Sequence record: PZ445430.1
Strand: one strand, 5' to 3'
From: a phage
Length of the DNA: 64,000 nt
In this document: positions 1 through 64,000 of the stretch, piece after piece
Numbering within the stretch: the first letter of the stretch is position 1
Layout of the letters: each line of letters starts with the position of its first letter
Made by a program: the position numbers and the translations under genes
The notes under the pieces: generated by a model
Seen by the model: the letters and a program-made list of their open reading frames with translations, nothing else
What the model was told of the DNA's origin: nothing
Database searches by the model: none

Positions 1-1317
1 ATGAAAGTCTCTAGAGACTATATTAACACCACAGATGTTATTGACTTTGGTATTGACAAACGATTTTTCCGTCTGCCAGTCTCTAGCATTCTAGCTCAAG
101 AGGGGATTACACCTAACGCCCCTCAGGTTGCAATTATTAACGCGCTGGAAGATCCTAGACACCGTTTCGTAACTGCATGTGTATCCCGTCGTGTAGGTAA
201 GTCGTTCATCGCATATACACTTGGGTTCCTAAAACTTCTGGAACCCAATGTGAAGGTGCTGGTAGTTGCACCTAACTACTCACTGGCTAACATAGGTTGG
301 TCACAGATTCGCGGTCTTATTAAGAAGTATGGATTACAGACTGAACGTGAGAACGCAAAAGATAAAGAGATTGAACTAGCGAATGGTTCTCTCTTTAAGC
401 TGGCTTCTGCGGCGCAGGCTGACTCCGCGGTTGGTCGTTCATATGACTTCATCATTTTTGACGAAGCAGCGATTTCCGACGTTGGTGGTGCAGCTTTCGA
501 TATTCAGTTACGTCCTACTCTAGATAAGCCAAACTCTAAAGCTCTGTTTATTTCCACACCTCGTGGTGGTAACTGGTTTAAAGAGTTCTATGAGAAAGGA
601 TTTAACGAAACGCTACCTAACTGGGTATCTATTCATGGTACATATCGTGATAACCCACGTGCTGATCTGAACGATATCGAAGAAGCGCGTCGTACTGTTA
701 GTAAAAACTACTTCCGTCAAGAATATGAGGCTGACTTCTCTGTATTCGAAGGTCAGATCTTTGACACCTTCAATGCTATCGAACATGTTAAAGACCTCAA
801 AGGTATGCGTCACTTCTTTAAAGATGATGAGGCTTTCGAAACATTACTTGGTATCGACGTTGGTTATCGTGACCCTACAGCAGTTCTTACTATCAAGTAT
901 CACTATGATACTGATGTTTATTACGTACTAGAAGAGTATCAGCAGGCTGAAAAGACTACAGCTCAACACGCTGCTTATATCCAACACTGCATAGATCGTT
1001 ATAGTGTTGATCGTATATTTGTAGACTCCGCTGCTGCTCAGTTCCGTCAGGACTTAGCATATGAACATGAAATCGCTTCTGCTCCTGCTAAGAAATCTGT
1101 CCTAGATGGTTTGGCATGTCTGCAAGCACTGTTCCAGCAAGGTAAGATCATCGTAGATGCTTCATGTACTTCATTGATCCATGCCCTAGCGAACTACAAG
1201 TGGGACTTCCAGGAAGGCGAAGAGAAATTATCACGTGAAAAACCACGTCATGATGCGAACTCTCACCTTTGTGACGCACTGCGTTATGGGATTTACTCAA
1301 TTTCCCGTGGGAAATAA
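1..1317 (+). CDS. terminase large subunit (T5 TerL-like)
   Basis: 438-aa ORF with P-loop-like VSRRVGKS near the N-terminus; sits directly upstream of the portal gene at the head of the late module. Confidence 0.85.
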   Translation: MKVSRDYINTTDVIDFGIDKRFFRLPVSSILAQEGITPNAPQVAIINALEDPRHRFVTACVSRRVGKSFIAYTLGFLKLLEPNVKVLVVAPNYSLANIGWSQIRGLIKKYGLQTERENAKDKEIELANGSLFKLASAAQADSAVGRSYDFIIFDEAAISDVGGAAFDIQLRPTLDKPNSKALFISTPRGGNWFKEFYEKGFNETLPNWVSIHGTYRDNPRADLNDIEEARRTVSKNYFRQEYEADFSVFEGQIFDTFNAIEHVKDLKGMRHFFKDDEAFETLLGIDVGYRDPTAVLTIKYHYDTDVYYVLEEYQQAEKTTAQHAAYIQHCIDRYSVDRIFVDSAAAQFRQDLAYEHEIASAPAKKSVLDGLACLQALFQQGKIIVDASCTSLIHALANYKWDFQEGEEKLSREKPRHDANSHLCDALRYGIYSISRGK

Positions 1318-1431
1318 ATAAGTATAGGATGGGATACTACTCAGTTGGTATCCCATTCCTGCATTTTAAAATCCCCTTTACAAATTCGACATGATTATGT
1401 ATACTATATTCATACAGTTGAGGAGAATACT

Positions 1432-1869
1432 GTGGCAGGAAATGTAAAATATAAACGTGATGCTATATCACTCATGCGAGATGGTATAAAAAGTCAATAT
1501 AAAAAAGCCGATCGCTGCGAAATTTGTGGTTGTGGTGAAGAATTAGAGCTTCATCATTACCATACAGTGTCTCTACTAGTTAAAAAATTTGCTAAAGAAC
1601 TCCAATTGGATTTCACTGACGAAGAAACAGTCCTCTCAAATAGGACGGCATTCTATGAAAGATATAGGCATGAGCTAGTAGACGACACTGTTACCCTTTG
1701 TGTCCACCATCACCAACTATTACATAAGGTGTACACTAAAGAACCTCCCCTTTTCTCTGCTAATAAGCAGAGGGCATGGGTTCTTAAACAAAAGGAAAAG
1801 CTACAGAATCCTCAAGAAAAGACACAAGTCAAGACTGAAACTAAATCAGGATTCGCAAGGTTCTTATAA
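1432..1869 (+). CDS. HNH homing endonuclease-like protein
   Basis: CEICGCGEE...HHYH...CVHHHQLLH zinc/HNH-type motif; inserted between terminase and portal; start moved from track 1345 to in-frame GTG about 1432, preceded by GAGGAG. Confidence 0.6.
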   Translation: MAGNVKYKRDAISLMRDGIKSQYKKADRCEICGCGEELELHHYHTVSLLVKKFAKELQLDFTDEETVLSNRTAFYERYRHELVDDTVTLCVHHHQLLHKVYTKEPPLFSANKQRAWVLKQKEKLQNPQEKTQVKTETKSGFARFL

Positions 1870-3086
1870 TGGGTTTAAAAAGCTGGATTACTGAAAAGCT
1901 AAATCCGGGTCAACGTATTATAAGAGACATGGAACCAGTTAGTCATCGTACTAACCGTAAGCCATTTACCACTGGACAAGCCTACAGTAAGATTGAGATT
2001 CTCAACCGAACTGCTAACATGGTTATTGATAGTGCGGCTGAGTGTTCTTATACTGTCGGAGATAAATATAATATTGTCACGTACGCTAACGGCGTCAAAG
2101 CAAAGACTCTAGACACTCTCTTAAATGTACGACCCAATCCATTCATGGATATAAGCACATTCCGTAGACTTGTAGTCACTGACCTACTTTTTGAGGGTTG
2201 TGCATACATCTATTGGGATGGCACAGCGCTTTATCATGTCCCTGCTGCACTAATGCAAGTAGAGGCAGATGCCAATAAGTTTATCAAAAAATTCATATTT
2301 AATAACCAGATAGACTATCGCGTAGATGAGATTATCTTTATAAAGGATAACAGTTACGTGTGTGGCACAAACTCCCAAATTTCTGGACAATCTCGTGTTG
2401 CTACTGTTATTGACTCCCTTGAGAAGCGTTCTAAAATGCTTAACTTTAAAGAAAAGTTCCTAGATAACGGCACAGTGATTGGTCTTATTCTTGAGACGGA
2501 TGAAATCCTGAACAAGAAATTGCGCGAGCGTAAACAAGAAGAATTACAACTCGATTATAATCCTAGTACGGGTCAGTCTACTGTCCTGATTCTAGATGGT
2601 GGTATGAAAGCAAAACCGTACTCCCAAATATCCTCTTTTAAAGATCTAGACTTCAAGGAAGATATCGAAGGATTTAATAAATCCATCTGTCTTGCCTTTG
2701 GTGTTCCGCAAGTGCTACTTGATGGGGGTAATAACGCTAACATTCGACCAAACATCGAATTGTTCTATTACATGACTATCATTCCTATGCTGAACAAGCT
2801 GACTAGTTCTCTTACTTTCTTCTTTGGCTACAAGGTTACTCCTAACACTAAGGAAGTAGCTGCACTGACGCCAGATAAAGAAGCTGAGGCTAAACATTTA
2901 ACCTCTTTGGTTAATAACGGTATCATGACTGGTAACGAAGCTCGTGAAGAGCTTAACCTTGAACCTTTAGATGATGAGCAGATGAATAAGATTCGTATTC
3001 CTGCTAACGTTGCTGGTTCTGCAACAGGTGTATCTGGTCAAGAAGGTGGTAGACCGCAAGGCACTGCCGATGGGGATAAAGAATGA
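1869..3086 (+). CDS. portal protein (T5 pb7-like)
   Basis: 405-aa ORF, size and position match T5 portal; start overlaps upstream stop (TAATG). Confidence 0.85.
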   Translation: MGLKSWITEKLNPGQRIIRDMEPVSHRTNRKPFTTGQAYSKIEILNRTANMVIDSAAECSYTVGDKYNIVTYANGVKAKTLDTLLNVRPNPFMDISTFRRLVVTDLLFEGCAYIYWDGTALYHVPAALMQVEADANKFIKKFIFNNQIDYRVDEIIFIKDNSYVCGTNSQISGQSRVATVIDSLEKRSKMLNFKEKFLDNGTVIGLILETDEILNKKLRERKQEELQLDYNPSTGQSTVLILDGGMKAKPYSQISSFKDLDFKEDIEGFNKSICLAFGVPQVLLDGGNNANIRPNIELFYYMTIIPMLNKLTSSLTFFFGYKVTPNTKEVAALTPDKEAEAKHLTSLVNNGIMTGNEAREELNLEPLDDEQMNKIRIPANVAGSATGVSGQEGGRPQGTADGDKE

Positions 3087-3565
3087 TTGATTATGATGGT
3101 CTAAAGGCCATTTTTGGTGAAAAGCTGCCAGAATCTCATATCTTCTTTGCTACGGTTGCAGCACACAAGTTCGTTCCAAACTACGCTACTCTACGTAAAG
3201 AGTTTGGAATGACCACTGCACATACCAACCGCAAGGTTTGGAATAAGTTCAAAGAAGCATACGAAGTTACTGCTCCGGTTGTTCCGGCTCTAGCTTTCAC
3301 GAAGAATCTGGCTAAAACTCTAGCTGTTGATACTGGTGCAGCAATTAATCTGGGCGTAACAGTTACTGGTGGTACTGCACCATATACTTATGCTTGGACT
3401 AAAGACGGTTCTCCACTTAGTGGTGTTACTGGCCCTAATTTCAACAAAGCTACAGCTGTTGCAGAAGATGCTGGTACTTACAAAGTTGTTGTAACGGATA
3501 GTAAATCTACTTCCATTACTTCTAATGAGTGTGTAACAACTATCAACCCTGCGCCGGAGGCTTAA
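3083..3565 (+). CDS. capsid decoration protein with C-terminal Ig-like domain (T5 pb10-like)
   Basis: 160 aa; C-terminal Ig-like segment (TGGTAPYTYAWTKDGSPL...GTYKVVVTD); ATGA overlap with portal stop. Confidence 0.75.
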   Translation: MIDYDGLKAIFGEKLPESHIFFATVAAHKFVPNYATLRKEFGMTTAHTNRKVWNKFKEAYEVTAPVVPALAFTKNLAKTLAVDTGAAINLGVTVTGGTAPYTYAWTKDGSPLSGVTGPNFNKATAVAEDAGTYKVVVTDSKSTSITSNECVTTINPAPEA

Positions 3566-3568
3566 TAA

Positions 3569-4201
3569 ATGACAAATGCTGCTATTGACTATAACAAGTT
3601 AAAATCAGCACCGGTTCATTTAGACGCTTACATTAAGTCTATTGATAGCGAATCCAAAGAGGGTGTTGTAAAAATCCGTGGATTCGCTAATACAATTAGT
3701 AAAGATCGCGCTGGTGACGTAATTCCTGCTTCGGCATGGAAAACATCTAATGCACTTGCTAACTACATGAAAAACCCGATTATTCTTTTCGGCCACGACC
3801 ATCGTCGTCCAATCGGCAAGTGTATTGATCTTAACCCTACTGAAATGGGTCTCGAAATTGAATGCGAGATTTATGAAAGTTCTGATCCAGCTATCTTCTC
3901 ACTAATTAAAAACGGTGTACTGAAAACCTTCAGTATCGGATTCCGCTGCCTAGACGCAGAATGGGATGAAGCTACTGACATATTTATTATTAAAGATTTA
4001 GAACTATACGAAGTTTCGGTAGTTTCTGTACCTTGTAATCAGGACTCAACGTTCAACCTCGCTAAGAGTATGAATGGCCACGATTACACTGAATGGCGCA
4101 AATCTTTTACTGCAACAAGTTCTAAGGCTGTCCCAGCTCAAGAACGTAATCTTTCTGAACTAGAAAAACTTGCGATAGCTTTAGGCTACGTTAAAGAATA
4201 A
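3569..4201 (+). CDS. prohead maturation protease (T5 pb11-like)
   Basis: 210-aa ORF between decoration and major capsid genes; GGAGG RBS. Confidence 0.75.
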   Translation: MTNAAIDYNKLKSAPVHLDAYIKSIDSESKEGVVKIRGFANTISKDRAGDVIPASAWKTSNALANYMKNPIILFGHDHRRPIGKCIDLNPTEMGLEIECEIYESSDPAIFSLIKNGVLKTFSIGFRCLDAEWDEATDIFIIKDLELYEVSVVSVPCNQDSTFNLAKSMNGHDYTEWRKSFTATSSKAVPAQERNLSELEKLAIALGYVKE

Positions 4202-4218
4202 CGGAGAATTATTTAAAA

Positions 4219-5595
4219 ATGACTATTGATATTAATAAGCTGAAGGAAGAACTTGGTCTGGGTGATCTGGCTAAATCTCTGGAAGGTCTGACTGCTGCTC
4301 AGAAAGCTGCGGAAGCTAAGCGTCTGCGTGAAGAGCAGGAAGAAAAAGAACTGGCTCGTATGAACGACCTAGTATCTAAAGCTGTTGGTGAAGACCGTAA
4401 GCGTCTGGAAGAAGCTCTGGATCTGGTTAAGAACCTGGATGAGAAGTCTAAGAAGAGCGCAGAACTGTTTGCACAGACTGTAGAAAAGCAACAGGAAACC
4501 ATCGTTGGTCTTCAGGACGAAATCAAGTCTCTGTTGGCAGCTCGTGAAGGTCGTTCCTTCGTTGGTGATAGCGTAGCTAAAGCTCTTTATGGCACTCAGG
4601 ATGCTTTCGAAGATGAAGTTGAGAAACTGGTTCTTCTGTCTTATATGATGGAGAAAGACGTATTCGAAACTGAACATGGTAAGGCTCACATTAAAGCTGT
4701 TAACGGTTCTTCTTCCGTTTCCATGTCTAGCGAAGCATACGAAACTATCTTCTCTACCCGTATTATTCGTGACCTGCAGAAGGAACTGGTAGTTGGTGCA
4801 CTGTTCGATGAACTGCCAATGTCCAGCAAAATCCTTACTATGCTCGTTGAACCAGAAGCTGGTCGCGCTACTTGGGTAGATGCTTCCAAATTCGGTACTG
4901 ACGAAACTGTTGGTGACGAAGTTAAAGGTCAACTGACTGAAATCAGCTTCAAAACTTACAAGCTGGCTGCTAAATCCTTCATCACTGATGAAACTGAAGA
5001 AGATGCAATCTTCTCCCTGCTGCCTCTGCTGCGTAAGCGTCTGATCGAAGCACACGCTGTTTCTATCGAAGAAGCTTTCATGTCTGGTAATGGTACTGGT
5101 CAGCCTAAGGGTCTGCTGAAACTGGCTGCTGATGATGGTGCTAAGGTTGTTACCGAAGCTAAAGCTGACGGTTCTGTTCTGGTAACTGCTAAGACTATCT
5201 CCAAGCTGCGTCGTAAACTGGGCCGTCATGGTCTGAAACTGAGCAAACTGGTACTGATCGTATCTATGGATGCTTACTACGATCTGCTGGAAGATGAAGA
5301 ATGGCAGGATGTTGCCCAGGTTGGTAACGATGCTGTTAAACTGCAAGGTCAGGTTGGTCGTATTTACGGTCTGCCGGTTGTAGTTTCTGAGTATTTCCCA
5401 GCTAAAGCTGCTTCTGCAGAATTCGCAGTTATTGTTTATAAAGATAACTTCGTAATGCCGCGTCAGCGTGCTGTTACTGTTGAACGTGAGCGCCAAGCTG
5501 GCAAACAGCGTGACGCATACTACGTTACTCAGCGTGTTAACCTGCAACGTTACTTCGAGAACGGCGTTGTATCTGGTGCTTACGCTGCCGCTTAA
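4219..5595 (+). CDS. major capsid protein precursor with N-terminal coiled-coil scaffolding domain (T5 pb8-like)
   Basis: 458 aa, same length as T5 pb8; charged coiled-coil N-terminal region; biased codon usage; intrinsic terminator follows. Confidence 0.9.
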   Translation: MTIDINKLKEELGLGDLAKSLEGLTAAQKAAEAKRLREEQEEKELARMNDLVSKAVGEDRKRLEEALDLVKNLDEKSKKSAELFAQTVEKQQETIVGLQDEIKSLLAAREGRSFVGDSVAKALYGTQDAFEDEVEKLVLLSYMMEKDVFETEHGKAHIKAVNGSSSVSMSSEAYETIFSTRIIRDLQKELVVGALFDELPMSSKILTMLVEPEAGRATWVDASKFGTDETVGDEVKGQLTEISFKTYKLAAKSFITDETEEDAIFSLLPLLRKRLIEAHAVSIEEAFMSGNGTGQPKGLLKLAADDGAKVVTEAKADGSVLVTAKTISKLRRKLGRHGLKLSKLVLIVSMDAYYDLLEDEEWQDVAQVGNDAVKLQGQVGRIYGLPVVVSEYFPAKAASAEFAVIVYKDNFVMPRQRAVTVERERQAGKQRDAYYVTQRVNLQRYFENGVVSGAYAAA

Positions 5596-5616
5596 TACAG
5601 GCTTTTCAGCCGATAA

Positions 5617-5642
5617 GGAGAGCTTCGGCTCTCCTTTTTTAT
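5617..5642 (+). terminator. intrinsic terminator after major capsid gene
   Basis: GGAGAGC-TTCG-GCTCTCC hairpin followed by TTTTTTATT. Confidence 0.8.
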
Positions 5643-5654
5643 TGGGAAAAATAA

Positions 5655-6167
5655 ATGCAAATCATCACTGTTGAAGATTACAGACTATATGCTAACGCAA
5701 AACGTCCTGAAATTGAAACTCAAGTAGATATGATGATTAAATCTGCCAATACGCTGATTACTAGCCTTTTAGGTATGGACGACGCGGATGCGGTAGATCA
5801 ATTAATCACTACTAAACCTAGCCGTAGGAAATATTTCCTGAGTTCTCCCTCAGCCACATCTATTACAAAGATGACTATTAACGAGAATGAAATAGACCCG
5901 GAACAGTTTAAACTGTATCCTGATGGTGTTATTCTCCTTAAGTTTAATCCTCCTGAAGGATACATGGATGTAGAGTATACTCAAGGTGGTTTCAATCCAA
6001 TGCCTGAAGATCTTAAACTGGCGGCATGTCTGTTAGTAGATCACTGGCATAAGCAAGATTATCGTCAAGCCAAGACTATTGGTGGTGAGACAGTTACGTT
6101 TAACAATACTAAGTCTGGTATTCCAGAGCATATTCGTACAATCATCGAAGTCTATAGGAGAGTATAA
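5655..6167 (+). CDS. head completion / head-tail connector protein (p144-like)
   Basis: 170-aa ORF directly after the capsid gene terminator; gene order. Confidence 0.55.
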   Translation: MQIITVEDYRLYANAKRPEIETQVDMMIKSANTLITSLLGMDDADAVDQLITTKPSRRKYFLSSPSATSITKMTINENEIDPEQFKLYPDGVILLKFNPPEGYMDVEYTQGGFNPMPEDLKLAACLLVDHWHKQDYRQAKTIGGETVTFNNTKSGIPEHIRTIIEVYRRV

Positions 6168-6934
6168 TGGCTCTTTCTGATCTAGCTAGACAAATTATTA
6201 AAGAGCAGCTAGATACTGCAGGACGATCTGAGAATAATAAGAATACTGTTGTGTATACAGTTGAGACAGGTTTGAAAGATCCTACAAGAGATGGTACAGT
6301 TGCACAGGTATCTTTCAAATTCTCAAAACCAGTATCTCAAGACTTATTAAATGTTAGGACAGCATCTATATTGAAGGCCGTCTCTTCTAACTTAGATCTT
6401 TCTGGTGATTTAGGTGCTCTAGAGAATCTAATTCAAGCAACCGCAGGTAAACGTTCTGCTGTTGGTAAAAAACGTTCTACCGGTAGAGTTCAGGTAAACT
6501 TTGGAGATCCTAGAGATACTGAAGATGGCTATTCTGGTGCAGTAACAGGTGCTTCCGGTCGTTTCGTATCGAATAGTAACATGCGTGCTATTCTTGAGAT
6601 AGTAGCTAAGGAATACTTAATCAAGGATATGAAAAAAGCAGGAGCACCATTGAAGTTCAGAACTGGTCGCTTTGCTAACTCCTTAAAGATTAAAGACGTT
6701 ATGCTACGTGATGCAGAAACTAGTAAAGGTGCTCCAGAGCTGAATGTGACGTATAATTATATGGTTCGTCCTTATTCTGTGTTCAACCCCGCAGTTTCTA
6801 CATATCGAAGACTTTCTCTACGACCTTACCCTGGCGCTCGAAACCCTCAAAAACTTATTGGGGAAGCAATCGCAAAAGCTGCAAGAGACCTGATTCACTC
6901 TAGATATAAAATCAAGGTTAATCAAGGAACCTAA
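6167..6934 (+). CDS. neck / tail completion protein (p143-like)
   Basis: 255-aa ORF; ATG overlaps upstream stop; gene order. Confidence 0.5.
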   Translation: MALSDLARQIIKEQLDTAGRSENNKNTVVYTVETGLKDPTRDGTVAQVSFKFSKPVSQDLLNVRTASILKAVSSNLDLSGDLGALENLIQATAGKRSAVGKKRSTGRVQVNFGDPRDTEDGYSGAVTGASGRFVSNSNMRAILEIVAKEYLIKDMKKAGAPLKFRTGRFANSLKIKDVMLRDAETSKGAPELNVTYNYMVRPYSVFNPAVSTYRRLSLRPYPGARNPQKLIGEAIAKAARDLIHSRYKIKVNQGT

Positions 6935-6937
6935 TAA

Positions 6938-7423
6938 ATGGATCACAGAACAAGTATTGCACAAGCAGTGGTTGACCGAATCGCCACACAAATGGATGGT
7001 TCACAACCTGACGAGTATTTCAATAACCTTTATGGAAACGTTTCTCGTCAAACTTATAAATTTGAGGAAATCCGAGAATTTCCTTATGTGGCAGTCCATA
7101 TCGGAACTGAAACTGGGCAGTATCTTCCTTCAGGCCAACAGTGGATGTTTTTAGAACTTCCAATCTTCGTGTATGACAAAGAGAAAACAGATATTCAAGA
7201 GCAACTTGAAAAACTCGTAGCTGACATAAAAACCGTCATTGACACAGGTGGAAATTTAGAATATACTGTTAGTAAACCTAATGGATCGACCTTCTCATGT
7301 GAGGCAACTGATATGAGCATTACCTCAGTAGCTACAGATGAAGGTCTACTGGCCCCATATGGTTTAGCGGAAATAAATGTAACAGTGAGGTATCAGCCAC
7401 CTCGTAGGGCACTTCGCAGATAA
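6938..7423 (+). CDS. tail terminator protein (p142-like)
   Basis: 161-aa ORF immediately upstream of the tail tube gene. Confidence 0.5.
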   Translation: MDHRTSIAQAVVDRIATQMDGSQPDEYFNNLYGNVSRQTYKFEEIREFPYVAVHIGTETGQYLPSGQQWMFLELPIFVYDKEKTDIQEQLEKLVADIKTVIDTGGNLEYTVSKPNGSTFSCEATDMSITSVATDEGLLAPYGLAEINVTVRYQPPRRALRR

Positions 7424-7449
7424 GTTACAGATTAGGAGAATATAAATAA

Positions 7450-8859
7450 ATGTCTTTACAACTATTACGTAATACTCGAATCTTCGTGTCTACGGTTAAG
7501 ACTGGTCACGATAAGACCAACACGCAAGAGATTCTAGTTCAAGATGATATTTCTTGGGGTCAGGACAGTAACTCAACCGATATTACTGTTAACGAAGCTG
7601 GTCCGCGTCCAACTCGTGGTTCAAAACGTTTCAACGACTCCCTGAACGCAGCTGAGTGGAGTTTCTCTACTTACATCCTGCCTTACTTAGATAAGACTAC
7701 TAGTAAGCAGATCGTTCCAGACTATATGTTATGGCATGCGCTATCTAGTGGTAAGCGTATCAATCTTGATGGTGATACTGGGGCTCATACCAACGAAACT
7801 AACTTCATGGTTAACTTTAAAGATAATGCATACCACGAACTGGATATGCTGCACATCTATATCCTTACGGATAAAGCATGGAGCTATATTGATTCCTGTC
7901 AGATCAACCAAGCTGAAGTAAACGTTGATATCGAAGATATCGGTCGTGTAACTTGGTCAGGTAATGGTAACCAGCTGATCCCATTGGATTCACAACCATT
8001 TGATCCTGATATTGTAGGTATCGATGATGAAACTTACATGACTATCCAAAGTTCTTACATCAAGAACAAACTGACTATTCTGAAGATTAAGGATATGGAT
8101 AGTGGTAAGGCATACGATATTCCGATCACTGGTGGTAGCTTCACAATCAACAACAACATCACCTATCTGACTCCGAATATTATGTCTCGTGTAAACATTC
8201 CAATCGGTTCCTTTACTGGTGCATTCGAACTAACCGGTTCTCTTACTGCTTACCTGAACGATAAAGCTCTGGGTTCTATGGATTTGTATAAAGATCTGAT
8301 TAAGACCCTTAAAGTAGTTAACCGTTTCGAAATTGCCCTGGTTCTTGGTGGTGAATACGATGATGAGCGTCCTGCAGCTGTTCTAGTTGCTAAGCAAGCC
8401 CACGTCAACATCCCAACTATCGAGACTGACGATGTACTTGGTACTTCTGTTGAGTTCAAGGCTATTCCTACTGATCTGGATACTGGTGATGAAGGTTACC
8501 TTGGCTTCTCTAACAAGTATACCAAAACTACTATTGCTAACCTGATTGCTACAGGTGATGGTGGTCAAGCTGCTCCGGTCCCAGTTACTGGCATTACTGT
8601 TAAGTCTGCTGGGGATGCAACTACAGTTGAAAATAGTGCAACTCTCCAGATGACAGTAGATGTTCTGCCTGCAGAAGCTACTAATAAGGCTGTAACTTGG
8701 TCTATCTCTTCTGGTACAGCAGCTACTATTGATGCTGATTCCGGTCTACTAACTGCTGATGTTACCAAAGTAGGTGCAGTTACTGTTAAAGCTGTAGCTA
8801 TAGACGGTTCTGGTGTAGAAGGTACTAAGAGCATTACAGTTACTGCTTCTGGTGGCTAA
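7450..8859 (+). CDS. tail tube protein with C-terminal Big_2 Ig-like domain (T5 pb6-like)
   Basis: 469 aa; C-terminal Ig-like segment (ITVKSAGDATTVENSATLQMTVDVLPAEATNKAVTWSISSG); AGGAG RBS. Confidence 0.85.
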   Translation: MSLQLLRNTRIFVSTVKTGHDKTNTQEILVQDDISWGQDSNSTDITVNEAGPRPTRGSKRFNDSLNAAEWSFSTYILPYLDKTTSKQIVPDYMLWHALSSGKRINLDGDTGAHTNETNFMVNFKDNAYHELDMLHIYILTDKAWSYIDSCQINQAEVNVDIEDIGRVTWSGNGNQLIPLDSQPFDPDIVGIDDETYMTIQSSYIKNKLTILKIKDMDSGKAYDIPITGGSFTINNNITYLTPNIMSRVNIPIGSFTGAFELTGSLTAYLNDKALGSMDLYKDLIKTLKVVNRFEIALVLGGEYDDERPAAVLVAKQAHVNIPTIETDDVLGTSVEFKAIPTDLDTGDEGYLGFSNKYTKTTIANLIATGDGGQAAPVPVTGITVKSAGDATTVENSATLQMTVDVLPAEATNKAVTWSISSGTAATIDADSGLLTADVTKVGAVTVKAVAIDGSGVEGTKSITVTASGG

Positions 8860-8863
8860 TTAA

Positions 8864-9763
8864 ATGTATTACTCTCTAATGCGAGAGTCAAAAATTATAG
8901 TTGAGTATGATGGCAGAGCGTATCACTTTGACGCTCTGTCAAATTATGATATTAATACCTCCTACGAGGAATTTAAAACTCTTCGTAGGACTATCCATCG
9001 TAGAACCAACTATGCTGACTCTATTATTAATGCACAAACTCCATCTTCAATATCGCTGGCTATAAATTTTAGTAATACCCTTACTGAAGCTAACTTCTTT
9101 GAATGGATGGGCTTTGATAGAGAGGGTAACACATTCTTACTACCACTTTATAGTACAAATATTGAGCCAACAATGTTTAATATATACATAGTTAATAAAG
9201 ATAATAACTGTGTATACTTCGAGAATTGCTACGTATCTAATGTAGATTTTTCTCTAGATAAAAGTGTCCCTATCCTAAACGTAGGGATTGAATCCGGTAA
9301 ATTCTCTGAGGTGTCTACTTTTACTCCTGCTGGTTCTATTGTTCAGGGTGAAGTTATATCATATAGTCCTCCTAGAGTATCTACCAACAGTAATGTTTTA
9401 CCAGCTCTTTTATCTGCTTCTATGTCCTTCCAGCAACAATGTTCTTGGAGAGAAGATAAAAGCGTATTTGACATAAACAAAATATATAATAATAAGAGAG
9501 CTTATGTTAATGAAATGAATGCTTCGGCAACAATTGCATTTTACTATACCAAGCGATTTGCTGGTGATACGTTTTATAATATTGAACCCGAAACTGACAT
9601 CCCATTAACCATCCGAAATGAACATATTTCTATTGATTTTCCTTCAGCACGTATAACAAAACGCCTACAATTCTCGGATATATACAGAGTTGAATGGGAT
9701 GTAATCCCTACTGCAGACTCTGATCCGGTAAGAATCGACTTCTTTGGAGAAATAAAGAAATGA
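8864..9763 (+). CDS. tail protein (T5 p140-like)
   Basis: 299-aa ORF between tail tube and tape measure genes. Confidence 0.5.
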   Translation: MYYSLMRESKIIVEYDGRAYHFDALSNYDINTSYEEFKTLRRTIHRRTNYADSIINAQTPSSISLAINFSNTLTEANFFEWMGFDREGNTFLLPLYSTNIEPTMFNIYIVNKDNNCVYFENCYVSNVDFSLDKSVPILNVGIESGKFSEVSTFTPAGSIVQGEVISYSPPRVSTNSNVLPALLSASMSFQQQCSWREDKSVFDINKIYNNKRAYVNEMNASATIAFYYTKRFAGDTFYNIEPETDIPLTIRNEHISIDFPSARITKRLQFSDIYRVEWDVIPTADSDPVRIDFFGEIKK

Positions 9764-10164
9764 TCAATTTAAAAGATATTACCCTTGAAACTCGTACTAT
9801 TGAGCTGGCTTACCCAGGTATGCCTAACTTCAAGCTGCAACTAAACTACATGTCTCGTGCTGCATCTAAGCGTGTTATCTCTTCCGCTAAGCGTGATGAG
9901 TGGGTTAACGGTACTATGATTCAAGTTCAGGACGATGATAAGTTTATTGAAGCTTTCGTTGACACTGCAATTGCTGGCTGGACTGGCTTGACGATTGGAG
10001 ATGTTGAGAAGCTGATGCTTATCGAAACTGAAGCTGATCCTACTACTGAAGTTCCATTTAGTCGCGATAACGCTATCATGCTTATGCAGAACTCTGCTGC
10101 GTTTGATTCTTGGATCAACCAGACAGTGTTCCACTTAGACACTTTTCGTAGCTCAAAAGCGTAA
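9760..10164 (+). CDS. putative tail assembly chaperone
   Basis: 134-aa acidic ORF upstream of tape measure gene; function from position only. Confidence 0.4.
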   Translation: MINLKDITLETRTIELAYPGMPNFKLQLNYMSRAASKRVISSAKRDEWVNGTMIQVQDDDKFIEAFVDTAIAGWTGLTIGDVEKLMLIETEADPTTEVPFSRDNAIMLMQNSAAFDSWINQTVFHLDTFRSSKA

Positions 10165-10225
10165 GCAGTTACTAGATGCTGTTGCCGATTTTGCAGATAA
10201 ATGTATTAAATCCTCAGCATCTAAA

Positions 10226-10594
10226 ATGACAAAACAACAATATTTAATGCTTTGTGATTCACTAGGTATTGAACCTGATCCTAAGGCAATGCCTGTTGAA
10301 CTCGAAGATTTTCCACCTATTGTATCTACTAGTATGAATATTTATAACAGCCTTATTGACTGTTTCATACCAGGTGACTTTCCTATCTTTATAGGAAAAG
10401 ATAAAAGTGCACTAGGTGTTTTATTTGATATCTATGGGATTACTGATCCTATAGAAAAAGAGTTTGTTCTACACATCATCAATATATTTGATTCGAAAGC
10501 TGTAGATGCAGCTCGTAAGAGAGCCGAGAAGCATAGTAAACCTAATGGTCGTACTCCGAACATTAAACCGCATGCTAGATCTCGAGCTCAGTAA
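10226..10594 (+). CDS. putative tail assembly chaperone / hypothetical protein
   Basis: 122-aa ORF directly upstream of tape measure gene; followed by intrinsic terminator. Confidence 0.4.
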   Translation: MTKQQYLMLCDSLGIEPDPKAMPVELEDFPPIVSTSMNIYNSLIDCFIPGDFPIFIGKDKSALGVLFDIYGITDPIEKEFVLHIINIFDSKAVDAARKRAEKHSKPNGRTPNIKPHARSRAQ

Positions 10595-10629
10595 AAGTTT
10601 CCTCCAATGGGCGTTCCACGATGAGGCTT

Positions 10630-10661
10630 GGCTCTGGGTGATTTGCCCAGAGCCTTTTTTA
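10630..10661 (+). terminator. intrinsic terminator upstream of tape measure gene
   Basis: GGCTCTGGG...CCCAGAGCC hairpin followed by TTTTTTATT. Confidence 0.8.
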
Positions 10662-10674
10662 TTGGGAAAAATAA

Positions 10675-13600
10675 ATGACTGATAAGCTAATACGAGAACT
10701 ACTTATAGATGTAAAGCAGAAAGGGGCAACCCGTACTGCAAAATCTATTGAGAACGTTTCCGATGCGTTAGAAAATGCTGCTGCCGCTTCCGAACTGACT
10801 AATGAACAGTTAGGAAAAATGCCCAAAACTCTTTACTCCATTGAGAGGGCGGCGGATAGAGCAGCTAAAAGTCTAACTAAAATGCAGGCTAGCAGAGGTA
10901 TGATGGGCATCACCAAATCTATGGATAGTATTGGTGCTAAGTTAGATGACCTTGCTATTGCTATGATCGAGGTATCCGATAAGCTAGAATCTGGATTTAC
11001 ACACGTTGGTAAATCTGTTAAGGCGATGGGTAATGATGTAGCTGCTGCAACTGAAAAAGTTCAAGATAGATTATATGATACTAACCGAGCACTAGGTAAT
11101 ACTGCTAGAGGCTTTAACGATACAACTACCGCTGCAGGGCGTGCTAGTCGTGCAATTGGTAATACTTCTGGTTCAGCACGTGGTGCTACTCGTGACTTCG
11201 CAGCAATGGCTAAAGTGGGGGGTAGTTTACCTCTTATGTATGCTGCTATCGCATCTAACGTGTTCGTTCTACAATCTGCATTCGAACAACTTAAGATGGG
11301 TGACCAGTTAAACCGTCTTGAGAAGTTTGGTACTATTGTTGGTACTCAAACAGGTACTCCTGTACAAACCCTAGCTAGATCTCTACAAGAGGCCGCTGGT
11401 TATGCAATCTCCTTCGAAGAAGCAATGAGACAGGCATCCTCTGCTTCTGCATATGGATTCGATGCTGAACAACTTAATAAATTTGGTCTAGTAGCTCGTC
11501 GTGCTGCTGCTGTTCTTGGTGTTGATATGACTGATGCACTTAACCGTGTAATCAAGGGTGTATCTAAGCAAGAAATCGAACTTCTAGATGAACTTGGTGT
11601 TACTATTCGTCTTAACGATGCATATGCTGACTACGTTAAACAGTTAAATGCTGCTAACACAGGTATTACGTATAACGTCAATAGTCTTTCTACTTTCCAA
11701 AAGCAACAAGCATATGCTAACGCAGTAATCGCTGAATCTACTAAACGTTTCGGCTATCTGGATGACGTACTTCGTGCAACTCCGTGGGAACAGTTTGCTG
11801 CTAACGCTGATGCTGCACTGAGAAAAGTTCAACAGGCTGCTGCTAAGTATTTAGGGCCGGTAATTGATTCTATCAACGCAGTATTCTATACTTCTCAAGC
11901 GTCTATCTCGGCTTCTGCTGCTAGAGCACAGGAAGAAACTAACCGCCAGATTGATCCAACTAACGTTGGTGCTGTAGCTTTAAGTCTTTCCGCTTCTGAG
12001 GAAGGATATAATAAAGCTCTTGATATGTACAAAGAATCTCTAGAAAAGCGTAATAAGTTAAAAGCTGATCTAGATAAGCGTATGCAGCAAGCAGATGCAT
12101 CTACAGCAGGGGCTATTCGTTTAGTTGCTCAAGGTGCGCCGGTAGGGTTAGCTGCAGGAGGTTTTGAAGTAGGAGGAGTTCGCATAGGATCTTCTGAAGA
12201 AAACCAGAAATTTATTGCAGATACTGCTGCATTAGCTCTCCAGGTAGAGCGTCTTGATAAGGAAGTAGAGGATTCAACTGGCAATCTTAATGCATGGAAA
12301 TCGGCATACCAAGCTGCTGGTGCTGCAGCTGCTAAGGCTAATCCAGAATTCCAGAAGCAAATTAACCTACAGAAAGATGCAAATGACCCTGATGCGGTTT
12401 ATGACTTCAACTCTGCAACTCTGAAAGGACTGACAGAACAGCAGAAAGCATATGATCAGGCTAAGAAAACTGCTAGTGATTTAGCTAACGATATCCAGAA
12501 CATCGCTCAGAATACTAATACTGCGGCTAAAACTAGTGCATCCCTATCAGATACGATTAAGACTATTGAGTCTCTTTCTGCTGGTACTGGTAAAAATGCT
12601 GATGAGTATGTTAAGAGCCTGAACTTAGGATATAATACTCTTAGTGAGATGAAGACTGCTTCTCAAGCTCTTGCTGGTTATGTAAAATTAACTGGTAATG
12701 AGACTAAGAATCAGTTAGAAGTTCAGCAGAAGATTGCCGAAGTGTATAACCAGACTAAGGATAAAGAGAAAGCACAGGAAGCTGGTAGACGTCTGGAAAT
12801 CCAACAGTTAGAAGAACAGGAAGCAGCTCTTAAGCGTGTCCTAGAAACTAACAAAGGTAACAAAGCAATCGAAGGTGAAATAGCTAAGATTCAGCTAGAA
12901 CGTATTAAGATCACTAACCAGGGTATGGAAGCTCAGAAGAAGGTTAAGGACTATACCGATAAGATTCTTGGTGTTGATCGTGAAATTGCTCTCCTGAATA
13001 ACCGTACTATGACAGATACTCAATATCGTTTAGCACAGTTAAATCTTGAATTGACCATTGAAAAAGAGAAGTACGAATGGTATACAAAACAAGCTGATAA
13101 ACAGAAAGAGGCTGAACAGTCTAGACGTTCTCAAGCCCAAATTGAACGTGAAATATGGAAATTCCGTCAGGACCAGCAAGCTGAAATGACCAGTAAAAGG
13201 CAAGAAGCCTTTGAAAATACTCTAACTTCCATGTTCCCTCTGGCAGGGGAAATGCAAAAAATGGAAATGCAGTTAGATTTTTATACTCAGATGAAAGAAC
13301 TTACCAAAGGTAATGCTAACGAGCAAATGCGCTGGAATGCTGAAATAGCTAAGACAAGGGCTCAGATGTCAGCTTTAACAGCACAACGTAATGCTCAGAT
13401 GCAGCAACAGGTAGGTTCTTCTGTTGGAGCTACTTATACTCCTACAACTGGCCTATCTGGAGCAGATAAAGATTTTGCTGATATGCAGAATAGGATGTCT
13501 TCGTATGACCAAGCAATTTCTAAACTATCTGAGTTAAATTCCGAAGCAACTGCTGTAGCTCAAAGCATGGGTAATTTAACTAACTCTATGATCCAGTTCT

Positions 13601-14385
13601 CTCAAGGGTCTCTGGATACTACCTCTCTAGTAGCGGCTGGTATGCAAACTGTATCTTCAATGATTCAGTATAGTGTTGGTCAACAGGTAAGTGCTATTGA
13701 TGCAGCTATTGCAGCAGAACAGAAACGTGATGGTAAATCTGAGCAATCCAAAGCTAAGATCAAGAAGTTAGAGGCTGAAAAGCTCAAGATCCAGCAAGAT
13801 GCAGCTAAGAAGCAAATCATTATCCAGACGGCAGTAGCGGTGATGCAAGCAGCAACAGCTGTTCCATATCCATTCTCTATTCCTCTGATGGTTGCAGCTG
13901 GTTTAGCAGGTGCTATGGCTCTTGCTCAAGCATCCTCTGCATCTGGTATGTCTTCTATTGGGGACTCGGGTGCTGAGACGGCTGGTTACTTAACTCTTGG
14001 AGAGCGCCAGAAGAACGTAGACGTTTCTATGTCGGCTAACGCAGGTGAACTTTCTTATATTCGAGGAGATCAAGGGATTGGTAATGCGAACTCTTTCGTA
14101 CCTCGTGCAGAAGGTGGTAATATGTATCCTGGAGTTAGTTACCAGATGGGTGAGCACGGTACCGAAGTAATCACTCCTATGGTTCCAATGAAGGCTACTC
14201 CTACTGATGAACTCAAAGGATCTTCAAAAAGTACATCGGGTAGACCTATTGTGCTGAACATTAGTACGATGGATGCGGCTAGCTTCCGAGATTTTGCTTC
14301 GAGCAATAGTGCTGCTTTCAGGGATGCCGTGGAACAGGCTCTTAATGAGAATGGAACCACCCTGAAATCACTTGGTAATTCTTAA
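10675..14385 (+). CDS. tape measure protein (T5 pb2-like)
   Basis: 1236-aa ORF, long coiled-coil regions, C-terminal hydrophobic segments; size and position match pb2. Confidence 0.9.
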   Translation: MTDKLIRELLIDVKQKGATRTAKSIENVSDALENAAAASELTNEQLGKMPKTLYSIERAADRAAKSLTKMQASRGMMGITKSMDSIGAKLDDLAIAMIEVSDKLESGFTHVGKSVKAMGNDVAAATEKVQDRLYDTNRALGNTARGFNDTTTAAGRASRAIGNTSGSARGATRDFAAMAKVGGSLPLMYAAIASNVFVLQSAFEQLKMGDQLNRLEKFGTIVGTQTGTPVQTLARSLQEAAGYAISFEEAMRQASSASAYGFDAEQLNKFGLVARRAAAVLGVDMTDALNRVIKGVSKQEIELLDELGVTIRLNDAYADYVKQLNAANTGITYNVNSLSTFQKQQAYANAVIAESTKRFGYLDDVLRATPWEQFAANADAALRKVQQAAAKYLGPVIDSINAVFYTSQASISASAARAQEETNRQIDPTNVGAVALSLSASEEGYNKALDMYKESLEKRNKLKADLDKRMQQADASTAGAIRLVAQGAPVGLAAGGFEVGGVRIGSSEENQKFIADTAALALQVERLDKEVEDSTGNLNAWKSAYQAAGAAAAKANPEFQKQINLQKDANDPDAVYDFNSATLKGLTEQQKAYDQAKKTASDLANDIQNIAQNTNTAAKTSASLSDTIKTIESLSAGTGKNADEYVKSLNLGYNTLSEMKTASQALAGYVKLTGNETKNQLEVQQKIAEVYNQTKDKEKAQEAGRRLEIQQLEEQEAALKRVLETNKGNKAIEGEIAKIQLERIKITNQGMEAQKKVKDYTDKILGVDREIALLNNRTMTDTQYRLAQLNLELTIEKEKYEWYTKQADKQKEAEQSRRSQAQIEREIWKFRQDQQAEMTSKRQEAFENTLTSMFPLAGEMQKMEMQLDFYTQMKELTKGNANEQMRWNAEIAKTRAQMSALTAQRNAQMQQQVGSSVGATYTPTTGLSGADKDFADMQNRMSSYDQAISKLSELNSEATAVAQSMGNLTNSMIQFSQGSLDTTSLVAAGMQTVSSMIQYSVGQQVSAIDAAIAAEQKRDGKSEQSKAKIKKLEAEKLKIQQDAAKKQIIIQTAVAVMQAATAVPYPFSIPLMVAAGLAGAMALAQASSASGMSSIGDSGAETAGYLTLGERQKNVDVSMSANAGELSYIRGDQGIGNANSFVPRAEGGNMYPGVSYQMGEHGTEVITPMVPMKATPTDELKGSSKSTSGRPIVLNISTMDAASFRDFASSNSAAFRDAVEQALNENGTTLKSLGNS

Positions 14386-14392
14386 TACTGGA

Positions 14393-14420
14393 GGAGGACT
14401 TTATGTCCTCCTTTTCTTTA
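14393..14420 (+). terminator. intrinsic terminator after tape measure gene
   Basis: GGAGGAC-TTTA-TGTCCTCC hairpin followed by T-rich run. Confidence 0.75.
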
Positions 14421-14434
14421 TGGAAAAATAAAAA

Positions 14435-14470
14435 TTTCTTGATAAAATTTTCCAACCCTATTATAATATT
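14435..14470 (+). promoter_or_regulatory. sigma70-like promoter upstream of pb9-like gene
   Basis: TTGATA, 17-nt spacer, TATAAT. Confidence 0.45.
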
Positions 14471-14493
14471 GTTATTAAGAGGAGAAATTAACT

Positions 14494-15108
14494 ATGAGAC
14501 TACCAGACCCATACACGAACCCAGAGCTATCAGGGTTAGGTTTTGAAAGCGTTAACTTAGTAGACAATGACCCTATGATTCGTGATGAATTACCTAATGG
14601 TAAAGTTAGGGAGGTTAAGGTGTCTGCTCAATATTGGGGTATTAATATCTCTTATCCAGAATTATTCCCAGATGAATTTGCTAAATTAGATTCATTCATT
14701 CTAGATTACAAAAGAACAGGTAGCTATATTGATGTGTTATTACCGCAATATGAAGCTTTCCGAGTTCGTGGTGATACTAGTGCTGTAAATATTCCTGCTG
14801 GACAAAAAGGTTCAACAGTTATTATGGACACTAAAGGTACACTTCGTGGACTGCCTAAACCAGGCGATTTATTTAAATTGTCCAACCACCCAAAAGTGTA
14901 CAAAATCACTTCTATCAACACAGTAGGAAATACTTGGAATATAAGTGTTTACCCTGATCTATTCATTACTACTACGGGTAGTGAGAAACCGGTATTTAAT
15001 GGTATTCTATTTAGAACTAAATTAATGAACGGAGACAGCTTCGGCTCTACGTTAAATAGTAATGGTACATATACTGGTATTTCACTTTCCTTGAGGGAAA
15101 GTCTATGA
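14494..15108 (+). CDS. distal tail protein (T5 pb9-like)
   Basis: 204 aa; N-terminus MRLPDPYTNPE...; promoter-like TTGATA-17-TATAAT and GAGGAG RBS upstream. Confidence 0.85.
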   Translation: MRLPDPYTNPELSGLGFESVNLVDNDPMIRDELPNGKVREVKVSAQYWGINISYPELFPDEFAKLDSFILDYKRTGSYIDVLLPQYEAFRVRGDTSAVNIPAGQKGSTVIMDTKGTLRGLPKPGDLFKLSNHPKVYKITSINTVGNTWNISVYPDLFITTTGSEKPVFNGILFRTKLMNGDSFGSTLNSNGTYTGISLSLRESL

Positions 15109-17954
15109 AGAAAATTCTTGACAGTGCAAGAGAGTATTTAAGAACTAATAATAAAATAAAAACTGCATGCCTTATTACTCTTGAATTGCCAAGCTCTACC
15201 GGATCAAGTTCTGCATACATTTATCTTACAGACTATTTTAGGGATGTAATTTACAATGGTATTCTTTACACATCCGGTAAAGTTAAGTCTATAACAACAC
15301 ATAAACAAAATAGAAAACTTTCCATTGGTAGCCTTTCTTTTACTATCACAGGTACTGCTGAGGATGAAGTATTAAAACTAGTCCAAAATGGTGTATCCTT
15401 CCTGGATAGATCTATCTCAATCCATCAAGCGGTTATTGATGAAGAAGGTAACATTCTTCCTGTAGATCCAGACACTAATGGTCCTTTACTTTACTTCCGT
15501 GGTAAAATCACTGGTGGTGGTATTAAGGATAACATTGGTACTTCGGGAGTTAGTACATCCGTTATTACATGGAACTGTTCAAACCAATTCTATGACTTTG
15601 ATAGAGTAAATGGACGTTTCACAGATGATGCTGACCATAGAGGGCTTGAGATTGTTGCCGGACAATTAGTTCCGTCTAATGGTGCTAAGCGACCTGAATA
15701 TCAAGAGGACTACGGGTTCTTCCATGCTAACAAGAGTATCTCTATTCTTGCTAAGTATCAGGTTCAGGAAGAACGTTATAAGTTACAATCTAAGAAAAAG
15801 TTATTTGGTCTTTCTAGAAGCTATAGCCTAAAGAAATACTATGAGACTGTAACTAAGGAAGTAGATCTTGATTTTAACTTAGCTGCTAAATTCCTGCCAG
15901 TAGTGTACGGAGTTCAGAAAATTCCTGGAATCCCAGTATTCGCAGATACTGAACTGCATAACCCTAATATCGTATATGTAGTATACGCTTTCTGTGAGGG
16001 TGAGATTGATGGATTCCTAGATTTCTACTTTGGTGATGTACCAATGATCTGTATTGATCCTAATGATAGTAAGTCTCGTACTTGCTTTGGTACTAAGAAA
16101 GTAGCTGGTGATACCATGCAACGTATTGCTTCAGGCCAGCCAAGCTCTGAACCTTCTGTTCATGGACAGGAATATAAGTATAATGATGGTAATGGCGATA
16201 TCCGTATATGGACTTATCATGGTAAAGCAGATCAATCTGCTGCGGATGTTCTAGTTAACATTGCAAAAGAGAAAGGTTTCTATTTACAGAACATGAATGA
16301 GAATGGCCCGGAATACTGGGACTCTCGTTATAAACTGTTAGATACTGCTTATGCTATCGTTCGCTTTACTATTAATGAAAACAGAACAGAAATTCCAGAA
16401 GTTAGTGCTGAAGTTCAGGGTAAGAAGATTAAGATCTATCATTCAGATGGTAGAGTAACTGCTGACAAGACTAGCTTAAATGGTATCTGGCAAACTCTGG
16501 ACTACCTAACCTCTGATCGCTATGGTGCTAATATCACTATTGATCAGTTCCCTCTCCAGCAACTTATTCAAGAAGCAGCTATCCTGGATATCATTGATGA
16601 ATCCTATCAGGTTTCTTGGCAACCCTACTGGAGATACGTTGGATGGACTGATGCTGTAGGAGAGAATAGACAAATAGTTCAAATGAATACTATTCTCGAT
16701 ACCTCTGAGTCAGTATTTAAAAACGTGCAGGGATTAATAGAGTCTTATGGTGGTGCTATCAACAACTTATCTGGACAGTATAGAATAACTGTTGAGAAGT
16801 TCTCGAATACTCCACTGGAGATTGACTTCTTAGATACCTATGGTGATCTGGAGCTATCAGATACTACTGGTAGAAATAAGTTTAACTCAGTACAGGCCTC
16901 TATACTAGATCCCGCATTAAGCTGGAAAACTAACTCCATTACATTCTTTAACTCTATATTTAAGGAGCAAGATAAAGGGTTAGATAAAAAACTTCAGCTT
17001 TCTTTTGCAAACATCACTAACTACTATACTGCGCGTAGCTTTGCGGATAGAGAACTGAAAAAGTCTCGTTACTCACGAACTCTTACGTTCTCGTTACCAT
17101 ATCATTTCATAGGCATTGAGCCTAACGATCCGATTGCTTTTACATATGGTCGTTATGGTTGGGATAAGAAATACTTCCTAGTTGATGAAGTTGAAAACTC
17201 TAGAGAAGGTAAGATTAATATTACACTGCAAGAGTATGGTGAGGATGTGTTCATTAACTCCGAGCAGGTTGATAATAGTGGTAACGATATCCCTGATGTT
17301 AGTAATAACGTATTGCCTCCCAGAGACTTTATGTATACACCAACACCAGGTGGACAAGTAGGGTCTATTGGTAAGAATGGTGAGCTATCTTGGCTCCCCA
17401 GCTTAACTAATAACGTTGTTTACTACTCTATCGTTCACTCTGGGCATGCTGATCCTTACATCGTACAGCAATTAGAAACTAATCCAAATCTACGAATGAT
17501 CCAAGAAATTATTGGAGAGCCTGCTGGTTTAGCAGTCTTTGAGATTAGAGCTGTAGATATTAATGGTAGACGAAGTTCTCCTGTAACATTATCGGTAGAA
17601 CTTAACTCTGCTAAAAACTTAAGCGTCGTTAGTAACTTCAAGGTTACTAATACAGCTTCAGGAGATGCATCGGAGTTTGTAGGACCAGACGTTAAGTTGG
17701 CTTGGGATAGAATTCCAGAAGAAGATATCATTGATGGAATCTTCTACACTCTCGAAATCTACGATAATCTAGATCGTTTATTAAGAAGTGTACGAATTGA
17801 AGATCAGTATGTCTACGATTATCTACTGATATACAATAAGGCAGACTATGCTCTTCATAACGAGGATGCTCTAGGTATTAACAGGAAGTTACGCTTCCGT
17901 ATAAGAGCAGAAGGTGATAATGGCGAGCAATCTGTGGATTGGGCATCTATTTAA
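15105..17954 (+). CDS. baseplate hub / tail tip protein (T5 pb3-like)
   Basis: 949 aa, same length as T5 pb3; overlaps pb9 stop. Confidence 0.85.
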   Translation: MKKILDSAREYLRTNNKIKTACLITLELPSSTGSSSAYIYLTDYFRDVIYNGILYTSGKVKSITTHKQNRKLSIGSLSFTITGTAEDEVLKLVQNGVSFLDRSISIHQAVIDEEGNILPVDPDTNGPLLYFRGKITGGGIKDNIGTSGVSTSVITWNCSNQFYDFDRVNGRFTDDADHRGLEIVAGQLVPSNGAKRPEYQEDYGFFHANKSISILAKYQVQEERYKLQSKKKLFGLSRSYSLKKYYETVTKEVDLDFNLAAKFLPVVYGVQKIPGIPVFADTELHNPNIVYVVYAFCEGEIDGFLDFYFGDVPMICIDPNDSKSRTCFGTKKVAGDTMQRIASGQPSSEPSVHGQEYKYNDGNGDIRIWTYHGKADQSAADVLVNIAKEKGFYLQNMNENGPEYWDSRYKLLDTAYAIVRFTINENRTEIPEVSAEVQGKKIKIYHSDGRVTADKTSLNGIWQTLDYLTSDRYGANITIDQFPLQQLIQEAAILDIIDESYQVSWQPYWRYVGWTDAVGENRQIVQMNTILDTSESVFKNVQGLIESYGGAINNLSGQYRITVEKFSNTPLEIDFLDTYGDLELSDTTGRNKFNSVQASILDPALSWKTNSITFFNSIFKEQDKGLDKKLQLSFANITNYYTARSFADRELKKSRYSRTLTFSLPYHFIGIEPNDPIAFTYGRYGWDKKYFLVDEVENSREGKINITLQEYGEDVFINSEQVDNSGNDIPDVSNNVLPPRDFMYTPTPGGQVGSIGKNGELSWLPSLTNNVVYYSIVHSGHADPYIVQQLETNPNLRMIQEIIGEPAGLAVFEIRAVDINGRRSSPVTLSVELNSAKNLSVVSNFKVTNTASGDASEFVGPDVKLAWDRIPEEDIIDGIFYTLEIYDNLDRLLRSVRIEDQYVYDYLLIYNKADYALHNEDALGINRKLRFRIRAEGDNGEQSVDWASI

Positions 17955-20012
17955 ATGATTTCGAATAATGCACCAGCCAAGATGGTCTTAAATAGTATTA
18001 TGACTGGGTATACAATGGCGTATATCCAGCATTCTATCTATACCGACTACGATGTTATCGGTAGATCATTCTGGCTTAAACTTGGCGAAGAAGTGGATAG
18101 AAGAGATTTCACTGGAATCGACACTTTCTTTGTTATGATCAATAATTTAACTCCCTCAACTACCTATCAGGTTCAGGGAGCTTTTTATGACTCGATTATT
18201 GACTCAGAACTTTTAAATGCAAAAATTGGTATTAACCTCTCTAATGAAACTAACTTTAAAACAAAAGAGAAGCCAATAATTGTCGCAGCAAGATCTGAGT
18301 CAGAACCTGTGGATGTTGGGGTGGGCGCACCGATAGTTGTTGTGGAAACAACTGGTGAAGCAAGTTACTGTACTATTGAGTTAAAAAGTACAGCCACTGA
18401 AGACAGTCCTTGGACTAAATATTATATTGGGGCTTTAGGTTCTACTATTAAATTTGGTGGAGTTCCTATCGGAGACTATAAGATCAGAATATCTGGTCAA
18501 GTAACTATGCCTGATGGTGTTACAGTTGATTCTTCAGGATACTACGAGTTTCCTAATATTCTAACTGTAGCTTATAACTTTGTTCCACCTACTGCACCTA
18601 TCGATATTGTTTTTAAAGCTGCACGAATTGCTGATGGTAAAGAACGATATGATGTTAGAATTGAGTGGGAATGGGAACGTGGTGCTGGTGCTAACGTTCG
18701 TGAGTTCTTGGTTACTTATATAAACTCCGAGGAATACGCTAAAACCGGATGGGCTAAAGCTCAAAAGATAAACGTGGGTGCTGCTAGAGCTGCAACGATT
18801 ATATCATTCCCATGGAAAGTTGAACATACCTTTAAGGTTTCATCAATTGCCTGGGGACCAAATAAGCAAGATATAACAGAATCAGCTCCTGTAACATTTA
18901 TATTGAATGAAGATACTCCTCTAGATAATAGTTTTGTCAATGAGACTGGTATTGATGTTAACTATGCCTTTATTAAGGGTAGTATGAAAGATGGAGAAAT
19001 CTGGAGACAGACATTCTTAATTGATGCAGCTACTGGTGCTATTAACATTGGTCTGCTAGATGAAGAAGGAAAAGCACCTATTTCTTTCGACCCTATAAAT
19101 CGTGTTGTTAACGTCGATGGTAAAGTAATTACTAGAGATATTAATGCTGCGAACTTTATCATGACTAACTTATCTGGTAAAGATAATCCAGCAATTTATA
19201 CTCAAGGTAAATCTTGGGGAGATAATAACTCTGGTATTTGGATGGGTATGGATAATACCTCTGCCAAAGCTAAGTTAGACATTGGTAATGCTACACAATG
19301 GATACGTTATGATGGTACTACTCTGCGTATTTCTAGTGGTGTAGTAATTGGAACACCAAATGGTGACGTAGATATTGGAACTGGTTTACAAGGTAAGCAA
19401 ACAGTATTTGTTTATAAGTTAGCAACATCTTTACCGGCCAAACCGTTAGAACAAGATTATCCACCTCCTGGTTGGTCAAAAACTCCACCTAATCGTACAG
19501 ATATGACACAAAATATCTATGCGACTACAGGTACACTTGATCCAGTTACTAACAAACTTCTTGAAGGTACTAGCTGGTCTGATGTAGTTCAATGGAGTGG
19601 TACTGAAGGTACTATAGGACATGATGGACAGCGTGGTCCTGGGATGTACTCCATGGGTATTCCTGGATTAGGCGGTTGGGATGATGGACAAGCTAACGCA
19701 TTCTTTCAAAATAACTTTGGAAAACCTCCGGTTAAATACGATGTTCTAACACAATTTAACAGTAATGCTCCACAAACAGCATTTACCCGTCAATGGAACG
19801 GGGCTGGATGGATTAACCCTGCAATGGTTCTTCATGGCAACATGATTGTTAATGGAACTGTAACTGCTGATAAGATTGTGGCAGGAAATGCCTTCTTATC
19901 ACAAATAGGTGTTAATATAATCTACGATAGAAATGCTGCGTTATCAGGAAACCCTGAAGCATACTACAAGATGAAGATAGACCTAAATAGTGGGTATATC
20001 CATATAAGGTAA
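17955..20012 (+). CDS. central straight fibre protein (T5 pb4-like)
   Basis: 685 aa; directly follows pb3-like gene. Confidence 0.8.
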
Positions 20013-20017
20013 TTATA

Positions 20018-20440
20018 ATGAGTACAGAAAACCGAGTTATTGATATTGTTGTTGATGAGAAAGTGCCTTATAGTCTTATCATGCAATTTATGGATGTTGA
20101 TGATAGCGTATATCCGCCAACAGAATTTCCTGTTAACTTGACAGGGTATTCACTCAGAGGAACTATTAAATCTAGTTTAGATGAGAACGCCGAGGTTCTA
20201 GCTAATTTTAAAACTCATGTTATTGATGCTGCTCAAGGTGCTGCTGCAATTAGTCTTTCCATTGCAGACACTACTAATATTGGTGAAAAAGCATCTAAAG
20301 AACGTGATAAGTATAACCCAAGACAACGTTTTGCTGGTTATTATGATATCCTAATGACTCGTGATGTAATTGGCTCTGAAGTCAATTCTTTCCGTATTAT
20401 GGAAGGTAAAGTATACATCAGCGATGGAGTAACTCAATAA
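20018..20440 (+). CDS. collar protein (T5 p132-like)
   Basis: 140-aa ORF between pb4-like and tail fibre genes. Confidence 0.6.
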
Positions 20441-23391
20441 TGGCACTTAAAACTAAAATTATTGTACAGCAGATTCTGAACATAGATGACACTACAACTA
20501 CTGCTAGTAAATATCCTAAGTATACGGTAGTTTTAGGTACTTCTATTAGTTCTATTACTGCTAGTGAACTAATAGGGGCTGTTGAGGCCTCTGCTGCTTC
20601 TGCTGCGGCAGCAAAAGATTCTGAAATTGCAGCAAAAGAATCTGAAACAAATGCTAAGGACTCGGAGAACCTAGCTGCAATTTACGCTAACTCTTCAGAA
20701 ACTTCTGCAACTCAATCTGCTGCTTCTGCTACTGAAGCGGAGAGACAAGCTGGTTTATCTAAAGATAGTGCTGATGCCTCTGCTACGTCAGCTGAGGAAT
20801 CCAAAGGATTCCGTGATTCTGCTGAACTTGCTGCACAAAATGCTGAACAGAGTCGTCTATTAGCTGAACAAGCTAAGAAGGACGCTGAGTCTGCTAAGAC
20901 TGCTGCTGCTACTTCTGAGCAAAATGCTGCTACATCTGCTACTGAATCTACCAATCAGGCTATTGCTGCTGCTGGTTCTGCTACAGAGGCGGGAGAATAC
21001 GCTACTACTGCAAAAGACTCCGAGATAGCTGCTAAGACTTCAGAACTTAATGCTAAGAATTCTGAGAATGAATCTGCTATTTCTGCTGAAGCTTCTGAAG
21101 CTTCTGCTTCTCAGTCTGCTATTTCTGCTTCTCAATCTGCTGCATCCGCTACTAAAGCTGCAGAATCATCAGCTGCAGCAAAAATTAGTGAAACTACTGC
21201 TATAGAATCATCAGCTGCAGCAAAAACTAGTGAGATTAATGCAAAAACTAGTGAGACTAATGCAAAAACTAGTGAGACTAATGCAGCAGCATATGCAGCA
21301 GCAGCAAAAACTAGTGAGACTAATGCTGCTGATTCCGCTGCCTCTGCTTCTGACTCCAAAGGATTCAGGGATGAAGCAGAAGCATTCGCTGCACAAGCCT
21401 CCACATCAGCATTAGCAGCAAAAAACTCAGAAACTAATACAAAGACTAGTGAAATTAACTCAAAAGCTAGTGAAGACGCTGCTAAGCTAGCTCAGCAAAG
21501 TGCATCAGGTAGTGCGAATACAGCTACGCAAGCGATGACCACAACCAAAGGCTACAGAGACGAAGCAGAGGTATTTAAAAATACCGCCACTACTGCTGCA
21601 ACGACAGCAACAGACAAGGCCCTGGAGGCCGCTGGTAGCGCTACAATAGCAGGAGAGAAAGCTACTAATGCCACCAGTGCAGCAGATAGAGCGGAGACAG
21701 CGGCTGCATCAGCAGAACAGGTTATGCAAGCGTCGTTAAAGAAGGATCAGAACCTTAATGATCTTGCAAACAAAGACCTTGCAAGGGAGGCGCTAAAAGT
21801 TGAGGCTGTTAATTCTGTAAAAGATCAATATGCTGGCGCTTATAATTCTTTTCGTAATCCTGCATGGACTTATGAATTACGGATCGCTAACAATGGGGAA
21901 TGGCGCGTTGCGCGTAATGACAATAACAGCACATCTGCGCTTTCTATTGGTGCTGGCGGTACTGGTGCTGAAAACGTTGAGGGCGCAAAAATAAACTTTG
22001 GCATTGATCGTTTAAAGCAAACAGAAACAGAAACTATGATGTATGCACCAGGGAGTAACTCACCTTATCGAATCACAATTAGACCTGATGCGGTGTGGGG
22101 TGTTTGGACTGATGAAACTGGAAGATGGATTCCTCTTTCAATTGATGCTGGCGGCACTGGATCTAATACTGAAGTTGGAGCAAGAAAGAACTTAAATACT
22201 CCTGTTGGTGGTCAAGCAATTATTATTCCTAATAATTCAAACATTCTTGGGTTTATGTCAACATACGCAGAAAGCGGTTATTACTCAAGCGGAGAACTTG
22301 TTACATATCAACCACCTGAAGCCTCTGGTTGGTGGATGTATGAATTGCATGTTCACGGTAAAAATGCAAACGGTCATGTTGAGTATGGAAATATTGTTGC
22401 AACCGCAATGAACGGTAATAAATGGGGTATCATTTGCAGTGCTGGCTCTTGGGGTGGATGGTACAGGATAGCAAGATCTGATAGGCAATTGATGTTATTA
22501 AGTCCTGATGCTCAATCGGCTCTTGGTGATTACTCTATAGCAATTGGGGATCATGATTCAGGTCTTAAATGGGATCGTGATGGTCACATAAGCGCATTTG
22601 CTGATTCAGCGAGAATATTTGCATGGACTCCATCAGGAATAAACACTTACAGGGTCATATCATCTTATGTTGATGATAACGCAAGGGGTATGTATGTAAA
22701 TGGAGTTAGGCGCGGTGATCCAAACGCTCTTATTGCTGGTCAAGTTGAGGGTGGTTCATTTGCCGACTGGCGTAGTCGTGCGTCTGGATTGCTTGTTGAG
22801 CACACTGGATTTGATTCTGCGGTTGCCATATTTAAATCTGTTTATTGGGGGAAAGATTGGATAGCTGGCATGGATGTTGTTCCGTGGACTTCTGGCGGCG
22901 CTGAAACACATCTTTATGTTAAGGGCGCTGAATTTATTTTTGATAGTGCTGGAAATGGTAGCGCATCAAATTGGGTTAGCAGGTCTGACATTAGATTAAA
23001 AGCACATCTAAAAGAGATCGAAACGGCATCCGACAAAATTGATTATCTAACTGGTTATACTTACTACAAGCGCAACAATCTAATTGAAGATGAAAACAGC
23101 GTTTATAGTATTGAGGCTGGATTGATCGCACAAGATGTTGAAAGGGTTTTGCCGGAAGCGGTTCATTCTTTGAATAACGATGGTCAGCTAGACCCAAAAG
23201 GCGAGGCAATCAAAGGCATTAACTATAATGGTGTTGTCGCACTTCTTGTTAACGCATTCAAAGAGCAAAAAGCAAAGATTGATAATCAACAGGAGGAAAT
23301 TAACGTATTACGCAATGAGTTATATGAACTGAAAAACCTTGTAAAATCAATGCTTAACGGAAATGCTCCAACAATTACAGAACTACCGTAA
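20440..23391 (+). CDS. ltf: L-shaped tail fibre protein with Ala/Ser/Glu/Thr-rich repeat shaft and C-terminal intramolecular chaperone (peptidase S74-like) domain
   Basis: 983 aa; repetitive N-terminal half; C-terminal about 130 aa (SDIRLKAHLKEIETASDKIDYLTGYTYYKRNN...NVLRNELYELKNLV) resembles auto-cleaving chaperone domains of tail fibres. Confidence 0.85.
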   Translation: MALKTKIIVQQILNIDDTTTTASKYPKYTVVLGTSISSITASELIGAVEASAASAAAAKDSEIAAKESETNAKDSENLAAIYANSSETSATQSAASATEAERQAGLSKDSADASATSAEESKGFRDSAELAAQNAEQSRLLAEQAKKDAESAKTAAATSEQNAATSATESTNQAIAAAGSATEAGEYATTAKDSEIAAKTSELNAKNSENESAISAEASEASASQSAISASQSAASATKAAESSAAAKISETTAIESSAAAKTSEINAKTSETNAKTSETNAAAYAAAAKTSETNAADSAASASDSKGFRDEAEAFAAQASTSALAAKNSETNTKTSEINSKASEDAAKLAQQSASGSANTATQAMTTTKGYRDEAEVFKNTATTAATTATDKALEAAGSATIAGEKATNATSAADRAETAAASAEQVMQASLKKDQNLNDLANKDLAREALKVEAVNSVKDQYAGAYNSFRNPAWTYELRIANNGEWRVARNDNNSTSALSIGAGGTGAENVEGAKINFGIDRLKQTETETMMYAPGSNSPYRITIRPDAVWGVWTDETGRWIPLSIDAGGTGSNTEVGARKNLNTPVGGQAIIIPNNSNILGFMSTYAESGYYSSGELVTYQPPEASGWWMYELHVHGKNANGHVEYGNIVATAMNGNKWGIICSAGSWGGWYRIARSDRQLMLLSPDAQSALGDYSIAIGDHDSGLKWDRDGHISAFADSARIFAWTPSGINTYRVISSYVDDNARGMYVNGVRRGDPNALIAGQVEGGSFADWRSRASGLLVEHTGFDSAVAIFKSVYWGKDWIAGMDVVPWTSGGAETHLYVKGAEFIFDSAGNGSASNWVSRSDIRLKAHLKEIETASDKIDYLTGYTYYKRNNLIEDENSVYSIEAGLIAQDVERVLPEAVHSLNNDGQLDPKGEAIKGINYNGVVALLVNAFKEQKAKIDNQQEEINVLRNELYELKNLVKSMLNGNAPTITELP
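21160..21326 (+). repeat. tandem near-identical 21-bp repeats inside the tail fibre gene
   Basis: gcaaaaactagtgagactaat repeated consecutively with 1-2 substitutions (heptapeptide AKTSETN repeats). Confidence 0.8.
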
Positions 23392-23532
23392 TATAAGTGG
23401 AGTGCAATCTGTCACTGAAAAATATTGCTGCGAAACAAGCCTGAACATTGATTATCCTAGCAACGCAACGCGTGTTCTGCTATGTTAACAGTTCGCTGAT
23501 TCTTAGGCTGTTCTTATGTACAATATGAAAAC

Positions 23533-23558
23533 GCAAAATGCAAAATGCAAAATGCAAG
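23533..23558. repeat. (GCAAAAT)n heptanucleotide microsatellite
   Basis: gcaaaat repeated 3.5 times in the tail fibre 3' untranslated region. Confidence 0.85.
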
Positions 23559-23579
23559 AGGTTCGTTTTGCACCCTCTC

Positions 23580-23598
23580 AAAAAAAAAAAAAAAAAAA
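23580..23598. repeat. A19 homopolymer tract
   Basis: 19 consecutive A residues on + strand. Confidence 0.9.
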
Positions 23599-23644
23599 GA
23601 TTAATAAAATAAAGGAATTAGTAAAACAACTCCTTACTAAATAA

Positions 23645-23685
23645 GAGAAAACCCCAGTGGACAATCCACTGGGGTTTATTATTAT
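23645..23685. terminator. bidirectional intrinsic terminator between convergent late (+) and early (-) transcription
   Basis: CCCCAGTGG-ACAAT-CCACTGGGG hairpin flanked by A-run on one side and T-run on the other. Confidence 0.8.
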
Positions 23686-23948
23686 CTACTACCTGCAATA
23701 CTACCTAAGTTATATACTGCTAGCATGGCTTTAAGCATATGATCTTGAGATTCAGTGCAAAGTGCGATAAATCCTTCTTCATCCCACTGTTCTACTACAC
23801 CAGATGCACCAACTCTCAGTACTATTTTCTCAGGTTCAACGTATTTAACGTCAATCTTGTAAAAGTTAGATTGATCTACGCCTACTCCTACCATAGTAGG
23901 ACCAACAAAATTACTTACTTCCTGAGCTTCCAAAGCCGCCTTCTCCAC
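23682..23948 (-). CDS. hypothetical small protein
   Basis: 88-aa ORF, GTG start preceded by GAGGAG; overlaps dut 3' end; ends just before bidirectional terminator. Confidence 0.45.
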   Translation of the reverse strand: MEKAALEAQEVSNFVGPTMVGVGVDQSNFYKIDVKYVEPEKIVLRVGASGVVEQWDEEGFIALCTESQDHMLKAMLAVYNLGSIAGSR

Positions 23949-24357
23949 GATCAGTCTCCTCTAGTTCGTCAACGATTTCAAAATGATGAGTTGAGTAGTG
24001 TGGTAGTACCACTAACTGACAAAGTCTCTCGAAATTCTCCAGAGTTTGCATTTCAGAACCGTAGTTATAAAGGTTCATCTTAATAGTACCACGGTAGTCT
24101 GAGTCGATCACTCCTGCGGTGTTTGCGATCATCAGTTTACGCTTACCTAAAGAGCTGCGAGGAACTACCAAACCAAACCAACCTCGCGGAATTTCCACCG
24201 CGACACCGGTGTCAATCATAAGGGATTTGCCTGGTGCAATAGCACGTAAATCTGCTGCAAGGTTAGTACCGAAGAATGCACGCAGATCCATACCTGCGGC
24301 ATCATCAGAACCAATCTTCGGCATGCAATCTGGATGAGTTAGTTTAATTTTAATCAT
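23911..24357 (-). CDS. dut: dUTP pyrophosphatase
   Basis: 148 aa; trimeric dUTPase motifs including C-terminal RGEGGFGSSG. Confidence 0.9.
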   Translation of the reverse strand: MIKIKLTHPDCMPKIGSDDAAGMDLRAFFGTNLAADLRAIAPGKSLMIDTGVAVEIPRGWFGLVVPRSSLGKRKLMIANTAGVIDSDYRGTIKMNLYNYGSEMQTLENFERLCQLVVLPHYSTHHFEIVDELEETDRGEGGFGSSGSK

Positions 24358-25229
24358 TGTCCTGCGATCTCCAAAATATCTTTCGTAAACTTATCTAATA
24401 CGTCTTGACCTACAGCAGCAATAGCATCTACACAATAGGTCGGTAAATCAACCAGAATCAAGTTTCGGAAAAGCAACTCCTCCGATGCGTTCAGATTCTG
24501 TATATATTTCTGTTTCCCAGGCAACGGGAGTTGATCAATAATATCCAGAACATTACCAAATTCACGTATAATATTATAACCACGTTTCGCACCAATTCCT
24601 TCAACACCACGGATGTTATCGCCTAGATCTCCCATAATTGCTTTCAGAGAGATAAACTGGTCAACATCATCAACGTTGTGATGTTCATACATATCACGAA
24701 GATGATATTCACGACGTGTGGTAAAGGAGAAGCGAGAAACTCGATCGGTTAATAGAGTATCCCAGTCACCATCGGTAGAAATCAGCCAAACGTGATCGTA
24801 TAAATGACCAATGAGCTTAACAATATAAGCTGCCATATCATCTGCTTCTACACCACGAATAGTAAAGGTTGGAAATGTGGTTTCACACAATTCGAAAGCA
24901 TCACGAAGATATTCGAAGAACTGTTCATCTAGTGCTTTCTCTTCTTCTGTACGTTGAGCATACTTTTCATCACGATTTCCTTTATAATCAGGAAGATGCT
25001 CCAAACGGAATGCAGACTTTCCTTTATCACCTAGAACGATTGTAGTTCTAGCAGAATAAGATTTTGCTAGAGATTGAATTGTAGAAACATAACTTGATGC
25101 GAATGGTTTCTTACTATTATTATGCTTGAAGCGGAAGCCTAAGTTAGTTCCGTCAACAATCATTAGGTTGCGACGAGAAGCCAGCTCAGCTTCTTCCTCT
25201 TCAATAAATTTTCCCCAGGATTTACTCAT
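24354..25229 (-). CDS. flap endonuclease / 5'-3' exonuclease (T5 D15-like)
   Basis: 291 aa, same length as T5 exonuclease; N-terminus MSKSWGKFIEEEEAE...MIVDGTNLGFRF matches the sequence of that enzyme as I recall it. Confidence 0.9.
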   Translation of the reverse strand: MSKSWGKFIEEEEAELASRRNLMIVDGTNLGFRFKHNNSKKPFASSYVSTIQSLAKSYSARTTIVLGDKGKSAFRLEHLPDYKGNRDEKYAQRTEEEKALDEQFFEYLRDAFELCETTFPTFTIRGVEADDMAAYIVKLIGHLYDHVWLISTDGDWDTLLTDRVSRFSFTTRREYHLRDMYEHHNVDDVDQFISLKAIMGDLGDNIRGVEGIGAKRGYNIIREFGNVLDIIDQLPLPGKQKYIQNLNASEELLFRNLILVDLPTYCVDAIAAVGQDVLDKFTKDILEIAGQ

Positions 25230-25711
25230 TATTTAATTAAGTCCTCAACAGATACGTGATGTAACCATGGTTCGAATAACCCGATTACGATTTCCATGTC
25301 TTTCTTATGTAACACCATATGGGTACGACTCATTAAGTCATCTACCATCGGGTCTGAGCTATCCAAAGCAATTAACCACTGTCCTCTGTCTTTCTTGAAT
25401 ATTAAAGCTGGTTTGGAGTTCATCTGCTCACCTTCACGTGAGCACTGCTGCCACCACTTCTCTAGAGTGGATTCACCAACATTAAATAAGTTACTTGAAA
25501 TGCTATCATCTTTATACCACTTAACTTCGAAGCAGTATTTACTAATGTGTCCGCTTTGTGGTGGAAGGTAGATGTCACCCTTCAGTCCATGGCTCTGGCC
25601 AAAAGCACCAGAGCCTGGAACACGTTCCCACTCAAGACCTGTACGTTCACGCAGTATATCTCTTACCTGATATTCACCACGTTTACCTTTCTCTCTACTA
25701 TCTACGGCCAT
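25229..25711 (-). CDS. D14-like protein, putative PD-(D/E)xK nuclease / junction resolvase
   Basis: 160 aa; GDIYLPP...CFEVKWYKD resembles D-x(n)-E-x-K nuclease core; lies between SbcC-like and flap endonuclease genes. Confidence 0.45.
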   Translation of the reverse strand: MAVDSREKGKRGEYQVRDILRERTGLEWERVPGSGAFGQSHGLKGDIYLPPQSGHISKYCFEVKWYKDDSISSNLFNVGESTLEKWWQQCSREGEQMNSKPALIFKKDRGQWLIALDSSDPMVDDLMSRTHMVLHKKDMEIVIGLFEPWLHHVSVEDLIK

Positions 25712-25714
25712 GTT

Positions 25715-27553
25715 TTATTCTAAGTAGGAAAATCCTTCTGCATCTTTTTTGACAGTAATCTTATGGGCTAATGGATGCGTATGCCCATGAGAAACAATGA
25801 TAGAATTCAGACTATCTTCCTCATTTAATAATTCAACTAGAGTATCAAGTCCTTTCGTATCAATAAAGCTAATAACTTCATCAAGGAACAGAAGATTAAT
25901 ATTAACTTTACTAATAGATGTTAACAGCATTCGAATTGCTAGCAGAGTTGCTAGGTTAATTCTACTTTGCTGACCAGTAGAACAGTTCTCCATACTGGTA
26001 CGGTTTCCATCATTGAAGATTACTACTTGTAATTTCGTTTCATCAAGCTCAAATCCAAGTGCGAACTTACCACCAGTCATAATAGAAAGATATTTATTAA
26101 TTAATTCCTCAAATACTTTCACACTATGTTCTAGTTTATATCCTACTAGATTTTTCAATGCGGCAATCAGAATATCAAGATCAGCGACAGCTTCTGATAC
26201 TCCATCCAGTTTGGACGTTATCTCAGACATTTCTGCCTCAGCTTTCTCAATCTGTTCTAGTTTCGCTTTATACTTTGCATTGGCTAACTCGACATTTGCA
26301 TTATGCTCTTTGGCAATTGCAACTTTAGAACGTCCATCTGCGATTTCCTGTTCTAATTGTCGGATTTGCACCTGTAGGATTTGCACATTGAGTTCTTCAA
26401 AAGAAGCATCACTCATTGAATTTTTGAACTCGTCCCTAGCTGCTATTGCCTTATCCAAAGCATCCTTAGCTCTAGTATACGCAGTGTACTCGACTTGTTC
26501 TTTCTTCAACTGCTCTAGCGTAGCTTCAAGAGATTGCTTCTCTTTAAATAGAGGATCATACTCTGTTCTAGCCATATCCATTGCTTTTTGAGCAGCAGTT
26601 GTATCAAGATGAGTGCCACAAGTAGGACATTCAGTATTTGAAGCCTCTTGCTTGAACTTCTGATAACGTTTCTTGACTTCTCCCGCACGTGAGGTAACAA
26701 TCGTTAGGTCACGCGTAACACTTGAGATCTCTTCAGATTGGTCAGTGGGCGCAGGGAAATTTTTGAAAGGCTCGAAAGATTGTTCGGCAACTTGTACAGC
26801 TTTGTCCAAATTACGGAGTTTAGTAATATTAGCCTCTTGTGACTTGGCTAATGCCGCCTTAATTTTCGATTCAGTAAGTTCTTGTGCTAACGGTTCTTCA
26901 TCAAACTCTGGAACTTCGACTGGCTCCTGTAAACTTCCGAGATTACCTTTTCCATTAAGGATCTTCGTAATTACGGCCATCTGGCCTTGCAAGTTACTTA
27001 ACGTACTTGCCACTTCTTTACGATCAGCCTTAATAGTTTCTGACATCTCTTTATACTGTTCCTGATTGAACAGATTAACAAGAAAAGCTTTACGCGTTGC
27101 ATCAGTTGCTTTGAGGAAGTCTAGATTGGAACCAACAGATTGATAGATCAGTTTAGTGAATGTTTGGAAGTCACCACCCATAATCTCTTCAATCATCTTG
27201 TACGTTTGAGTTGCTGTGTGCCCACTGATATCTTCTCCGTTCTTAATCAGCGTAACCTTAGCAGTTGATTTAACTACTTTATGCAATTCATACTCATCTT
27301 CATCTTTCGAGAAGTAAGCGTGCATATCATACTCTTTCTTCGGAGAACCCCAAGAGAATAGAGCGTCCTTCTTGATACCACGTGAGTTCTTGTTATAAAA
27401 CAATTCCTCAATAACAGTAGCAATAGTGGACTTCCCTAGACCGTTTCCTCCTATTAACTGAGTAACTGGATTCTTATCGAAATGAATTACGATATCCTTA
27501 CCGTAAGACATAACGTTGCTGAATTTTAGTGTCTTAATTGTAATCTTTGACAT
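25715..27553 (-). CDS. SbcC/Rad50-like ATPase (T5 D13-like)
   Basis: Walker A GGNGLGKST, long coiled coil with CPTC zinc hook, signature CSTGQQ, Walker B LLFLDEV; start moved to internal ATG (MSKITIK) to reduce overlap with D12. Confidence 0.85.
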   Translation of the reverse strand: MSKITIKTLKFSNVMSYGKDIVIHFDKNPVTQLIGGNGLGKSTIATVIEELFYNKNSRGIKKDALFSWGSPKKEYDMHAYFSKDEDEYELHKVVKSTAKVTLIKNGEDISGHTATQTYKMIEEIMGGDFQTFTKLIYQSVGSNLDFLKATDATRKAFLVNLFNQEQYKEMSETIKADRKEVASTLSNLQGQMAVITKILNGKGNLGSLQEPVEVPEFDEEPLAQELTESKIKAALAKSQEANITKLRNLDKAVQVAEQSFEPFKNFPAPTDQSEEISSVTRDLTIVTSRAGEVKKRYQKFKQEASNTECPTCGTHLDTTAAQKAMDMARTEYDPLFKEKQSLEATLEQLKKEQVEYTAYTRAKDALDKAIAARDEFKNSMSDASFEELNVQILQVQIRQLEQEIADGRSKVAIAKEHNANVELANAKYKAKLEQIEKAEAEMSEITSKLDGVSEAVADLDILIAALKNLVGYKLEHSVKVFEELINKYLSIMTGGKFALGFELDETKLQVVIFNDGNRTSMENCSTGQQSRINLATLLAIRMLLTSISKVNINLLFLDEVISFIDTKGLDTLVELLNEEDSLNSIIVSHGHTHPLAHKITVKKDAEGFSYLE

Positions 27554-28511
27554 ATTTAGCAGCTCTAGCCAAGATTCTATCAATGTCGTCCTGAGACAGC
27601 TTTTCAACTTCACGGAAGTAAAGTTCAAGTTCGCCTAGCATATCAAGATCAACAAGATTTAACTTAGCATCTTTAGTAACTCGATGGTTAATCTTTTTAT
27701 CTAAGAGATCGGAATCTTTAATAGATTTTAACTGAACGACGTCACCAGTGACTTCATAGATTACACGGTCATAGTCACTAGGCTCCATTTCCTCACCAAC
27801 TCCGATTGTTTTACGAATCAGTTGAGGTAAGTCACCAAGTTCAATCCATTCTACTTTTAATGTATCGGTATCAATGATAAAACAACCATTTGTACCTTTT
27901 GTGCGTTCTCTGTGGAACGATGTAGTTAATGGAGATCCTGGATAAAGAAGTCTAGTAGAACCAACAGTTTGACTATTAGTATAAGAATGTAAATCGCCAG
28001 CAATTACAGTGTCATAACAGTTATACCTCGTTAGATCAATCTCTGGTTTTACATGTGGAGGGATTTCACCACGAACATGCGTGAAACATAATTTTGATTC
28101 AGATGGTTTCCACTTTGGTTTGTGAATTTCATCGTAAGGGATAATATCAAATTCAGGAGAACGATATGGTTTAGTAATGACTTCCCAATTTCCGTTTGTT
28201 ACTTTATTAATAACTCCTGCATAATGATACAGACATGAAATAGTTTTAGTTAACATTTCATGGTTCCCAGTGAAGATCTTGCCTGGATGGTCAAGTCTTG
28301 ACATGAACTGTTCAAGAAGTTCTATTTCTTCCGACGATGGGTCGGCAACATCAAGAATATCACCACCAGCAATATGCAGATCACAGTTATGATTATGGAA
28401 TATGTCATTTAACCGTTCTCCTAACATCAGGAAGCGACGCTTCTGCCATTCCTTTGGAACTTTATCTTGTCCTAATTTGATATGATGATCAGCACTAAAT
28501 AATATTCTCAT
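27534..28511 (-). CDS. SbcD/Mre11-like nuclease (T5 D12-like)
   Basis: calcineurin-like phosphoesterase motifs (SADHH, GDILD, GNHE). Confidence 0.85.
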   Translation of the reverse strand: MRILFSADHHIKLGQDKVPKEWQKRRFLMLGERLNDIFHNHNCDLHIAGGDILDVADPSSEEIELLEQFMSRLDHPGKIFTGNHEMLTKTISCLYHYAGVINKVTNGNWEVITKPYRSPEFDIIPYDEIHKPKWKPSESKLCFTHVRGEIPPHVKPEIDLTRYNCYDTVIAGDLHSYTNSQTVGSTRLLYPGSPLTTSFHRERTKGTNGCFIIDTDTLKVEWIELGDLPQLIRKTIGVGEEMEPSDYDRVIYEVTGDVVQLKSIKDSDLLDKKINHRVTKDAKLNLVDLDMLGELELYFREVEKLSQDDIDRILARAAKYVKDYN

Positions 28512-28550
28512 AAGTTAAAAAGAAAGGGAGCCGTAGCTCCCCTTGGTTTA

Positions 28551-29324
28551 TTAGTCGTCCAGATCGCTAGCAGCTTCAGCGTCGATGCCTTTCTGAGAAC
28601 CAGCATCACCACCAGACTTAGCGTCACCGCCGTCTTGCTTCTCACGACCTTCCATGAAGGCGAGAATAGCTTCTTTCTGCTCTTCGTAGGACGGAACCGG
28701 GTAGGTTTCTTCCAGAGAAGGAACTTTTTCAAACTTGATGAACTCACCAGTATCATCACACATAGCTTCACCGAGAATATCGGCATCTGCGGCGTGCAGT
28801 TTAGCTTCTGCGCTAGTAGGATCTTTCAGAGCCATCTGGAACTGCATTGCTGCGATCTGCTGTACATCGTACTCAGTATCGAAGCCTTTACCTTTCTTCT
28901 CGATAGAAATATCGATATCGAACGGGTCGGACAGTTTCAGCTGCTTCATGATAGACTGGATGCCTTTCAGGATAGTAGCTTTAACTTCCATAACTTTCAG
29001 TTTGTTATCAGAACGGTCGATAACGAAAGCGATGTAGTTTTTCTTCGGTTTCAGCGGAACACGATTACCATCTTTGTCCAGCTCTTTCTCGAAGAAACCC
29101 ATTTCGTGAATCGGGTCAGCTTTACCGCGAACGAAGCTCTCTTTAGTACGGTTAAAACGCAGGCACTCAAACGGAGCCGCATTACCATCTTTGTTAGTCA
29201 GCCAGTAGACATAACGCGGAAGAACACCAGAAACGATACGAACACGAGTTACACCGTTGTTGAATTTCAGGAAGTCGATTTTATCGTTAGAACCGCCAGT
29301 AGTTTCGCCCCAAGACTTAGCCAT
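28551..29324 (-). CDS. putative ssDNA-binding protein with acidic C-terminal tail
   Basis: 257 aa; C-terminus ...DAEAASDLDD is acidic like SSB tails; biased codon usage; function not secure. Confidence 0.4.
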   Translation of the reverse strand: MAKSWGETTGGSNDKIDFLKFNNGVTRVRIVSGVLPRYVYWLTNKDGNAAPFECLRFNRTKESFVRGKADPIHEMGFFEKELDKDGNRVPLKPKKNYIAFVIDRSDNKLKVMEVKATILKGIQSIMKQLKLSDPFDIDISIEKKGKGFDTEYDVQQIAAMQFQMALKDPTSAEAKLHAADADILGEAMCDDTGEFIKFEKVPSLEETYPVPSYEEQKEAILAFMEGREKQDGGDAKSGGDAGSQKGIDAEAASDLDD

Positions 29325-29679
29325 ATTTTATTTCCTCTTTAAAGATTATCTTCGATTTATTGATTGCAATTAGTGGGTTAGTGTCGATTACAGAACGTGG
29401 TATCCATATGGGAACATATTGCATGTCCAAACTCGGATCGTTTGTAAACTTATATTCGGCATAATTTCGTAGACTTAGAATTCCTAGATATTCTGCCAGT
29501 TGTCTATTAGACAATTTGTAATGGTTATCAACAATAGTTGATTCATTCAAGATGAATGAAGAACCGACCAGTAACTGGTGAGCATCAGGCTCTGCAAGCA
29601 TTCTATTAAATAGCTTGACAATCAGGTCGGAGTTTCCTCTAGCTAAGAGGTAAATTCTCTCGTAATCAAAGAATTTCAT
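29317..29679 (-). CDS. hypothetical protein with helix-turn-helix-like segment
   Basis: 120 aa; LSNRQLAEYLGILSLRN HTH-like; promoter upstream. Confidence 0.4.
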   Translation of the reverse strand: MKFFDYERIYLLARGNSDLIVKLFNRMLAEPDAHQLLVGSSFILNESTIVDNHYKLSNRQLAEYLGILSLRNYAEYKFTNDPSLDMQYVPIWIPRSVIDTNPLIAINKSKIIFKEEIKYG

Positions 29680-29819
29680 TTTTGTCTCTCATCAATTTAT
29701 GTATATATTATACATTAAATCGGGAGGATTTGACAAGTACAATTTTTATTTTTCTGCTTCGGACTTTCTTATCAATCCGAAACTTTCTCTCTCAAATTTA
29801 TGTGTATATTATACAATAA

Positions 29820-31172
29820 TTATGAGCAGTTGCCAAATGCAATTTTAGCTAATTGTACTGCTTTCTCCGGAGTCATAGTAATAGTTTTCCATGCATTATT
29901 GCGATACACGGCCATACGTCCAGAAGCCTGTCTTAAACCAGTACCTCCTTTCATAATTAAATCTACAACAATCGGATCTAGCTTTCCGTCAACAATACGT
30001 TGAACGCGGCCTGCTAACTGTTCTATGAGAGATTCATTATTAATGAGACTTCCCATTATTAAACAAGACAGCTCGTTAAGAGAAATACCTTCTGAGAAGA
30101 TACTCTGAGCTGCTGCAAGCACACAGGGTCCGCCCTCCGCTACATCTTTCTGGATTCTCAATCGATCATCCAAAGGAGTTGCACCTATAATCTCATAGGT
30201 TGTAACACCACGTTGTGCGAGAGCTTCTAGTATTGTTTGGATTAGTTCCGTCCTATCACTTACAAAGAGAACCTTATGTCCCATAGACACATATAAATGT
30301 GCTAGGTTTATAATAGTTTCTCGATACTCAGGATGATTATACACATCGTTAGCACGTAATGCCCACGGTACATTCTGGTTTCCTGATAACTCAACAGGCA
30401 CGGAGTACCTATGGATTGTAGGTGGAACAGTATTATTAACGGGTGGACTAAAGATCTTATATCCGAAGAAGTCTTTGAACATAACTTGCAGGCCATCCTT
30501 ACGCTTTAACGTACCAGATAGACCAATCTTATAGCGAGCACATGAGATCTCTAGGAAATTAGTGAAAGTTGTAGCCACACAGTGGTGTACTTCATCAACT
30601 ATAACAGTACCGAACACTTTAGAAAGATTATTCGCATGTTTATTCACTGTTTGTATATTACTGACCACGATTGGTGGATCAATATTATACTTCCCAGAGC
30701 CTATAATACCAGGTTCAAACCCAAACCATTTACGAACTTCTGCCGCCCACATTTCACGAATGGATGTGTTAGTGCAGATTACCAGAGTTTTCTGGCCAAA
30801 CTTATATGCAAGAGCAAGAGCTAGGATAGTTTTACCAAACCCAGGCTTACCATTAATAATACAGGTATCATCACACTCTTCATATATAGGAAGCTGATCT
30901 TCTTCACGTAGCTTGAACTTAGGTTCTGGTATTTCTACCGGAGCTAACGTGCGTTTATCAACTAATTCGTATTTTACTCCCTTAGCATCTAGTAAATCCA
31001 GACGCGTAATGGGAATCCATTTAATCTCTTTAGCAACAACACCACTATTCTTATACATAATAGGGTATTTACTAGTCATTGTCTCGATGTGATAAGTGGT
31101 TTGCTTACTACAATAATCCCAGAGTTCATCATCGGGCTTGAAATAGGCTTTATTAGATATAACAACCTTCAT
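29820..31172 (-). CDS. SF2 helicase (T5 D10-like branch-migration helicase)
   Basis: Walker A GKPGFGKT, DEVH box (IVDEVHH), helicase C-terminal motifs. Confidence 0.8.
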   Translation of the reverse strand: MKVVISNKAYFKPDDELWDYCSKQTTYHIETMTSKYPIMYKNSGVVAKEIKWIPITRLDLLDAKGVKYELVDKRTLAPVEIPEPKFKLREEDQLPIYEECDDTCIINGKPGFGKTILALALAYKFGQKTLVICTNTSIREMWAAEVRKWFGFEPGIIGSGKYNIDPPIVVSNIQTVNKHANNLSKVFGTVIVDEVHHCVATTFTNFLEISCARYKIGLSGTLKRKDGLQVMFKDFFGYKIFSPPVNNTVPPTIHRYSVPVELSGNQNVPWALRANDVYNHPEYRETIINLAHLYVSMGHKVLFVSDRTELIQTILEALAQRGVTTYEIIGATPLDDRLRIQKDVAEGGPCVLAAAQSIFSEGISLNELSCLIMGSLINNESLIEQLAGRVQRIVDGKLDPIVVDLIMKGGTGLRQASGRMAVYRNNAWKTITMTPEKAVQLAKIAFGNCS

Positions 31173-31666
31173 AATTTTATTCTAAGTCTAGGAATTTCAG
31201 GCTCCTCTTGATGGACTTGATAAATAACAGGGCTATTATTTACCAGAATATAACTTATATAAGCTGGAACATAGGATAGCACGAATGGATATGGGACTTT
31301 AGCCACATAACATTGGTACTTTCCATTATAAATTCTTGCAGAATGCAGAACTTTAGACGTGATAACATCATAGAACGTAGTTTTCTTCCAGTTAATAAGA
31401 TTTCCATCAGAATCTATGAACTGGCTACGCTTTGACCCAACTAATTGGGACAACATCGATATTCTACCACGAATAGGGTAGAGCTTATATGGTAATTCCT
31501 TCCGCTTCTCAAATAGGGCTAACCTACGCTGAGAGAATGTGCCGGGCAACTTCCTGTTATCTAGCACATATTTATTATATTTTGTTGTAATTACGGAATA
31601 ATCACCTTCCTGCTCAATTGATACAAATGCCCGTAAAGCATATACGGGCAATTTGAAATCAAGCAC
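31169..31666 (-). CDS. hypothetical protein
   Basis: 165-aa ORF between polymerase and helicase genes; no recognisable motif. Confidence 0.4.
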   Translation of the reverse strand: MLDFKLPVYALRAFVSIEQEGDYSVITTKYNKYVLDNRKLPGTFSQRRLALFEKRKELPYKLYPIRGRISMLSQLVGSKRSQFIDSDGNLINWKKTTFYDVITSKVLHSARIYNGKYQCYVAKVPYPFVLSYVPAYISYILVNNSPVIYQVHQEEPEIPRLRIKL

Positions 31667-34226
31667 CTAAAATCCTTTTCACATTATCCAGATCTTTACA
31701 TACAGCAATAAACTTATCATCCTTGTACTTGCTGTGGTCTGGATGCTCTTTATCCATTGCAGCTAACTTCTTATACTCGAAATCTGCATCGAGTAATACA
31801 CCTTTAACGTAACGAGTATACTCATCATCATCAATACAAGCGATTGATGGGTGCTGTTTCTTCATCTTACCACAAGAGTAGTCACGAGAACCACCTTTCT
31901 CAGAATCAGAATCAATACCGATTGGGCAGCCAGGGATACTAATACCACGATCCTTCTGGATGTTACGAATCAGAATCTCGTTATACTGATCAATCAGATC
32001 TTCACGTACAATGGCAACCACGGAGTCGTGAACCAACATGACGATCTTCATCTCTTTTCCTAGACCCAGGGACAGGATTTCTTCATCAGCATCAATAGCA
32101 CCTAACAGGAGACTGTCAGAAGATGCAGACTGAATGATTGCGTTAAATCCAGAACGGATTTCTTCACCCTGAACACCACGATCTTCAGAATGGATATTGT
32201 GCAGACGACGCTTACGACCAAAGTGACTGTAGATGAATCCAAAGTTCTTGATCTGATCGTGGCACTTATCAATCCAACGCTTAAGCTGAGGGAATTGACC
32301 GAAGTAAGTTTCGATATAGTCCTTCGCATCTGCAACGGTACATTCAACAAACGGTTCGCCTGTCTTAGCGGCCTGTTCCAGAAGAGCTTCATTAACAGAA
32401 TGAGCAACTTTAGCTGGGCCAGAACCATACAAAATACCGAAGGTAATTGCCTTAGCAGCCTGACGCAGAGCTGGGAACAGCTTCTTAACATCACGTGGCT
32501 CACAGGTCAGTTTAAATACCATGTGTGCAATGTTAGAGTGGAAGTCAGGGTATTTATCCGGCTCATTCTTCATGTTGATAAATACTTGTTGCATGTTTCT
32601 GTCACCAGACAGTACAGCAGCGTAATAAACTTCCGCAGTTGTTAAGTCCCATGCGATTACACGGTATCTAGGAGGAGCTACTACACAACCCTTGATAATA
32701 GATTCATCACGTGGTAACTGTTGCAGGTTCAGCTTACCAGAAGAACTCAGACGACCAGAAGTAGTCATGTGTTCATGGAAACCAGTACGAATGCAACCAT
32801 CTGCATCAATGCTCAGAAGAATCTTCTCAACATAAGTAGAGATCAGCTTAGTTAGCTTACGAATCTCTAGCAGAGTCTTAGCAATTGGATGCTGAGTAGC
32901 CAGTTCGTTCAGAGCTTCTGCGTTTGTAGAATCTGCACCTGTATCTGTCAGCTTACCAGTTGGAGTCAGACCAACATAATCAAACAGAAGAACACGAAGT
33001 TGCTTAACAGAGTTCGGGTTAAATGCTTCGTTCTGATCTTTCTCTAGCTGAACGACTTCTGGATAAGTATACAGCTTTTCACGAGCCTTGTTCAGGTTGT
33101 GAGTTAACTGATACTGAGCTTCTTTCAAGCGATCAACAGAAATTGGTACACCACGATCTTCAACACGTTGCAGGAATACGCAACCAGGCATCAGAACATC
33201 ATAGTATAGACTGCGAAGTTTTTCATTCTTCTCAATTTTCGGTAAGAAGAAGTTATGCAGACGCAGAGTAGCATCGGTATCTTTTGCAGCATAAGGCCAC
33301 ATAATATCAAATGGAATCAGATCATAGCTGAAATCTTCTTTCTTGATTTTATGTGCTTTGCAATAATCATCCTTGAACTTATCCAGTTCAAAGTCGTAAT
33401 CGCCCATGTCAGTATACTTCATAGCCAGAGATTTCAAGCCGTGAGTACCACGACGTTCATCGAGAACATAGTGTTGTAACATGGTATCATGAAGTCTACG
33501 CTCTTTATGTGCTTTCTCGAAGGAAAGTCCTAGATGATAGGAGTAAAAGTGCATATCAAACTTCAAGTTATGAAAAACGATCTGATGATTCTTGCTATCC
33601 AGAATTTTCTGGAGATAATGTACAGCTACTTCGGTGATACTGTCAGAGTCAATATAGACACCCTGATACTCTTGGTGAGACATAGAAACACCAAGCAGAT
33701 AACCATCACGAGCATACAGAGCCGAGGTTTCGGAGTCGAATGCGATAGGCCCGATAACCATGTTATACACCATCTTGATGTATTCTTCAGCTTCATCTGG
33801 ATCAGTAATAGGACGATAGTCACCGGCTTTTGCAATCTTCTCGCGACCATTAATAATGTCGTGAATACTTTCTACAGTTGCTTCAAAGACCGGTTTCATT
33901 TCAGGCTTAAAGTGTAGCTGAGCTGGACTGATACTTGCAATCCAGTTGGCGTAGCCACCATGCTCTACACGTTTACCAGTATAATCACCGATACCTTTCT
34001 TACCTGCGAAATACAGGAAAGGTTCAGCACCAACTAGTACCACAAAATCGTAATCGTTCGGATCGAACGGGTTATCTGGAGTTCCGATTGTAATATGCTT
34101 TTTCAGCAGACGACCAGATAACTTCTCGTTACACATATGGAATACATCAACTTCCTCACCATAGAGCTGGAAGTGTTTATCATAACGAGTGTTATTTAGA
34201 GCTTTATCAACTACTGCAATTTTCAA
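31659..34226 (-). CDS. DNA polymerase, family A, with 3'-5' exonuclease domain
   Basis: 855 aa, same length as T5 DNA polymerase; Pol A motifs (RRxhKxxxFGxxYG-like RQAAKAITFGILYG; HDS near C-terminus); apparent TTG start. Confidence 0.9.
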   Translation of the reverse strand: MKIAVVDKALNNTRYDKHFQLYGEEVDVFHMCNEKLSGRLLKKHITIGTPDNPFDPNDYDFVVLVGAEPFLYFAGKKGIGDYTGKRVEHGGYANWIASISPAQLHFKPEMKPVFEATVESIHDIINGREKIAKAGDYRPITDPDEAEEYIKMVYNMVIGPIAFDSETSALYARDGYLLGVSMSHQEYQGVYIDSDSITEVAVHYLQKILDSKNHQIVFHNLKFDMHFYSYHLGLSFEKAHKERRLHDTMLQHYVLDERRGTHGLKSLAMKYTDMGDYDFELDKFKDDYCKAHKIKKEDFSYDLIPFDIMWPYAAKDTDATLRLHNFFLPKIEKNEKLRSLYYDVLMPGCVFLQRVEDRGVPISVDRLKEAQYQLTHNLNKAREKLYTYPEVVQLEKDQNEAFNPNSVKQLRVLLFDYVGLTPTGKLTDTGADSTNAEALNELATQHPIAKTLLEIRKLTKLISTYVEKILLSIDADGCIRTGFHEHMTTSGRLSSSGKLNLQQLPRDESIIKGCVVAPPRYRVIAWDLTTAEVYYAAVLSGDRNMQQVFINMKNEPDKYPDFHSNIAHMVFKLTCEPRDVKKLFPALRQAAKAITFGILYGSGPAKVAHSVNEALLEQAAKTGEPFVECTVADAKDYIETYFGQFPQLKRWIDKCHDQIKNFGFIYSHFGRKRRLHNIHSEDRGVQGEEIRSGFNAIIQSASSDSLLLGAIDADEEILSLGLGKEMKIVMLVHDSVVAIVREDLIDQYNEILIRNIQKDRGISIPGCPIGIDSDSEKGGSRDYSCGKMKKQHPSIACIDDDEYTRYVKGVLLDADFEYKKLAAMDKEHPDHSKYKDDKFIAVCKDLDNVKRILGA

Positions 34227-34288
34227 ATTTAGTCTCCTTTTGGTAAGTAAGTATAACTTCAGTGTTTCTTCTCTAACTTACCAATATA

Positions 34289-35179
34289 TTATACCAAATC
34301 TTTGAGCGATTCGGCAACTAAAATTTCAATACGTTGAGCCAACATATCGATCTCTTCTTTATTTAAATCACCTGGGTCTTTACCTTCTGGAAGAAGGAAG
34401 TTACCAATTACAGGTGTTAAACGTGTTTTTGTACGAATTAGCTTCGCCAATGCTTGCGCAGCTTTATTACCAGAGGCATCATTATCTAATAGGATAACTA
34501 CTACTCTTACTCCAGCAATAATGTAAGGACTGAACTTATCGGCAATGTTATCAGATGTAAACTGATGTGTACCAAAGCAGCAAGAAGCATAATCCACACC
34601 GTTATCTTCTAGATTTAACATATCAAAGATACCTTCAACTAGAATAAGAACTGGTGTATTATATCGTACAGGGAAAATCGGTGGTGAAACTTGTTTTGGT
34701 TTTACTAAGTATTTAGGAGGGGCAGAACTGTTTATAGAACGTCCCAAGAATAGGATATTGCGTCCAACAGCATCTGTTATTGGGAATACAATTCTGCCTT
34801 CCCAGTCTGCTTGATGTTGGAAAGCAAAATATTTCTTCAAGGTCTTAGAACTGATACCTCGGAAATCACCTTCGAAAAGGTAAGCAGATTCAGGAATTGC
34901 AAGATTCGTAGATCCATTCCTAATCTCTGAAATCTTTTTACGTACTTGTGACAATCTTGGTGACTGTCTGTACTGAGTCTCATTAAAATAATGGTAAATG
35001 CTCGGTATTCCTCTACCAAAGCCACAGCTCAAGCAATGCATAATACCTGATTCAGGGTCAATACGCAAGCTTGGGTGTTTATCATCATGATCTGGATTGA
35101 GACAACAGATGAGGATATCCCCACCTGTGTCTTTGTATTCAATGCCTTTCAGATCAAGTAGTTCTGTTATTCTACTCAT
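34289..35179 (-). CDS. DnaG-like DNA primase (zinc finger plus TOPRIM)
   Basis: CxxC...CxxC zinc-binding motif near N-terminus, TOPRIM-like acidic motifs (LVEG, LLDNDASG). Confidence 0.75.
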   Translation of the reverse strand: MSRITELLDLKGIEYKDTGGDILICCLNPDHDDKHPSLRIDPESGIMHCLSCGFGRGIPSIYHYFNETQYRQSPRLSQVRKKISEIRNGSTNLAIPESAYLFEGDFRGISSKTLKKYFAFQHQADWEGRIVFPITDAVGRNILFLGRSINSSAPPKYLVKPKQVSPPIFPVRYNTPVLILVEGIFDMLNLEDNGVDYASCCFGTHQFTSDNIADKFSPYIIAGVRVVVILLDNDASGNKAAQALAKLIRTKTRLTPVIGNFLLPEGKDPGDLNKEEIDMLAQRIEILVAESLKDLV

Positions 35180-36648
35180 ATATCGCTGGCCTGTTCACCT
35201 GTTGAATTTTCAGCTTTGTCTTTCTTAGCACGTTTAGGTTGAGCTGGTTTATCCTTTTCAATAGGAATAACGAACTCAGCTTCCATTTGCGCAATATCTT
35301 CCATTGCTAGGTTGGTAGTGTTATCCATTCGTAGAGTTTCCCAGTTCATCTTAGGCATAAACTTCACACTATCAGAGGAACGAGTCTTAACGAAATCAAA
35401 CATAATAGCACCTTGACCATTATCAGCTTTTGCAGCGTTAAGATTAGCAGCCATATCTGCGGAATCAAGAATCCCTTTAGACATACGCGTTCTACCATCT
35501 TGGTCAATCTGGTAAGGGGCAACACCAGCCACGTTATGTTTCTGGCAGATAGATTTGAAAGATGAACTAACAACCATCTGTTCTTTCCAGTCATACATGT
35601 CAATGGTCTTTGAATCTGGAAGTCTTGTTTGGTTAATATAGTCTAGAAGAGCTACAGTAACCTTATCACCATATTTAGCAACTAGTTTATTTAATTCTAC
35701 GTCAACCGTCGTAATAGACAGTTCAGGATCGTAAACGATGATCATAGGAGTGTGAAGCTCATAGCCTTCAAGGAGTTTACTTTCCATATCATAGAAGTCA
35801 CTCATTTTAGCCATAGTGTATTGCTTAACGAAGTTATCGAAAAGCTCTTCACCGCCATTAAACATCCTAGCCCTAGTTCTGGCTAATCTCAACAGAGCAG
35901 CACCTTCAAGAGTGTTATTACGCATTGCTAATGCAGATACTCCAGCCAACATAGCCAGATTACGTCTAAACACTTCGTGCTCTTTCATCTCAATTGAGAA
36001 ATATGGAGCAATGTCTCCATTCAAATATTGCTGAACCTGTATGTTTGAACAGATAATGGATTTACCAGTACCACGCCAACCACCAAGCAGTAACGTTTCT
36101 GTGCGAGCTAAACCAATTTGAGCGTCGAACTCATTACAAATACCAAGAGCGATCAAGTTCAGTTTGGTATCTTCTTCTCTCTGGAAAATACGCATTGTGT
36201 CTGCGTTGAATACCTTTCCAGTATTCGTTACTTTCTCTTCTAATTTTAAGTGAAGGGAGGCAACTCGGTTGAGAATTTCTCCCTGATCCAGCATTGTTAA
36301 ATCTTGAAGCACGTCTGTTTCTAGAAGTTTCAGGAATAGATCCTGTGTATATTCGGCTTCTAGGACTTCAAGCGCCTGTTCCATGCTCACTTCTGGAATT
36401 TGAGTGTTAGCTAAGACGACAAGAGCTTGAGAAAGGCGGGCGTTCCTATTGGCCTCAAGCATCAGTGCGTCAATGGACGGCATTGCGTTATATTTCTTAT
36501 AATAATTCTGGACGGCTTGGTAAATTGAGGAGAAAGCGTCATTAAAATGATCTTTATGCAGTTTTGAGAATGTTTCCAATGCTATTTGCTTCTGTTCAGA
36601 AGCGAGAAGCATCTTCAACACTACAGCTCGCACGTTAAACAAGGTCAT
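35176..36648 (-). CDS. DnaB-like replicative helicase (RecA-fold ATPase)
   Basis: P-loop GGWRGTGKS; upstream extension of track ORF overlaps a terminator hairpin, so start moved to about 36642-36648. Confidence 0.65.
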   Translation of the reverse strand: MTLFNVRAVVLKMLLASEQKQIALETFSKLHKDHFNDAFSSIYQAVQNYYKKYNAMPSIDALMLEANRNARLSQALVVLANTQIPEVSMEQALEVLEAEYTQDLFLKLLETDVLQDLTMLDQGEILNRVASLHLKLEEKVTNTGKVFNADTMRIFQREEDTKLNLIALGICNEFDAQIGLARTETLLLGGWRGTGKSIICSNIQVQQYLNGDIAPYFSIEMKEHEVFRRNLAMLAGVSALAMRNNTLEGAALLRLARTRARMFNGGEELFDNFVKQYTMAKMSDFYDMESKLLEGYELHTPMIIVYDPELSITTVDVELNKLVAKYGDKVTVALLDYINQTRLPDSKTIDMYDWKEQMVVSSSFKSICQKHNVAGVAPYQIDQDGRTRMSKGILDSADMAANLNAAKADNGQGAIMFDFVKTRSSDSVKFMPKMNWETLRMDNTTNLAMEDIAQMEAEFVIPIEKDKPAQPKRAKKDKAENSTGEQASDI

Positions 36649-36679
36649 TCTCCTTTGCACGCTTTCGTGCCTTCTAAAT

Positions 36680-36714
36680 GCAAAAAGGGGAAGGAGCATA
36701 GCCCCCTCCCCTTA
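36680..36714 (-). terminator. intrinsic terminator after D5-like gene
   Basis: AAGGGGA...TCCCCTT hairpin followed by T-run on - strand. Confidence 0.6.
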
Positions 36715-36730
36715 GGTTTAATTTACCAGA

Positions 36731-37498
36731 TTATTCAGCAGCCGCAGCTTTTGCATCCAGTTTAGCACGCTTAGCAGCACCATCATAGTCCTTAGCAACC
36801 AGACCACGACGAGACAGCATAGATTTAACACCGCGCTCAGACTTACCAGTTTTCTCAGCGATCTCAGCAACAGCCATGTTAGCCAGATCCAGACCTTCTA
36901 ACAGATCTTCACGGGTTTTAGCACTTGAAGTTTCCTGTACCGGCATAGCAGCGATACGACCTTCGCGAAGCAGGCTCAGAGCTTTACCACGGATCTGCTT
37001 AATATTGCGACCGAAGTGAGCAGCGATAGCTTCAATAGTAGCACCAGCAACAACCTGATTAACGAAATCAGTTTCTTCATCAGGAGTGAAGGAACGAACA
37101 GCGGCAGCTTTTTCAGTTGGCTTAACAGAAGCAGTCATTTCTAGACTCAGGATCTTACCCTGTACCTGCTTAGCACCGAACTGACCACCAGCTACAGCAG
37201 CAGCGATTTCAGCGTAAGTATACTGACCAGCATGAGCGTTCAGGAAATCAACCAGTTCAGCTTCCTGCTCAGGAGTCCACGGGGATTTCTGTACTTCGTT
37301 TGCTTTCTGTACTTCGAAACCTTCTTTACGCAGCTTAGAGCCAACAGAGCGAGCGGTAACGTCTTTACCGGTCTCGGTAGCCAGTTCAGCAGCGATAGCA
37401 GCTACTTGTTCTTGAGAGATTACAGTAACACCCAGAGCAGTGGCTTTTGCTTTCAGAGACTCGGTTACACCTTCTACGTTCCAGTTCAGTTTAGACAT
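36731..37498 (-). CDS. D5-like DNA-binding protein
   Basis: 255 aa, Ala/Lys-rich with three internally repeated motifs; strongly biased codon usage; position between helicase and ligase genes. Confidence 0.55.
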   Translation of the reverse strand: MSKLNWNVEGVTESLKAKATALGVTVISQEQVAAIAAELATETGKDVTARSVGSKLRKEGFEVQKANEVQKSPWTPEQEAELVDFLNAHAGQYTYAEIAAAVAGGQFGAKQVQGKILSLEMTASVKPTEKAAAVRSFTPDEETDFVNQVVAGATIEAIAAHFGRNIKQIRGKALSLLREGRIAAMPVQETSSAKTREDLLEGLDLANMAVAEIAEKTGKSERGVKSMLSRRGLVAKDYDGAAKRAKLDAKAAAAE

Positions 37499-38273
37499 TA
37501 TTATTTTTCTCCAATAGTTCTTTAATCGACAGGATTTCTATCCCATTCGTTTCGGCTTTCTTATAAGATGAGGAAGAACGTTTTGATTCATCCTCACAGA
37601 TTAGGTATTTGACGTCTTTGGTAACGGACTTCTTAACCGTATATCCTAGACTCTCTAAATAGTTTGTTGCATCCGTTCGATTTGCAAAATCTTGCAAAGA
37701 TCCGGTAATACAGACCGTGATTCCATTTGGCTGAGCAACTAAATCATCTGTAATGATGATATCAGCTTTAGCACCTCGAATACCAGTTGAGAATTTCCAC
37801 GGTAATTCAATAACATCCTTGCCTTGCGGGGAATTTAGCCAGGTTTTGTAATTTTCTCCAGCCTTGCCGTCAGCCTTCACATCGTGGAAGCTAGTGCAAT
37901 TTTGGGACAGTTTCTTTGCTGCAACCTCTCCAATAAGAGGAATTCCTAAAGAACCGAGAACTGAACCAAAGTCAATGTCTCCGCGAACCTTAGTATTTAA
38001 CTCGCTAATCAACTTAGCGGCAACCTTGCTACCCACAGCTCCGACCAAATCTTCTTCGGTCAGGTAAAACAGTTCTGAGATTTTAGTCAGCTCCAGCTTC
38101 TCAATAGTTTTCGGGCCAAAGCCCTTTAACTTCATTTTTGTGCAGAAGTTCTCGATTAACTTACTTGATTGCGCTGGACAGTTGGACTTATTCCTACAGA
38201 ATAATTGCCCGTTGACAAGATCTAGCTTAGAACCACAAGAGGGACATTGTGTTGGAATTTCGATTTTCATCAA
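37491..38273 (-). CDS. NAD-dependent DNA ligase, C-terminal part (Zn finger, HhH, BRCT)
   Basis: N-terminal CPSCGSKL...C zinc-finger-like motif, HhH-like and BRCT-like regions; own promoter and RBS. Confidence 0.75.
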   Translation of the reverse strand: MMKIEIPTQCPSCGSKLDLVNGQLFCRNKSNCPAQSSKLIENFCTKMKLKGFGPKTIEKLELTKISELFYLTEEDLVGAVGSKVAAKLISELNTKVRGDIDFGSVLGSLGIPLIGEVAAKKLSQNCTSFHDVKADGKAGENYKTWLNSPQGKDVIELPWKFSTGIRGAKADIIITDDLVAQPNGITVCITGSLQDFANRTDATNYLESLGYTVKKSVTKDVKYLICEDESKRSSSSYKKAETNGIEILSIKELLEKNNNV

Positions 38274-38294
38274 ATTTCTTCCTTATCAATTTAT

Positions 38295-38340
38295 ATAAAT
38301 ATTATAGCAAGTATTTAAGCATTTAGCAACTACAATTTTA
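38295..38340 (-). promoter_or_regulatory. promoter in ligase spacer driving the C-terminal ligase ORF
   Basis: on - strand TTGCTA, 17-nt spacer, TATAAT, A/T-rich upstream. Confidence 0.65.
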
Positions 38341-38472
38341 ACTAACTTTGCTTACCCTCGCCATAACTTTCTATCCCTCAACTGAATGATAATAGTATAT
38401 ACCTAAGCGGCGAAAATGTCAATAACCACTTTATAATTCCGACATGGTAAACGGGTAGCAAAGGGTTACGAA

Positions 38473-39444
38473 TTAGTCGTATACTCGCTCTACTATACAA
38501 GGGATTACACCACCAGCACGAATCACTCGAATCTGGCTACCGATCTCTAAATCGAGAGCGTTAATATAGTCAACGTTATTAAGAGTTGCTTTAACGATTG
38601 TGGCATCATCAATAATCACCGGTTCGAAATAACCAACTGGAGTTACTTTACCAGAAGCCCCAACTTGCCATTCAACTTTAACAAGAGTGGTAATTTCGCC
38701 TTCTTCATCCTCTTTAATAGCAAATGCACCACGAGGAAATTTATTAGTCCAACCTTCACGGAAGAATTTATTGTTGTCATTAATACGAACAACTTTACCG
38801 TCCGTCGGAATCCATTTAAAGAAGGAACGAACATTAACAACTGTCAAGAAGTTCTCATTCTCTAGCCAAAGCATATCTTTTAAATAGGCTTCTGTAATAC
38901 CGACTGTTTCCGCTGAACACTGGATACCATATGCAACGAAGATTAAACCACCTTCACCAATACGTTGGATGAAATCATCGCTGTCTTTCAGGTTAATAGC
39001 ACCCGAAGCGTAGTTACGTTTGTTCTCTACTTCTTTAGTAATTAGAACTTCACCAGTGATTTGAGTTGGTACTTTTTGGGAAATAGTTTTGGGGATGTTC
39101 AGCATTTTAACATTATGCGTTACATCATTCCCTAGAATACCGTTACCACGAGTTAACGCTTGAACAAACTCACCATTAATATATAATAGAGAAATCGCAC
39201 AACCATCTAACTTATCAGTTTCAACCTGACCAAGTGGGTTGAATGGAGCTTTATCACCACGATCGTAATAGACTTTCTGCAAAGAATACATACGATACAA
39301 ATGAGGGATATCACCTTTCGGTCCGATTTCTTCCTCTAGTGGGAATCTTTTAATCAGACGATCATATTCTTCGTCAGAGATTAAAGACATACCTTGATAA
39401 TATGCTTCTTGACAGCGTTTAATAAATTCTTTTACATTAGTCAT
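38473..39444 (-). CDS. NAD-dependent DNA ligase, N-terminal adenylation/OB part
   Basis: KLDG adenylation motif (VETDKLDGCAISLLY) and LigA-like N-terminus. Confidence 0.8.
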   Translation of the reverse strand: MTNVKEFIKRCQEAYYQGMSLISDEEYDRLIKRFPLEEEIGPKGDIPHLYRMYSLQKVYYDRGDKAPFNPLGQVETDKLDGCAISLLYINGEFVQALTRGNGILGNDVTHNVKMLNIPKTISQKVPTQITGEVLITKEVENKRNYASGAINLKDSDDFIQRIGEGGLIFVAYGIQCSAETVGITEAYLKDMLWLENENFLTVVNVRSFFKWIPTDGKVVRINDNNKFFREGWTNKFPRGAFAIKEDEEGEITTLVKVEWQVGASGKVTPVGYFEPVIIDDATIVKATLNNVDYINALDLEIGSQIRVIRAGGVIPCIVERVYD

Positions 39445-39469
39445 TTATTTATATCTCTCATCAATTTAT

Positions 39470-39512
39470 ATAAATATTGTATAACAAAACTGAGTCGAAA
39501 GCAAGTACATTT
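39470..39512 (-). promoter_or_regulatory. promoter upstream of ligase N-terminal ORF
   Basis: on - strand TTGCTT, 17-nt spacer, TACAAT. Confidence 0.55.
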
Positions 39513-39531
39513 ATAAAGAAAAAGCCAAGAA

Positions 39532-39840
39532 CTAGGCATTCTTGGCTTTGAGTTCTTCAGCTCGTTTCTGTACTTCATGCAATACCTCGGATTCACTGAG
39601 GATTTGCGTAAAAGCGTAAAATAGCTGTGATGTAGTTTCTAGGGTATAAGGAAAAGAGAAGCCGGATTTCGTTGGAAACCACTCTCCAGTAATATCTTGG
39701 AGCCAGTAACGAATTCCCATGTATAGATTCCCACGAAATTCAGATACGGTTAGTCTTACTTGTTCCCCCTCCTTCTCCCAAAGCATGATGGACTGGTCGT
39801 CAACGTGTCCTTCATAGTTTTGATTTACCTGATCGCTCAT
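39532..39840 (-). CDS. PC4-like ssDNA-binding protein
   Basis: 102 aa; RLTVSEFRGNLYMGIRYW...GEWFPTKSGFSFP resembles PC4/YdbC-type fold. Confidence 0.5.
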   Translation of the reverse strand: MSDQVNQNYEGHVDDQSIMLWEKEGEQVRLTVSEFRGNLYMGIRYWLQDITGEWFPTKSGFSFPYTLETTSQLFYAFTQILSESEVLHEVQKRAEELKAKNA

Positions 39841-39856
39841 TTACATATCCCAAATA

Positions 39857-39881
39857 CACAAAAAGCCCCATATAGGGGCTA
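39857..39881 (-). terminator. intrinsic terminator
   Basis: AGCCCC-TATA-TGGGGCT hairpin followed by TTTTTG on - strand. Confidence 0.7.
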
Positions 39882-39890
39882 ATTGGTTTC

Positions 39891-40187
39891 TTATCGGCCT
39901 ACTGGAGAAGCACGATCTAACTCTGACTGGAGGCTCGTCACACGGCGAACTTTCGCAACAGGAATAAAACGGAAGCTATCATTAGTACGAGAGAAAACGA
40001 GGATTTCATCTTCTTTCGGCTTACGGATGCGCTCACGTTTAATACGCTCAGCCAGGTATTTATCCTGAGCTGGATCAAATTCCATCGTACCCTGAAGGTA
40101 CGTGGTTCCTTTCTGACGAAGTTTTTCGTAATGAAGATAAAACTCACCAAATTTTTCGCATTGAGCAATAATTTCAGCTTTGTTCAT
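39891..40187 (-). CDS. hypothetical protein
   Basis: 98-aa ORF in - strand early operon. Confidence 0.5.
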   Translation of the reverse strand: MNKAEIIAQCEKFGEFYLHYEKLRQKGTTYLQGTMEFDPAQDKYLAERIKRERIRKPKEDEILVFSRTNDSFRFIPVAKVRRVTSLQSELDRASPVGR

Positions 40188-40223
40188 AACTGTATTCCTT
40201 GTATTGGTGGATTTATCTAAGAT

Positions 40224-40634
40224 TTACTTAGTGATAGCTCGGATAGCTTCTGCCAGATGAGCAGCTGCTTTACCGGTCAGCTTGTCGATGATTGCGTCGT
40301 CCAGGAAGTCCGGTGCTAAGCCAGCATCAGAGAATGCAGAGCGAAGATCGGAGTGAGCCTGAGCTTTGGAAGTACGAGAACCACCAGAAGCTTTTTCTCC
40401 AGTAGATGCGCTTGATTTAGAAGTAGAGCCAGCAGCTTTCTTGATATACAGACCTGCTTTGGTCAGCTTCATACGGAAGCCGTTCGGAGTTACACCATTT
40501 TCCTGAGCAATTTCGCTAACAATTTCCATGCTAACGCCCGGACGCTCATCTTCTGGGAATTGCTCCATACGAGCAACGTAGTCGGAAGACATTTTTTCGA
40601 ACAGTTCATCAGTCCACTGAGTTGGAGTAGTCAT
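40224..40634 (-). CDS. hypothetical protein
   Basis: 136-aa ORF; T5-type promoter and RBS upstream. Confidence 0.55.
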   Translation of the reverse strand: MTTPTQWTDELFEKMSSDYVARMEQFPEDERPGVSMEIVSEIAQENGVTPNGFRMKLTKAGLYIKKAAGSTSKSSASTGEKASGGSRTSKAQAHSDLRSAFSDAGLAPDFLDDAIIDKLTGKAAAHLAEAIRAITK

Positions 40635-40687
40635 ATTTTTCGATTTCCTTAATTAAGGATTAAACAGAATAGTTCTTTCAAACTATG

Positions 40688-40726
40688 AGAATATTATATC
40701 AAGAATTACAGGATTAAGCAACTGAA
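40688..40726 (-). promoter_or_regulatory. T5-type early promoter
   Basis: on - strand TTGCTT, 17-nt spacer, TATAAT. Confidence 0.6.
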
Positions 40727-40741
40727 ATTTTTCAGTAACTG

Positions 40742-40996
40742 CTACACATCTAGTTCAACGATCTCCCAATCGTTGGCCAGAGCTTCGTCTAGAGTTAGCT
40801 CAGTGGTTTTCCACGATGCATCGTCTAGCGTGAGTTTAGTACGCCCATCTTTAGACCACCACCAAGTAAATTCTATGATGTCATTATTATCAACATCTAC
40901 TTTGATAATAGTGGTAGAATAGGCATTATTTTCCCAGCTATCTCGCTGGAGATATTTTACGTCTCCAGCTTTTAACAGATCAGTTAGTTTACTCAC
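40742..40996 (-). CDS. hypothetical protein
   Basis: 84-aa ORF, start overlaps upstream gene. Confidence 0.5.
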   Translation of the reverse strand: MSKLTDLLKAGDVKYLQRDSWENNAYSTTIIKVDVDNNDIIEFTWWWSKDGRTKLTLDDASWKTTELTLDEALANDWEIVELDV

Positions 40997-41693
40997 GGCG
41001 TTTTCCTTTCTCTTTATCGAGTTTCAAGGCAGCTTTAACAGCTTCATTAACCAATGTGATAACTTCTTCACGGCTCCACTTAAAGCCTAGAGCCTTAACA
41101 TCAACTCCCAGCTTTTCCAGATGTTTAACAGAAGCTAATTCGTAGTGCATATAATGAACGTTCTGTTGCTTACCTTCTGATAACAGCCAAACACGATAGC
41201 AACCAACTGGATTAGTCATTGCTTTCTTGATTTCACCAATACACTGATAGCCAGGAACCCAAACAAGTTCACCAACTTCAAATTCTTCTGCCATTGCATC
41301 ATCAGGAATCAGTGGTGGATTCAATGGATCGACAATATCATTTAAACGAAGCAGAGCACCGTAACGTTCCAGAACAGATTTAATCATCGCTACAGAACGA
41401 TAGTTACGATCTGCGATTTCTTCAAAAGAATCACCAGATAAATACTGTTCAATTACGTTTGCAAGCTCAACACCCTCAATCAGTGTTCCGCGCTTCTTCT
41501 TTTTCATTTCCGCAACCTGAACCTGACGATCTCTCCATTCTTCGATCATTCGTTCCATAGTTGGGTTAGAAGAAACACCGAGCATTTCACATGCTGCTTT
41601 CTTAGTACCACCATTCTCCAGATGTTCGATAACCTTTTTAAAGGTTTCATCAGGGATTTCATGGATAAGTTTCTTTCTACGAGAACCAGCCAT
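40989..41693 (-). CDS. putative HTH DNA-binding protein, first gene behind PN25-like promoter
   Basis: 234 aa starting MAGSRRKK; HTH-like segment TKKAACEMLGVSSNPTMERM. Confidence 0.55.
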   Translation of the reverse strand: MAGSRRKKLIHEIPDETFKKVIEHLENGGTKKAACEMLGVSSNPTMERMIEEWRDRQVQVAEMKKKKRGTLIEGVELANVIEQYLSGDSFEEIADRNYRSVAMIKSVLERYGALLRLNDIVDPLNPPLIPDDAMAEEFEVGELVWVPGYQCIGEIKKAMTNPVGCYRVWLLSEGKQQNVHYMHYELASVKHLEKLGVDVKALGFKWSREEVITLVNEAVKAALKLDKEKGKRRE

Positions 41694-41719
41694 ATTTAAA
41701 CTCCTCTCTCAAATTTATG

Positions 41720-41760
41720 AATCTATTATACAGAAAATTTTTGCAAGATGCAAATAAATT
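41720..41760 (-). promoter_or_regulatory. strong T5 early promoter closely resembling PN25
   Basis: - strand reads TTTATTTGCATCTTGCAAAAATTTTCTGTATAATAGATTCATAAATTTGAGAGAGGAG, near-identical to PN25 as I recall it. Confidence 0.7.
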
Positions 41761-42332
41761 TATAAAGAAGCTGCTTTCAGCTTGTTATACCTATAAAGAA
41801 TGGCCGGGGCGCTTTTAAATCCAAGCACTCTAGCAGTTTTTCTCCAAGAATTGGTTTTCTGATACGTAGATTCTATTAACTCTAAGGTTAGAGTATCGCC
41901 GGAGGGAATAACCACATTATATTTAAACATAGCCCTGCACCTATAAGATGCAGCCGCTTTAGTTATGCCCATACTTTCTAATTTCTTAATTTCTGCTAGG
42001 AAATCTGGATGTTCTCTCCAATTTTTATTATGAAATTTTATTGCATTAGCTTTGTAGGTTAATACCTGCAAGTTAACTAATCTAGGATCTAACTTATCAT
42101 CATTTATATGGTCTACTACCAATTCTGATTCTAATCCAGGAAGTAGCCCAAAACAATAAGCTACTAACCTATGCACCCTCACATTTATAGGAGAGCCATC
42201 CTTCATTAAATTAACTTGTAAGTACCCCGCAGTATTTTGACCCGGAGCAAGAAATTTGTTGGAGAGAAAAGAATACACCTCTCCATTTTCATTCACTGCA
42301 TAGTCAGGAAATTCGGGAATTCTTATAAACAT
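41760..42332 (-). CDS. HNH homing endonuclease
   Basis: 190 aa; HRLVAYCF...VVDHINDDKLDPRLVNLQVLTYKANAIK HNH core. Confidence 0.75.
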   Translation of the reverse strand: MFIRIPEFPDYAVNENGEVYSFLSNKFLAPGQNTAGYLQVNLMKDGSPINVRVHRLVAYCFGLLPGLESELVVDHINDDKLDPRLVNLQVLTYKANAIKFHNKNWREHPDFLAEIKKLESMGITKAAASYRCRAMFKYNVVIPSGDTLTLELIESTYQKTNSWRKTARVLGFKSAPAILYRYNKLKAASL

Positions 42333-42565
42333 TATTGTTCCTTGAGCAAAGAAGCAAGTTCAGCATAGACTTTATCTAGCTCAAAGCCAATGCGAAGGGA
42401 CACACGAGTCTTCCGTTGTTTAAGTAACCATATGGAGACATTAGGGATGCCAGCGAGACGTGGTGGTACCACTCTACATAGTTTCTCCGCAGTATCGTAA
42501 ACAGAAGTTTTACGTTCTTTTACGGGAAACTTCCTTGTTTCCCACTTTTTATTCTTCACTGTCAT
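42332..42565 (-). CDS. hypothetical small protein
   Basis: ORF overlapping 3' end of D2-like gene; start moved to internal ATG (MTVKNKK) preceded by G-rich RBS. Confidence 0.4.
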   Translation of the reverse strand: MTVKNKKWETRKFPVKERKTSVYDTAEKLCRVVPPRLAGIPNVSIWLLKQRKTRVSLRIGFELDKVYAELASLLKEQ

Positions 42566-45338
42566 TTCTAGCCCCCAATTCAGCAAGAGCTTCCTCATGC
42601 ATCTGACGTTCTTCATCTGTCATAAACTTAACTGGAATCGGCATACATTCGATCTTACAGTAAGTTCTGTACCAGTCCACAATCTTTTCCGTATCCAGAT
42701 CTTTACCAATACCCATCATGCCAAGATACATACGAGCATATTTTGGGTTAGCACTCTGACCTGTCTTAAGGAAGAAATCCTTCTTCTTATTCTTAAGAGC
42801 TTCAATAAAAGGTTTGATTGTTACGTTTGAACACTTCTTAATATCCTCCCAGAACATATCGTGCATCTTATGGAAGAATGCAGCTCTATCGTTTGGTTTA
42901 TCCTTGATATATTGTTCAACGTGTTCCACTGTTACATCTTTAATAGAATCCAGATGATAATAGCGAACCAGAAGTAACTTGGCTTCATATGCATCTGCAT
43001 GACGTGGTGCGCAGTATTCAGGAGTTGAGTGCAAAATAGCTTTGATTCGCTCTTCTGTATACTCTTTGCCTGCACCTTCGATAGTTCCCCAGCTTTCACT
43101 GAAAATATCAATAGTTGCACCTTGATCGAGAAGATAATACCGCAAAGTACTGGTATAGTTTCTAGATTCCAGCTCACGACGACGTGCGTACAGTTGTTGG
43201 GCTAACTCAATCCAACCTTCGTCAATATTATATTGCTCGGAACCCGCAGAAAATCCACTCGTAGATTTATCAATAAAATAATAAATGTTCTGAGCACCAC
43301 GGTCGCGCCTGATTGCTTGAAAACGCATGTTTGGCGCTTGGTTTGAGGTTCTAGTAATTACGAATACATTATCAAAATAGTTAAAGTCAACACCACTCGT
43401 TACAGATGGACTACATAATAAACAATCAATCTGTTGATCAATTAGCTCATTAGTTGTATAATCCAGAATACGTCGGATATCTACATCAGACGTAGAGTTT
43501 GAGTGAATTTCTTTAACTAACGCACCAGTATTACGACGTAACGCCATTCCCTTTTCATTCAGTTCATCTGGTCCACAGTCAGATACTAGGATTGACTTCT
43601 CACCCATCTCTAGAGATGTTTGAAGTGCAACCCAAATACTGGATTCATCAGGGAATTCATAAGCATGAGCTTTCGCCAGCATTTTACGGTGGTGATTATA
43701 AAATGCGACTGGTTTATCAAAATCAATCAAAGAACCATAGGCTTCAATCGTTTCTGCACTGATATCCCCATCAGATAAGATCACCGTTTTTGCAGTAATA
43801 AGAATATCACGAAGAACCTGAATACATTCACGACGGTTTTTAACAACCGGAGCGAATAACAGATCATTCATTACTGCGTCACATTCATCAATAAAGATCG
43901 TATCAATCTGACCCACAAAGCTCTTGAACTTATGTATAGAGTGAATAGTTGAAGACATACGATCAATAGCACCACGTTTGAAGTTCAGCATATCAACTGA
44001 CTTATCATACTGGCCAGCACCGAATTTCTTCGCATTAGAAGATACAAGTGCCCTAGTATTTGTGATTGCAATAAAGTTTCCTGGAAGAACACCTGCATCT
44101 AGCCACTTAGTTACTGCGGTAGTTTTACCCGTACCAAGACTTGCCTTAACAAATGTTAAATGTCCTTTTGGTGGTACAATGTTAATTTTCAGGTATGGAA
44201 CTTCTGGTGGAGAATCTGTGTCTAGACGTTTTAATGGTACACCTTTTAAGTTTGGTGGAATCTCACGTTTGGAGTTATTTACAAAGGCTTTGAGAGCCTG
44301 CTTACGACCGTTATTAAAGTAATCTTGAATATTACGACTATTATCTTTAGTCGCAATATACTCAGATAAAGCTGGTTTAATCTCACGTTCTAACCACGTA
44401 AAGTCAACACCATCTTCTAACGCTCTGTGATAAAGTTTTGGGATAATACGCAGGTACACTCCATCCTCAGCTTCTTCTAGTTCGCTGATGGTTTCTTCCA
44501 CTTTATCAGATGCAGCCTTCTTGCCTTTAATTTGGTCAAGTAAGGAGTAGAATTCTTCTTTAAACTCACCTCTAGTTGTTTCAAAGTCAACTAGGTTATT
44601 GGGTAGATTCACTTTCGAACCCTTAACATACACAAGACGTGGTTTATTCTCCGCTTTAAACGGATCGACTATACCATCATCAAATAAGGGGTCTGCAAAA
44701 TAGTGAAGCTGAACAGAAGAATAATAAGCTAAGTCAGCAATATCAAAACCATACTTTTGCTTACTACTGTCATTGATAGATGTAAATAAGAACTTTAACT
44801 GACCTTGCGTTACCTTGACATTAGATTCTAGCATTAAGTGCATTCGGATACCTGGTTTTAGGCCAGCCGAAGACGATGCATGAGCAATAAACCCTGCATC
44901 AAGAGGAAACATATCCTCACTAATACTATTCAACATCTTAATAATATGACGTGCCATGCCAACAAGATTAAACTTGTCATAGCCACCAGTATCTACAATA
45001 CCATCCACGTCCATAGCGATAATATGACTAGGATTGGATACGTTAAAGTTTCCTCTGGTACGACGCACATTATCTTTTGGAGCTAAACATTTACCACGAA
45101 TAGCTACAATATGCGGGTCTTTGGTAAGACGACGCATGATAGGTAACATTTCAGCAAGGTTTTGCGGGTCAAGTTCTTCAAGTACATCAAATTTGAAGGG
45201 CATGGAAGCTGGTTTACCTTCTGGATGCTCTTTAGAGAATCGCTTTGCAAAGGTGTAGTCTTCCACTTTGATCTCTTTCCAGATGCCAGTGGCTTTATCT
45301 CTGGAAAATCCTGCGTGACCTTGTAGGATTGAGAACAC
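42549..45338 (-). CDS. D2-like large P-loop NTPase / helicase, possibly with N-terminal primase-like domain
   Basis: Walker A ASLGTGKTT; possible primase-like acidic motif MDVDGI; start moved from track ATG 45461 to in-frame GTG about 45338 preceded by AGGAG. Confidence 0.55.
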   Translation of the reverse strand: MFSILQGHAGFSRDKATGIWKEIKVEDYTFAKRFSKEHPEGKPASMPFKFDVLEELDPQNLAEMLPIMRRLTKDPHIVAIRGKCLAPKDNVRRTRGNFNVSNPSHIIAMDVDGIVDTGGYDKFNLVGMARHIIKMLNSISEDMFPLDAGFIAHASSSAGLKPGIRMHLMLESNVKVTQGQLKFLFTSINDSSKQKYGFDIADLAYYSSVQLHYFADPLFDDGIVDPFKAENKPRLVYVKGSKVNLPNNLVDFETTRGEFKEEFYSLLDQIKGKKAASDKVEETISELEEAEDGVYLRIIPKLYHRALEDGVDFTWLEREIKPALSEYIATKDNSRNIQDYFNNGRKQALKAFVNNSKREIPPNLKGVPLKRLDTDSPPEVPYLKINIVPPKGHLTFVKASLGTGKTTAVTKWLDAGVLPGNFIAITNTRALVSSNAKKFGAGQYDKSVDMLNFKRGAIDRMSSTIHSIHKFKSFVGQIDTIFIDECDAVMNDLLFAPVVKNRRECIQVLRDILITAKTVILSDGDISAETIEAYGSLIDFDKPVAFYNHHRKMLAKAHAYEFPDESSIWVALQTSLEMGEKSILVSDCGPDELNEKGMALRRNTGALVKEIHSNSTSDVDIRRILDYTTNELIDQQIDCLLCSPSVTSGVDFNYFDNVFVITRTSNQAPNMRFQAIRRDRGAQNIYYFIDKSTSGFSAGSEQYNIDEGWIELAQQLYARRRELESRNYTSTLRYYLLDQGATIDIFSESWGTIEGAGKEYTEERIKAILHSTPEYCAPRHADAYEAKLLLVRYYHLDSIKDVTVEHVEQYIKDKPNDRAAFFHKMHDMFWEDIKKCSNVTIKPFIEALKNKKKDFFLKTGQSANPKYARMYLGMMGIGKDLDTEKIVDWYRTYCKIECMPIPVKFMTDEERQMHEEALAELGARNDSEE

Positions 45339-45829
45339 AACAATACTCCTATGTTGGTTATTCGGATATCTTTCTTTAGGACTATTCAAAAGAATAGAAC
45401 AACTATTACTACCATTTACACAAACATTAATCATCATCAAGCAGTATGAATAAGTTATCATACCTCAGTGCTGCGCTCTCTTAACTCTTATCCAGATCAG
45501 AATCTAGGTCATTGGCCGCTAAGCCGATTCTGATTGCCCTCACTATCCTATTGGTAGGTGGCTACTGGACGTGTCACCATTCGCTGCTCTTTTCGTTCGC
45601 ACCCCCATATAAAGCTCTGCCTATATAACGAGCTAAATATGCACGGTTTGGATTTACCTTTCCGAATTCAGGGTACGCAGATCACTTAATTGATAATTAA
45701 CTAACGCAGTATAAACACTAGTAATAGTTAAAACAACCCTTAATGGGGCAGCCTAACTGTTCCGTATTGCGGATTGTAAACAAGAAAAATTAGCAAAATC
45801 AATTTTTACTAATGTCTCTCAATTCAATA

Positions 45830-45870
45830 TAAATATTATATCAAGATTTTGAGCATCCTGCAAGTAAAAT
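45830..45870 (-). promoter_or_regulatory. promoter upstream of long leader of D2-like gene
   Basis: on - strand TTGCAG, 17-nt spacer, TATAAT. Confidence 0.5.
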
Positions 45871-45902
45871 TTTTCCGAAGGTGCTATCAGTGTCCTTGAG
45901 CA

Positions 45903-45931
45903 CAGAGAAAACCGAGTCATTTTGACTCGGT
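45903..45931 (-). terminator. intrinsic terminator after paralog gene
   Basis: CCGAGTC-AAAAT-GACTCGG hairpin followed by TTTTCTCT on - strand. Confidence 0.7.
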
Positions 45932-45954
45932 AATCAGGATTGAGCTAATGAAAA

Positions 45955-46350
45955 TCAATCATCATTTAGGCCTGGGACATAGATTCCAATGCGATTTAAT
46001 TGACCTTTAGCTTCTTCGAGAATATCTTCGGTGTACTCCCAAATATCATCTTCTACTTGCAAAAGATAAGGGGATTCACCAGTTTCGGGGTCACGTGTAA
46101 TGGCTAAGCCACGTGGATGGAATATAGAGAAGTTGAGGGCAACAATCAAGCCCATGCTGGACAATTCATTCCAGTCAGCTTCCCAACCATCATCTTCATC
46201 TTCGTCCACAAAGACACCTACACTAGGGTCTGTTACAGAAGTAAACGGAAATGTTACACTAACCTTGTCAACCCCCAACCAACGTGCAAGGAGCCCTTCA
46301 GCACGCTCTACCAAATTAGGATCTATCTGACGCCAAAATACTTGTTCCAT
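45955..46350 (-). CDS. hypothetical protein, paralog A of tandem pair
   Basis: 131 aa; clear similarity to adjacent 142-aa ORF (GLIVALNFSIFHPRGLAI / GLVFALNHKLFMPANHRL; C-terminal GIYVPGL / GYMIPGL). Confidence 0.6.
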   Translation of the reverse strand: MEQVFWRQIDPNLVERAEGLLARWLGVDKVSVTFPFTSVTDPSVGVFVDEDEDDGWEADWNELSSMGLIVALNFSIFHPRGLAITRDPETGESPYLLQVEDDIWEYTEDILEEAKGQLNRIGIYVPGLNDD

Positions 46351-46359
46351 TCTGCCTCC

Positions 46360-46788
46360 TTAAGCAGTTAAACCTGGGATCATATACCCGAAACGACGAA
46401 GTTTCTGAATCCCCTCATTTACTTCTTCGGGCGAATATGACCAGCCCTCACGTTCATTTACCTGGAAAGCAGGAGCTTCACCAGTGCGATAGTTTACAAT
46501 AAGACGGTGATTTGCAGGCATAAACAGCTTATGGTTCAAGGCAAAAACCAGACCCATTTCATCTAGTTCTTTCCAGTCTACAATTTCTTCTACTCTCTCA
46601 CCTAAATCCACGCTAACTCCAATACATGGAGCTTCCTCTAGTGGGCCTTTAAAGGATAGGAAGATATCGTTATTATCACACCAAATCTTAAGCAGATTGA
46701 TGGTTTCATTATACATACCATTAGGGAGAGAACGCCAGAAGTTGAGGAGCATAGGGTTTACCTCTTTCATGAAAAGATTATCGAACAT
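46360..46788 (-). CDS. hypothetical protein, paralog B of tandem pair
   Basis: 142 aa; paralogous to 45955-46350. Confidence 0.6.
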   Translation of the reverse strand: MFDNLFMKEVNPMLLNFWRSLPNGMYNETINLLKIWCDNNDIFLSFKGPLEEAPCIGVSVDLGERVEEIVDWKELDEMGLVFALNHKLFMPANHRLIVNYRTGEAPAFQVNEREGWSYSPEEVNEGIQKLRRFGYMIPGLTA

Positions 46789-46790
46789 AT

Positions 46791-47330
46791 TTACACCTTA
46801 AGTTTCTGAAGAGCCTTACACATTTCAAGATCTGGACTAAACTCCAGCATATAGCTGATAGCATTTAAATCTTGAAGGTTTATTCCAGTCCTGCCATTTA
46901 CAATAACAGTAGGGAATTGGTACATCATAGCACCAGCATCATCTAGGACACACCAATGCTTGAGCTTATATTTTTCGACGAAACGTAAAACAGAATTACC
47001 CCGAGATAAACCACCTCCAGTAAAATCTGTTGTACCAAGGAAACGATCGATCAAACCGAGCCCGGTCATAATCTGAACGTTCTCCATCTCATTTCGTACA
47101 GAAAACCATGAAGATACCCCAACAATCATTATTGGGGATGGCTTAAGAAAGTTCTGAAAAGCCTGGAGTAATGGCTTGTAAACCCAATCACCACCAAAGA
47201 ATAGCTTCTCACTATCTGGAGCATGATGGTGAGAGATGCTCGAATTGAGCACCCCATCAATATCCAGGAAAATCACAGGAGTATTACTTATTTCCACCAG
47301 TAGCATCCCACGTCCAGACTTTAACTTCAT
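46791..47330 (-). CDS. HAD-like hydrolase/phosphatase (putative)
   Basis: 179 aa; N-terminal VIFLDIDGVLN matches HAD motif I. Confidence 0.45.
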   Translation of the reverse strand: MKLKSGRGMLLVEISNTPVIFLDIDGVLNSSISHHHAPDSEKLFFGGDWVYKPLLQAFQNFLKPSPIMIVGVSSWFSVRNEMENVQIMTGLGLIDRFLGTTDFTGGGLSRGNSVLRFVEKYKLKHWCVLDDAGAMMYQFPTVIVNGRTGINLQDLNAISYMLEFSPDLEMCKALQKLKV

Positions 47331-47469
47331 CAGTAAAAGGAACTGGAACCTTCAATTCACCTTTACCCCACATAACAGATAGGAACAGAGAATAAATGGT
47401 AATCATACCGATTAGGTTGACAAACCATACTAGACCTTTCCAGATACCCTTAAAAATCTTCTTCACCAT
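47284..47469 (-). CDS. small membrane protein
   Basis: 61-aa ORF (MVKKIFKGIWKGLVWFVNLIGMITIYSLFLSVMW...) with hydrophobic helix; AAGGAGGG RBS before internal ATG of track ORF. Confidence 0.5.
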   Translation of the reverse strand: MVKKIFKGIWKGLVWFVNLIGMITIYSLFLSVMWGKGELKVPVPFTDEVKVWTWDATGGNK

Positions 47470-47632
47470 ATTCTCCCTCCTTAATAAGGAACTCTTTCCA
47501 TTCTGCTGTATCCTCATAGATAACGCAGAAATCATCACTCTTCCATGAGAAGTCATCAGTAGCAAATTCGAAACGGTAGCACCAACTACCATCTGGCCAT
47601 ACTAAAAGATCACACATGCTTTTCTGGGACAT
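47450..47632 (-). CDS. small acidic protein
   Basis: 60-aa ORF (MSQKSMCDLLVWPDGSW...) preceded by GGAGGG; start overlaps 3' end of Sir2-like gene. Confidence 0.4.
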   Translation of the reverse strand: MSQKSMCDLLVWPDGSWCYRFEFATDDFSWKSDDFCVIYEDTAEWKEFLIKEGEYGEEDF

Positions 47633-48461
47633 AAATATTTCCCTCCATAAAAGCTTCAACTTGATCAATAAAGTGTTTATTACCAAAAACTTCGGCAGCT
47701 CCAGCACGCCATACAGTAACACCACGTTTCTCATACTCAAGCTGTTCGTCATAACGAACTTGTGGGTTAACAACCATCATCTTAGTTCCACGACATACAG
47801 CAGGAAATAATTCCCAGTTGAAGTTGATAACTTGGTTACTACAACCCACCACAATAACCATGTCATTGCTAGTAAGAGTATCAAACAGGTTGATTTGACC
47901 CATGTACCACGGAGCTGTCTCACCAAAGAACACCACGTTTGGTTTTACCCATTCGTAATCTTCAGGGGCAATCGCAGTATACCCAACATCTTCGATGATT
48001 TGATTGCGACCCTGATGATAGATCACCTCTTTCAAGTACCCGTGAGCGTGAATGATTTCATCACGAGGGATACCAGCACGTTCCAGAAGGTCATCAACGT
48101 TAGTAGTGAAGTTCTTCACGCTACCCGCATCATAACGCTGGAACCATTCTGCAATTCGCAGATGGGCAATGTTAGGCTCAACAGTCTGTAGTTCCTGACG
48201 ACGCATGTTGTAGAACTCATGAGTCTTGAGATACAGATCGTTACCATCTTCATCAATGCCAGGGAAACGAGCGCTGAAGTAGTTAGGATCATCTTCACCA
48301 CAGAAGCGACGGAAGCCAGCTTCAAAGTTAGGCAAGCTACATACTTCCTCTAGATCGTACTCATCCCACAAAGATTTTCCACTAGCAGTATCAGTACGGA
48401 AAGCACGAACACCACTATCTACACTCAAACCTGCACCACTAACAACAATTAGTCTACGCAT
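47610..48461 (-). CDS. Sir2-like NAD-dependent protein (sirtuin fold, no obvious Zn ribbon)
   Basis: 283 aa; GAGLSVDSGVRAFR, TTNVDDL, HAHG, VVGCSNQV match sirtuin motifs; no CxxC pairs seen. Confidence 0.7.
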   Translation of the reverse strand: MRRLIVVSGAGLSVDSGVRAFRTDTASGKSLWDEYDLEEVCSLPNFEAGFRRFCGEDDPNYFSARFPGIDEDGNDLYLKTHEFYNMRRQELQTVEPNIAHLRIAEWFQRYDAGSVKNFTTNVDDLLERAGIPRDEIIHAHGYLKEVIYHQGRNQIIEDVGYTAIAPEDYEWVKPNVVFFGETAPWYMGQINLFDTLTSNDMVIVVGCSNQVINFNWELFPAVCRGTKMMVVNPQVRYDEQLEYEKRGVTVWRAGAAEVFGNKHFIDQVEAFMEGNIYVPEKHV

Positions 48462-48655
48462 TATACGATTCCTTGCTTGAATCCTTCGATGATATTTTGG
48501 AGCAGAATTGCTTCTTCTGGGCGAACCTTCTCTTGCTTAATAAGCATATCCAAACCAGCAATACAGGTAGCTACTCCAGCATTATACCCAGCATTCCACT
48601 GCTCCATAAGCATATTTTCTAAATTACTTTTTAGATTCTGATTCAAGAAGTCCAT
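48461..48655 (-). CDS. hypothetical small protein
   Basis: short ORF (likely start MDFLNQ) downstream-coupled to Sir2-like gene. Confidence 0.35.
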   Translation of the reverse strand: MDFLNQNLKSNLENMLMEQWNAGYNAGVATCIAGLDMLIKQEKVRPEEAILLQNIIEGFKQGIV

Positions 48656-48827
48656 AAAGTTTTTCCTCCAATTCCATAATACGATTTTCGTAAGAAGCAC
48701 GCAGCTTCTCGATGGACAAAGCACGAACTGTAACTTCATCTGAATTGATCGCTAGCTGAGCTAGATCTTCTGTTTCCATACGTCCGTTGTAAATTAAGCG
48801 ATATTTAAGATGTTTTACGTTTTTCAT
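48624..48827 (-). CDS. hypothetical small protein
   Basis: 67-aa charged helical ORF. Confidence 0.35.
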   Translation of the reverse strand: MKNVKHLKYRLIYNGRMETEDLAQLAINSDEVTVRALSIEKLRASYENRIMELEEKLYGLLESESKK

Positions 48828-48836
48828 TCTTGTTCC

Positions 48837-49118
48837 TTAGTTCTGTACTGTAAATTCATTCTTATCACAGTGAGCATAATAATACCCATACATACGATAA
48901 ATTTTCACAGCCTTAGTAGACCCCTTCGATTCTTCATAATCAATCCAGAGCCACTTGTCTTTACCTACATAATGTACCCGAAACTTCTTAACTTTCTTAT
49001 CATTCCATGTTGCAACAACACGACGATAATCAAATCCACCCAACCAATCTAGAGCCTTACGTTCTTCACTAGGCTCTCCAAGATAGGAAACATCTACTTT
49101 CGGAAGCAATTCGCTCAT
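48837..49118 (-). CDS. hypothetical protein
   Basis: 93-aa ORF with T5-type promoter and GAGGAG RBS upstream. Confidence 0.5.
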   Translation of the reverse strand: MSELLPKVDVSYLGEPSEERKALDWLGGFDYRRVVATWNDKKVKKFRVHYVGKDKWLWIDYEESKGSTKAVKIYRMYGYYYAHCDKNEFTVQN

Positions 49119-49141
49119 AGCTTTCTCCTCTCAAATTTATA

Positions 49142-49180
49142 AATCAATTATACATAAGTTTTAGCTCGAAAGCAAATAAA
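49142..49180 (-). promoter_or_regulatory. T5-type early promoter
   Basis: on - strand TTGCTT, 17-nt spacer, TATAAT. Confidence 0.6.
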
Positions 49181-49211
49181 ATAAAAGCCAGGTCGACTAG
49201 CAACCTGGCTG
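49175..49211 (-). terminator. intrinsic terminator after nrdD
   Basis: AGCCAGGT...ACCTGGCT hairpin followed by TTTTATTTTA on - strand. Confidence 0.7.
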
Positions 49212-49216
49212 ATTCA

Positions 49217-51091
49217 TTATTTAGCGCGAATGTCCTGATGTTTCACTCGACCCATAACCTCATGTTGTTTACCTGGGTTAAATGGACGAGCACCTGGATT
49301 TCCGAGATATCCACAAACTCGACGAGTTACCTCAAGAGTCTCAGGATCATGGTTGCCACAAATTGGGCATTTGAAACCATCCTCAGAAGCTATAGTTTCA
49401 CCCAAGAACCCACATTCCCCACAAGAGTCTACTGGAGTATTAATACCAAAGTAATGAACTTTACTTGCGGCATAGTTAATAACCCATTCCAGTGCATCTG
49501 GGAATCGTTTCATATCCGGCAATTCCACATAGGAAATGCATCCACCAGAAGCAATTGGAGTAAAGTTAGACTCATAATCGAACTTCACGTTTGGAGCAAC
49601 CTTACGTTCTACATCAAGGTGATGGGAATTAGTGTAATATCCTTTAGCCAGAATATCTTCATGCTCTGGAAAATACTCACGGTCTAGGCGACAGAAGCGA
49701 TCACATAGAGATTCAGATGGTGTAGCATATAGACTATACCCTAATTGAGTCTCTTCCTTCTTCTGATCAGCACGATCACGCATGTATTGTAGCACACGTT
49801 GAACGAACTTGACACAAGACTCAGACATTGTATCTACATCTTTACCAAACATGAACTGCAACATTTCGTGGCAGCCTATATATCCTAGAGATACAGAAGC
49901 ACGCTTGTAGAAATGATCAAACACATACTCATCTGGCCCCAGACGTAATCCAAAGGCTCCTGACATATAGAGGATGGGCGCAGCTTTAGCTTGGATGTAT
50001 TTTAAGCGATCAACCCTCCACTCCAATGCTTTTAACGCGGTATCCACACGCAGCTCAAGTAGATCGAAGAATAGATCAATATTTCCTTCCGCTTCGATAG
50101 CGATTCGAGGAAGGTTTACGGAAACAACGCCTAAGTTGTTACGACCAGAAGTTTCACCATCTTCCGCAGCAGCCAGGAATGAACGACAGCCCATAGAGAC
50201 TTTGTAGTCTCCCGTAACTTCTACAACCTTATCATAACTGATGTAGTCAGGATACATACGTTCAGCAGTACATTTCATAGCTAACTTCTTGATATCATAG
50301 TTAACATCACCAGGTTTCATGTTTACGCCATCACGCAAAACAAATACCAGTTTAGGGAAGATAGCTGTACGTTTATTGATACCCAAACCATCCATACGCA
50401 CTTCTAGGATTGCTTTCTGTACAAGACGTGCTTCCCAAGAAGTTCCTAGACCAAACCCAAAGGTAATAAACGGACTTTGACCATTAGAGTTGAACATCGT
50501 ATTGATTTCATACTCCAGGCCCTGACAGGCATCGTAAACTTCTTTCTCAGTCATTTCCGTAGCCATTACAGATGCTTTAGCTTCATCCTTAGTCCAACGC
50601 TTTGCAAACGCATGATTCTTATCATAAGACTTACGAACATAAGGAGCCAATACTTCATCTAATCGGTCTACAGAAGTACCCCCATATTGATGTGAACTAA
50701 CCTGAGTGATAATCTGAGCTGTGATAGCAGCCGCAGTAGTAATAGAGTTTGGTGTACTGATTTCAGCATTACCAACCTTCATACCATTCTTCAACATATC
50801 TTCCAAAGCAACCAGGCAACAGTTAGTCATACCTAACGCAGCGTAATCAGCATCATGGAAGTGAATATCACCAATCATGTGAGCATTTCGAATCTGGATT
50901 GGCATTTCTTCCAGAATCAGATATTTACTCAATTCCCCTGCAAGCATATCCCTTTGTGTAGGGAAACGTTCTGAGGGCTTATTGGCATTATTAAACAGCA
51001 GCTCTTCATCTGCTGAACCTTCGATAATTTCTTTGCAGTTTCGAATCAAGGACTGCATTCCTTTATACTTTAGTTCTTCATTGTGATTCAT
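49217..51091 (-). CDS. nrdD: anaerobic ribonucleoside-triphosphate reductase (class III)
   Basis: 624 aa; C-terminal glycyl-radical motif RVCGYLG and Zn-ribbon cysteines (CGECGF...CPICG). Confidence 0.85.
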   Translation of the reverse strand: MNHNEELKYKGMQSLIRNCKEIIEGSADEELLFNNANKPSERFPTQRDMLAGELSKYLILEEMPIQIRNAHMIGDIHFHDADYAALGMTNCCLVALEDMLKNGMKVGNAEISTPNSITTAAAITAQIITQVSSHQYGGTSVDRLDEVLAPYVRKSYDKNHAFAKRWTKDEAKASVMATEMTEKEVYDACQGLEYEINTMFNSNGQSPFITFGFGLGTSWEARLVQKAILEVRMDGLGINKRTAIFPKLVFVLRDGVNMKPGDVNYDIKKLAMKCTAERMYPDYISYDKVVEVTGDYKVSMGCRSFLAAAEDGETSGRNNLGVVSVNLPRIAIEAEGNIDLFFDLLELRVDTALKALEWRVDRLKYIQAKAAPILYMSGAFGLRLGPDEYVFDHFYKRASVSLGYIGCHEMLQFMFGKDVDTMSESCVKFVQRVLQYMRDRADQKKEETQLGYSLYATPSESLCDRFCRLDREYFPEHEDILAKGYYTNSHHLDVERKVAPNVKFDYESNFTPIASGGCISYVELPDMKRFPDALEWVINYAASKVHYFGINTPVDSCGECGFLGETIASEDGFKCPICGNHDPETLEVTRRVCGYLGNPGARPFNPGKQHEVMGRVKHQDIRAK

Positions 51092-51184
51092 TATACCCTC
51101 CTTCTCTAACTAAGACTACTATTATAACTCATTCGAAGGCGGATGTCAACAATATTTTACTATAAAGTTCTGTAACATGATCTG

Positions 51185-51235
51185 AGTCAAAAAATTTTAT
51201 TTGCCAACCTCTACTAAAAATAGTATAATCACGCA
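51185..51235 (+). promoter_or_regulatory. T5-type early promoter (distal, upstream of phoH-like)
   Basis: A-rich UP region, TTGCCA, 17-nt spacer, TATAAT. Confidence 0.5.
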
Positions 51236-51324
51236 CCCGTGCACGCGATATAAAATGATTATCTAGTACCATACATCTCCCAATAAAAGCAAGCAAATTT
51301 TTTATTTAAATGCAATATCATAGG

Positions 51325-51385
51325 CTTATTTAAAATTGTAGTTGCTTTCTCCCGTATATATTGGTATAATATATTTGTAAGTTGA
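51325..51385 (+). promoter_or_regulatory. T5-type early promoter (proximal, upstream of phoH-like)
   Basis: AAAATT UP, TTGCTT, 17-nt spacer, TATAAT. Confidence 0.6.
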
Positions 51386-51443
51386 TAAACAAGATCTTTT
51401 TGTTGATCCTCTGTTAGCGAAGTACACTATAGGAGTGTTATTT

Positions 51444-52196
51444 ATGGGAAAAGCACGTCAAAAAAGAGAGAACCGCAATGGTTCAAGAAAGCGTGGCAAC
51501 AAGTACGAGAGTAACGTAATTCAAGCAGATTTCTCTGGTGATTACGCCAATCCAGTTGCTAAACCCCTAGTTGGTAAAAACCGTGAGCAAAAATCATATA
51601 TCAATATGATCAAGAACAACACAGTGACTGTGGGTATTGGTGAACCAGGTACTGGTAAAACCTTTATTCCATCCGTTCTTGCAGCTCAGGAACTCGTAGA
51701 CATTCACTCAGATATTGAGCAAGTGATCCTCGTGCGTCCGAACGAACCTCTAGGTAAATCTCTTGGTATGCTCCCAGGTGATCTGGCAGAAAAGCTAGAG
51801 CCTTGGTTGGAACCAATAGCCGATGGCATGAAATGGGCAATCGGTGATCACGCCTACAAAGGATATGTCGAACGTCAGAAAATTAAATTCCTGGCTATCG
51901 AACATGCCCGTGGCCGAACTTTCAACAACTCCTATGTAATTGTCGATGAAGCTCAGAATATCTCCGTTGAAGCAATGATCTGTCTCCTGACTCGTGTAGG
52001 ACAAGATTGTCGTTTAATTATCTGTGGGGATATAGCGCAGAAAGACATCAAGGGTGATTCAGGTCTAGCACTTCTTATGGAAGTCTATGAGAAGTATGAA
52101 AACTCTCCTTTCTCTATGATCGAACTGATCGACAACGTTCGCTCACCAGAGTCTAAAGCATTCTACGATATCTTTAAGGATATGGGGAAGGTGTAA
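51444..52196 (+). CDS. phoH: PhoH-like ATPase
   Basis: Walker A GEPGTGKT, Walker B VIVDEAQN; start at ATG 51444 after AGGAG. Confidence 0.85.
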   Translation: MGKARQKRENRNGSRKRGNKYESNVIQADFSGDYANPVAKPLVGKNREQKSYINMIKNNTVTVGIGEPGTGKTFIPSVLAAQELVDIHSDIEQVILVRPNEPLGKSLGMLPGDLAEKLEPWLEPIADGMKWAIGDHAYKGYVERQKIKFLAIEHARGRTFNNSYVIVDEAQNISVEAMICLLTRVGQDCRLIICGDIAQKDIKGDSGLALLMEVYEKYENSPFSMIELIDNVRSPESKAFYDIFKDMGKV

Positions 52197-52197
52197 T

Positions 52198-52440
52198 ATG
52201 GGAAACGTCGTACATCTGCACCGCAAAACTAAGATCCACCGTACTTCATTGAGTGCTGCTAATATGATTACACGTAAGGAAGGGGAAGAAAGTCCTAAGA
52301 CTACCCTAGCGTGGAAAATTGTAGCCTCTAATCCAAATCGGCCATTCAACTATAATGAACTGAGTACTTCTATAGACATTCTTATGGCTAAGGAAATACG
52401 ACAGAAACTAACTGATATGACCGATAAACTTAAATGGTAA
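52198..52440 (+). CDS. hypothetical protein
   Basis: 80-aa ORF coupled to phoH-like stop; terminator follows. Confidence 0.5.
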   Translation: MGNVVHLHRKTKIHRTSLSAANMITRKEGEESPKTTLAWKIVASNPNRPFNYNELSTSIDILMAKEIRQKLTDMTDKLKW

Positions 52441-52446
52441 GACAGA

Positions 52447-52481
52447 CGAGCCTGGGTATGAAAATATCCGGGCTCTTTTTA
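52447..52481 (+). terminator. intrinsic terminator
   Basis: GAGCCTGGG...CCCGGGCTC hairpin followed by TTTTT. Confidence 0.7.
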
Positions 52482-52530
52482 TCTGTAAAATTGTACTTGC
52501 AAAATGACCCAAAACAAAGTAGAATATCTT
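52480..52530 (+). promoter_or_regulatory. promoter upstream of nrdA
   Basis: TTGCAA, 17-nt spacer, TAGAAT. Confidence 0.5.
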
Positions 52531-52563
52531 CTAAATCCTGATAACTACAAAAAGGAAAGCCAA

Positions 52564-54894
52564 ATGAGCCATCGTATCGAAAAAGTAATTAAACGTGACG
52601 GTACTGTTCAGGACTTTGCTCCTGAAAAACTCAATGATTGGGCTGCATGGGCATGTAAAGATACTGACGTAAGTTGGTCTGCCGTAGTTATGGCTGCCCT
52701 GAAAAATCTACCCAAAGGTGTTGTAGACTCCGATACACTCCAAGATGTGTTAATTAAAGCCGCTGAAGGTCTTATCAAAGACAACCCAGCATATGATACT
52801 GTAGCAAAGGAATTACGTCTTGCGCAGATGCGTAAACGCCTATATGATTCCTTTGAACCTCCTTCTCTGCGTTTCTTCCACGATCATATGGTTCGTATTG
52901 GCGCCTGGGAAGACATGAGTGCATGGATTAGCGATGATCATTTTGATGCTCTGAATCAAGTTATTGATCATGATCGCGATCGTTTATTCACCAGTGGTGG
53001 ACTGAAACAGTTCTTCGACAAGTATTCCCGTCGTAATATTGCAACTGGTGAAATTTATGAAACCCCGCAGTTTGCCTACATGGGTATGGCAATGGCGATG
53101 TTATCTCAACCTAACTGGACAATCCTAGATGCAATCGACCTCTACAATGCAATGTCGCTCCACAAAATCAACGTTCCTACGCCGCCACTGGTTGGCCTGC
53201 GCTCTAGTGACCGTGGATTTGCTAGTTGCTGTCTCGTGGATTCCACTGACACGCTGGATTCAATCGACACAGCCGAGCACATCGTCTTCAAAATGGTCGC
53301 AGCCAGAGCGGGAATCGGGTATCATCTTGAAAGCCGATCAATTGCTGATCCGGTGCGAAATGGGGCATTCCCGCATTCCGGAAAACTGCCATATTATCGA
53401 CACATTGACCGATCAGTAAAAGCTAACACTCAGCAAACCCGTGGTGGTTCTGCTACTGTGTCTTACCCATACTTCGATCCTGAAATCATTCAATTGATGC
53501 AAGTTAAGCAGCAACGTGCTACAGACGAGAATAAAATCGATAAGATGGATTACTCTCTGAGCTTTAACAACCTCCTGCTAAAACGTTACCTGAAAAACGA
53601 AGATATTACGCTAATGTCCTACTTCTACGCACCAGAAGTTCATGAAGCGTTTTATGGCGAAGATGAGGCTAAGTTTGAAGAAATCTACGTGGCAGCGGAG
53701 AAACGTGTGGCATCTCTTACAAAGATCGACCACGAAGGAAAAACAATTCCAGCAGCTCCTAGAATCTCTGCAAAAGAAATCCTAGATACTTGGTTACGTA
53801 TCCGTATGGAAACAGGGCGTATGTATGCTCATCACATTGGTGAATCTAACCGTCATGGTAACTTCCTTGACCCGATTCGTATGACCAACCTTTGTGTTGA
53901 AATTACTCAGCCAACCCGTCCATTCCATCACATTACGGAGCTGTATAAGACCCAAGATCAGTTAGACGATATGCGTCCAGAAGATATTGGTGAAGTATCT
54001 CTGTGTAACTTAGGTGGTGTTGTACTAGGTCGTATGGAATCTCTGGCTGAATGGGAGAAAACTTGCTACATTCTTCTGAAATTCGTTGATACAATCATCG
54101 AGATTCAGGATTACCCATTCCCAACTATGGAGTACACGGCTAAGAAACGTCGTAACGTTGGTATTGGTCTGATGAACGCAGCAGGTGCAATGGCAGCAGA
54201 AGGTTTGGCTTACGAAGGTGTTGAAGCCCGTAACTGGATTCACCGTGAAGCTGAAAAGCTGTCCTACTTCCTACATAAAGCCTCTGTACGTCTGGCTAAA
54301 GAACAAGGTGCATGTGACTGGTTTAATCGTACTAAACCATCCAAAGGAACTCTGGTAATCGACACGTACAAGAAAACTGTTGATGAACTGGTAACTGTAG
54401 GTCTAGAAATGGATTGGGAATCTCTGCGTGCAGATATTCTGAAATATGGTATGCGCAACTCTGTTCTGACTGCTCAGATGCCGGGTGAAAGTTCCTCTGT
54501 ACTGCTAGGTGTTACTAACTCTATCGAGCCGCCTCGTAAGATTGTATCTATCAAGGGTAGTGCAGTTAATAAAGTAATTGCAATTGCTCCAGGTGCAACC
54601 GATTGGGATACATTAATGAGTTATAAACTAGCTTATGATGTAGATCGTATCGAGTGGATAAAATGGGTAGCAACCATGCAGAAATTCTTCAGTCAGTCTA
54701 TCAGTACGAATATGTACTATGACTACACCAAGTTTGAGAATGAAATCATTCCTGGTCCAGTAGTAGTTCGTGATTTCATGACTGCTGTTAAGTACGGCTG
54801 GAAAACTTGGTACTACGCTAACTTCAACACTGAAAATGGTGGTGGAGCTGGTGAAGAAGCAGCAGGTTGTGCATCAGGTGGTTGTAACCTGTAA
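52564..54894 (+). CDS. nrdA: ribonucleoside-diphosphate reductase large subunit (class Ia)
   Basis: ATP-cone N-terminus (MSHRIEKVIKRDGT), RNR catalytic motifs, C-terminal CxxGGC tail; start at internal ATG because track ATG 52504 lies inside the promoter. Confidence 0.9.
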   Translation: MSHRIEKVIKRDGTVQDFAPEKLNDWAAWACKDTDVSWSAVVMAALKNLPKGVVDSDTLQDVLIKAAEGLIKDNPAYDTVAKELRLAQMRKRLYDSFEPPSLRFFHDHMVRIGAWEDMSAWISDDHFDALNQVIDHDRDRLFTSGGLKQFFDKYSRRNIATGEIYETPQFAYMGMAMAMLSQPNWTILDAIDLYNAMSLHKINVPTPPLVGLRSSDRGFASCCLVDSTDTLDSIDTAEHIVFKMVAARAGIGYHLESRSIADPVRNGAFPHSGKLPYYRHIDRSVKANTQQTRGGSATVSYPYFDPEIIQLMQVKQQRATDENKIDKMDYSLSFNNLLLKRYLKNEDITLMSYFYAPEVHEAFYGEDEAKFEEIYVAAEKRVASLTKIDHEGKTIPAAPRISAKEILDTWLRIRMETGRMYAHHIGESNRHGNFLDPIRMTNLCVEITQPTRPFHHITELYKTQDQLDDMRPEDIGEVSLCNLGGVVLGRMESLAEWEKTCYILLKFVDTIIEIQDYPFPTMEYTAKKRRNVGIGLMNAAGAMAAEGLAYEGVEARNWIHREAEKLSYFLHKASVRLAKEQGACDWFNRTKPSKGTLVIDTYKKTVDELVTVGLEMDWESLRADILKYGMRNSVLTAQMPGESSSVLLGVTNSIEPPRKIVSIKGSAVNKVIAIAPGATDWDTLMSYKLAYDVDRIEWIKWVATMQKFFSQSISTNMYYDYTKFENEIIPGPVVVRDFMTAVKYGWKTWYYANFNTENGGGAGEEAAGCASGGCNL

Positions 54895-54902
54895 TAAAAA
54901 CA

Positions 54903-54930
54903 AGGAGATCTTCGGGTCTCCTTTTTCTTT
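54903..54930 (+). terminator. intrinsic terminator after nrdA
   Basis: GGAGATC-TTCG-GGTCTCC hairpin followed by TTTTTCTTT. Confidence 0.7.
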
Positions 54931-54975
54931 GAAATTTTACTTGCTAATCGCTACCAGATTTGCTATAATATTCCT
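54930..54975 (+). promoter_or_regulatory. T5-type early promoter upstream of nrdB
   Basis: TTGCTA, 17-nt spacer, TATAAT. Confidence 0.6.
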
Positions 54976-55010
54976 GAAATAGTGAGAAATAGTGAGAAAG
55001 AGGAAAATCA

Positions 55011-56156
55011 ATGACTACTTTACTAAACCTGAATTGGGATCATACTAACGCTGACCTTTTCCTGGGCGATTCTCTTGGTATCGCAGATTACGTTCGTGTA
55101 GCACATCCTGAACTTGAGCGTCTAGCACTTTTGCAACGTTCTCAATTTTGGACTGAAACTGAAATCAGTCTGGAAGCCGATAAGAAACAATGGCCAAACC
55201 TCCCGCGTGATATTCAGGAAATTACTCTCCTGAACTTAGCATGGCAGACCCAAACAGATTCTTTCATTAGCCGTGCTCCTGAAGCAGCTATTATGCCGCT
55301 TGTAAGCCGTCCTGAATTGGAGGGTATGCTCAAGCAGTGGAGCTACTTCGAAGATCTGCACAGCCGTGCATATAGTAACATTATTCGTAACGTTCTGACT
55401 GATCCAGCAGAATTTATTGATTCTGTAACTAAAAACCAAGAAGCATTTGCACGTATCGCAGATTCTGTTGAACTGTTTGATGAATTGTATCTGTTAGGCC
55501 AGTATTTCCTTGCAGTACGTGATCATCGTGGTGATAATACTTATCCAGAAACTGAGTTCCCTGAAGTTAAACGTGAAACTCAGGCTAAACTGTTAGACGC
55601 TTACTTTGCAATCTATGGTCTGGAAGCAATGCAGTTCTACGCATCCTTTGCATGTACCTTTGCTCTAGCAGAGAACGATATTCTGCAAGGTATTGCTAAG
55701 AACCTGCAATTAATCGCTAAAGATGAAGCTCTACATACTCAAATGTCTAAAGCTATCATCCAGATTATGTTCCAGCAGTTTGATAAAGATCTGGTAGATG
55801 AAGCATTAGCTAAAGCACCAGCACAACTCCTAAAAACTCTGAAAACTGAGATTGAATGGGGCCACTTTATCTTTAAAGGCCGCAGTCTGATTGGTTTGAA
55901 CGCAGAATTGCTTGAAGAATACCTTTACTTTGTAGGACGTAACGCATTTATGCACATTGGTGTAGAATGGCCAAGCCACTTACCTGTAATTACTAAGAAC
56001 CCTATTCCGTGGATTATGAACTGGTTGGATACTACATCTTTACAACCTGCTCCACAAGAGATTCAGATTGGTGCAGCGTACCGTGTAGGTCAAGTAACTG
56101 AAACCTCTGCTGATACTCTGAAAGATCTTGGCAACGAATTTGAGGATATGTTCTAA
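55011..56156 (+). CDS. nrdB: ribonucleoside-diphosphate reductase small subunit
   Basis: 381 aa; di-iron ligand motifs and conserved C-terminal tail; directly follows nrdA. Confidence 0.9.
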   Translation: MTTLLNLNWDHTNADLFLGDSLGIADYVRVAHPELERLALLQRSQFWTETEISLEADKKQWPNLPRDIQEITLLNLAWQTQTDSFISRAPEAAIMPLVSRPELEGMLKQWSYFEDLHSRAYSNIIRNVLTDPAEFIDSVTKNQEAFARIADSVELFDELYLLGQYFLAVRDHRGDNTYPETEFPEVKRETQAKLLDAYFAIYGLEAMQFYASFACTFALAENDILQGIAKNLQLIAKDEALHTQMSKAIIQIMFQQFDKDLVDEALAKAPAQLLKTLKTEIEWGHFIFKGRSLIGLNAELLEEYLYFVGRNAFMHIGVEWPSHLPVITKNPIPWIMNWLDTTSLQPAPQEIQIGAAYRVGQVTETSADTLKDLGNEFEDMF

Positions 56157-56686
56157 TGATAGCAGCAATCTATGCAACTGGGCCGAATGGGGAGTTCGGC
56201 CTCAATGGTAAGCTCCCCTGGGGTTCTTTCAAAGAAGAACTAGATATCTTCTATGCTACATTGGATTCTCTGGCACCTGACAATATTATTGTAGGAGCAG
56301 GAACTTGGTTAGCATTCCCTGAGACTCTGCAAAAAAGAATACTAGGAGATTCTGACCTATTTATTTATGCAAATAGACCACTACCGAACTCTATAAGATC
56401 AGCTACACGCATAAGCAACATTGGATACCGTCTGCCTGATTTTCTCAAGGAAGAGGTAACTGTAGTATTAGGGGGAGCAACTCTGCTTCTTGAAATGTAT
56501 GTCAAAAATCATCTAGATATGGCGTATATCTCTACTATTACTTCAGCCACACCATTATCTGCTGATGTACATCTGCATCATCATATTACTTTAACTAATT
56601 CAATGGCAACTAGAATGGACTATGTGGCAGGACAGAATGCAGATAAAACGCTTTCATTCTTACAAGAATTGGTGATATTTAAATGA
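56156..56686 (+). CDS. frd: dihydrofolate reductase
   Basis: 176 aa; IAAI...[21 protein letters not shown] match DHFR motifs; precedes thyA. Confidence 0.75.
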
Positions 56687-57537
56687 AGCAATATATTGAA
56701 ACTGGAAAACGTATTCTTGAAGAGGGTGTATGGGTAACGAATCCTAGAACAGGGGTTCGTTGCCTAACCATTATTGATGCAGACTTTACCTTTAACGTAG
56801 GAGCAGGAGAACTGCCGCTAGTAACTACTCGTAAAGCATTTGCTAAACAAGCAATAATGGAAATGATCGGATATCTCCGTGGGTACGACTCAGCAGCACA
56901 ATTCCGCGCTATTGGTGTTAATACATGGAATGCTAATGCAAATGAAAATATTGCCTGGCTAGGTAATCCATTCCGTAAAGGCGAGGATGATATGGGACGA
57001 GTCTATGGTGTTCAAGGACGTCATTGGACTAATTCTGATGGTATGGTATTTGATCAGTTAGCCAAAGTCTATCATAATTTGAAAAGAGGGATTGACGATC
57101 GTGGAGAAATTTTAACTTTTTGGAACCCTGGGGAATTTCGTAGAGGATGCCTACGTCCGTGTATGCATACCCATCAATTCTCTATTTTAGGTGATACACT
57201 ATACCTAAACTCTTTCCAGAGGTCTAATGATTTCTTGCTGGGCCAAGTATTTAATATGGTGCAATGCTATGCACTTCTAGCTATTATGGCACAGATTACA
57301 GGTCTTAAGCCAGGTATTGCTCGTCAAAAGATTATTAATCTTCATATCTATGAAGATCAGTATAATGTTCTGATGGAGCACAAGCAATTCGATCGTGAAC
57401 CTTTTGCACCTCCTACTTTAGAAATCAATCCAAATATTAGAACTTTGGATGATGTATTAACGTGGGTAAGTAAGGATGATTTTACTGTTCGTGGCTATGA
57501 ACACCATCCTGCTATTGCATATCCATTTACGGTGTAA
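56683..57537 (+). CDS. thyA: thymidylate synthase
   Basis: 284 aa; active-site region [11 protein letters not shown] and [22 protein letters not shown] match ThyA motifs. Confidence 0.85.
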
Positions 57538-57540
57538 CAT

Positions 57541-57894
57541 ATGTTAATTATACTATTATTTGTCATATTCTTTCTAAAACATTTTATGGCCGATTATACA
57601 CTCCAAACTCCATATATGCTAAGAAAGACGAATAAAATAGGGTGGAAACTTCCATTATTAACCCATTCGCTAGTACATGCTGGATTAACATTTGCAATTC
57701 TAATCCTATTCACATCACCAGGAATGTCTATAGCTTTAGCTATTATGGAATTAATTCTACACTTTATTATAGATTATTGGAAAGCACAACGCTGTAAATA
57801 CGCTATAAGCGATGCTAAGTTTTGGATAGCTTTAGGATTTGATCAGTTACTGCATTATCTGACATACGCCCTAATAATCTTGATTATAATCTAA
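57541..57894 (+). CDS. small integral membrane protein
   Basis: 117 aa, about three hydrophobic helices. Confidence 0.55.
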   Translation: MLIILLFVIFFLKHFMADYTLQTPYMLRKTNKIGWKLPLLTHSLVHAGLTFAILILFTSPGMSIALAIMELILHFIIDYWKAQRCKYAISDAKFWIALGFDQLLHYLTYALIILIII

Positions 57895-57899
57895 TTCAA

Positions 57900-57925
57900 A
57901 TAGCCCTTCGGGGCTATTATATTTA
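57900..57925 (+). terminator. intrinsic terminator
   Basis: TAGCCC-TTCG-GGGCTA hairpin followed by T-rich run. Confidence 0.65.
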
Positions 57926-57970
57926 AATTTCATTTGCTTACTGAGTGAAATTCAAATATAATATACTTCT
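57920..57970 (+). promoter_or_regulatory. T5-type early promoter
   Basis: TTGCTT, 17-nt spacer, TATAAT. Confidence 0.6.
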
Positions 57971-57992
57971 AGTTTGACAGAAGGATTTAATA

Positions 57993-58571
57993 ATGACAGC
58001 CATAGTAGCATTTAAATATAAAGATAAAGTATACTTAGCTGGTGATCGTATGGGTTCTAATGGCTATACGAAACTGCTGGTTAAAAATCCGAAAGTATTC
58101 AAAATCTCTGATGATTTGTACTTCGGATACACTAGTTCCTTCTACATGGGACAATTACTAGAGCATAGCTTTACTGTACCACCACGTTTAGCAGATATTT
58201 CCGATGATAAATATTTATATACGGAAATAGTACCTAAATTACGTGATATGTTTAACCAGAAAGATTTTGGCGAAAAGAAAAATGAAAAATATGCTGAACC
58301 TAATCTGGGACAATTTATTATGCTCTACAAAGGAAGAATCTTTATTTTCCAATCTAATGCTTCTATTCTAGAAGTTGAATATGCCGGTGTAGGCTGTGGA
58401 GGAGAAGATGTACTTTCCAGTATTCGTACAGGTTTAGCTATTGCGGATTGTCGAGCCACAGATTTAGATGTAGATGATATATTTGAAATCATTGATCTGG
58501 CTTTTACGCATTGTGCAGATTATATGTGTGGTGTATCTTCTCAACATGATGTATTAGTAATTGGAGAATAA
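57993..58571 (+). CDS. HslV/proteasome-like Ntn-hydrolase (putative peptidase)
   Basis: 192 aa; Thr at position 2 (MTAIVAFKYKDKVYLAGD) and later YAGVGCGGEDVLSSIRTGLAIAD resemble HslV. Confidence 0.45.
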   Translation: MTAIVAFKYKDKVYLAGDRMGSNGYTKLLVKNPKVFKISDDLYFGYTSSFYMGQLLEHSFTVPPRLADISDDKYLYTEIVPKLRDMFNQKDFGEKKNEKYAEPNLGQFIMLYKGRIFIFQSNASILEVEYAGVGCGGEDVLSSIRTGLAIADCRATDLDVDDIFEIIDLAFTHCADYMCGVSSQHDVLVIGE

Positions 58572-58573
58572 AT

Positions 58574-58843
58574 ATGTCTATTCTTTTATCTGCTTTAGAA
58601 GCAAAACAAAATACTATTGCTAGCATTAAAAAGGAAGTAATTGACCTAGAATCACTTATTGCCATAGAGATTGACAAAGCTATCAAAGATAAAGAATTTA
58701 ACTGTCACATCCAGGGATTAACTGAATACTCAGAAAACGCTAGAAATAGCGTCATGCAAAAACTTAGCAAACTAGGTTATGTTGTAGAAGCTAAGTATGA
58801 ACAGCGTGAAGGTTTTTGGCTTGAAATTGATTGGAGCAAATAA
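58574..58843 (+). CDS. hypothetical protein
   Basis: 89-aa ORF between HslV-like gene and rnh. Confidence 0.5.
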   Translation: MSILLSALEAKQNTIASIKKEVIDLESLIAIEIDKAIKDKEFNCHIQGLTEYSENARNSVMQKLSKLGYVVEAKYEQREGFWLEIDWSK

Positions 58844-59319
58844 TGTCGGTTTTCCACATATATACAGATGGTGCATGTAAAGGCAATCCTGGTTTAGGTG
58901 CGTGGGGATTCGTTGTCTATAATGATAATGATGATCGTATTGGCTCTAAATCTGGCTTCAGCCCTAAAACTACTAATAACGAAATGGAACTTACTGCAAT
59001 TGTAGAAGTTCTTCGTTGGTCTACTAAGAAAGATAATCGTCCAGTAATTATCTACACTGATTCTGCTTACTGCAAAAATGGTATGGAAAGCTGGATGTGG
59101 TCTTGGCAGAAGAAAGGCTGGAAGAAGGGAGATGGTGAAACTCCTCTTAATCTAGAACTCTGGCAAGAAGCATTTAAACTAACTCAACAGTATATTAACT
59201 TCCATGATACCAATCCAACCTTTGTTAAGGTTAAAGGTCACTCAGGTATTCGTGGTAATGAAGAAGTTGATGCTCTATGCAATACTGTAATTACTGAGCA
59301 AGAACTTGCTGAGATGTAA
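58831..59319 (+). CDS. rnh: ribonuclease H
   Basis: 162 aa; IYTDGACKGNPGLGAWG, TNNEMELTA, YTDSAY match RNase HI motifs. Confidence 0.9.
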   Translation: MEQIMSVFHIYTDGACKGNPGLGAWGFVVYNDNDDRIGSKSGFSPKTTNNEMELTAIVEVLRWSTKKDNRPVIIYTDSAYCKNGMESWMWSWQKKGWKKGDGETPLNLELWQEAFKLTQQYINFHDTNPTFVKVKGHSGIRGNEEVDALCNTVITEQELAEM

Positions 59320-59324
59320 TAAAT

Positions 59325-59375
59325 AATTTAAAAATTCACTTGCTTAAAGCCCTCGAATTTAGTATAATATTCGTA
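59325..59375 (+). promoter_or_regulatory. T5-type early promoter
   Basis: AAAAATT UP, TTGCTT, 17-nt spacer, TATAAT. Confidence 0.65.
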
Positions 59376-59395
59376 TTGAAAGTGAGGAGGGCTTT

Positions 59396-59674
59396 ATGCG
59401 AATTTACAACTCAAATTCATTAGGATTTAAACCTTTGAGAAAACGCGCACAATCTCCGCGTCAGATCAGAAAGGCAAATATTGGTGAGCCAGAAACTAGG
59501 CTTCCACCACCTCCGGAGCAGCGTCTAGTTTATCTAGATGAAGAATTAGCCGAAAGGGAACGCAAAGCTCAAGAAGAAATTGAGCGTAAGAAACTGTGTA
59601 CTGCTCCTGCATATAACAAGGGTGGTTATCAGTACGTTTCCAGTGAGGAACAAGCTAAGATGATCGGCAGATAA
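59396..59674 (+). CDS. hypothetical protein
   Basis: 92-aa charged ORF behind its own promoter. Confidence 0.55.
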   Translation: MRIYNSNSLGFKPLRKRAQSPRQIRKANIGEPETRLPPPPEQRLVYLDEELAERERKAQEEIERKKLCTAPAYNKGGYQYVSSEEQAKMIGR

Positions 59675-59730
59675 TTTTTAAAAAATTCATTTGCTAAACG
59701 CTTCAAAATTTCGTATAATATATCTCATAA
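59675..59730 (+). promoter_or_regulatory. T5-type early promoter
   Basis: AAAAAATT UP, TTGCTA, 17-nt spacer, TATAAT, conserved CATAAATTGAT box downstream. Confidence 0.65.
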
Positions 59731-59757
59731 ATTGATCAACAAAAAGGAAAACAAATA

Positions 59758-60273
59758 ATGGCTAAGCAGAAAAACGCAAAAACTCAGGCAGCTCCGGCAG
59801 TTAAAACTTTCGCTCAGACCGAAGCCAATCGTAAGGCTCGTCTGGAACGTCATCTGCGTAAGCATCCTACTGATGCTCAGGCTCAGACTGCCCTGAAGTC
59901 TGCGGCTCCGGTTCGCCAGAAGCCGAAGGCCAAGAACTCTACTCGCGCAACTGCTAAGCAGGTTGTGTTCATCAAGGGTGAAGGTCATAAGTCTGTACCG
60001 GTAACTCTGAGCTTTAACGGCGGTGCTGAGATGTTCGCCCGCAACGGTATGGCTCTGAAAGACTACGAAAAAGCAGTCAATCAGAAGCGTAAGCCAATGG
60101 CTGACGTAATGCGTGAATCCCGTGGACAGTTTGGCTCCGTTAAACCGAATATTTTCGGTGTAGAGTATAGCCGTGACAACGTTCGCGCTCTGTGCTACGG
60201 TATCGGTATTAAGTTTACTGGTGCTTCTGATCGTAAATCCGCTAAACCTACTCGTAAGCGTAAAGCGAAGTAA
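59758..60273 (+). CDS. basic Lys/Arg/Ala-rich protein, possible DNA-binding protein
   Basis: 171 aa; strong RBS; codon usage biased toward preferred E. coli codons; hairpin follows. Confidence 0.6.
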   Translation: MAKQKNAKTQAAPAVKTFAQTEANRKARLERHLRKHPTDAQAQTALKSAAPVRQKPKAKNSTRATAKQVVFIKGEGHKSVPVTLSFNGGAEMFARNGMALKDYEKAVNQKRKPMADVMRESRGQFGSVKPNIFGVEYSRDNVRALCYGIGIKFTGASDRKSAKPTRKRKAK

Positions 60274-60281
60274 TGATTGAT

Positions 60282-60295
60282 GGGGCGAAAGCCCC
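60282..60295 (+). repeat. GGGGCGAAAGCCCC stem-loop, copy 1
   Basis: 5-bp GC stem with GAAA tetraloop immediately after stop codon. Confidence 0.6.
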
Positions 60296-60334
60296 ATATA
60301 CTAACTCTTTCTCTGACTAATTAAGGATATTTTT

Positions 60335-60550
60335 ATGTTCTCTAAGAAACCACGTTCCGTTACTGAAATCGTTGCTTCCTTTACCACTATTACTGATGAA
60401 CTTCAAGCTCGTATTGAAGCTGACCAGAAAACTGCTGCTGATATTCAGAAACAGCAGGAAGAACTCGCTCTGAAACTGGCTGAAACCAATAAGAGTGAAA
60501 AATCTGCTCAAACTATTAAGGAAAATATCCTTAAACTGCTGGGCAAGTAA
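60335..60550 (+). CDS. hypothetical protein
   Basis: 71-aa helical ORF. Confidence 0.5.
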   Translation: MFSKKPRSVTEIVASFTTITDELQARIEADQKTAADIQKQQEELALKLAETNKSEKSAQTIKENILKLLGK

Positions 60551-60560
60551 TTTAAATCAG

Positions 60561-60574
60561 GGGGCGAAAGCCCC
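60561..60574 (+). repeat. GGGGCGAAAGCCCC stem-loop, copy 2
   Basis: identical 14-nt hairpin after next gene. Confidence 0.6.
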
Positions 60575-60591
60575 TCTTATTTGGAGAAACT

Positions 60592-60804
60592 ATGCGTAAC
60601 TTCGTTGCAAAGAATGATTTTAACCGTGCTAGCACTCACAAGTCTGCTAGAGACTACACTCGTCTTTCTAAACATGAGCTTCTAGAAGAAATCATGGAAG
60701 AAAACTGGGATGTTAGTGAAAATGGAACAGACCTGTTTGAAGAAGAGGAAGTTCCTCTGAAAGACCCCAAACAGTGGGAGTCTATTAAAGAGACAGCTCT
60801 TTAA
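60592..60804 (+). CDS. hypothetical protein
   Basis: 70-aa acidic ORF. Confidence 0.5.
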   Translation: MRNFVAKNDFNRASTHKSARDYTRLSKHELLEEIMEENWDVSENGTDLFEEEEVPLKDPKQWESIKETAL

Positions 60805-60834
60805 TAGTTTTCTACAACAATAAAGGACATAATT

Positions 60835-61536
60835 ATGAAATTCAAGCCCTTTGGTATGCTGGACATTGAATCTCTAGGTACTCCAGGAAATTGCGGTACT
60901 ACTCATATTGCAATGCCTTCTTTCGCTTTTGTAGCGATGCACGGAATTGATAAAGATCCTGATCTGGTATTCGTTACTCTAGACGTTCAAGATCAGCTTA
61001 ATGCGGGTGCTAAGGTAACTGCCTCTACTATTGCATTCTGGATGGATCAAGCTAAAAACAGTCCATCTGCGCTCCATATTATGGAGGCTCTAAATGGTCG
61101 TAATCCTAAGCTGATTGCCTTCCGTGATGGTAAGCATCACTGCACTAATGACGTAGGCTCTAATTATGCTGCCTTCTCTATGGCTCAGAACATTATGGAA
61201 TTGTCTCTAGGAGATAATGCTCTGTATTACGGCAATGGCCCAGAGTTTGATATGACAATCTACTCTGCAAATACGTTCCATGCCGGAACCCATGAAGAAA
61301 TAGTTCCGTGGAAATTCTGGAACTTAGGTAACGTTCGATCTTTCCGTAATCAGTGGATGCAAGCTGGTTATAGCTATAAAGATCTAGAAGCCGAAGGTGC
61401 TAGCTGGGCAAAAGCTAAAATGGAAAAGATGGACACCATTCGTTATGGAATCTATCCTGTGAAGCATGATCCAGCATTCGATGCTTTAGTTGAAAGTTAT
61501 TGTGTAGCCGTCATGATCGAAAAAATCAAAATTTGA
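60835..61536 (+). CDS. DEDDh-type 3'-5' exonuclease (putative)
   Basis: 233 aa; Exo I-like MLDIESLGT, Exo II-like GPEFDMTIY, Exo III-like HDPAFDALVESY. Confidence 0.55.
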   Translation: MKFKPFGMLDIESLGTPGNCGTTHIAMPSFAFVAMHGIDKDPDLVFVTLDVQDQLNAGAKVTASTIAFWMDQAKNSPSALHIMEALNGRNPKLIAFRDGKHHCTNDVGSNYAAFSMAQNIMELSLGDNALYYGNGPEFDMTIYSANTFHAGTHEEIVPWKFWNLGNVRSFRNQWMQAGYSYKDLEAEGASWAKAKMEKMDTIRYGIYPVKHDPAFDALVESYCVAVMIEKIKI

Positions 61537-61575
61537 TTTGCTTTCAGCTCCAAAATTCTGTATAATATATTCATA
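61520..61575 (+). promoter_or_regulatory. T5-type early promoter
   Basis: TTGCTT, 17-nt spacer, TATAAT, conserved CATAAATTTGAGAG box. Confidence 0.65.
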
Positions 61576-61606
61576 AATTTGAGAGAACAACAAAAGGAAA
61601 ATAATT

Positions 61607-61789
61607 ATGCCAGTATCTAAAAACGTCCGTAAAAATGGTAAAGTAGCAAAACGTAACCTGGGTCTGCGTCGTATGGCTGAGTGTCAGTCCGGCATCCAGA
61701 AAATCTTTAATGTACTGAATCGCGCCAACCCGAATATTGATAACAGTTCTGATACTGTTCTGCGCACTCTGCTGGCAATCGGTCTGTAA
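61607..61789 (+). CDS. small basic protein
   Basis: 60 aa, Lys/Arg-rich N-terminus. Confidence 0.5.
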   Translation: MPVSKNVRKNGKVAKRNLGLRRMAECQSGIQKIFNVLNRANPNIDNSSDTVLRTLLAIGL

Positions 61790-61843
61790 TAGGCCGTTTT
61801 TAAAACAAATTCAAATCTCAAACTTCATATAAGGAAGCAAATA

Positions 61844-62482
61844 ATGACTACTCGTATCTCTAAAACTCGTGCTCTGGCAACTATCAAGTCTCTGGAAGCT
61901 AAAATCCGTAAAGCTACTGAACAACAGCTTTTGATCGCTGTTGGTGAAGGTAAGGACAAGAACCAAGTTGTCGTTGGCGCTGCAATCGAAGTAGATGCTC
62001 TGTCTACTCGTATTAAGACTGATTTCCAGTCTCTGCTGGATATGATGTCCCAGCGTGATCAGCTGAAAGCTGCGCTGATCAAGAGCAATGCTGAAACTGT
62101 TGTAGAGATCGGTTCTCGCTCTATGACTGTTGCGGAAGCAATCGAAGCTAAGCGTTCTATGGAACTCAAAGCTCAGTTGCTGGCTAACATGCGTAAGCAG
62201 TTCCATGCTGCTACTGTTAAGTTTAACACTCAGAAGGCTCAGTTTGACGCCAAGTATGAGCGTCTGCAGGATACCATGGCTACCCGCGACAAGAAGACTT
62301 CCGAGGATGAAGTTAAGATGCAGCTTAACCTGCTGGAACTCAAGAACACTCCGTTCCTGATCGATCCGCTGGAGCTAGAAAAGCTGATCAAGCAACACGA
62401 CGAAGAATACCAGGACTTTGCAACTAACGTTGACTTTGTTCTGTCTGAGTCCAACGCCTCTACTTTCATCGAAGTAGAGTAA
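61844..62482 (+). CDS. hypothetical protein
   Basis: 212 aa, helical; strongly biased codon usage; AAGGAAG RBS. Confidence 0.6.
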   Translation: MTTRISKTRALATIKSLEAKIRKATEQQLLIAVGEGKDKNQVVVGAAIEVDALSTRIKTDFQSLLDMMSQRDQLKAALIKSNAETVVEIGSRSMTVAEAIEAKRSMELKAQLLANMRKQFHAATVKFNTQKAQFDAKYERLQDTMATRDKKTSEDEVKMQLNLLELKNTPFLIDPLELEKLIKQHDEEYQDFATNVDFVLSESNASTFIEVE

Positions 62483-62844
62483 TAATTTAAAAGACTAGTA
62501 AATCGGTAGACGAAAGCCCAAGCATCTTACCTCGCAGCAGCGGTTGAAATACGAGGTTAAATAAGACCGCTGACCATACTATAAAGTATAATCTATTGGA
62601 GATTATGTTTATTACACCAGCCTCTTAAGCTGAACTGTAAAAACGGTCGTTGGTAGTACCAACACAACTTCAAAGATCAACGCTCAAGTATGAAAGCTGA
62701 AAAGTTAAAAGAACTCAAACTTCTAACCTTCTAAAGCTAAAAGATGCAAAGTATTCGTTGATGATTCAAACCCTAGATCAAAGGTACATGGCTCATAAGA
62801 TATGGCCTGTGGCGCCTCTAGGCTGTTTATCGGTTCACTAGTCT

Positions 62845-62900
62845 CTCAATTTAAAAATGTATTTGCTAATTAGTTTAGTTTTCTATATAATATATTTTTA
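62845..62900 (+). promoter_or_regulatory. T5-type early promoter
   Basis: TTGCTA, 17-nt spacer, TATAAT, conserved AAATTGATGAG box. Confidence 0.65.
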
Positions 62901-62921
62901 AATTGATGAGACGAGGCTATT

Positions 62922-63239
62922 ATGATTTTTCATATTCTGATTGATGATGTTCGTGACCTGCATGGGATGGATATTATCATTCGAACCCCCGAAGCCGCTA
63001 TTGAGTTTCTGAATACAACCGATACCACCGGACATTTCGTTTATATGGATAATGATCTGGCTGTAGATGGTATGGAAGGTTATCAAATTCTTCGTTTACT
63101 CCTAGAATTTGGACAGAGACCCAAGAAAGTGGTACTAGTAACCTCGAACCCTGTAGCTAAGCAGAACATGCGTAATGATTTGCTTGACGAAGGGTATCAA
63201 GAAAGCCCTAATCGTATTGAGTACGATTGGCCGGAGTAA
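62922..63239 (+). CDS. small flavodoxin-fold protein, possibly receiver (REC)-like
   Basis: 105 aa; ILIDDV, YMDNDLAVDGMEGYQIL, VVLVTSNP resemble the acidic pocket, phospho-acceptor Asp and Thr/Ser of receiver domains; assignment tentative. Confidence 0.35.
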   Translation: MIFHILIDDVRDLHGMDIIIRTPEAAIEFLNTTDTTGHFVYMDNDLAVDGMEGYQILRLLLEFGQRPKKVVLVTSNPVAKQNMRNDLLDEGYQESPNRIEYDWPE

Positions 63240-63244
63240 ATAAA

Positions 63245-63694
63245 ATGAAGGCAGCTTTGCTTCTAATAGCTGCCCTAACCTATAGCTTCAATAGTCATGC
63301 TACCTACGACTCAAAGCAGATTGATTGCATTGCAAAAAATATCTACTTCGAAGCACGAGGTGAGGGCACAAAGGGAATGATTGCAGTTGCACAGGTTACT
63401 AAAAACCGTGTAAACTCCGGTAAATTCCCTGATTCTTACTGTAAAGTAGTATATCAGTCTAACCAATTCAGCTGGACAGCTAAAAAACCTAGGGTTGATA
63501 AAACAGATGAGACTTGGCAAGTTGCTAAGAACTTAGCTAGAGTGATATACTACGTTGATTTACCACAAGATCCAACACAGGGGGCGTTATACTTCCATAG
63601 TGGTAAAGATAAACCGTACTGGACAAAGAAGTTTAAGAAAACAACGAAGATTCAAGGCCATACGTTCTACAAGCCTGTGGTTAAGAAAACTTAA
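63245..63694 (+). CDS. secreted cell-wall hydrolase, SleB/CwlJ (Hydrolase_2) family
   Basis: N-terminal signal peptide (MKAALLLIAALTYSFNSHA); IAKNIYFEARGE...VTKNRV...FPDSYCKVVYQSNQFSW matches SleB-like core; start at ATG 63245 after GGAG. Confidence 0.65.
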   Translation: MKAALLLIAALTYSFNSHATYDSKQIDCIAKNIYFEARGEGTKGMIAVAQVTKNRVNSGKFPDSYCKVVYQSNQFSWTAKKPRVDKTDETWQVAKNLARVIYYVDLPQDPTQGALYFHSGKDKPYWTKKFKKTTKIQGHTFYKPVVKKT

Positions 63695-63735
63695 AAATTC
63701 GATTGCTTAAAGACTTAAATTTCTGTATAATACTT
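63690..63735 (+). promoter_or_regulatory. T5-type early promoter
   Basis: TTGCTT, 17-nt spacer, TATAAT. Confidence 0.65.
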
Positions 63736-63762
63736 TCATAAATTAATGAGAGGAAGCGAAAT

Positions 63763-63933
63763 ATGAAATCAGTTGTAATTATTGGTGTTAATACCCGTGG
63801 TATCCGTACTACGAAAACAGTTAAAACTACTAACGTTGCTGAAATTACTACAAACCCTAAGAAGTTTGATTTCGCCAAAGTCTCGGCAGTTATGACAGAA
63901 CAATCTTTTAACCAAGTACTGGGAATTAAATAA
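63763..63933 (+). CDS. hypothetical small protein (56 aa)
   Basis: ORF below track cutoff (MKSVVIIGVNTRGIRTTK...), GAGAGGAAG RBS and promoter upstream. Confidence 0.45.
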   Translation: MKSVVIIGVNTRGIRTTKTVKTTNVAEITTNPKKFDFAKVSAVMTEQSFNQVLGIK

Positions 63934-64000
63934 TGGAAGAAAATATTCTAAATGTTTTGCGTAGGGCTTTGCAGGAATCTAAGATTGATGGCTCTGATAA
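63933..64000 (+). CDS. hypothetical protein, 5' end only (runs off window)
   Basis: ATG overlapping preceding stop (TAATG); open to window end. Confidence 0.3.
   Translation, partial: MEENILNVLRRALQESKIDGSD

What the first reader, a model, noticed from the sequence alone, without database searches (positions are those of the whole stretch)
45955..46788. Tandem duplicated genes (131 aa and 142 aa paralogs)
The two adjacent ORFs share blocks (MGLIVALNFSIFHPRGLAI vs MGLVFALNHKLFMPANHRL; PETGESPYLLQVEDD vs RTGEAPAFQVNERE; GIYVPGL vs GYMIPGL) but have diverged substantially, indicating an old duplication kept under selection. Duplicated small accessory genes in phages are often diversifying host-interaction factors.
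Basis: seen in the sequence. Interest (0 to 1): 0.45.

Follow-up and report, generated by a model that had tools for sequence, protein, structure and literature searches.

The report
Ancient tandem DUF7415 gene pair, T5-like phage
Two adjacent small acidic genes in this T5-like phage are real, very old duplicates of a phage protein family of unknown function (DUF7415); both are conserved rather than fast-evolving, and their function is still unknown.

Summary
The window is Escherichia phage SuperGirl (100% identity). ORFs 45955-46350(-) (131 aa, "A") and 46360-46788(-) (142 aa, "B") are significant paralogs: BLASTP E=1e-20, 31% identity over 124 aa with no gaps, z=29 against shuffles. They are the orthologs of T5.107 and T5.106. 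Both belong to Pfam DUF7415 and phrog_2502.

The pair occurs in essentially all ~520 T5-like genomes searched. The duplication predates the split from the Klebsiella T5-likes, and DNA similarity between the copies is gone.

New detail:
- A keeps the family's near-invariant motif (GL..N....HPxG....GxSP). B belongs to a monophyletic clade (91% bootstrap) that lost it and is instead constrained in its N-domain and C-terminal tail.
- Both have the same confident AF2 fold, with no counterpart in the PDB.
- Single-domain relatives sit right after the replication initiator gpA in P2-like phages. They are also wedged between nrdD/nrdG or nrdA/nrdB, or fused to MazG-like, Tmk or ASCH domains.
- A published knockdown screen scored T5.107 "Fit" and T5.106 "Not Fit".

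Most likely role (inferred): acidic accessory proteins of the replication/dNTP-supply module. The pair is ordinary as a duplication, but the family is modestly interesting.

The parts
45955..46350 (-). Paralog A, 131 aa, ortholog of T5.107. Canonical 'His-type' DUF7415 two-domain protein, very acidic (pI 4.05, net charge -20).
   Evidence: ORF. Pfam DUF7415 96.7 bits. phrog_2502. T5 ortholog. AF2 pLDDT 90.4, pTM 0.83. Scores 83 bits with an HMM built only from single-domain relatives. Charge.
46198..46344 (-). A, N-terminal half (residues 3-51). Matched by the Pfam DUF7415 model; predicted strand-helix-strand-strand.
   Evidence: Homology to the C-half was not independently confirmed.
46054..46176 (-). 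A, C-type DUF7415 core (residues 59-99). Carries the family motif W60..G67-L68..N73..H78-P79-x-G81..G90-x-S92-P93.
46351..46359 (-). 9-nt spacer between the B stop and the A start, holding a GGAGG ribosome-binding site.
   Evidence: TAA GGAGGCAGA ATG.
46360..46788 (-). Paralog B, 142 aa, ortholog of T5.106. Divergent 'His-less' DUF7415 two-domain protein (FMPAN instead of FHPRG), pI 4.74.
   Evidence: ORF. Pfam 124.2 bits. phrog_2502. AF2 pLDDT 86.9, pTM 0.81. Only 32 bits with the single-domain HMM. Member of the B-type clade, 91% bootstrap.
46600..46746 (-). B, N-terminal half (residues 15-63), matched by the Pfam DUF7415 model at 71.7 bits.
46453..46584 (-). B, C-type DUF7415 core (residues 69-112) with a degenerated motif.
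45911..45931 (-). Terminator-like hairpin plus T-run, 24 nt after the stop of A; end of the operon.
   Evidence: T5 has an annotated terminator at the same place after T5.107, as does Slocum.
46791..47330 (-). Upstream neighbour in the same operon: HAD-family phosphatase-like protein (HAD_SAK_2), ortholog of T5.105. Its stop lies 2 nt before the start of B.
47610..48461 (-). Sir2-like protein (T5.102 ortholog), same operon; context only.
49186..49210 (-). Terminator-like hairpin downstream of nrdD. Marks the upstream boundary of the transcription unit that ends with B and A.
   Evidence: T5 annotation has a terminator and promoter between nrdD and T5.100.

Best explanation
SHOWN. The two ORFs are ancient tandem paralogs, the orthologs of T5.106 and T5.107. 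They are the last two genes of an early operon that runs nrdD | small ORFs - Sir2 - HAD - B - A | terminator and is followed by the replication-origin-binding/primase gene. Each is a roughly 130-aa acidic alpha/beta protein. It consists of an N-terminal half specific to this two-domain subfamily, the widespread roughly 55-aa DUF7415 core, and a C-terminal helix with a ...PGL tail.

The duplication happened inside Demerecviridae, before the Markadamsvirinae and the Klebsiella T5-likes diverged. Both copies have been kept under purifying selection ever since. They have diverged asymmetrically. A retains the family's near-invariant motif (GL..N....HPxG....GxSP) and looks like the single-copy and single-domain relatives. 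B belongs to a derived clade in which that motif has decayed, while the N-half and the C-terminal tail became more constrained.

INFERRED (mechanism, about 0.3). DUF7415 is a non-DNA-binding, protein-binding accessory module of the phage DNA-replication/dNTP-supply machinery. Its conserved helix-turn-hairpin motif would dock onto a partner common to enterobacterial hosts or to ribonucleotide-reductase/replication enzymes. In T5-like phages the canonical copy A would carry that activity. B would be a specialised partner, acting as a hetero-oligomer with A or as an adaptor to a second target, and not a redundant spare.
For: Paralogy.

Identity and operon.

Universality: two places per record in about 520 T5-like records. 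The pair is kept in DT57C even though HAD and most of Sir2 are deleted there.

Age:
- The same A and B types occur in Klebsiella T5-likes.
- DNA similarity is erased.
- Single-copy His-type genes occupy the same slot in Serratia phage Slocum and Pectobacterium phage DU_PP_V.

Purifying selection: dN/dS 0.04-0.26.

Asymmetry:
- The B-type clade has 91% bootstrap support.
- Mean pairwise identity in the motif region is 0.49 in His-type proteins against 0.17 in B-type. The N-half is 0.20 against 0.33, and the tail 0.28 against 0.40.
- An HMM built from single-domain relatives gives A 83 bits and B 32 bits.
- A single-domain query finds only one place per T5-like genome.

Fold: confident, and without a PDB counterpart.

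Link to replication and dNTP supply:
- In 80 IMG/VR loci the upstream neighbour is the replication initiator Phage_GPA in 29 of 56 distinct cases, as it is in E. coli phage 9W and Vibrio phage yong1.
- A 72-aa homolog overlaps both nrdD and nrdG in Klebsiella phage JD18, and about 139 near-identical records carry it.
- A homolog lies between nrdA-like and nrdB-like genes in L022.
- In Slopekvirus it lies two genes downstream of a NUDIX gene.
- Fusions exist to dATP/dGTP pyrophosphohydrolase, thymidylate kinase and ASCH/DUF3850.

Fitness: T5.107 is one of 17 'Fit' genes in the T5 CRISPRi-ART screen, most of the others being early or replication genes; T5.106 was 'Not Fit' (PMC11879866 supplement).

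Charge: the family is acidic, which argues against direct DNA binding.
Against: - No experiment or homology assigns any biochemical activity.
- Gene neighbourhood and rare fusions (1-2 clusters each, except ASCH) are circumstantial.
- The contexts are heterogeneous (gpA, nrdDG, nrdAB, NUDIX, plain runs of small ORFs), so no single partner is implied.
- The T5.107 fitness call is marginal (p=0.02). The same screen scored the origin-binding protein 'Not Fit', so its sensitivity is low and the A/B difference (p 0.02 vs 0.17) may not be real.
- A-B interaction was not tested, because no multimer prediction was available.
- An invariant His/Asn/Ser could equally indicate catalysis.
- Strong acidity is also typical of DNA-mimic anti-restriction proteins.
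Confidence: 0.45

Rival explanations
1. The two proteins are anti-defence factors (for example DNA mimics or inhibitors of a host immunity or nucleotide-depletion system), and the duplication let the phage cover two targets.
For: Small and very acidic: A has pI 4.05 and net charge -20, and the family is generally acidic. They are early-expressed genes next to Sir2 and HAD genes. In P2-like phages the homolog sits near the accessory region downstream of gene A. The fold has no known relatives, as is common for anti-defence proteins.
Against: - The genes are present in essentially every T5-like genome at fixed copy number, with strong purifying selection and no hypervariability.
- Homologs are translationally wedged between RNR subunit genes.
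- Fusions are to nucleotide-metabolism enzymes.
- T5.107 matters for fitness on a laboratory E. coli strain.
- There is no fold match to Ocr, ArdA or other mimics.
Confidence: 0.2
2. DUF7415 is a tiny enzyme or small-molecule/metal-binding domain. Its invariant Asn, His and Ser (N73, H78, S92 in A) would form the site and act on a nucleotide-related substrate. A is the active copy and B a pseudo-enzyme partner.
For: N, H, P, G and S are near-invariant across more than 130 clusters that are otherwise under 40% identical. B-type proteins have lost exactly these residues. The domain is fused or adjacent to nucleotide enzymes.
Against: A 55-residue helix-hairpin unit is small for a catalytic domain. 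Several of the invariant residues (G, P, HPxG at a helix end, GxSP in a hairpin turn) look structural. No similarity to any enzyme fold or family was found.
Confidence: 0.15
3. The two genes are functionally redundant copies kept for dosage, or B is a decaying copy on its way to loss.
For: Same family, same operon, adjacent. T5.106 was 'Not Fit' in the knockdown screen.
Against: - The two share only 31% identity.
- B is at least as constrained as A: dN/dS 0.04-0.17.
- B is retained in about 520 genomes and in the Klebsiella lineage.
- The pattern of constraint along the protein has shifted rather than relaxed overall.
Confidence: 0.05

Closest known systems
T5.106 / T5.107 of bacteriophage T5 (AAS77152 / AAS77153), phrog_2502
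   Same: Direct orthologs: 71% (B) and about 70% (A) identity, same order, same operon position between T5.105 (HAD) and the terminator before the origin-binding protein gene.
   Different: Nothing of substance. Both are annotated 'conserved hypothetical'. The only functional datum is that T5.107 was 'Fit' and T5.106 'Not Fit' in CRISPRi-ART.
Pfam PF24187 DUF7415 single-domain phage proteins (phrog_3954), e.g. Klebsiella phage JD18 gp054 between nrdD and nrdG
   Same: They share the C-type core and its motif (IDWNxLSxxGLIxRINxEILHPLGLA..RDPxTGxSxG). Paralog A aligns at 35-40% identity.
   Different: They are 60-100 aa with one domain only, lacking the N-terminal half and the ...PGL tail. Their genomic slot differs (RNR genes in T4-like phages).
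P2 Orf91-like proteins (phrog_1812), often ASCH/DUF3850-DUF7415 fusions, downstream of replication gene A
   Same: C-terminal DUF7415 core; placed next to the replication initiator, as the T5 pair is placed just upstream of the origin-binding protein gene.
   Different: The N-terminal part is different (a PUA-like ASCH domain in 11 of 54). Single copy, in temperate P2-like phages. Function equally unknown.
Single-copy two-domain DUF7415 proteins of other Demerecviridae (Serratia phage Slocum gp143, Pectobacterium phage DU_PP_V gp086)
   Same: Same two-domain architecture, same genomic slot (after Sir2, before the terminator and the origin-binding protein gene), His-type motif retained.
   Different: One gene instead of two. 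Whether this is the pre-duplication state or a secondary loss of the B-type copy is not resolved by the NJ tree.

Membership tests
Pfam DUF7415 (PF24187) | Score above the curated gathering threshold (27 bits) | tested here: met
   A 96.7 bits, B 124.2 bits, each with two matched stretches.
Pfam DUF7415 (PF24187) | Near-invariant core motif G-L..N....H-P-x-G....G-x-S seen in 90% or more of 136 cluster representatives | tested here: met
   This row is for paralog A only: G67 L68 N73 H78 P79 G81 G90 S92 are all present. Paralog B is scored in the next row.
Pfam DUF7415 (PF24187), canonical His-type subgroup | Same motif in paralog B | tested here: not met
   B has FMPAN in place of FHPRG (His and Gly lost) and GEAP in place of GESP. 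The whole B-type clade lacks the motif. B remains a family member by overall score, but not of the canonical subgroup.
PHROG phrog_2502 | Full-length match to the 134-position profile | tested here: met
   A E=3.1e-58 (positions 4-134), B E=1.8e-59 (positions 2-134).
Tandem gene duplication (paralogs) | Adjacent, same strand, statistically significant full-length similarity, same fold | tested here: met
Internal domain repeat (2 x DUF7415 within each protein) | N-half and C-half detectably homologous to each other | tested here: inconclusive
   The Pfam model hits each half separately: 43-72 bits for N-halves, 57-58 bits for C-halves. The predicted secondary structure repeats as strand-helix-strand-strand. 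But pairwise comparison of the halves is at chance level (z about 1 or below), hhalign of N against C is not significant, and an HMM of single-domain relatives does not find the N-halves beyond weak in-register fragments.
Diversifying phage host-interaction / accessory genes | Elevated dN/dS, hypervariable regions, or variable copy number among close relatives | tested here: not met
   dN/dS 0.04-0.26. Two copies in about 95% or more of records.
Exonuclease / tail tube protein (names carried by some database records) | Similarity to a nuclease or tube-protein family or fold | tested here: not met
   Only DUF7415 in Pfam, phrog 'unknown function', nothing in NCBIfam, no fold match. The names appear and are unsupported.
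DNA-mimic anti-restriction proteins (Ocr/ArdA-like) | Highly acidic surface plus a fold or charge pattern mimicking B-DNA, and binding to restriction/defence enzymes | tested here: inconclusive
   Acidity is met: pI 4.05, net charge -20 for A. No fold similarity to known mimics. Binding is not testable with these tools.
Leucine-rich-repeat proteins | Solenoid of LRR units | tested here: not met
   phmmer gave a short match of B residues 2-49 to LRRTM/VLR cap regions, E=2.4e-5. But the AF2 model is a compact alpha/beta domain with no solenoid, and Pfam finds no LRR.

The most novel reading that the evidence does not exclude
DUF7415 is a previously unrecognised, structurally novel phage module. 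It would bind and modulate ribonucleotide reductase or another dNTP-supply/replication-initiation factor shared by enterobacterial hosts and phages. In T5-like phages it would work as an obligate A-B heteromer, made of a canonical subunit and a motif-less adaptor subunit, that is needed for efficient phage DNA synthesis.
Probability: 0.15. Interest if true: 0.6.

Novelty: already known. Interest (0 to 1): 0.3.

Why it matters
As a duplication it is ordinary. The genes are already in GenBank as T5.106/T5.107 orthologs, both are filed in Pfam DUF7415 and in phrog_2502, and the window is identical to a sequenced phage.

What has some value is the family behind it.
- It is a widespread, acidic phage module with a confident predicted fold and no solved-structure counterpart.
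- It sits repeatedly beside replication initiators and ribonucleotide-reductase genes.
- One T5 member scored as fitness-relevant in a genome-wide knockdown screen.

The T5 pair offers a natural contrast for dissecting what the domain does: one copy keeps the motif and one has lost it, and both are conserved.

Tried and rejected
- Literature search for 'DUF7415' and for the T5 locus tags in main texts found nothing. The P2 'orf91' papers were uninformative. The HIDEN-SEQ preprint has no T5 gene data.
- NCBIfam gave no hits.
- The test for an internal repeat by hhalign and by an independent HMM was not significant.
- I tested whether the HAD neighbour (T5.105) and DUF7415 are linked outside T5-likes. 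HAD homologs in T4-like Proteus, Aeromonas and Providencia phages have no DUF7415 gene within 5 kb, so that linkage is T5-specific and I dropped it as functional evidence.
- The first search for related loci attempt, with a broad alignment, failed for lack of a conserved stretch. It was repeated with a tighter alignment.
- Very large repeat proteins that hit profile positions 84-125 in the representative search (for example P0052, a perfect tandem repeat) were judged spurious and excluded.
- The 'exonuclease' and 'tail tube protein' names in some records were rejected as annotation noise.

Full report
**1. Identity of the window and of the ORFs**

The region 45700-47400 is 100% identical to Escherichia phage SuperGirl (MZ501105) and 98-99.8% identical to many Epseptimavirus genomes (Demerecviridae, T5-like). 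They are orthologs of T5.107 and T5.106 respectively.

On the minus strand the order is:
- terminator-like hairpin 49210-49186, just after nrdD
- small ORFs
- Sir2-like gene 47610-48461
- two small ORFs
- HAD_SAK_2 protein 46791-47330
- B
- 9 nt containing GGAGG
- A
- terminator-like hairpin 45931-45911
- about 450 nt of promoter region
- the 970-aa origin-binding/primase gene 42549-45461

This layout rests. T5's own annotation has a promoter and terminators at the equivalent places.

**2. Is the similarity real?**

Yes.
- BLASTP: 39/124 identical, no gaps, E=1e-20.
- Smith-Waterman: 169 against 28.4 +/- 4.8 for shuffles, z=29.
- Both proteins match Pfam DUF7415 well above threshold and phrog_2502 over their full length.
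- AF2 models are confident: B has pLDDT 86.9 and pTM 0.81; A has pLDDT 90.4 and pTM 0.83. Both have the same element order.
- The B model superposes on a BFVD model of an A ortholog with TM 0.86/0.93.

DNA-level similarity has vanished: 43% in register, 35.5% at third positions. The duplication is therefore old.

**3. Architecture**

The Pfam model matches each half of each protein separately: A residues 3-51 and 59-99, B residues 15-63 and 69-112. The predicted secondary structure is strand-helix-strand-strand twice, followed by a C-terminal helix.

I could not confirm the internal repeat independently.
- Half-against-half comparisons are at chance level.
- hhalign of N-halves against C-halves is not significant.
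- An HMM built only from single-domain relatives does not detect the N-halves beyond short in-register fragments.

I therefore treat "2 x DUF7415 per protein" as probable but resting on the Pfam model.

**4. Distribution and age**

tblastn with B finds 545 phage records and 1063 places, two per T5-like genome. The pair survives in DT57C, where the HAD gene and most of Sir2 are deleted. Klebsiella T5-like phages have the same two adjacent genes at about 33% identity.

Serratia phage Slocum and Pectobacterium phage DU_PP_V have a single two-domain gene in the same slot.

An exhaustive HMM search of 1.84 billion cluster representatives gives 159 clusters at E<1e-3. About 25 are two-domain proteins. 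The rest mostly carry only the C-type core in proteins of 60-200 aa.

An NJ tree with 200 bootstraps puts all motif-less "B-type" proteins in one clade with 91% support. That clade holds B of SuperGirl and T5, the first gene of the Klebsiella pair, and P0059, P0061 and P0116. A-type and single-copy proteins keep the motif. The duplication therefore predates the Markadamsvirinae/Klebsiella-T5-like split. The tree does not resolve whether the single-copy phages are pre-duplication or have lost B.

**5. Selection**

Nei-Gojobori dN/dS was computed over nine T5-like genomes.
- B: 0.04-0.17.
- A: 0.07-0.26. One value of 0.42 occurs at dS=0.09.

These hold at dS up to about 2. Both genes are under purifying selection, and nothing suggests diversification.

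**6. Asymmetric divergence**

Across 136 representatives the residues G-L..N....H-P-x-G....G-x-S are 90% or more conserved. A has them all. B has FMPAN in place of FHPRG.

Mean pairwise identity by region:

| Region | His-type two-domain proteins | B-type clade |
|---|---|---|
| Motif segment | 0.49 (most conserved part) | 0.17 (least conserved part) |
| N-half | 0.20 | 0.33 |
| C-terminal tail | 0.28 | 0.40 |

An HMM of single-domain relatives scores A at 83 bits and B at 32 bits. A single-domain query (JD18 gp054) hits only one place per T5-like genome: 912 places in 911 records. So B is not decaying. Its constraint has moved to other surfaces.

**7. Clues to function**

There is no hit to any characterised family or solved fold.
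- Pfam: only DUF7415.
- NCBIfam: none.
- PDB sequence searches: none credible.
- Foldseek against the PDB: none.
- BFVD: only DUF7415 proteins.

Genomic context of relatives:
- In 80 IMG/VR loci the upstream neighbour is the rolling-circle initiator gpA in 29 of 56 distinct cases. The downstream neighbour is a Dam-type methylase in 12 of 57. The protein itself carries an N-terminal ASCH/DUF3850 domain in 11 of 54. The same gpA-adjacent arrangement is seen in E. coli phage 9W and Vibrio phage yong1.
- In Klebsiella phage JD18 a 72-aa homolog overlaps the end of nrdD and the start of nrdG. About 139 near-identical records exist, and every annotated record sampled shows the same arrangement.
- In IMG/VR contig L022 a homolog lies between nrdA-like and nrdB-like genes.
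- In Slopekvirus/Pseudotevenvirus it lies two genes after a NUDIX gene.
- Rare fusions join it to dATP/dGTP pyrophosphohydrolase (2 clusters), thymidylate kinase (1), Cox, DUF551 and a ClpX-type zinc finger.

The proteins are acidic: A has pI 4.05 and net charge -20, B has pI 4.74, and two-domain relatives have net charges of -6 to -15.

In the CRISPRi-ART transcriptome-wide knockdown of T5, T5.107 is one of only 17 "Fit" genes (score -2.90, p=0.0215). The authors list it as "of entirely unknown function". T5.106 (p=0.167), T5.105, Sir2 and even the origin-binding protein are "Not Fit" (PMC11879866 supplementary files).

**8. Interpretation**

Shown:
- an ancient tandem duplication
- both copies conserved
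- one canonical copy and one motif-less copy
- a fold with no PDB counterpart
- an early replication/nucleotide-metabolism operon

Inferred, at roughly 0.3: DUF7415 is a protein-binding accessory module of the replication/dNTP-supply machinery, with A as the canonical actor and B as a specialised partner. The module recurs in phages with unrelated replication systems (P2, T4-like, T5-like) that share related hosts. A host factor or a universal enzyme such as RNR is therefore a more economical partner than a phage-specific one. This is my inference and was not tested.

Rivals:
- an anti-defence or DNA-mimic role (0.2)
- a small His-dependent enzyme with B as pseudo-enzyme (0.15)
- simple redundancy or decay (0.05)

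**9. Novelty and score**

The genes, the family and their co-membership are already in public databases, and the sequence is identical to a deposited genome, so the finding is already known. The asymmetry between the copies and the replication/RNR neighbourhood pattern are modest additions. Interest is 0.3.

Noticed in passing
window 46791-47330 (-): The gene just upstream of the pair is a HAD_SAK_2 phosphatase-like protein (Pfam E=8e-18), the ortholog of T5.105. Several GenBank records label it 'Sir2 (NAD-dependent deacetylase)', apparently by propagation from phrog_18062; one calls it 'RNA repair protein'. Homologs in T4-like Proteus, Aeromonas and Providencia phages lie between the primase and dCTPase genes.
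   Followed up: partly
L013 3989-4207 (Klebsiella phage JD18); L022 1872-2282 (IMG/VR contig): Single-domain DUF7415 genes are wedged between the two subunit genes of a ribonucleotide reductase, with overlapping ends. In JD18 and about 139 related records the flanking genes are nrdD and nrdG. In L022 they are nrdA-like and nrdB-like.
   Followed up: partly
window 46642-46785 (B residues 2-49): phmmer against PDB sequences gave a short match of the N-terminus of B to LRRTM and to lamprey VLR/repebody cap regions (best E=2.4e-5). The AF2 model shows no LRR solenoid and Pfam finds no LRR. Probably a motif-level coincidence (NP..L..W..N).
   Followed up: partly
window 45462-45954: The roughly 490-bp gap between the operon terminator and the origin-binding/primase gene varies among relatives. 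AKFV33 carries a homing endonuclease there, SESL has an extra 63-aa ORF overlapping the end of A, and SmurfNell has two tiny annotated ORFs.
   Followed up: no
L008 (Escherichia phage DT57C) 1226-1498: DT57C has a truncated ('defective') Sir2 and lacks the HAD gene and the two small ORFs, so the remnant abuts the DUF7415 pair directly. This is a natural deletion showing that those neighbours are dispensable while the pair is retained.
   Followed up: no
database records for orthologs (P0003, P0021, P0022, P0026; PP105779, PP213450): Orthologs of both paralogs carry the names 'exonuclease', 'Phage exonuclease (ACLAME 70)' or 'tail tube protein' in some records. No family or fold evidence supports any of these names.
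   Followed up: yes
P0024, P0025: Partial copies of the B protein are deposited as Enterococcus faecalis proteins on contigs of 677-854 bp. This is most likely T5-like phage contamination of those assemblies.
   Followed up: no
P0052, P0070, P0090 and other hits longer than 450 aa in the representative search: Very long repeat proteins matched profile positions 84-125 many times. P0052 is a perfect 53-aa tandem repeat. Judged spurious repeat-driven hits.
   Followed up: partly

Follow-up and report, generated by a model that had tools for sequence, protein, structure and literature searches.

A lone proteasome-like Ntn hydrolase gene of Escherichia phage SuperGirl and its relatives

Results

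Gene content of the locus

The DNA analysed here (the window) is a stretch of 64,000 nucleotides from Escherichia phage SuperGirl (Bas29), a T5-like phage of the genus Epseptimavirus in the Demerecviridae, and each window coordinate equals the SuperGirl record coordinate minus 480. The gene under study (Table 1) bears the locus tag bas29_0065 in that record, where its product is labelled 'hypothetical protein'. Its 192-aa open reading frame starts with MTAIVAFKYKDKVYLAGD, which agrees with the Met-Thr start described in the initial annotation of this DNA. The protein is identical to the EPS7 protein ACB97546.1, labelled 'peptidase HslV family', and an identical protein is found on 55 contigs in public protein databases, under the UniRef name 'ATP-dependent protease'; other names used for similar proteins in related phage records are 'proteasome subunit-like protein' and 'threonine-type endopeptidase'. 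Because an identical protein had carried the HslV family label beforehand, nothing is added to the existing annotation by recognising the gene as such: both the gene and its family have been annotated and described before, and the finding itself is correct but already known.

The gene lies in an early region concerned with nucleotide metabolism, in the order nrdA, nrdB, frd, thyA, the gene of a DUF3307 membrane protein, the protease gene, an 89-aa ORF and rnhA. Further downstream on the same strand, positions 59758-60273 (+) encode a 171-aa basic protein that is conserved in T5 (T5.089) and matches Pfam DUF7022 over its full length (E=1.5e-79). The gene at 60835-61536 (+) is called a 'putative metallopeptidase' in both SuperGirl and T5, and its product matches the Pfam family of Rv2179c-like 3'-5' exoribonucleases above the cut-off (E=1.3e-7), so that the metallopeptidase label is probably wrong.

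Table 1. Features of the bas29_0065 locus, in window coordinates
Feature	Position	Strand	Basis or remark
Upstream neighbour, 117-aa DUF3307 membrane protein	57541..57894	+	Pfam E=6.8e-13; between thyA and the hairpin/promoter element
Stem-loop AATAGCCC-TTCG-GGGCTATT, terminator-like, with a T-poor tail	57899..57918	+	-12.2 kcal/mol, z=-4.3; just after the upstream gene
Sigma-70-like promoter candidate, TTGCTT-17 nt-TATAAT	57934..57962	+	Read from sequence, conserved; 30 nt 5' of the ATG
Shine-Dalgarno-like AAGGA	57981..57985	+	7 nt 5' of the protease-gene ATG
CDS, 192 aa plus stop, proteasome-like (peptidase T1 superfamily) Ntn hydrolase	57993..58571	+	ORF, Pfam, PHROG, structure model
Codon ACA, Thr2 (Thr1 after Met loss), predicted catalytic nucleophile	57996..57998	+	Invariant in 144 relatives
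Codon GAT, Asp18 (mature Asp17), predicted member of the catalytic triad	58044..58046	+	Invariant in 144 relatives
Codon AAA, Lys34 (mature Lys33), predicted member of the catalytic triad, motif PKVF	58092..58094	+	Invariant in 144 relatives
Signature G-Y-T-S-S-F-Y-M-G-Q-L-L, residues 45-56; oxyanion-hole Gly and start of H1	58125..58160	+	Alignment
Predicted pore loop from H2 to the next strand, residues 89-105, QKDFGEKKNEKYAEPNL	58257..58307	+	Model; analogy with BPH and HslV (PMC5777263, PMC8665760)
G134-C135-G136, counterpart of the proteasome/HslV GSG (Ser129) motif, Cys for Ser	58392..58400	+	Alignment
89-aa ORF, starting 3 nt after the protease stop and followed by rnhA	58574..58843	+	No family match

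An accessory gene behind a conserved promoter-like element

The 5 kb surrounding the gene are matched by 445 phage records, and a protein at least 90% identical to bas29_0065 is encoded in only 126 of them. In the T5-type phage DT571/2, rnhA follows directly after thyA and the protease gene is absent, while Stitch, an Epseptimavirus, has an unrelated 84-aa ORF instead. The protease gene is accessory, missing from T5-type phages and from some Epseptimaviruses.

A three-way DNA alignment of SuperGirl, Stitch and DT571/2 shows that the hairpin and the TTGCTT-17-TATAAT element are nearly identical in all three, while the flanking genes differ: the element precedes rnhA in the T5-type phage and the protease gene in SuperGirl. 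A generic promoter and terminator scan called neither signal, the promoter candidate falling under the -35 criterion. The DUF3307 gene occurs in neither Stitch nor DT571/2 and represents an insertion separate from that of the protease gene, so that SuperGirl carries one insertion 5' of the conserved element and another immediately 3' of it. The hairpin and the promoter-like sequence look like a conserved terminator/promoter unit marking a place between thyA and rnhA where cargo genes are inserted. The protease gene is probably co-transcribed with rnhA, with the conserved element as the putative promoter.

Family assignment and predicted fold

The Pfam Proteasome model (PF00227) matches residues 2-189 of bas29_0065 with E=1.2e-9 and a score of 38.5 bits (cut-off 22.4), and PHROG 1040, 'peptidase HslV family', matches with E=1.9e-21. 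An AlphaFold2 model of the monomer, based on 18 homologues, reached a mean pLDDT of 89.7 and a pTM of 0.87. The initial annotation had proposed structure prediction as a check, and the model is an Ntn alpha-beta-beta-alpha sandwich, not a fold of another kind. Helices H1 (residues 50-59), H2 (71-89), H3 (137-153) and H4 (160-177) are all present and the strands follow each other in the expected order, with no insertions and no C-terminal S12/H5. When the model was compared with the PDB by Foldseek, only chains of the proteasome family were returned, with HslV, BPH and 20S beta subunits at probability 1.00. HslV of four organisms (TMq 0.63-0.66) and BPH (5ovu, TMq 0.70, 20% identity) headed the matches and 20S beta subunits came next; the best structural superposition was with BPH. 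The resemblance of bas29_0065 to the proteasome superfamily is far beyond chance.

Among 1.84 billion representative proteins, a search with the profile found 6704 clusters (at 50% identity) with E<=1e-3 and 836 with E<=1e-30, and nearly all of these matches start from the first residue of the target.

Conservation of the active site

We assessed conservation in an alignment of 144 relatives whose identity to bas29_0065 averages about 30%. The invariant columns are M1, T2, D18, K34, G45, G106 and G134, and the nearly invariant ones are I4, F36, T47, S49, F50, G53, Q54, L56, F108, G136 and V181. In the profile-profile alignment with HslV, T2, D18, K34 and G134-C135-G136 fall on Thr1, Asp17, Lys33 and the G-S-G motif, and G45 (numbered from Met) pairs with G45 of HslV, the oxyanion-hole Gly. 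Residues 45-56, the signature by whose pattern the bacterial and viral relatives were retrieved, pair with the HslV stretch GFAGGTADAFTLF with a deletion of four residues after the oxyanion Gly. The Thr that the initial annotation had placed at the nucleophile position of HslV recurs throughout the homologues, invariant in the 144-sequence alignment and part of an MT start in 160 of the 167 relatives fetched; the others carry a few additional residues ahead of it.

A departure from the HslV pattern is seen at residue 135, the equivalent of Ser129, which is Cys in 93 of the 144 relatives, Ser in 41 and another residue in 10; bas29_0065 itself has G-C-G in place of G-S-G. The position after the nucleophile Thr (position 3) is also variable, with Cys in 112/144 relatives and Ala in SuperGirl, and the two cysteines at positions 3 and 135 occur together in 66 sequences of the alignment. 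The predicted pore loop of bas29_0065 has 17 residues, against a family median of 14, and includes 4 K and 4 D/E for a net charge of about 0; the confidence of the model is lower in this loop.

Measured against two diverged Epseptimavirus copies, the dN/dS of the protease gene is 0.05 and 0.03, and the gene is under strong purifying selection.

Relation to HslV and HslU

The profile built from the 144 relatives aligned to E. coli HslV with a probability of 97.1%, E=5e-11 and 20% identity. The two share the Ntn fold, the residues Thr1, Asp17 and Lys33 at identical positions, a G-x-G motif and the lack of a propeptide. The phage protein differs from HslV (ClpQ) in the four-residue deletion, in the longer pore loop and in the Cys in place of the GSG serine; moreover, HslV has its partner hslU, whereas SuperGirl is without an hslU gene. 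Published descriptions of the loop that joins H2 to the following strand call it 'merely a short linker' in HslV and long in BPH, which has no known unfoldase (PMC5777263; PMC8665760). Searched with NCBIfam, bas29_0065 matched no HslV model at E<=1 and 20S beta models only below threshold, and a tblastn search of the phage with E. coli HslV found nothing. Given these results and the low identity, we ruled out that bas29_0065 is an orthologue of HslV. Of the initial description as a lone HslV/proteasome-like Ntn hydrolase, the Ntn fold, the position of the Thr and the solitary gene stand, while 'HslV-like' is only loosely true at such an identity.

The HslV residues reported to hold the C-terminal tail of HslU are F54, F57, Q114, A79 and K80 (PMC6429459). 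Their counterparts in bas29_0065 are F50, G53, E127, L83 and R84, in an alignment that is uncertain in the H2 region. Position 50 is Phe in 132/144 relatives and position 84 is Arg or Lys in 103/144. Both E. coli and Salmonella, the hosts, have hslVU. In Actinobacteria, no HslV is listed in Table 1 of the survey of proteasome homologues (PMC8665760), and since relatives of bas29_0065 are abundant in Streptomyces, which belongs to that phylum, the family as a whole cannot depend on HslU.

Placement among the lone proteasome homologues

A further 22 homologues of the proteasome were described by Fuchs, Alva and Lupas (2021); among them, the compact 'group I' families found in phages are PPH (about 140 aa, without H2), AAH and CPH; AAH is distributed over alpha-proteobacteria, Actinobacteria and many phages (PMC8665760). 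When bacterial genomes were scanned, one for each species, 391 relatives of bas29_0065 were found. The main sources of the best 80 are Streptomyces, Azospirillum, Mesorhizobium, Devosia, Polyangiaceae and Paraburkholderia; these proteins have a length of about 180 aa, and in every case Thr follows the initiator. Like AAH, bas29_0065 is compact (about 180-190 aa) and has H1-H4 with no S12/H5, insertions or propeptide, and no partner was found for it; its family, again like AAH, occurs in alpha-proteobacteria, in Streptomyces and in many phages. Within the lone, compact group I homologues (HslV/BPH/AAH type), it is a probable member of AAH (reference sequence of the authors: WP_035979212), placed there by architecture and distribution.

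With PPH the protein shares its occurrence in phages, its group I character and its lone gene, but it has 192 residues and a clear H2 (71-89), and on these two grounds membership of PPH was ruled out. Some phage matches cover only residues 1-136 of bas29_0065, at 38-40% identity. With BPH (PDB 5ovu, 5ovs) it shares the lone gene, the absence of an unfoldase and a longer pore loop than HslV has, and Thr1, which is exposed in BPH through removal of Met, would be exposed in the same way in bas29_0065 (PMC5777263). The long loop of BPH is strongly acidic, however, whereas that of bas29_0065 has a mixed charge, and the match between BPH and the bas29_0065 sequence profile is weak (E=0.0044). The signature GYTSSF[RY]MGQLL is specific to the phage/AAH-like group and separates bas29_0065 from BPH. 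We found no experimental study of the phage family of bas29_0065 in the literature.

Several relatives depart from the compact form. Seven close ones (P0031, P0036, P0041, P0047, P0061, P0074 and P0096) are 301-388 aa long with an acidic-rich C-terminal extension in which no Pfam domain was found, and these may be examples of what Fuchs et al. described as the 'RPC' type, which likewise has a C-terminal extension. In the metagenomic protein P0016 (123 aa), a SEC-C-type zinc motif (PF02810) is joined to the initial ~105 residues of the protease; the sequence is a truncated chimera or else an artefact of assembly. Some phages have two adjacent proteasome-like genes, as at 4454-4999 and 4971-5576 of locus L151, where the first copy keeps T1, D17 and K33 and is missing the GYTSSFRMGQ motif. 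In Aeromonas phage 2L372X (genes _210 and _211, locus L005), a second 'peptidase HslV family' gene directly follows the first and crosses the origin of the record. Mixed rings made from such paired genes are conceivable.

Search for a partner

The initial annotation had reported that no AAA+ unfoldase gene lies next to the protease gene, and this was borne out near the gene and elsewhere in the phage sequence searched. None is annotated in SuperGirl between 44 and 110.8 kb, or between 1 and 100 kb of phage OSY-STA, which served as a proxy because it is 99.7% identical to SuperGirl across the 5 kb around the protease gene. A tblastn search of the window and of the SuperGirl and OSY-STA loci with E. 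coli HslU returned only a 45-aa P-loop match within a NadR-like adenylyltransferase gene. The downstream 89-aa ORF was ruled out as a partner, since it has no family match and is kept in Stitch, where the protease gene is absent.

To survey neighbours more widely, we took 80 bacterial and 80 viral (IMG/VR) loci and grouped into clusters every ORF lying no more than 5-6 kb from the homologue. Shadow ORFs overlapping the homologue aside, no gene family was present in more than 11 loci, and no neighbour was conserved across the 160; the recurring neighbours, at variable distances, were the common phage genes HK97 prohead protease, portal, capsid, HNH endonuclease and PhoH. No PADLOC model matched bas29_0065, its two neighbours or two of the long relatives, and the gene was ruled out as a component of a defence system on this basis.

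A few individual neighbourhoods may be recorded. In SuperGirl, PhoH-like and Sir2-like genes lie a few kb from the protease gene, at about 47600-52200 of the window (48090-52676 of the record), and genes of the same two kinds are likewise found a few kb from the proteasome-like gene of the unrelated jumbo phage E9.1 (locus L007). PhoH is located within 3 kb of the proteasome-like gene in 8/80 viral loci, which is a weak link. Vibrio phage henriette 12B8 (locus L006) has a peptide deformylase gene (1633-2130) two genes 5' of its proteasome-like gene (3001-3531). Deformylation comes ahead of the removal of Met, which an Ntn enzyme needs; this neighbourhood is a single case and may be a coincidence.

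SuperGirl also carries an orphan ClpP-like gene, annotated as 'Clp-like protease', outside the window at record positions 84327-84926 (14327-14926 of locus L170). The copy in OSY-STA (34420-35019 of locus L004) matches the Pfam CLP_protease model with 30.8 bits (cut-off 20.2). The annotation lists no Clp ATPase, which makes the ClpP-like protein a second subunit of a chamber protease without a partner.

Discussion

Proposed function and alternatives

Taking the intact and invariant site, the purifying selection and the compact predicted fold with its ring-forming helices together, we consider that bas29_0065 is most likely a catalytically competent enzyme. The best explanation of the gene, and one that we regard as fairly probable, is that it encodes an early-expressed, self-assembling threonine peptidase that would need no dedicated unfoldase. 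The conserved promoter-like element would drive early transcription of the gene together with rnhA, and the host methionine aminopeptidase would remove Met1 and expose Thr1, as happens in HslV and in BPH, where the removal has been shown by mass spectrometry (PMC5777263). By analogy with the same two proteins, the subunits would form a stacked two-ring chamber with the active sites inside, and the enzyme would then cleave peptides or proteins, the latter either unfolded or specific ones, with no need of a dedicated ATPase; its substrates may include host proteins, defence or stress factors among them. We favour a lone, self-assembling peptidase because the family is lone everywhere and is abundant in Streptomyces, for which no HslV is listed, and the 17-residue pore loop, so unlike the short linker of the HslU-gated HslV, also counts in its favour. 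A precedent is provided by Rrp, a proteasome-like protease encoded on a phage-like mobile element of S. pneumoniae, which trims the ribosomal protein bL27 with no dedicated ATPase involved (bioRxiv 10.64898/2026.08.10.744006). Counted against the proposal are the Cys that replaces the Ser129 equivalent, the presence of HslU in the hosts and the two of the five tail-pocket positions that are kept or conservatively replaced (F54 to F50, K80 to R84). In addition, BPH, the best structural match and the closest relative that has been studied, binds epoxomicin yet is inactive on model substrates (PMC5777263).

Another possibility is that the phage rings dock on the host HslU (or on ClpX or another host unfoldase), giving a chimeric ATP-dependent protease with redirected degradation. 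The phage has no unfoldase that we could find, hslVU is present in its E. coli and Salmonella hosts, HslV is among the closest solved structures, and the counterparts of the tail-binding F54 and K80 (PMC6429459) are conserved in the family; the orphan ClpP-like gene of the same phage would fit as well, in that borrowing host ATPases could be a theme. Two of the other pocket positions speak against docking, with F57 paired with Gly and A79 with Leu in a protein of only 20% identity to HslV, and the alignment is of low confidence around H2. The long pore loop is unlike that of HslV (PMC5777263), and the family thrives in Streptomyces, in a phylum without a listed HslV (PMC8665760). We consider hijacking of a host unfoldase rather unlikely. 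A pure decoy or inhibitor, without catalysis, could have the same target, sequestering host HslU or poisoning HslV rings through co-assembly; the HslV-like fold of the phage protein would suit such a role, which needs no phage-encoded partner. However, a decoy needs no intact active site, and Thr1, Asp17, Lys33 and the oxyanion Gly are invariant in the 144 relatives, with dN/dS of 0.03-0.05; at the observed identity to HslV, co-assembly is itself unlikely. This makes a pure decoy highly improbable.

A different kind of activity would be that of a sequence-specific processing enzyme or a transpeptidase acting on one defined phage or host protein, like connectase or Rrp, perhaps with no closed chamber. 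Connectase, a monomeric ligase, belongs to the superfamily together with many lone homologues whose quaternary structure is unknown (PMC8665760), the trimming of bL27 by Rrp comes from a phage-like element (bioRxiv 10.64898/2026.08.10.744006), and the strongly conserved GYT[ST]SF[RY]MGQLL beside the active site could be a specificity element. On the other hand, the model has no connectase-type insertion over the active site and retains the four ring-forming helices, no candidate substrate gene is linked to the homologue in the 160 loci, and Rrp itself was reported to be rather unspecific. We judge a dedicated processing enzyme or ligase to be unlikely, below the docking of phage rings on a host unfoldase and well above a decoy.

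Implications

The two orphan chamber-protease subunits of Epseptimaviruses, one proteasome-like and one ClpP-like, might dock on host unfoldases (HslU, ClpX/ClpA) or act alone, and in this way remodel the proteome of the infected cell, for example by destroying defence or stress proteins. This is a speculative suggestion to which we attach a low probability, but if true, it would amount to a hitherto undescribed mechanism by which a phage counters defence with borrowed proteolysis.

Phages and prophages very commonly carry lone proteasome homologues, and thousands of sequence clusters match bas29_0065. SuperGirl, a member of the BASEL collection that infects E. coli K-12, together with natural sister phages without the gene (Stitch and the T5-type phages), makes a convenient system for the role of the protease in infection and for its need of HslU. 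The lasting interest lies in what these very common phage proteasome homologues do, including which proteins they degrade, and a phage of E. coli K-12 is a practical model for this.

What the first reader, a model, noticed from the sequence alone, without database searches (positions are those of the whole stretch)
62483..62921. About 440-bp ORF-free region in the gene-dense early region
Genes here are otherwise packed with short gaps. This segment has no ORF of 60 codons or more on either strand. It contains a near-palindrome TTGGTA-G-TACCAA, a hairpin CAGCGGT...ACCGCTG, a -10-like TATAAAGTATAAT followed by GGAG and a 7-codon mini-ORF, and ends with a T5-type promoter. Candidate functions: non-coding RNA, replication origin, or a specific nick site.
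Basis: seen in the sequence. Interest (0 to 1): 0.5.

Follow-up and report, generated by a model that had tools for sequence, protein, structure and literature searches.

The report
Unannotated structured RNA with partner protein
The "empty" 440 bp encodes a ~350-nucleotide, intricately folded RNA that sits directly behind one uncharacterised protein gene in T5-like and many unrelated phages and in Bacillota chromosomes, and it matches no catalogued RNA family.

Summary
Positions 62483-62921 of this EPS7/T5-like phage (100% identical to Escherichia phage SuperGirl) carry no credible ORF, and this is the second-longest ORF-free stretch in the window. The last ~77 bp are the known T5 early promoter T5P23 plus leader. 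The other ~353 bp (62492-62844, plus strand) are a structured RNA. It has a 20-bp closing helix, an H-type pseudoknot, variable hairpins, an array of 7-nt G-y-U-n-A-A-w repeats and a conserved 3' domain. Among T5-like phages its conserved blocks vary 8-35 times less than synonymous sites of the flanking genes. Diverged copies lie immediately 3' of homologues of the upstream 212-aa gene (phrog_1491) in rV5-like, Klebsiella, Pectobacterium and uncultured phages, often inside tRNA arrays. They also occur in about 80 bacterial genomes, mostly Bacillota, where they start ~8 nt after the stop codon and are often followed by a terminator. Covariation is strong (30 of 36 pairs with compensatory changes) and G-U pairs fix the strand. 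No match was found in Rfam 15, Pfam, NCBIfam, PADLOC, PDB or the searchable literature. The most likely reading is a co-transcribed RNA that works with its partner protein. Its function is unknown. The origin and nick-site ideas are not supported.

The parts
61844..62482 (+). Partner protein gene (212 aa; T5 ORF080/T5.085 homologue; phrog_1491). It is helical and has no known function. The RNA follows it in every lineage examined.
   Evidence: ORF. PHROG hit E = 2e-81. No Pfam, NCBIfam, PADLOC or PDB-sequence match. AF2 model pLDDT 87.8, with only generic coiled-coil or uncharacterised structural matches. 3,326 clusters at 50% identity, nearly all 205-215 aa.
62492..62844 (+). The whole structured RNA (~353 nt), bounded by closing helix P1.
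   Evidence: nhmmer E = 5e-68 at 62484-62845, single copy in the window. Consensus fold and covariation. Boundaries.
62492..62511 (+). P1 5' strand (AGACUAGUAAAUCGGUAGAC), ending in the conserved ...CG followed by AAA.
   Evidence: Pairs 19/20 with 62825-62844, with three G-U pairs. The single A-C mismatch is A-U in all other T5-like phages, and a 1-nt deletion in T5-type phages is compensated by C62843U. 15 of 16 P1 pairs show double changes. P1 with unrelated sequences was found in 32/52 viral and 79/79 genomic loci; the looser search settings used for the genomic set had no shuffle control.
62529..62572 (+). H-type pseudoknot. S1 is ACCUCG 62529-62534 / CGAGGU 62552-62557. S2 is CAGCGGUU 62538-62545 / GACCGCUG 62565-62572. 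The linker is UAAAUAA 62558-62564.
   Evidence: The interleaved S1/S2/S1'/S2' arrangement with a UAAA linker was found in 30 of 51 unique diverse sequences against 2-8 in shuffles, with widely different helix sequences.
62573..62667 (+). Variable hairpin region. Positions 62617-62663 evolve neutrally.
   Evidence: pi = 0.13 in 62617-62663. Length and sequence vary between lineages. Whole tRNA genes are nested here in L074 and L192.
62668..62770 (+). Array of 7-nt repeats (G-y-U-n-A-A-w). Six units are exactly in phase at 62668-62709 (CTTCAAA GATCAAC GCTCAAG TATGAAA GCTGAAA AGTTAAA), and further units run to about 62770. It is predicted to be mostly single-stranded.
   Evidence: AAAG spacing is a multiple of 7 in 61% of 165 pairs against 14% in shuffles (viral set), and in 69% of 317 pairs against 12.5% in upstream controls (genomic set). 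At least 4 in-phase units occur in 114 of 127 loci against 6 of 125 upstream controls. This is the best sequence-conserved part across distant members.
62771..62824 (+). 3' domain. H3 is CCUAG(A) 62772-62777 / (U)CUAGG 62817-62822. H4 is AGGU 62782-62785 / GCCU 62814-62817. H5 is GGCU 62790-62793 / GGCC 62804-62807 with loop CAUAAGAUAU. It is flanked by the conserved AAAUC/AAACC and GCUG.
   Evidence: The outer helix covaries again in the independent bacterial set.
62825..62844 (+). P1 3' strand (GUUUAUCGGUUCACUAGUCU).
   Evidence: The homing-endonuclease cassette of phage bobsandoy is inserted right after ...ACUAGU and leaves this strand intact.
62845..62921 (+). T5-type early promoter (T5P23; -35 TTGCTA 62863-62868, -10 TATAAT 62886-62891) and leader/RBS of the next gene (cREC_REC protein, 62922-63239). 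It is not part of the RNA.
   Evidence: Annotated in T5 and AKFV33 records. pi = 0.06, similar to the coding flanks. The same promoter architecture occurs at 63700-63760.

Best explanation
Positions 62492-62844 encode, on the plus strand, a ~350-nt highly structured non-coding RNA. It is the 3' extension of the transcript of the upstream 212-aa gene and forms a two-part genetic module with that gene. Shown: the RNA fold (closing helix, pseudoknot, 3' domain) is maintained by compensatory changes. Its sequence is under much stronger constraint than synonymous sites. The gene-then-RNA arrangement is kept in at least five phage lineages and in chromosomes, mostly of Bacillota, with no other conserved neighbour. 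Inferred: the RNA is co-transcribed with the gene. It starts a median of 8 nt after the stop codon, and its 3' end is set by an intrinsic terminator in bacteria or by processing of an abutting tRNA in many phages. In T5-like phages neither is present and the next promoter follows. Inferred, and the least certain step: the mature RNA binds its partner protein to form a ribonucleoprotein, with the single-stranded array of 6-12 heptamer repeats acting as an iterated binding platform and the closing helix, pseudoknot and 3' domain holding that array in a defined frame. What the particle acts on is unknown. Its position in tRNA arrays and next to T5's anti-defence island suggests RNA or tRNA metabolism, or counter-defence, early in infection. 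The confidence given (0.6) is for the whole statement. For 'a genuine plus-strand structured RNA genetically coupled to phrog_1491' alone I put it above 0.9, and for the ribonucleoprotein/binding-platform step at about 0.45.
For: Structure: RNAalifold on 14 diverse copies gives 36 pairs, 30 with double changes. The pair-count controls show 94.2% of cells paired against 73% in shuffles and 37-49% with slid partners, 0 of 500 shuffles reaching the observed value. An independent set of 26 bacterial copies gives 15 of 17 pairs with double changes. The pseudoknot is found in 30/51 sequences against 2-8 in shuffles. Strand: invariant or frequent U-G/G-U pairs (for example columns 35/444 and 403/414) would be A-C mismatches on the other strand, and bacterial copies have plus-strand terminators (24/53 against 0/53 in controls). 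Selection: pi is 0.004 and 0.017 in the conserved blocks against 0.13-0.15 at third codon positions. Linkage: nhmmer hits lie directly downstream, on the plus strand, in 42/54 viral and 57/80 genomic loci. The alignment-free heptamer test is positive in 114/127 loci against 6/125 controls. All 10 RNA-motif matches fall in contigs that carry the protein. The protein is the only universally conserved neighbour (55/55 loci). Co-transcription: spacing from stop codon to P1 has a median of 8 nt. tRNA-Thr starts a few nt after P1 in rV5-like and Klebsiella phages. Repeats: 7-nt periodicity.
Against: No expression data were available, so the transcript ends, stability and abundance are unknown. No direct evidence shows that the protein binds the RNA; the co-inheritance would also fit a cis-regulatory 3' UTR. 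The protein model shows no recognisable RNA-binding fold. In T5-like phages no terminator or tRNA follows the RNA, so its 3' end there is undefined. The interior of the RNA (variable region, part of the array) could not be aligned reliably across distant members, so the fold model there is incomplete.
Confidence: 0.6

Rival explanations
1. Cis-acting 3' UTR. The structure only serves the upstream mRNA, for example as a stabiliser against 3' exonucleases or as an autoregulatory site through which the protein controls its own translation or decay, and has no function in trans.
For: The RNA starts ~8 nt after the stop codon with no room for its own promoter. The order gene-then-RNA is strict. A terminating ribosome would reach into P1 (inference from the spacing).
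Against: About 320-350 nt with a pseudoknot, a repeat array and near-invariant sequence (pi = 0.004) is far more than stabilisers or autoregulatory operators usually need. In many phages a tRNA abuts the 3' end, and in two loci a tRNA is nested inside, implying endonucleolytic processing into separate RNA species. The sequence is more constrained than the protein's own synonymous sites.
Confidence: 0.2
2. Decoy or sponge RNA. The heptamer array titrates a host factor or a defence ribonuclease (an A-rich-specific endoribonuclease, an anticodon nuclease, Hfq or S1), and the partner protein only helps or protects it.
For: Many iterated short single-stranded motifs are the hallmark of sponge RNAs (CsrB type; own knowledge). 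Phage PhiTE evades ToxIN with a repeat RNA mimic (PMC3475682). The module borders T5's tRNA-rich anti-defence island (bioRxiv 10.1101/2023.03.15.532788). The AAAG-type units are complementary to anticodon loops of UUN tRNAs (own reading of the logo).
Against: The same module is a stable chromosomal locus in many Lysinibacillus and Solibacillus species, without obvious prophage context, which fits poorly with a purely anti-defence role. Clostridial units end in U rather than A-G, which breaks the anticodon-loop complementarity. There are no PADLOC hits. No target is identified.
Confidence: 0.15
3. DNA-level element: a replication origin, a T5 nick site or another protein-binding DNA region.
For: Long inverted repeat and several palindromes. 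One GCGC at 62813-62816; T5 nicks were reported at GCGC-type sequences (own knowledge).
Against: The T5 major nick at 32.6% is annotated 3.3 kb away. There is no GC-skew inflection. Compensatory changes keep pairing rather than sequence, with G-U tolerated on one strand only. The element is present in unrelated phages and in bacterial chromosomes between a stop codon and a terminator.
Confidence: 0.02
4. Unrecognised coding sequence (small proteins or a decayed gene), or a relic of a mobile element or homing-endonuclease target.
For: BSP22A annotates a 23-aa CDS in the gap. There is a 7-codon mini-ORF with GGAG. A homing endonuclease is inserted at the edge in two phages.
Against: No ORF of 30 aa or more lies inside the gap. 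The small ORFs are not conserved outside close relatives. Variation follows helices, not codons. The endonuclease insertion lies outside the RNA boundary. The element is single-copy in the window.
Confidence: 0.02

Closest known systems
ROOL and GOLLD RNAs (large ornate RNAs of phages and prophages)
   Same: They are large, intricately structured, of unknown function, phage-associated and often next to tRNA genes (PMC12286853, PMC5737381).
   Different: No match to their Rfam models in the window or in 16 diverse copies. This RNA is smaller (~320-350 nt against ~580 and ~800 nt). It has an obligatory adjacent partner gene and a heptamer array, which those RNAs lack (own knowledge).
Ro60 (Rsr) / Y RNA, including bacterial and phage YrlA
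   Same: The RNA's 5' and 3' ends form a long closing stem around a functional module, it is encoded next to its protein partner, and it occurs in phages (own knowledge).
   Different: The partner here is a 212-aa helical protein, not a ~530-aa TROVE/HEAT ring (no Pfam hit). No Y-RNA family reached E <= 10 in the window or E <= 1 in the 16 other loci. The RNA is about three times longer.
tmRNA / SmpB
   Same: Size of ~350 nt, a 5'/3' closing helix, a pseudoknot followed by an A-rich single-stranded stretch, and a partner gene immediately upstream of the RNA gene in many genomes (own knowledge).
   Different: ARAGORN finds no tmRNA. No tmRNA family reached E <= 10 in the window or E <= 1 in the other loci. 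There is no tRNA-like acceptor/T-arm or CCA end. The protein is helical, not an SmpB barrel.
Type III toxin-antitoxin systems (ToxIN) and the PhiTE pseudo-ToxI decoy
   Same: A protein is genetically coupled to a repetitive non-coding RNA, and phages can carry such RNAs (PMC3475682).
   Different: ToxI repeats are ~36-nt pseudoknot units located upstream of the toxin gene. Here 7-nt units are embedded in one large fold downstream of the gene. No meaningful PADLOC or Pfam hit was found, and the helical model does not look like the ToxN fold as I recall it (own knowledge).
Protein-sponge or platform RNAs with iterated short motifs (CsrB/RsmZ for CsrA; TRAP and HutP binding sites)
   Same: Many closely spaced copies of a short motif lie in single-stranded context. 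HutP sites also have a 7-nt period (own knowledge).
   Different: The motif sequence differs, no binding protein is known, and the array is framed by a large conserved tertiary scaffold.
OLE RNA with Oap proteins (Bacillota)
   Same: A large ornate RNA with dedicated protein partners encoded alongside it, found in Bacillota (PMC3413148).
   Different: No Rfam OLE match. The size, the partner proteins and the phage distribution all differ.

Membership tests
Structured non-coding RNA (generic criteria) | Base pairs maintained by compensatory substitutions beyond controls | tested here: met
   30 of 36 pairs show double changes, against 15.6 in shuffles and 6-11 with slid partners; 0 of 500 shuffles reach the observed value. 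Replicated in the bacterial set, 15 of 17 pairs.
Structured non-coding RNA (generic criteria) | Purifying selection stronger than neutral sites, and no coding signal | tested here: met
   pi is 0.004-0.017 against 0.13-0.15 at third codon positions. No ORF of 30 aa or more.
Structured non-coding RNA (generic criteria) | Transcribed as a discrete or stable RNA | not testable with these tools
   No RNA-seq data. Indirect evidence only: terminators after the RNA in 24/53 bacterial loci and abutting tRNAs in phages.
Any Rfam 15 family | Covariance-model score at or above the gathering threshold | tested here: not met
   Nothing relevant at E <= 10 in 61500-64000. No gathering-level hit in the whole window. 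Nothing on the element in 16 diverse loci at E <= 1.
tmRNA | tRNA-like domain plus tag reading frame, detectable by ARAGORN or Rfam | tested here: not met
Type III toxin-antitoxin (ToxIN-like) | Tandem ~34-45-nt antitoxin repeats upstream of a ToxN-family endoribonuclease | tested here: not met
   The repeat unit is 7 nt and lies downstream of the gene. No meaningful PADLOC or Pfam hit; one bacterial homologue gave two weak PADLOC hits, E = 0.002-0.008, to unrelated families. The protein model is helical.
Ro60 / Y RNA | Adjacent TROVE-domain Ro60 orthologue and a Y-RNA model match | tested here: not met
   The partner has no Pfam domain. No Y-RNA match reached the E-value limits.
T5 single-strand nick site | Coincides with a mapped nick position | tested here: not met
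   Major nick 3 (32.6%) is annotated at AY587007 39660-39667; the gap is at 42984-43425. Minor nicks could not be checked.
Replication origin | Skew inflection, or iterons / AT-rich unwinding element with DNA-type conservation | tested here: inconclusive
   There is no GC-skew inflection and the conservation is RNA-type, but origin activity itself cannot be tested in silico.
T5-type early promoter (applies only to 62845-62921) | TTGCTT-like -35, 17-18 nt spacer, TATAAT -10, A/T-rich upstream region, positioned before an early gene | tested here: met
   TTGCTA-17-TATAAT, 10 of 12 matches. Annotated as T5P23 or 'T5 promoter consensus' in the T5 and AKFV33 records.
Protein-binding platform / sponge RNA | Multiple iterated short motifs in single-stranded context | tested here: met
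   6-12 in-phase heptamers, with periodicity far above controls. The array is unpaired in the consensus fold.
Protein-binding platform / sponge RNA | Demonstrated binding of a cognate protein to the repeats | not testable with these tools
   Needs EMSA, CLIP or co-purification.

The most novel reading that the evidence does not exclude
This is a previously undescribed class of large structured RNA that, with its dedicated 210-aa helical partner protein (itself absent from Pfam and NCBIfam), forms a new ribonucleoprotein. The particle would be shared by virulent phages of Proteobacteria and Bacillota and by Bacillota chromosomes. Its heptamer array would engage many copies of a ligand (the partner protein, tRNA anticodon loops or a host RNase), giving a new mechanism in phage RNA/tRNA biology or counter-defence.
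Probability: 0.55. Interest if true: 0.9.

Novelty: categorically new. Interest (0 to 1): 0.85.

Why it matters
T5 is one of the classic model phages, yet this element is not annotated in any of the T5-family records inspected, although among T5-like phages it is more conserved than the genes around it. The same protein-plus-RNA module occurs across very different phages and in cultivable Bacillota, and the protein family has more than 3,000 clusters at 50% identity. It is therefore a widespread, ancient and mobile two-component unit with no known function. Large ornate bacterial and phage RNAs (OLE, ROOL, GOLLD) have each opened new questions. This one comes with an obvious protein partner and a regular repeat array, and it is genetically tractable in T5, the BASEL phages and Lysinibacillus, so its function can be tested directly. 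Its position in tRNA arrays and beside an anti-defence island suggests a role in the phage-host conflict over RNA. It also corrects current annotation: the 'tail fiber protein' label and the wrong-strand CDS T5p083.

Tried and rejected
- **Rfam:** permissive scan of the region, gathering-threshold scan of the whole window and scan of 16 diverse homologous loci found nothing on the element.
- **tRNA/tmRNA:** ARAGORN found none in the window.
- **Minus-strand sRNA idea:** it rested on the terminator-like hairpin 62664-62648 plus the minus-strand 'putative promoter' in AY692264. I rejected it. The hairpin lies in the neutral patch and is not maintained in T5. That promoter was annotated to serve a wrong-strand CDS. 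The G-U pattern fixes the plus strand.
- **Internal promoter plus mini-ORF:** not conserved beyond T5-like phages.
- **Nick site:** rejected from the AY587007 annotation.
- **Origin:** no GC-skew signal.
- **Rad (anti-retron):** it is a different gene, 189 aa with a Toprim domain, inside the dispensable island.
- **Pseudo-ToxI of PhiTE:** a different 36-nt repeat, an analogy only.
- **Other conserved neighbours:** none beyond subclades.
- **Literature:** nine searches found no description. The 2023 survey of viral structured RNAs reports only candidates of 29-151 nt, and its supplements were not readable.
- **Anticodon-loop idea:** the reading of heptamers as complements of tRNA Lys/Glu/Gln anticodon loops was weakened by the clostridial variants.

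Full report
**Identity of the window and the observation.** Bases 61800-63300 are 100% identical to Escherichia phage SuperGirl (MZ501105; Demerecviridae, Epseptimavirus, a T5 relative). The gap 62483-62921 lies between a 212-aa ORF (61844-62482, plus strand; T5 ORF080/T5.085) and a 105-aa ORF (62922-63239, plus strand). No ORF of 30 aa or more lies within it. At a 60-aa cut-off it is the second-longest ORF-free stretch of the 64-kb window. The annotated relatives examined leave the gap empty, apart from promoters and one 23-aa call.

**The 3' end is an ordinary promoter.** TTGCTA-17-TATAAT at 62863-62891 is annotated in T5 as early promoter T5P23 and in AKFV33 as a match to the T5 promoter consensus. 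It varies between phages about as much as the coding flanks do (pi = 0.06).

**The remaining ~353 bp are under exceptional constraint.** The gap is 92-100% identical in about 440 phage records, including T5. In an alignment of 26 unique T5-like sequences, nucleotide diversity is 0.004 for 62495-62616 and 0.017 for 62664-62840. It is 0.13-0.15 at third codon positions of both flanking genes. A patch at 62617-62663 evolves neutrally (pi = 0.13). The region folds far better than shuffled controls (z = -4.75 on the plus strand).

**It is an RNA structure on the plus strand.**
- A long-range inverted repeat, 62492-62511 / 62825-62844, pairs at 19 of 20 positions with three G-U pairs.
- Its single mismatch is A-U in every other T5-like phage. 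A 1-nt deletion in T5-type phages is accompanied by C62843U, which restores pairing in the shifted register.
- Salmonella phage 41, an unrelated 92-kb phage, has a 71%-identical core. Its closing helix has a different sequence but still pairs at every position (19-20 bp by two counts).
- On 14 diverse full-length copies, RNAalifold predicts 36 pairs, of which 30 keep pairing through double changes.
- With controls, 94.2% of cells are paired against 73% in shuffles and 37-49% with slid partners. 30 pairs show double changes against 15.6 and 6-11, and 0 of 500 shuffles reach the observed value.
- Several U-G/G-U pairs are invariant, which would be A-C mismatches on the minus strand.
- An H-type pseudoknot (S1 62529-62534/62552-62557; S2 62538-62545/62565-62572; UAAA linker) is recovered in 30 of 51 unique sequences against 2-8 in shuffles, with very different helix sequences.

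**A 7-nt repeat array.** Between the variable hairpins and the 3' domain lies an A-rich stretch of degenerate heptamers, in a G-y-U-n-A-A-w register. In the window, six units are exactly in phase at 62668-62709.
- AAAG spacings are multiples of 7 in 61% of 165 cases, against 14% in shuffles.
- In the independent genomic set the figure is 69% of 317 cases, against 12.5% in upstream controls.
- At least 4 in-phase units occur downstream of the gene in 42/50 viral and 72/77 genomic loci, against 4/50 and 2/75 upstream.
- This array is the best sequence-conserved part in distant members.

**The RNA travels with one protein gene.**
- The upstream ORF belongs to phrog_1491 (E = 2e-81), as does the ORF upstream of the phage 41 copy.
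- Using a protein alignment I fetched 53 non-T5 viral loci and 80 bacterial genome loci.
- nhmmer finds the element on the plus strand directly after the gene in 42/54 and 57/80 loci.
- The P1/3'-domain architecture is recovered in 32/52 viral loci (against 1-5 in shuffles). With looser settings that had no shuffle control, it is recovered in 79/79 genomic loci.
- An RNA-motif scan of the viral collection returned 10 matches, all in contigs that carry the protein.
- No other neighbouring gene family is shared beyond subclades.
- The protein family has 3,326 clusters at 50% identity, almost all 205-215 aa.

**Transcription context.**
- In bacterial loci P1 begins a median of 8 nt after the stop codon. 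An intrinsic terminator follows within 80 nt in 24/53 loci, against 0/53 control windows.
- In phages the module usually sits in tRNA arrays. About 30 of 50 loci have tRNAs within 2 kb, and in rV5-like and Klebsiella phages tRNA-Thr starts a few nucleotides after P1.
- In two loci a tRNA is nested in the RNA's variable region.
- In T5-like phages the RNA is followed directly by promoter T5P23.
- In bobsandoy and bastian a homing-endonuclease cassette is inserted exactly at the RNA's 3' boundary and leaves it intact.

**Known families.** No Rfam 15 model matches the element, whether in the window or in 16 diverse copies. ARAGORN finds no tmRNA. Nine literature searches found no description. The 2023 survey of viral structured RNAs lists only candidates of 29-151 nt, so at most fragments of this RNA could be included, and its supplements were not readable. 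The T5-family anti-retron gene Rad is a different gene inside the neighbouring dispensable tRNA-rich 'anti-defence island'. PhiTE pseudo-ToxI is a different 36-nt repeat.

T5 major nick 3 (32.6%) is annotated 3.3 kb away. There is no GC-skew inflection. The conservation is RNA-type. The internal TATAAT/GGAG/mini-ORF and the TTGGTA palindrome lie in the lineage-variable part and are not conserved outside T5-like phages.

**Interpretation.** It is shown that this is a plus-strand structured RNA of about 320-350 nt, under strong selection and genetically coupled to phrog_1491 across phages and Bacillota. It is inferred that the RNA is co-transcribed as the 3' extension of the gene's mRNA and released or delimited by a terminator or by tRNA processing. 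The idea that it forms a ribonucleoprotein with the partner protein, using the heptamer array as an iterated binding platform, is more speculative. A cis-acting 3'-UTR role and a decoy role remain open, and its biological target is unknown.

Noticed in passing
L074 2729-2805 and L192 2198-2274: Complete tRNA genes (Thr-UGU; Gln-UUG) are nested inside the RNA's variable region, between the pseudoknot and the heptamer array. Excision of the tRNA would split the RNA into two halves held together by P1.
   Followed up: partly
L005 1565-2101 (phage bobsandoy; also bastian), equivalent to window 62841/62842: A homing-endonuclease cassette is inserted exactly at the 3' boundary of the RNA's closing helix, between the RNA and promoter T5P23. 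The RNA stays intact.
   Followed up: yes
window 61844-62482; L004 1844-2641 (AY692264 T5p083): There are annotation errors. RefSeq/PHROG call the 212-aa protein 'tail fiber protein' without support. One T5 record annotates a 798-bp CDS and a 'putative promoter' on the opposite strand.
   Followed up: yes
window 62922-63239: The gene downstream of the gap encodes a cREC_REC domain protein (PF20274, cyclic-phosphate processing receiver domain, E = 1e-15). This family is linked to RNA-repair contexts. It is not conserved next to the module outside T5-like phages.
   Followed up: partly
window 45462-45954, 51092-51434, 23392-23681: These are other long stretches without any ORF of 60 aa or more. 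The longest (493 bp, between two minus-strand genes) folds only modestly better than shuffles (z = -2.3) and has no Rfam hit.
   Followed up: partly
L126 2519-2647 (Paenibacillus xylaniclasticus): A skipping-rope RNA (RF02924, 54 bits, above the gathering score) lies ~85 nt downstream of the element, so two orphan structured RNAs sit side by side.
   Followed up: no
window 61780-61796: A terminator-like hairpin plus T-run lies between the 60-aa ORF and the 212-aa gene, with no promoter-like site between it and the gene. Expression of the gene and the RNA may therefore depend on read-through.
   Followed up: no
L139-L170 and other Lysinibacillus/Solibacillus loci (for example L143 1456-2401): In these genera the protein-RNA module looks like a stand-alone chromosomal locus. 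A shared terminator sequence recurs in several Lysinibacillus species. No tRNAs were found in the loci scanned. In L143 the neighbours look like a DinB-like gene and an IS3-type transposase fragment, judged from their sequences. This suggests the module is not restricted to phages.
   Followed up: partly
L034 956-1573 and nine other rV5-like/Klebsiella loci: A ~203-aa ORF sits immediately upstream of the phrog_1491 gene in this subclade. From its sequence it looks coiled-coil-like, and its N-terminus loosely resembles that of phrog_1491, so it may be a distant paralogue.
   Followed up: no

What the first reader, a model, noticed from the sequence alone, without database searches (positions are those of the whole stretch)
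62922..63239. Possible orphan receiver-domain-like protein in an early operon
The 105-aa ORF has the residue pattern of a CheY-like receiver (acidic pair after strand 1, Asp at the end of a hydrophobic strand in YMDNDL, Thr/Ser in VVLVTSN) but no output domain. If genuine, it could titrate a host phosphorelay. Other flavodoxin-like folds cannot be excluded by eye.
Basis: inference. Interest (0 to 1): 0.5.

Follow-up and report, generated by a model that had tools for sequence, protein, structure and literature searches.

The report
Phage cREC receiver-like protein, known family
The 105-residue gene is real and has a stripped-down CheY-like receiver fold, but it belongs to the already described, biochemically untested phage "cREC" family, which is predicted to process cyclic phosphates in RNA-repair/NAD chemistry rather than to interfere with host two-component signalling.

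Summary
The window is the T5-like Escherichia phage SuperGirl (Bas29). ORF 62922-63239 (+) is bas29_0075, annotated "hypothetical protein".

**The gene is real.**
- It has an ATG start, a GAGG Shine-Dalgarno sequence and a TTGCTA-17-TATAAT promoter, which corresponds to T5 early promoter T5P23.
- dN/dS is about 0.09.
- It is intact in about 450 phage records.

**The receiver reading holds.**
- It matches Pfam PF20274 cREC_REC at 58.6 bits against a cutoff of 27.
- D8/D9, D43 and T74 align with CheY D12/D13, D57 and T87, and are invariant or T/S-only in 186 non-redundant homologues.

**It is not a canonical receiver.**
- Helices α1 and α5 and the active-site Lys are absent.
- It has no PF00072 match.
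- R11, R21, D45 (D+2) and N76 (T+2) are additionally invariant.

**Context.**
- Relatives sit in tight operons with a P-loop kinase, a T4 Rnl1-type RNA ligase, a calcineurin-like phosphoesterase or a Macro-domain gene.
- The same window carries a Sir2 gene and a HAD "Swiss-army-knife" RNA-repair module.

**Verdict.** The phosphorelay-titration idea is unsupported. The best explanation is a cyclic-phosphate/phosphoester-processing enzyme, which is inferred and untested. The family and 90%-identical orthologues are already labelled this way, so novelty and interest are low.

The parts
62863..62891 (+). Sigma70-like promoter TTGCTA-17 nt-TATAAT that drives the two-gene unit. It is the counterpart of T5 'putative early promoter T5P23'.
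   Evidence: Consensus scan, 10 of 12 matches. The same sequence is annotated as T5P23 directly upstream of the T5 orthologue. Function is inferred, not shown.
62913..62916 (+). Shine-Dalgarno GAGG, 5 nt upstream of the ATG.
   Evidence: Read directly from the sequence. It is conserved in T5.
62922..63239 (+). cREC-family protein gene (bas29_0075), 105 aa. It has a receiver-like fold without α1, α5 or the catalytic Lys.
62943..62954 (+). Codons for D8-D9-V10-R11: the acidic pair after strand β1 (equivalent to CheY D12/D13) plus the family-specific Arg.
   Evidence: hhalign register. In 186 non-redundant members, D8 is kept in 185, D9 in 185 and R11 in 177, with K in 7 more (positions printed there are one lower than the true residue number).
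62982..62984 (+). Codon for R21, a family-specific invariant Arg at the end of strand β2.
   Evidence: R in 183 and K in 3 of 186 members.
63048..63056 (+). Codons for D43-N44-D45. D43 is equivalent to the CheY D57 phospho-acceptor position. D45 occupies the D+2 position.
   Evidence: D43 is kept in 186/186 and D45 in 184/186. The alignment to CheY FVISD is in register.
63141..63149 (+). Codons for T74-S75-N76. T74 is equivalent to CheY T87. N76 occupies the T+2 position.
   Evidence: Position 74 is T in 142 and S in 44 of 186. N76 is kept in 184/186.
63245..63694 (+). Co-transcribed downstream gene: a SleB-like cell-wall hydrolase with a signal-peptide-like N-terminus. Its GGAG lies inside the last codons of the cREC gene. 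It is an operon neighbour with no demonstrated functional link.
   Evidence: Pfam Hydrolase_2 at E=3.5e-26. Annotation. Spacing read from the sequence.
47610..48461 (-). Sir2-family protein (bas29_0053). It is a candidate partner in the predicted NAD-dependent RNA-end repair pathway. This link is inferred.
   Evidence: PF02146 at E=8.4e-22. The Sir2+HAD module of SP15-type phages is described in PMC9503650.
46791..47297 (-). HAD 'Swiss-army-knife' RNA-repair phosphatase (bas29_0050). It is a candidate partner. This link is inferred.
   Evidence: PF18143 HAD_SAK_2 at E=6.8e-18.

Best explanation
bas29_0075 is a member of the cREC family ('cyclic-phosphate processing Receiver', Pfam PF20274). 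It is a minimal receiver-fold protein, expressed early from its own promoter.

It keeps the phosphoryl/Mg2+-binding pocket of response regulators: D8, D9, D43 and T74. It has lost the parts used for signalling: helix α1, helix α5 and the Lys. It has gained invariant R11, R21, D45 (D+2) and N76 (T+2).

The most likely function is enzymatic rather than signalling: binding and hydrolysing a phosphoester. The published prediction is opening of 2',3'-cyclic phosphate ends of cleaved (t)RNA, or of ADP-ribose 1''-2'' cyclic phosphate. In T5-like phages it would act in trans with the Sir2 and HAD 'Swiss-army-knife' proteins encoded 15 kb away, protecting the tRNA pool from host anticodon nucleases.

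A plausible chemistry follows.
- D43 acts as nucleophile, or the Asp cluster acts as the metal site.
- D45 and N76 position the attacking or leaving group.
- T74, R11 and R21 hold the phosphate.

What is shown: gene reality, family membership, fold, and conserved pocket. What is inferred: catalysis, substrate, and pathway partners.
For: **Family.** PF20274 at 58.6 bits against a cutoff of 27. Every homologue found carries the same Pfam domain. Orthologues 87-90% identical are named 'Cyclic-phosphate processing Receiver domain-containing protein' by UniRef and NCBI.

**Pocket.** D8, D9, R11, R21, D43, D45, G53, T/S74 and N76 are kept in 177-186 of 186 non-redundant members. Their register to CheY comes from hhalign at E=2e-5.

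**Context in relatives.**
- L016 has cREC, an AAA_33 kinase, an RNA_lig_T4_1 ligase and a Metallophos_2 phosphoesterase with overlapping or abutting gene boundaries.
- L003 has T4 Rnl1 one small gene upstream and a Macro-domain gene 2 kb downstream.
- In two Paenibacillus genomes a Macro-domain gene ends 18 nt before cREC.
- Calcineurin-like phosphoesterases recur near cREC.

**Same genome.** It carries SIR2 and HAD_SAK_2, a NadR-like enzyme, an annotated PnuC transporter and about 25 tRNA genes.

**Literature.**
- The family definition and the cyclic-phosphate prediction are in PMC7824862 and PMC9503650.
- D+2 and T+2 contact attacking and leaving groups in receivers (PMC12632262).
- T5 counters tRNA-cleaving defence (PMC11464382).
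Against: - No member of the family has been tested biochemically. Only two papers mention it, and both are computational.
- In T5-like phages the gene is not adjacent to any RNA-repair or NAD gene. Its operon partner is a secreted cell-wall hydrolase.
- No RNA ligase is detectable in this phage by tblastn.
- Many relatives sit among unannotated small genes.
- The recurrence of RNA-repair neighbours was not tested against a background rate.
- Loss of the Lys could equally mean loss of catalysis.
Confidence: 0.45

Rival explanations
1. Phosphorelay decoy or phosphate sink. The protein would be phosphorylated on D43 by host histidine kinases, HPt proteins or acetyl phosphate, and so drain or block host two-component signalling.
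For: Four of the five receiver active-site residues are present and invariant: DD, D and T/S. The fold is receiver-like. Single-domain receivers that act as phosphate sinks exist (general knowledge).
Against: - The Lys is absent, and so are α1 (the kinase/HPt docking helix) and α5.
- There is no PF00072 match at E<=10.
- By the definition in PMC12632262 it is a pseudo-receiver.
- The family occurs in phages of very different hosts and in a Parcubacteria-group bacterium, with no kinase nearby in any sampled locus.
- The literature reports the family never occurs with histidine kinases.
- The extra invariant residues R11, R21, D45 and N76 are not explained by this idea.
Confidence: 0.07
2. Non-catalytic binder or 'sponge'. 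The conserved acidic/Arg pocket would sequester a phosphate-bearing small molecule, for example an ADPR-derived or cyclic-nucleotide immune signal, as the small phage proteins Tad1, Tad2 and Acb2 do.
For: It is a small, stand-alone, early-expressed protein that is widespread in phages. The pocket is conserved but lacks the Lys. In some relatives known anti-defence families lie within a few kb: Tad3 and Acb3.
Against: The conserved residues are the catalytic set of a phosphotransfer fold, not a typical sponge interface. Operon partners in relatives are enzymes of RNA-end healing and sealing. No oligomer or ligand evidence was obtainable here.
Confidence: 0.15
3. A phosphoesterase or phosphotransferase with a different substrate, for example nucleotide, (p)ppGpp or acyl-phosphate metabolism, unrelated to cyclic phosphates or RNA repair.
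For: The pocket evidence is the same as for the best explanation. Thymidylate synthase is the most frequent recognisable neighbour in the phage/metagenome sample, alongside dCMP deaminase, DHFR and NAD kinase, so the gene sits in nucleotide-metabolism early regions in many phages. In this window it follows RNR, DHFR, ThyA and RNase H.
Against: The tightest, translationally coupled linkages are to an RNA ligase with kinase and to a Macro domain. Nucleotide-metabolism neighbours are generic features of phage early regions.
Confidence: 0.15
4. A pseudo-receiver acting purely through protein-protein interaction, regulating a phage or host protein without any phosphoryl chemistry.
For: It lacks one of the five catalytic residues and two helices. 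Pseudo-receivers with non-phosphorylation roles are common (PMC12632262).
Against: Near-absolute conservation of four Asp, T/S, N and two Arg around one pocket across very divergent members (30-40% identity) points to chemistry or ligand binding, not a surface interface.
Confidence: 0.1

Closest known systems
cREC family (Pfam PF20274, 'Cyclic-phosphate processing Receiver domain'; Iyer et al. 2021 Viruses 13:63 and 2022 Viruses 14:1977)
   Same: It scores well above the family threshold and has the same length. It has the same signature, hhhDDxR...R...D(H/N)DLG...G...V(T/S)xNPV, and the same receiver-like predicted fold. It is a stand-alone phage protein with no histidine kinase. The same genome carries Sir2 and HAD_SAK_2 genes.
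   Different: In T5-like phages the gene is not linked to RNA ligase, Nudix, Macro or Sir2 genes. Instead it forms a two-gene early unit with a SleB-like cell-wall hydrolase. The 2022 paper lists SP15-type (T5-like) phages under a Sir2+HAD neighbourhood without mentioning their unlinked cREC gene, although SP15 has one (H58). The window protein has A47 where 168 of 186 members have G.
Canonical single-domain response-regulator receivers (CheY, Spo0F; Pfam PF00072)
   Different: It has no α1, no α5 and no conserved Lys after β5. It has no PF00072 match, only 11-21% identity and TM about 0.55, and no partner kinase. It also has invariant D at D+2, N at T+2 and two Arg that canonical receivers lack.
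2H phosphoesterases (LigT / CPDase-type cyclic phosphodiesterases)
   Same: They have the same predicted biochemical job, resolving 2',3'- or 1''-2''-cyclic phosphates. They occur in the same kinds of phage RNA-repair neighbourhoods (PMC9503650).
   Different: The fold is unrelated. The defining two HxT/S motifs are absent: the protein's only His residues are H4, H14 and H38, and none is in an HxT/S motif (read from the sequence). It is at most an analogue, not a member.
HAD-superfamily phosphatases (DxD motif, aspartyl-phosphate intermediate)
   Same: It has an Asp followed by a second Asp two residues later (D43-x-D45) at the C-terminus of a central strand, next to a Thr/Ser-bearing strand. 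This resembles the HAD nucleophile plus Asp+2 acid/base arrangement. The comparison comes from established knowledge, and the mechanism is inferred.

Membership tests
cREC (PF20274) | Score above the Pfam gathering threshold over the whole domain | tested here: met
   58.6 bits against a cutoff of 27, E=1e-15, residues 4-87 on model positions 2-86 of 88.
cREC (PF20274) | Receiver-like Rossmannoid fold | tested here: met
cREC (PF20274) | Conserved catalytic aspartates shared with Rec domains | tested here: met
   D8 185/186, D9 185/186, D43 186/186 and D45 184/186. All four are present in the window protein.
cREC (PF20274) | Never associated with histidine kinases; found with RNA-repair or NAD/ADPr-processing genes | tested here: inconclusive
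   No kinase is annotated in the phage. SIR2 and HAD_SAK_2 are in the same genome but 15 kb away. The immediate neighbour is a cell-wall hydrolase. Tight linkage to RNA ligase with kinase, or to a Macro domain, is seen only in relatives.
cREC (PF20274) | Hydrolysis of 2',3'- or 1''-2''-cyclic phosphates | not testable with these tools
   This is a published prediction only. No experimental paper was found.
Canonical two-component receiver (PF00072) | (βα)5 architecture with five helices | tested here: not met
   DSSP on the model gives five strands but only three helices (23-32, 53-62, 77-89). A loop replaces α1 and the chain ends after β5. hhalign opens an 8-residue gap at α1.
Canonical two-component receiver (PF00072) | Active-site residues DD, D and T/S | tested here: met
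   D8/D9, D43 and T74 are in register with CheY D12/D13, D57 and T87 and are invariant.
Canonical two-component receiver (PF00072) | Active-site Lys at the end of β5 | tested here: not met
   The alignment to receivers ends just before K109. The window protein ends ...EYDWPE. No conserved K/R column follows β5 in the family.
Canonical two-component receiver (PF00072) | Match to the Response_reg profile | tested here: not met
   No PF00072 hit at E<=10. PDB receivers appear only at E 0.3-1.2 with the family profile.
Canonical two-component receiver (PF00072) | Cognate histidine kinase or HPt; phosphorylation of the Asp | not testable with these tools
   No kinase is annotated in the phage. Phosphotransfer needs biochemistry.
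2H phosphoesterase | Two HxT/S motifs in a duplicated fold | tested here: not met
   There is no HxT/S motif in the 105-aa sequence. The fold is receiver-like.
HAD phosphatase | HAD Rossmannoid fold with DxD after β1 and motifs II-IV | tested here: not met

The most novel reading that the evidence does not exclude
The receiver fold has been turned into a stand-alone hydrolase. The Asp at D+2 and the Asn at T+2 would be built-in versions of the residues that CheZ-, CheX- or Spo0E-type phosphatases supply in trans. T5-like phages would use it as an anti-defence enzyme that destroys cyclic-phosphate-bearing alarm molecules rather than merely repairing RNA. Candidate targets are tRNA halves ending in 2',3'>p that switch on RtcR/CARF-type sensors, cyclic-phosphate-terminated oligoadenylates, and ADPR-derived cyclic signals.
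Probability: 0.12. Interest if true: 0.7.

Novelty: already known. Interest (0 to 1): 0.3.

Why it matters
As flagged, this matters little. The family was defined in 2021, it has a Pfam model, and UniRef and NCBI already give 87-90% identical orthologues the cREC name.

Three things remain of value.
- The local annotation can be corrected. The gene is "hypothetical protein" in SuperGirl and in every phage record listed in the searches, and it is under-called as a 55-aa ORF079 in T5.
- T5, a classic and tractable phage, carries an intact unlinked cREC gene together with Sir2 and HAD-SAK genes but no detectable RNA ligase. That makes it a convenient system for the first biochemical and genetic test of the cREC prediction.
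- If catalysis is confirmed, it would show a receiver fold working as a phosphoesterase outside His-Asp signalling.

Tried and rejected
**Searches with no useful hit**
- NCBIfam and PADLOC gave no hits.
- phmmer against PDB sequences gave only noise.
- The family profile against PDB gave strong-looking TAL-effector hits (E down to 4e-16). These are a repeat artefact: 12-13 weak 3-5-bit matches of 'P..VV.(I/V)(T/A)SN..G' are summed. I rejected them.
- Single-sequence hhalign to CheY was in register but weak (probability 5.7%). I replaced it with a six-receiver profile.
- Rfam found no RNA family in 61500-64000. ARAGORN found no tRNA in the upstream gap.
- tblastn for Rnl1-type ligase, kinase, Metallophos and Macro homologues found nothing in the SuperGirl genome.
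- A literature search for experimental work on cREC or for anti-defence roles found nothing.

- The search for related loci with the broad alignment A2 failed because it had no conserved 7-10-column stretch. I used subset A3 instead.
- The afdb50 fold library was unavailable.

**Neighbourhood analysis**
- BLASTP clustering of neighbours across 16 lineages found only thymidylate synthase and the SleB-like hydrolase recurring outside T5-like synteny. This method was too insensitive, so I supplemented it with Pfam scans.
- jackhmmer could not link the two RNA ligases to each other.

**Alternative folds considered and rejected**

Full report
**1. What the window is**

A 4-kb stretch around the finding is 100% identical to Escherichia phage SuperGirl (Bas29, MZ501105.1). 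This is a T5-like phage (Demerecviridae, Epseptimavirus). Window coordinate equals record coordinate minus 480. The ORF is bas29_0075, annotated 'hypothetical protein'.

**2. The observation**

- The ORF 62922..63239 (+) exists, starts with ATG and encodes 105 aa.
- GAGG lies 5 nt upstream of the ATG.
- A TTGCTA-17-TATAAT promoter-like site lies at 62863-62891.
- In phage T5 the same sequence is annotated as 'putative early promoter T5P23' immediately before the orthologue, so 'early operon' is fair.
- The next gene, a SleB-like cell-wall hydrolase (Pfam Hydrolase_2, E=3.5e-26), starts 5 nt after the stop codon. Its GGAG lies inside the last cREC codons.

The gene is under strong purifying selection. 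Among 27 T5-like sequences there are 18 distinct alleles, with mean dN 0.034, mean dS 0.377 and a ratio of 0.09. tblastn finds the protein in 494 phage records, full-length in 449. By first word of the organism name these are 269 Salmonella, 130 Escherichia and 50 Vibrio phages.

**3. Family**

- The protein matches Pfam PF20274, cREC_REC ('Cyclic-phosphate processing Receiver domain'), at E=1e-15 and 58.6 bits against a cutoff of 27.
- It matches PHROG 1479, of unknown function, at E=1.7e-30.
- It does not match Response_reg (PF00072) even at E<=10.
- Almost all homologues found carry PF20274; the two exceptions are short fragments. Orthologues 87-90% identical are already named 'Cyclic-phosphate processing Receiver domain-containing protein' by UniRef and NCBI.
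- An exhaustive HMMER search of 1.84 billion representative proteins found 406 relatives at E<=1e-3. Nearly all are stand-alone proteins of 95-125 aa.

**4. Fold**

AlphaFold2 with a 72-sequence alignment gave pLDDT 93.5 and pTM 0.86. The elements are β 4-7, β 18-20, α 23-32, β 39-42, α 53-62, β 69-72, α 77-89 and β 100-102.

- Foldseek agrees, with TM about 0.55.
- In the viral structure library the best matches are other phage cREC proteins, followed by CheY-like proteins.

It is a truncated receiver, though. A 10-residue loop replaces α1, and the chain ends after β5, so there is no α5.

**5. Active site**

I ran a profile-profile alignment of the family against six classical receivers: CheY, Spo0F, PhoB, NtrC, OmpR and NarL. 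The alignment gives probability 77% and E=2e-5 over 86 columns.

| cREC residue | CheY equivalent |
|---|---|
| D8/D9 | D12/D13 |
| D43 | D57 |
| G53 | G65 |
| T74 | T87 |

The alignment has an 8-residue gap where α1 would be, and it ends just before K109.

Conservation among 186 members made non-redundant at 70% identity (printed positions there are one lower than the true residue number):

| Residue | Count out of 186 |
|---|---|
| D8 | 185 |
| D9 | 185 |
| R11 | 177 (plus 7 K) |
| R21 | 183 (plus 3 K) |
| D43 | 186 |
| D45 | 184 |
| G53 | 186 |
| Position 74 | T 142, S 44 |
| N76 | 184 |

No conserved Lys follows β5. By the definition of Bourret et al. 2025 (PMC12632262), a receiver that lacks any one of DD, D, T or K is a pseudo-receiver. 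The same paper notes that positions D+2 and T+2 contact attacking and leaving groups. In cREC these positions are an invariant Asp and an invariant Asn.

**6. Context in relatives**

| Locus | Arrangement |
|---|---|
| L016 (IMG/VR phage) | cREC 8001-8306, AAA_33 P-loop kinase 8299-8748, RNA_lig_T4_1 ligase 8732-9619, Metallophos_2 phosphoesterase 9621-10193. Boundaries overlap or abut, the layout of a heal-and-seal RNA-repair operon |
| L003/L004 | T4 Rnl1 ligase one small gene upstream; Macro-domain gene 2 kb downstream |
| L065/L067 (two Paenibacillus genomes) | Macro-domain gene ends 18 nt before cREC |

- Calcineurin-like phosphoesterases and SprT-like proteins recur within a few kb in several unrelated lineages.
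- Two loci in the bacterial-genome sample have PRA-PH (phosphoribosyl-ATP pyrophosphohydrolase family) neighbours.
- Other loci show only small unannotated genes or housekeeping genes (a Parcubacteria-group genome).
- No histidine kinase was seen next to any cREC gene.

This independently reproduces the gene-neighbourhood picture on which Iyer et al. based the cREC prediction (PMC7824862, PMC9503650). I did not test it against a background rate.

**7. Context in this phage**

The gene is not next to RNA-repair genes. The same window does hold two relevant genes: a SIR2-family gene (47610-48461, minus strand, E=8.4e-22) and a HAD_SAK_2 'Swiss-army-knife RNA repair' phosphatase (46791-47297, minus strand, E=6.8e-18). 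This is the Sir2+HAD module that Iyer et al. 2022 described for SP15-type, T5-like phages.

The genome also encodes:
- a calcineurin-like phosphoesterase;
- an annotated 'putative polynucleotide kinase' with no Pfam hit;
- a NadR-like NMN adenylyltransferase/kinase and an annotated PnuC transporter;
- an NAD-dependent DNA ligase;
- about 25 tRNA genes starting 2.5 kb downstream.

No Rnl1-type RNA ligase is detectable by tblastn.

**8. Mechanism**

- Shown: a real, conserved early gene, cREC membership, a receiver-like fold, and an intact and elaborated Asp pocket.
- Inferred: the pocket binds Mg2+ and a phosphoryl group and catalyses phosphoester hydrolysis.
- Following the published prediction, the substrate would be 2',3'-cyclic phosphate RNA ends, or ADP-ribose 1''-2'' cyclic phosphate produced by Sir2/KptA-like 2'-phosphate removal.
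- The D43-x-D45 spacing resembles the nucleophile plus Asp+2 arrangement of HAD phosphatases. R11 and R21 may stand in for the missing Lys.
- T5-like phages are known to face tRNA-cleaving defences and to counter them with their own tRNAs (PMC11464382). That makes an RNA-end-processing role plausible but unproven.

I put this explanation at 0.45. The rivals are listed with their confidences in the Rival explanations section, and the evidence does not exclude any of them:
- a phosphorelay decoy;
- a non-catalytic ligand sponge;
- a phosphoesterase with a different substrate;
- a protein-binding pseudo-receiver.

**9. Comparison with known families, and novelty**

It is a member of cREC, with four of the five defining features met or partly met and the catalytic activity untestable here. 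It is not a canonical receiver: three defining features were tested and not met. It is at most an analogue of 2H and HAD enzymes. Literature searches found only the two computational papers on cREC. The family is therefore described and catalogued but has not been characterised experimentally. The finding is an already-known kind of gene that the local annotation missed.

**10. Side observations**

- T5 ORF079 (55 aa) is an under-call of the intact 105-aa gene.
- In SHSML-45-like phages the cREC gene is replaced, exactly at its borders, by an in-frame fusion of an HNH_3 domain and a divergent cREC of 273 aa. The flanks remain 84-88% identical.
- The 440-bp gap upstream of the gene contains two blocks more conserved than the flanking genes. 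They remain unexplained.

Noticed in passing
window 62483-62921 (both strands): The 440-bp non-coding gap upstream of the gene has two blocks, about 62504-62623 and 62744-62803, that are 98-100% identical across 26 distinct T5-like sequences. The flanking genes are only 85-95% identical. In SHSML-45-like phages the whole gap is 93.7% identical to the window, against 87.6% over the aligned block that contains it. The region folds better than shuffled sequence on both strands (z -3.1 on +, -4.3 on -). It contains a hairpin with one compensatory CG/AU pair, a 7-codon mini-ORF with a good SD, and a terminator-like hairpin (62648-62664) that reads only on the minus strand. There is no Rfam or tRNA match. 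It could be an sRNA or a regulatory element; this is unresolved.
   Followed up: partly
L009 3501-3818 (phage T5 AY587007.1, 42666-42983, minus strand): T5 'ORF079' is annotated as 55 aa from an internal ATG. The full 105-aa cREC ORF, with ATG and SD, is intact immediately after promoter T5P23.
   Followed up: yes
L049 and L050 7482-8303 (SHSML-45-like T5-like phages): An in-frame 273-aa fusion of an HNH_3 homing-endonuclease-like domain and a divergent cREC (51% identical) replaces the cREC gene exactly at its borders. The flanks stay 84-88% identical, and there is no start codon at the domain junction. This suggests homing-endonuclease-driven allele replacement.
   Followed up: partly
window 60835-61536 (+): The gene annotated 'putative metallopeptidase' scores instead as an Rv2179c-like 3'-5' exoribonuclease (PF16473, 31.9 bits against a cutoff of 27).
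   Followed up: no
window 57993-58571 (+): A hypothetical protein of 192 aa matches the Proteasome subunit family (PF00227, E=1.2e-9, 38.5 bits against a cutoff of 22.4).
   Followed up: no
window 46791-47297 (-) and 47610-48461 (-): A HAD_SAK_2 'Swiss-army-knife RNA repair' phosphatase and a SIR2-family protein, separated only by two small ORFs. Two DUF7415 proteins lie next to them. Only the Sir2 gene is named in the record's annotation.
   Followed up: partly
L056 6306-6659 and L018 8311-8865: In two unrelated metagenomic phage lineages, the gene directly downstream of cREC, overlapping its end, encodes a protein with a Ribosomal_L12 C-terminal-domain hit.
   Followed up: no
L001 15934-16377 (window 63934 onward, runs off the window end): The gene annotated 'recombination-related exonuclease' (named 'tRNA amidotransferase' in other records) has only a sub-threshold YqeY/GatB-like hit (23.3 bits against a cutoff of 27). 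The exonuclease annotation looks unsupported.
   Followed up: no
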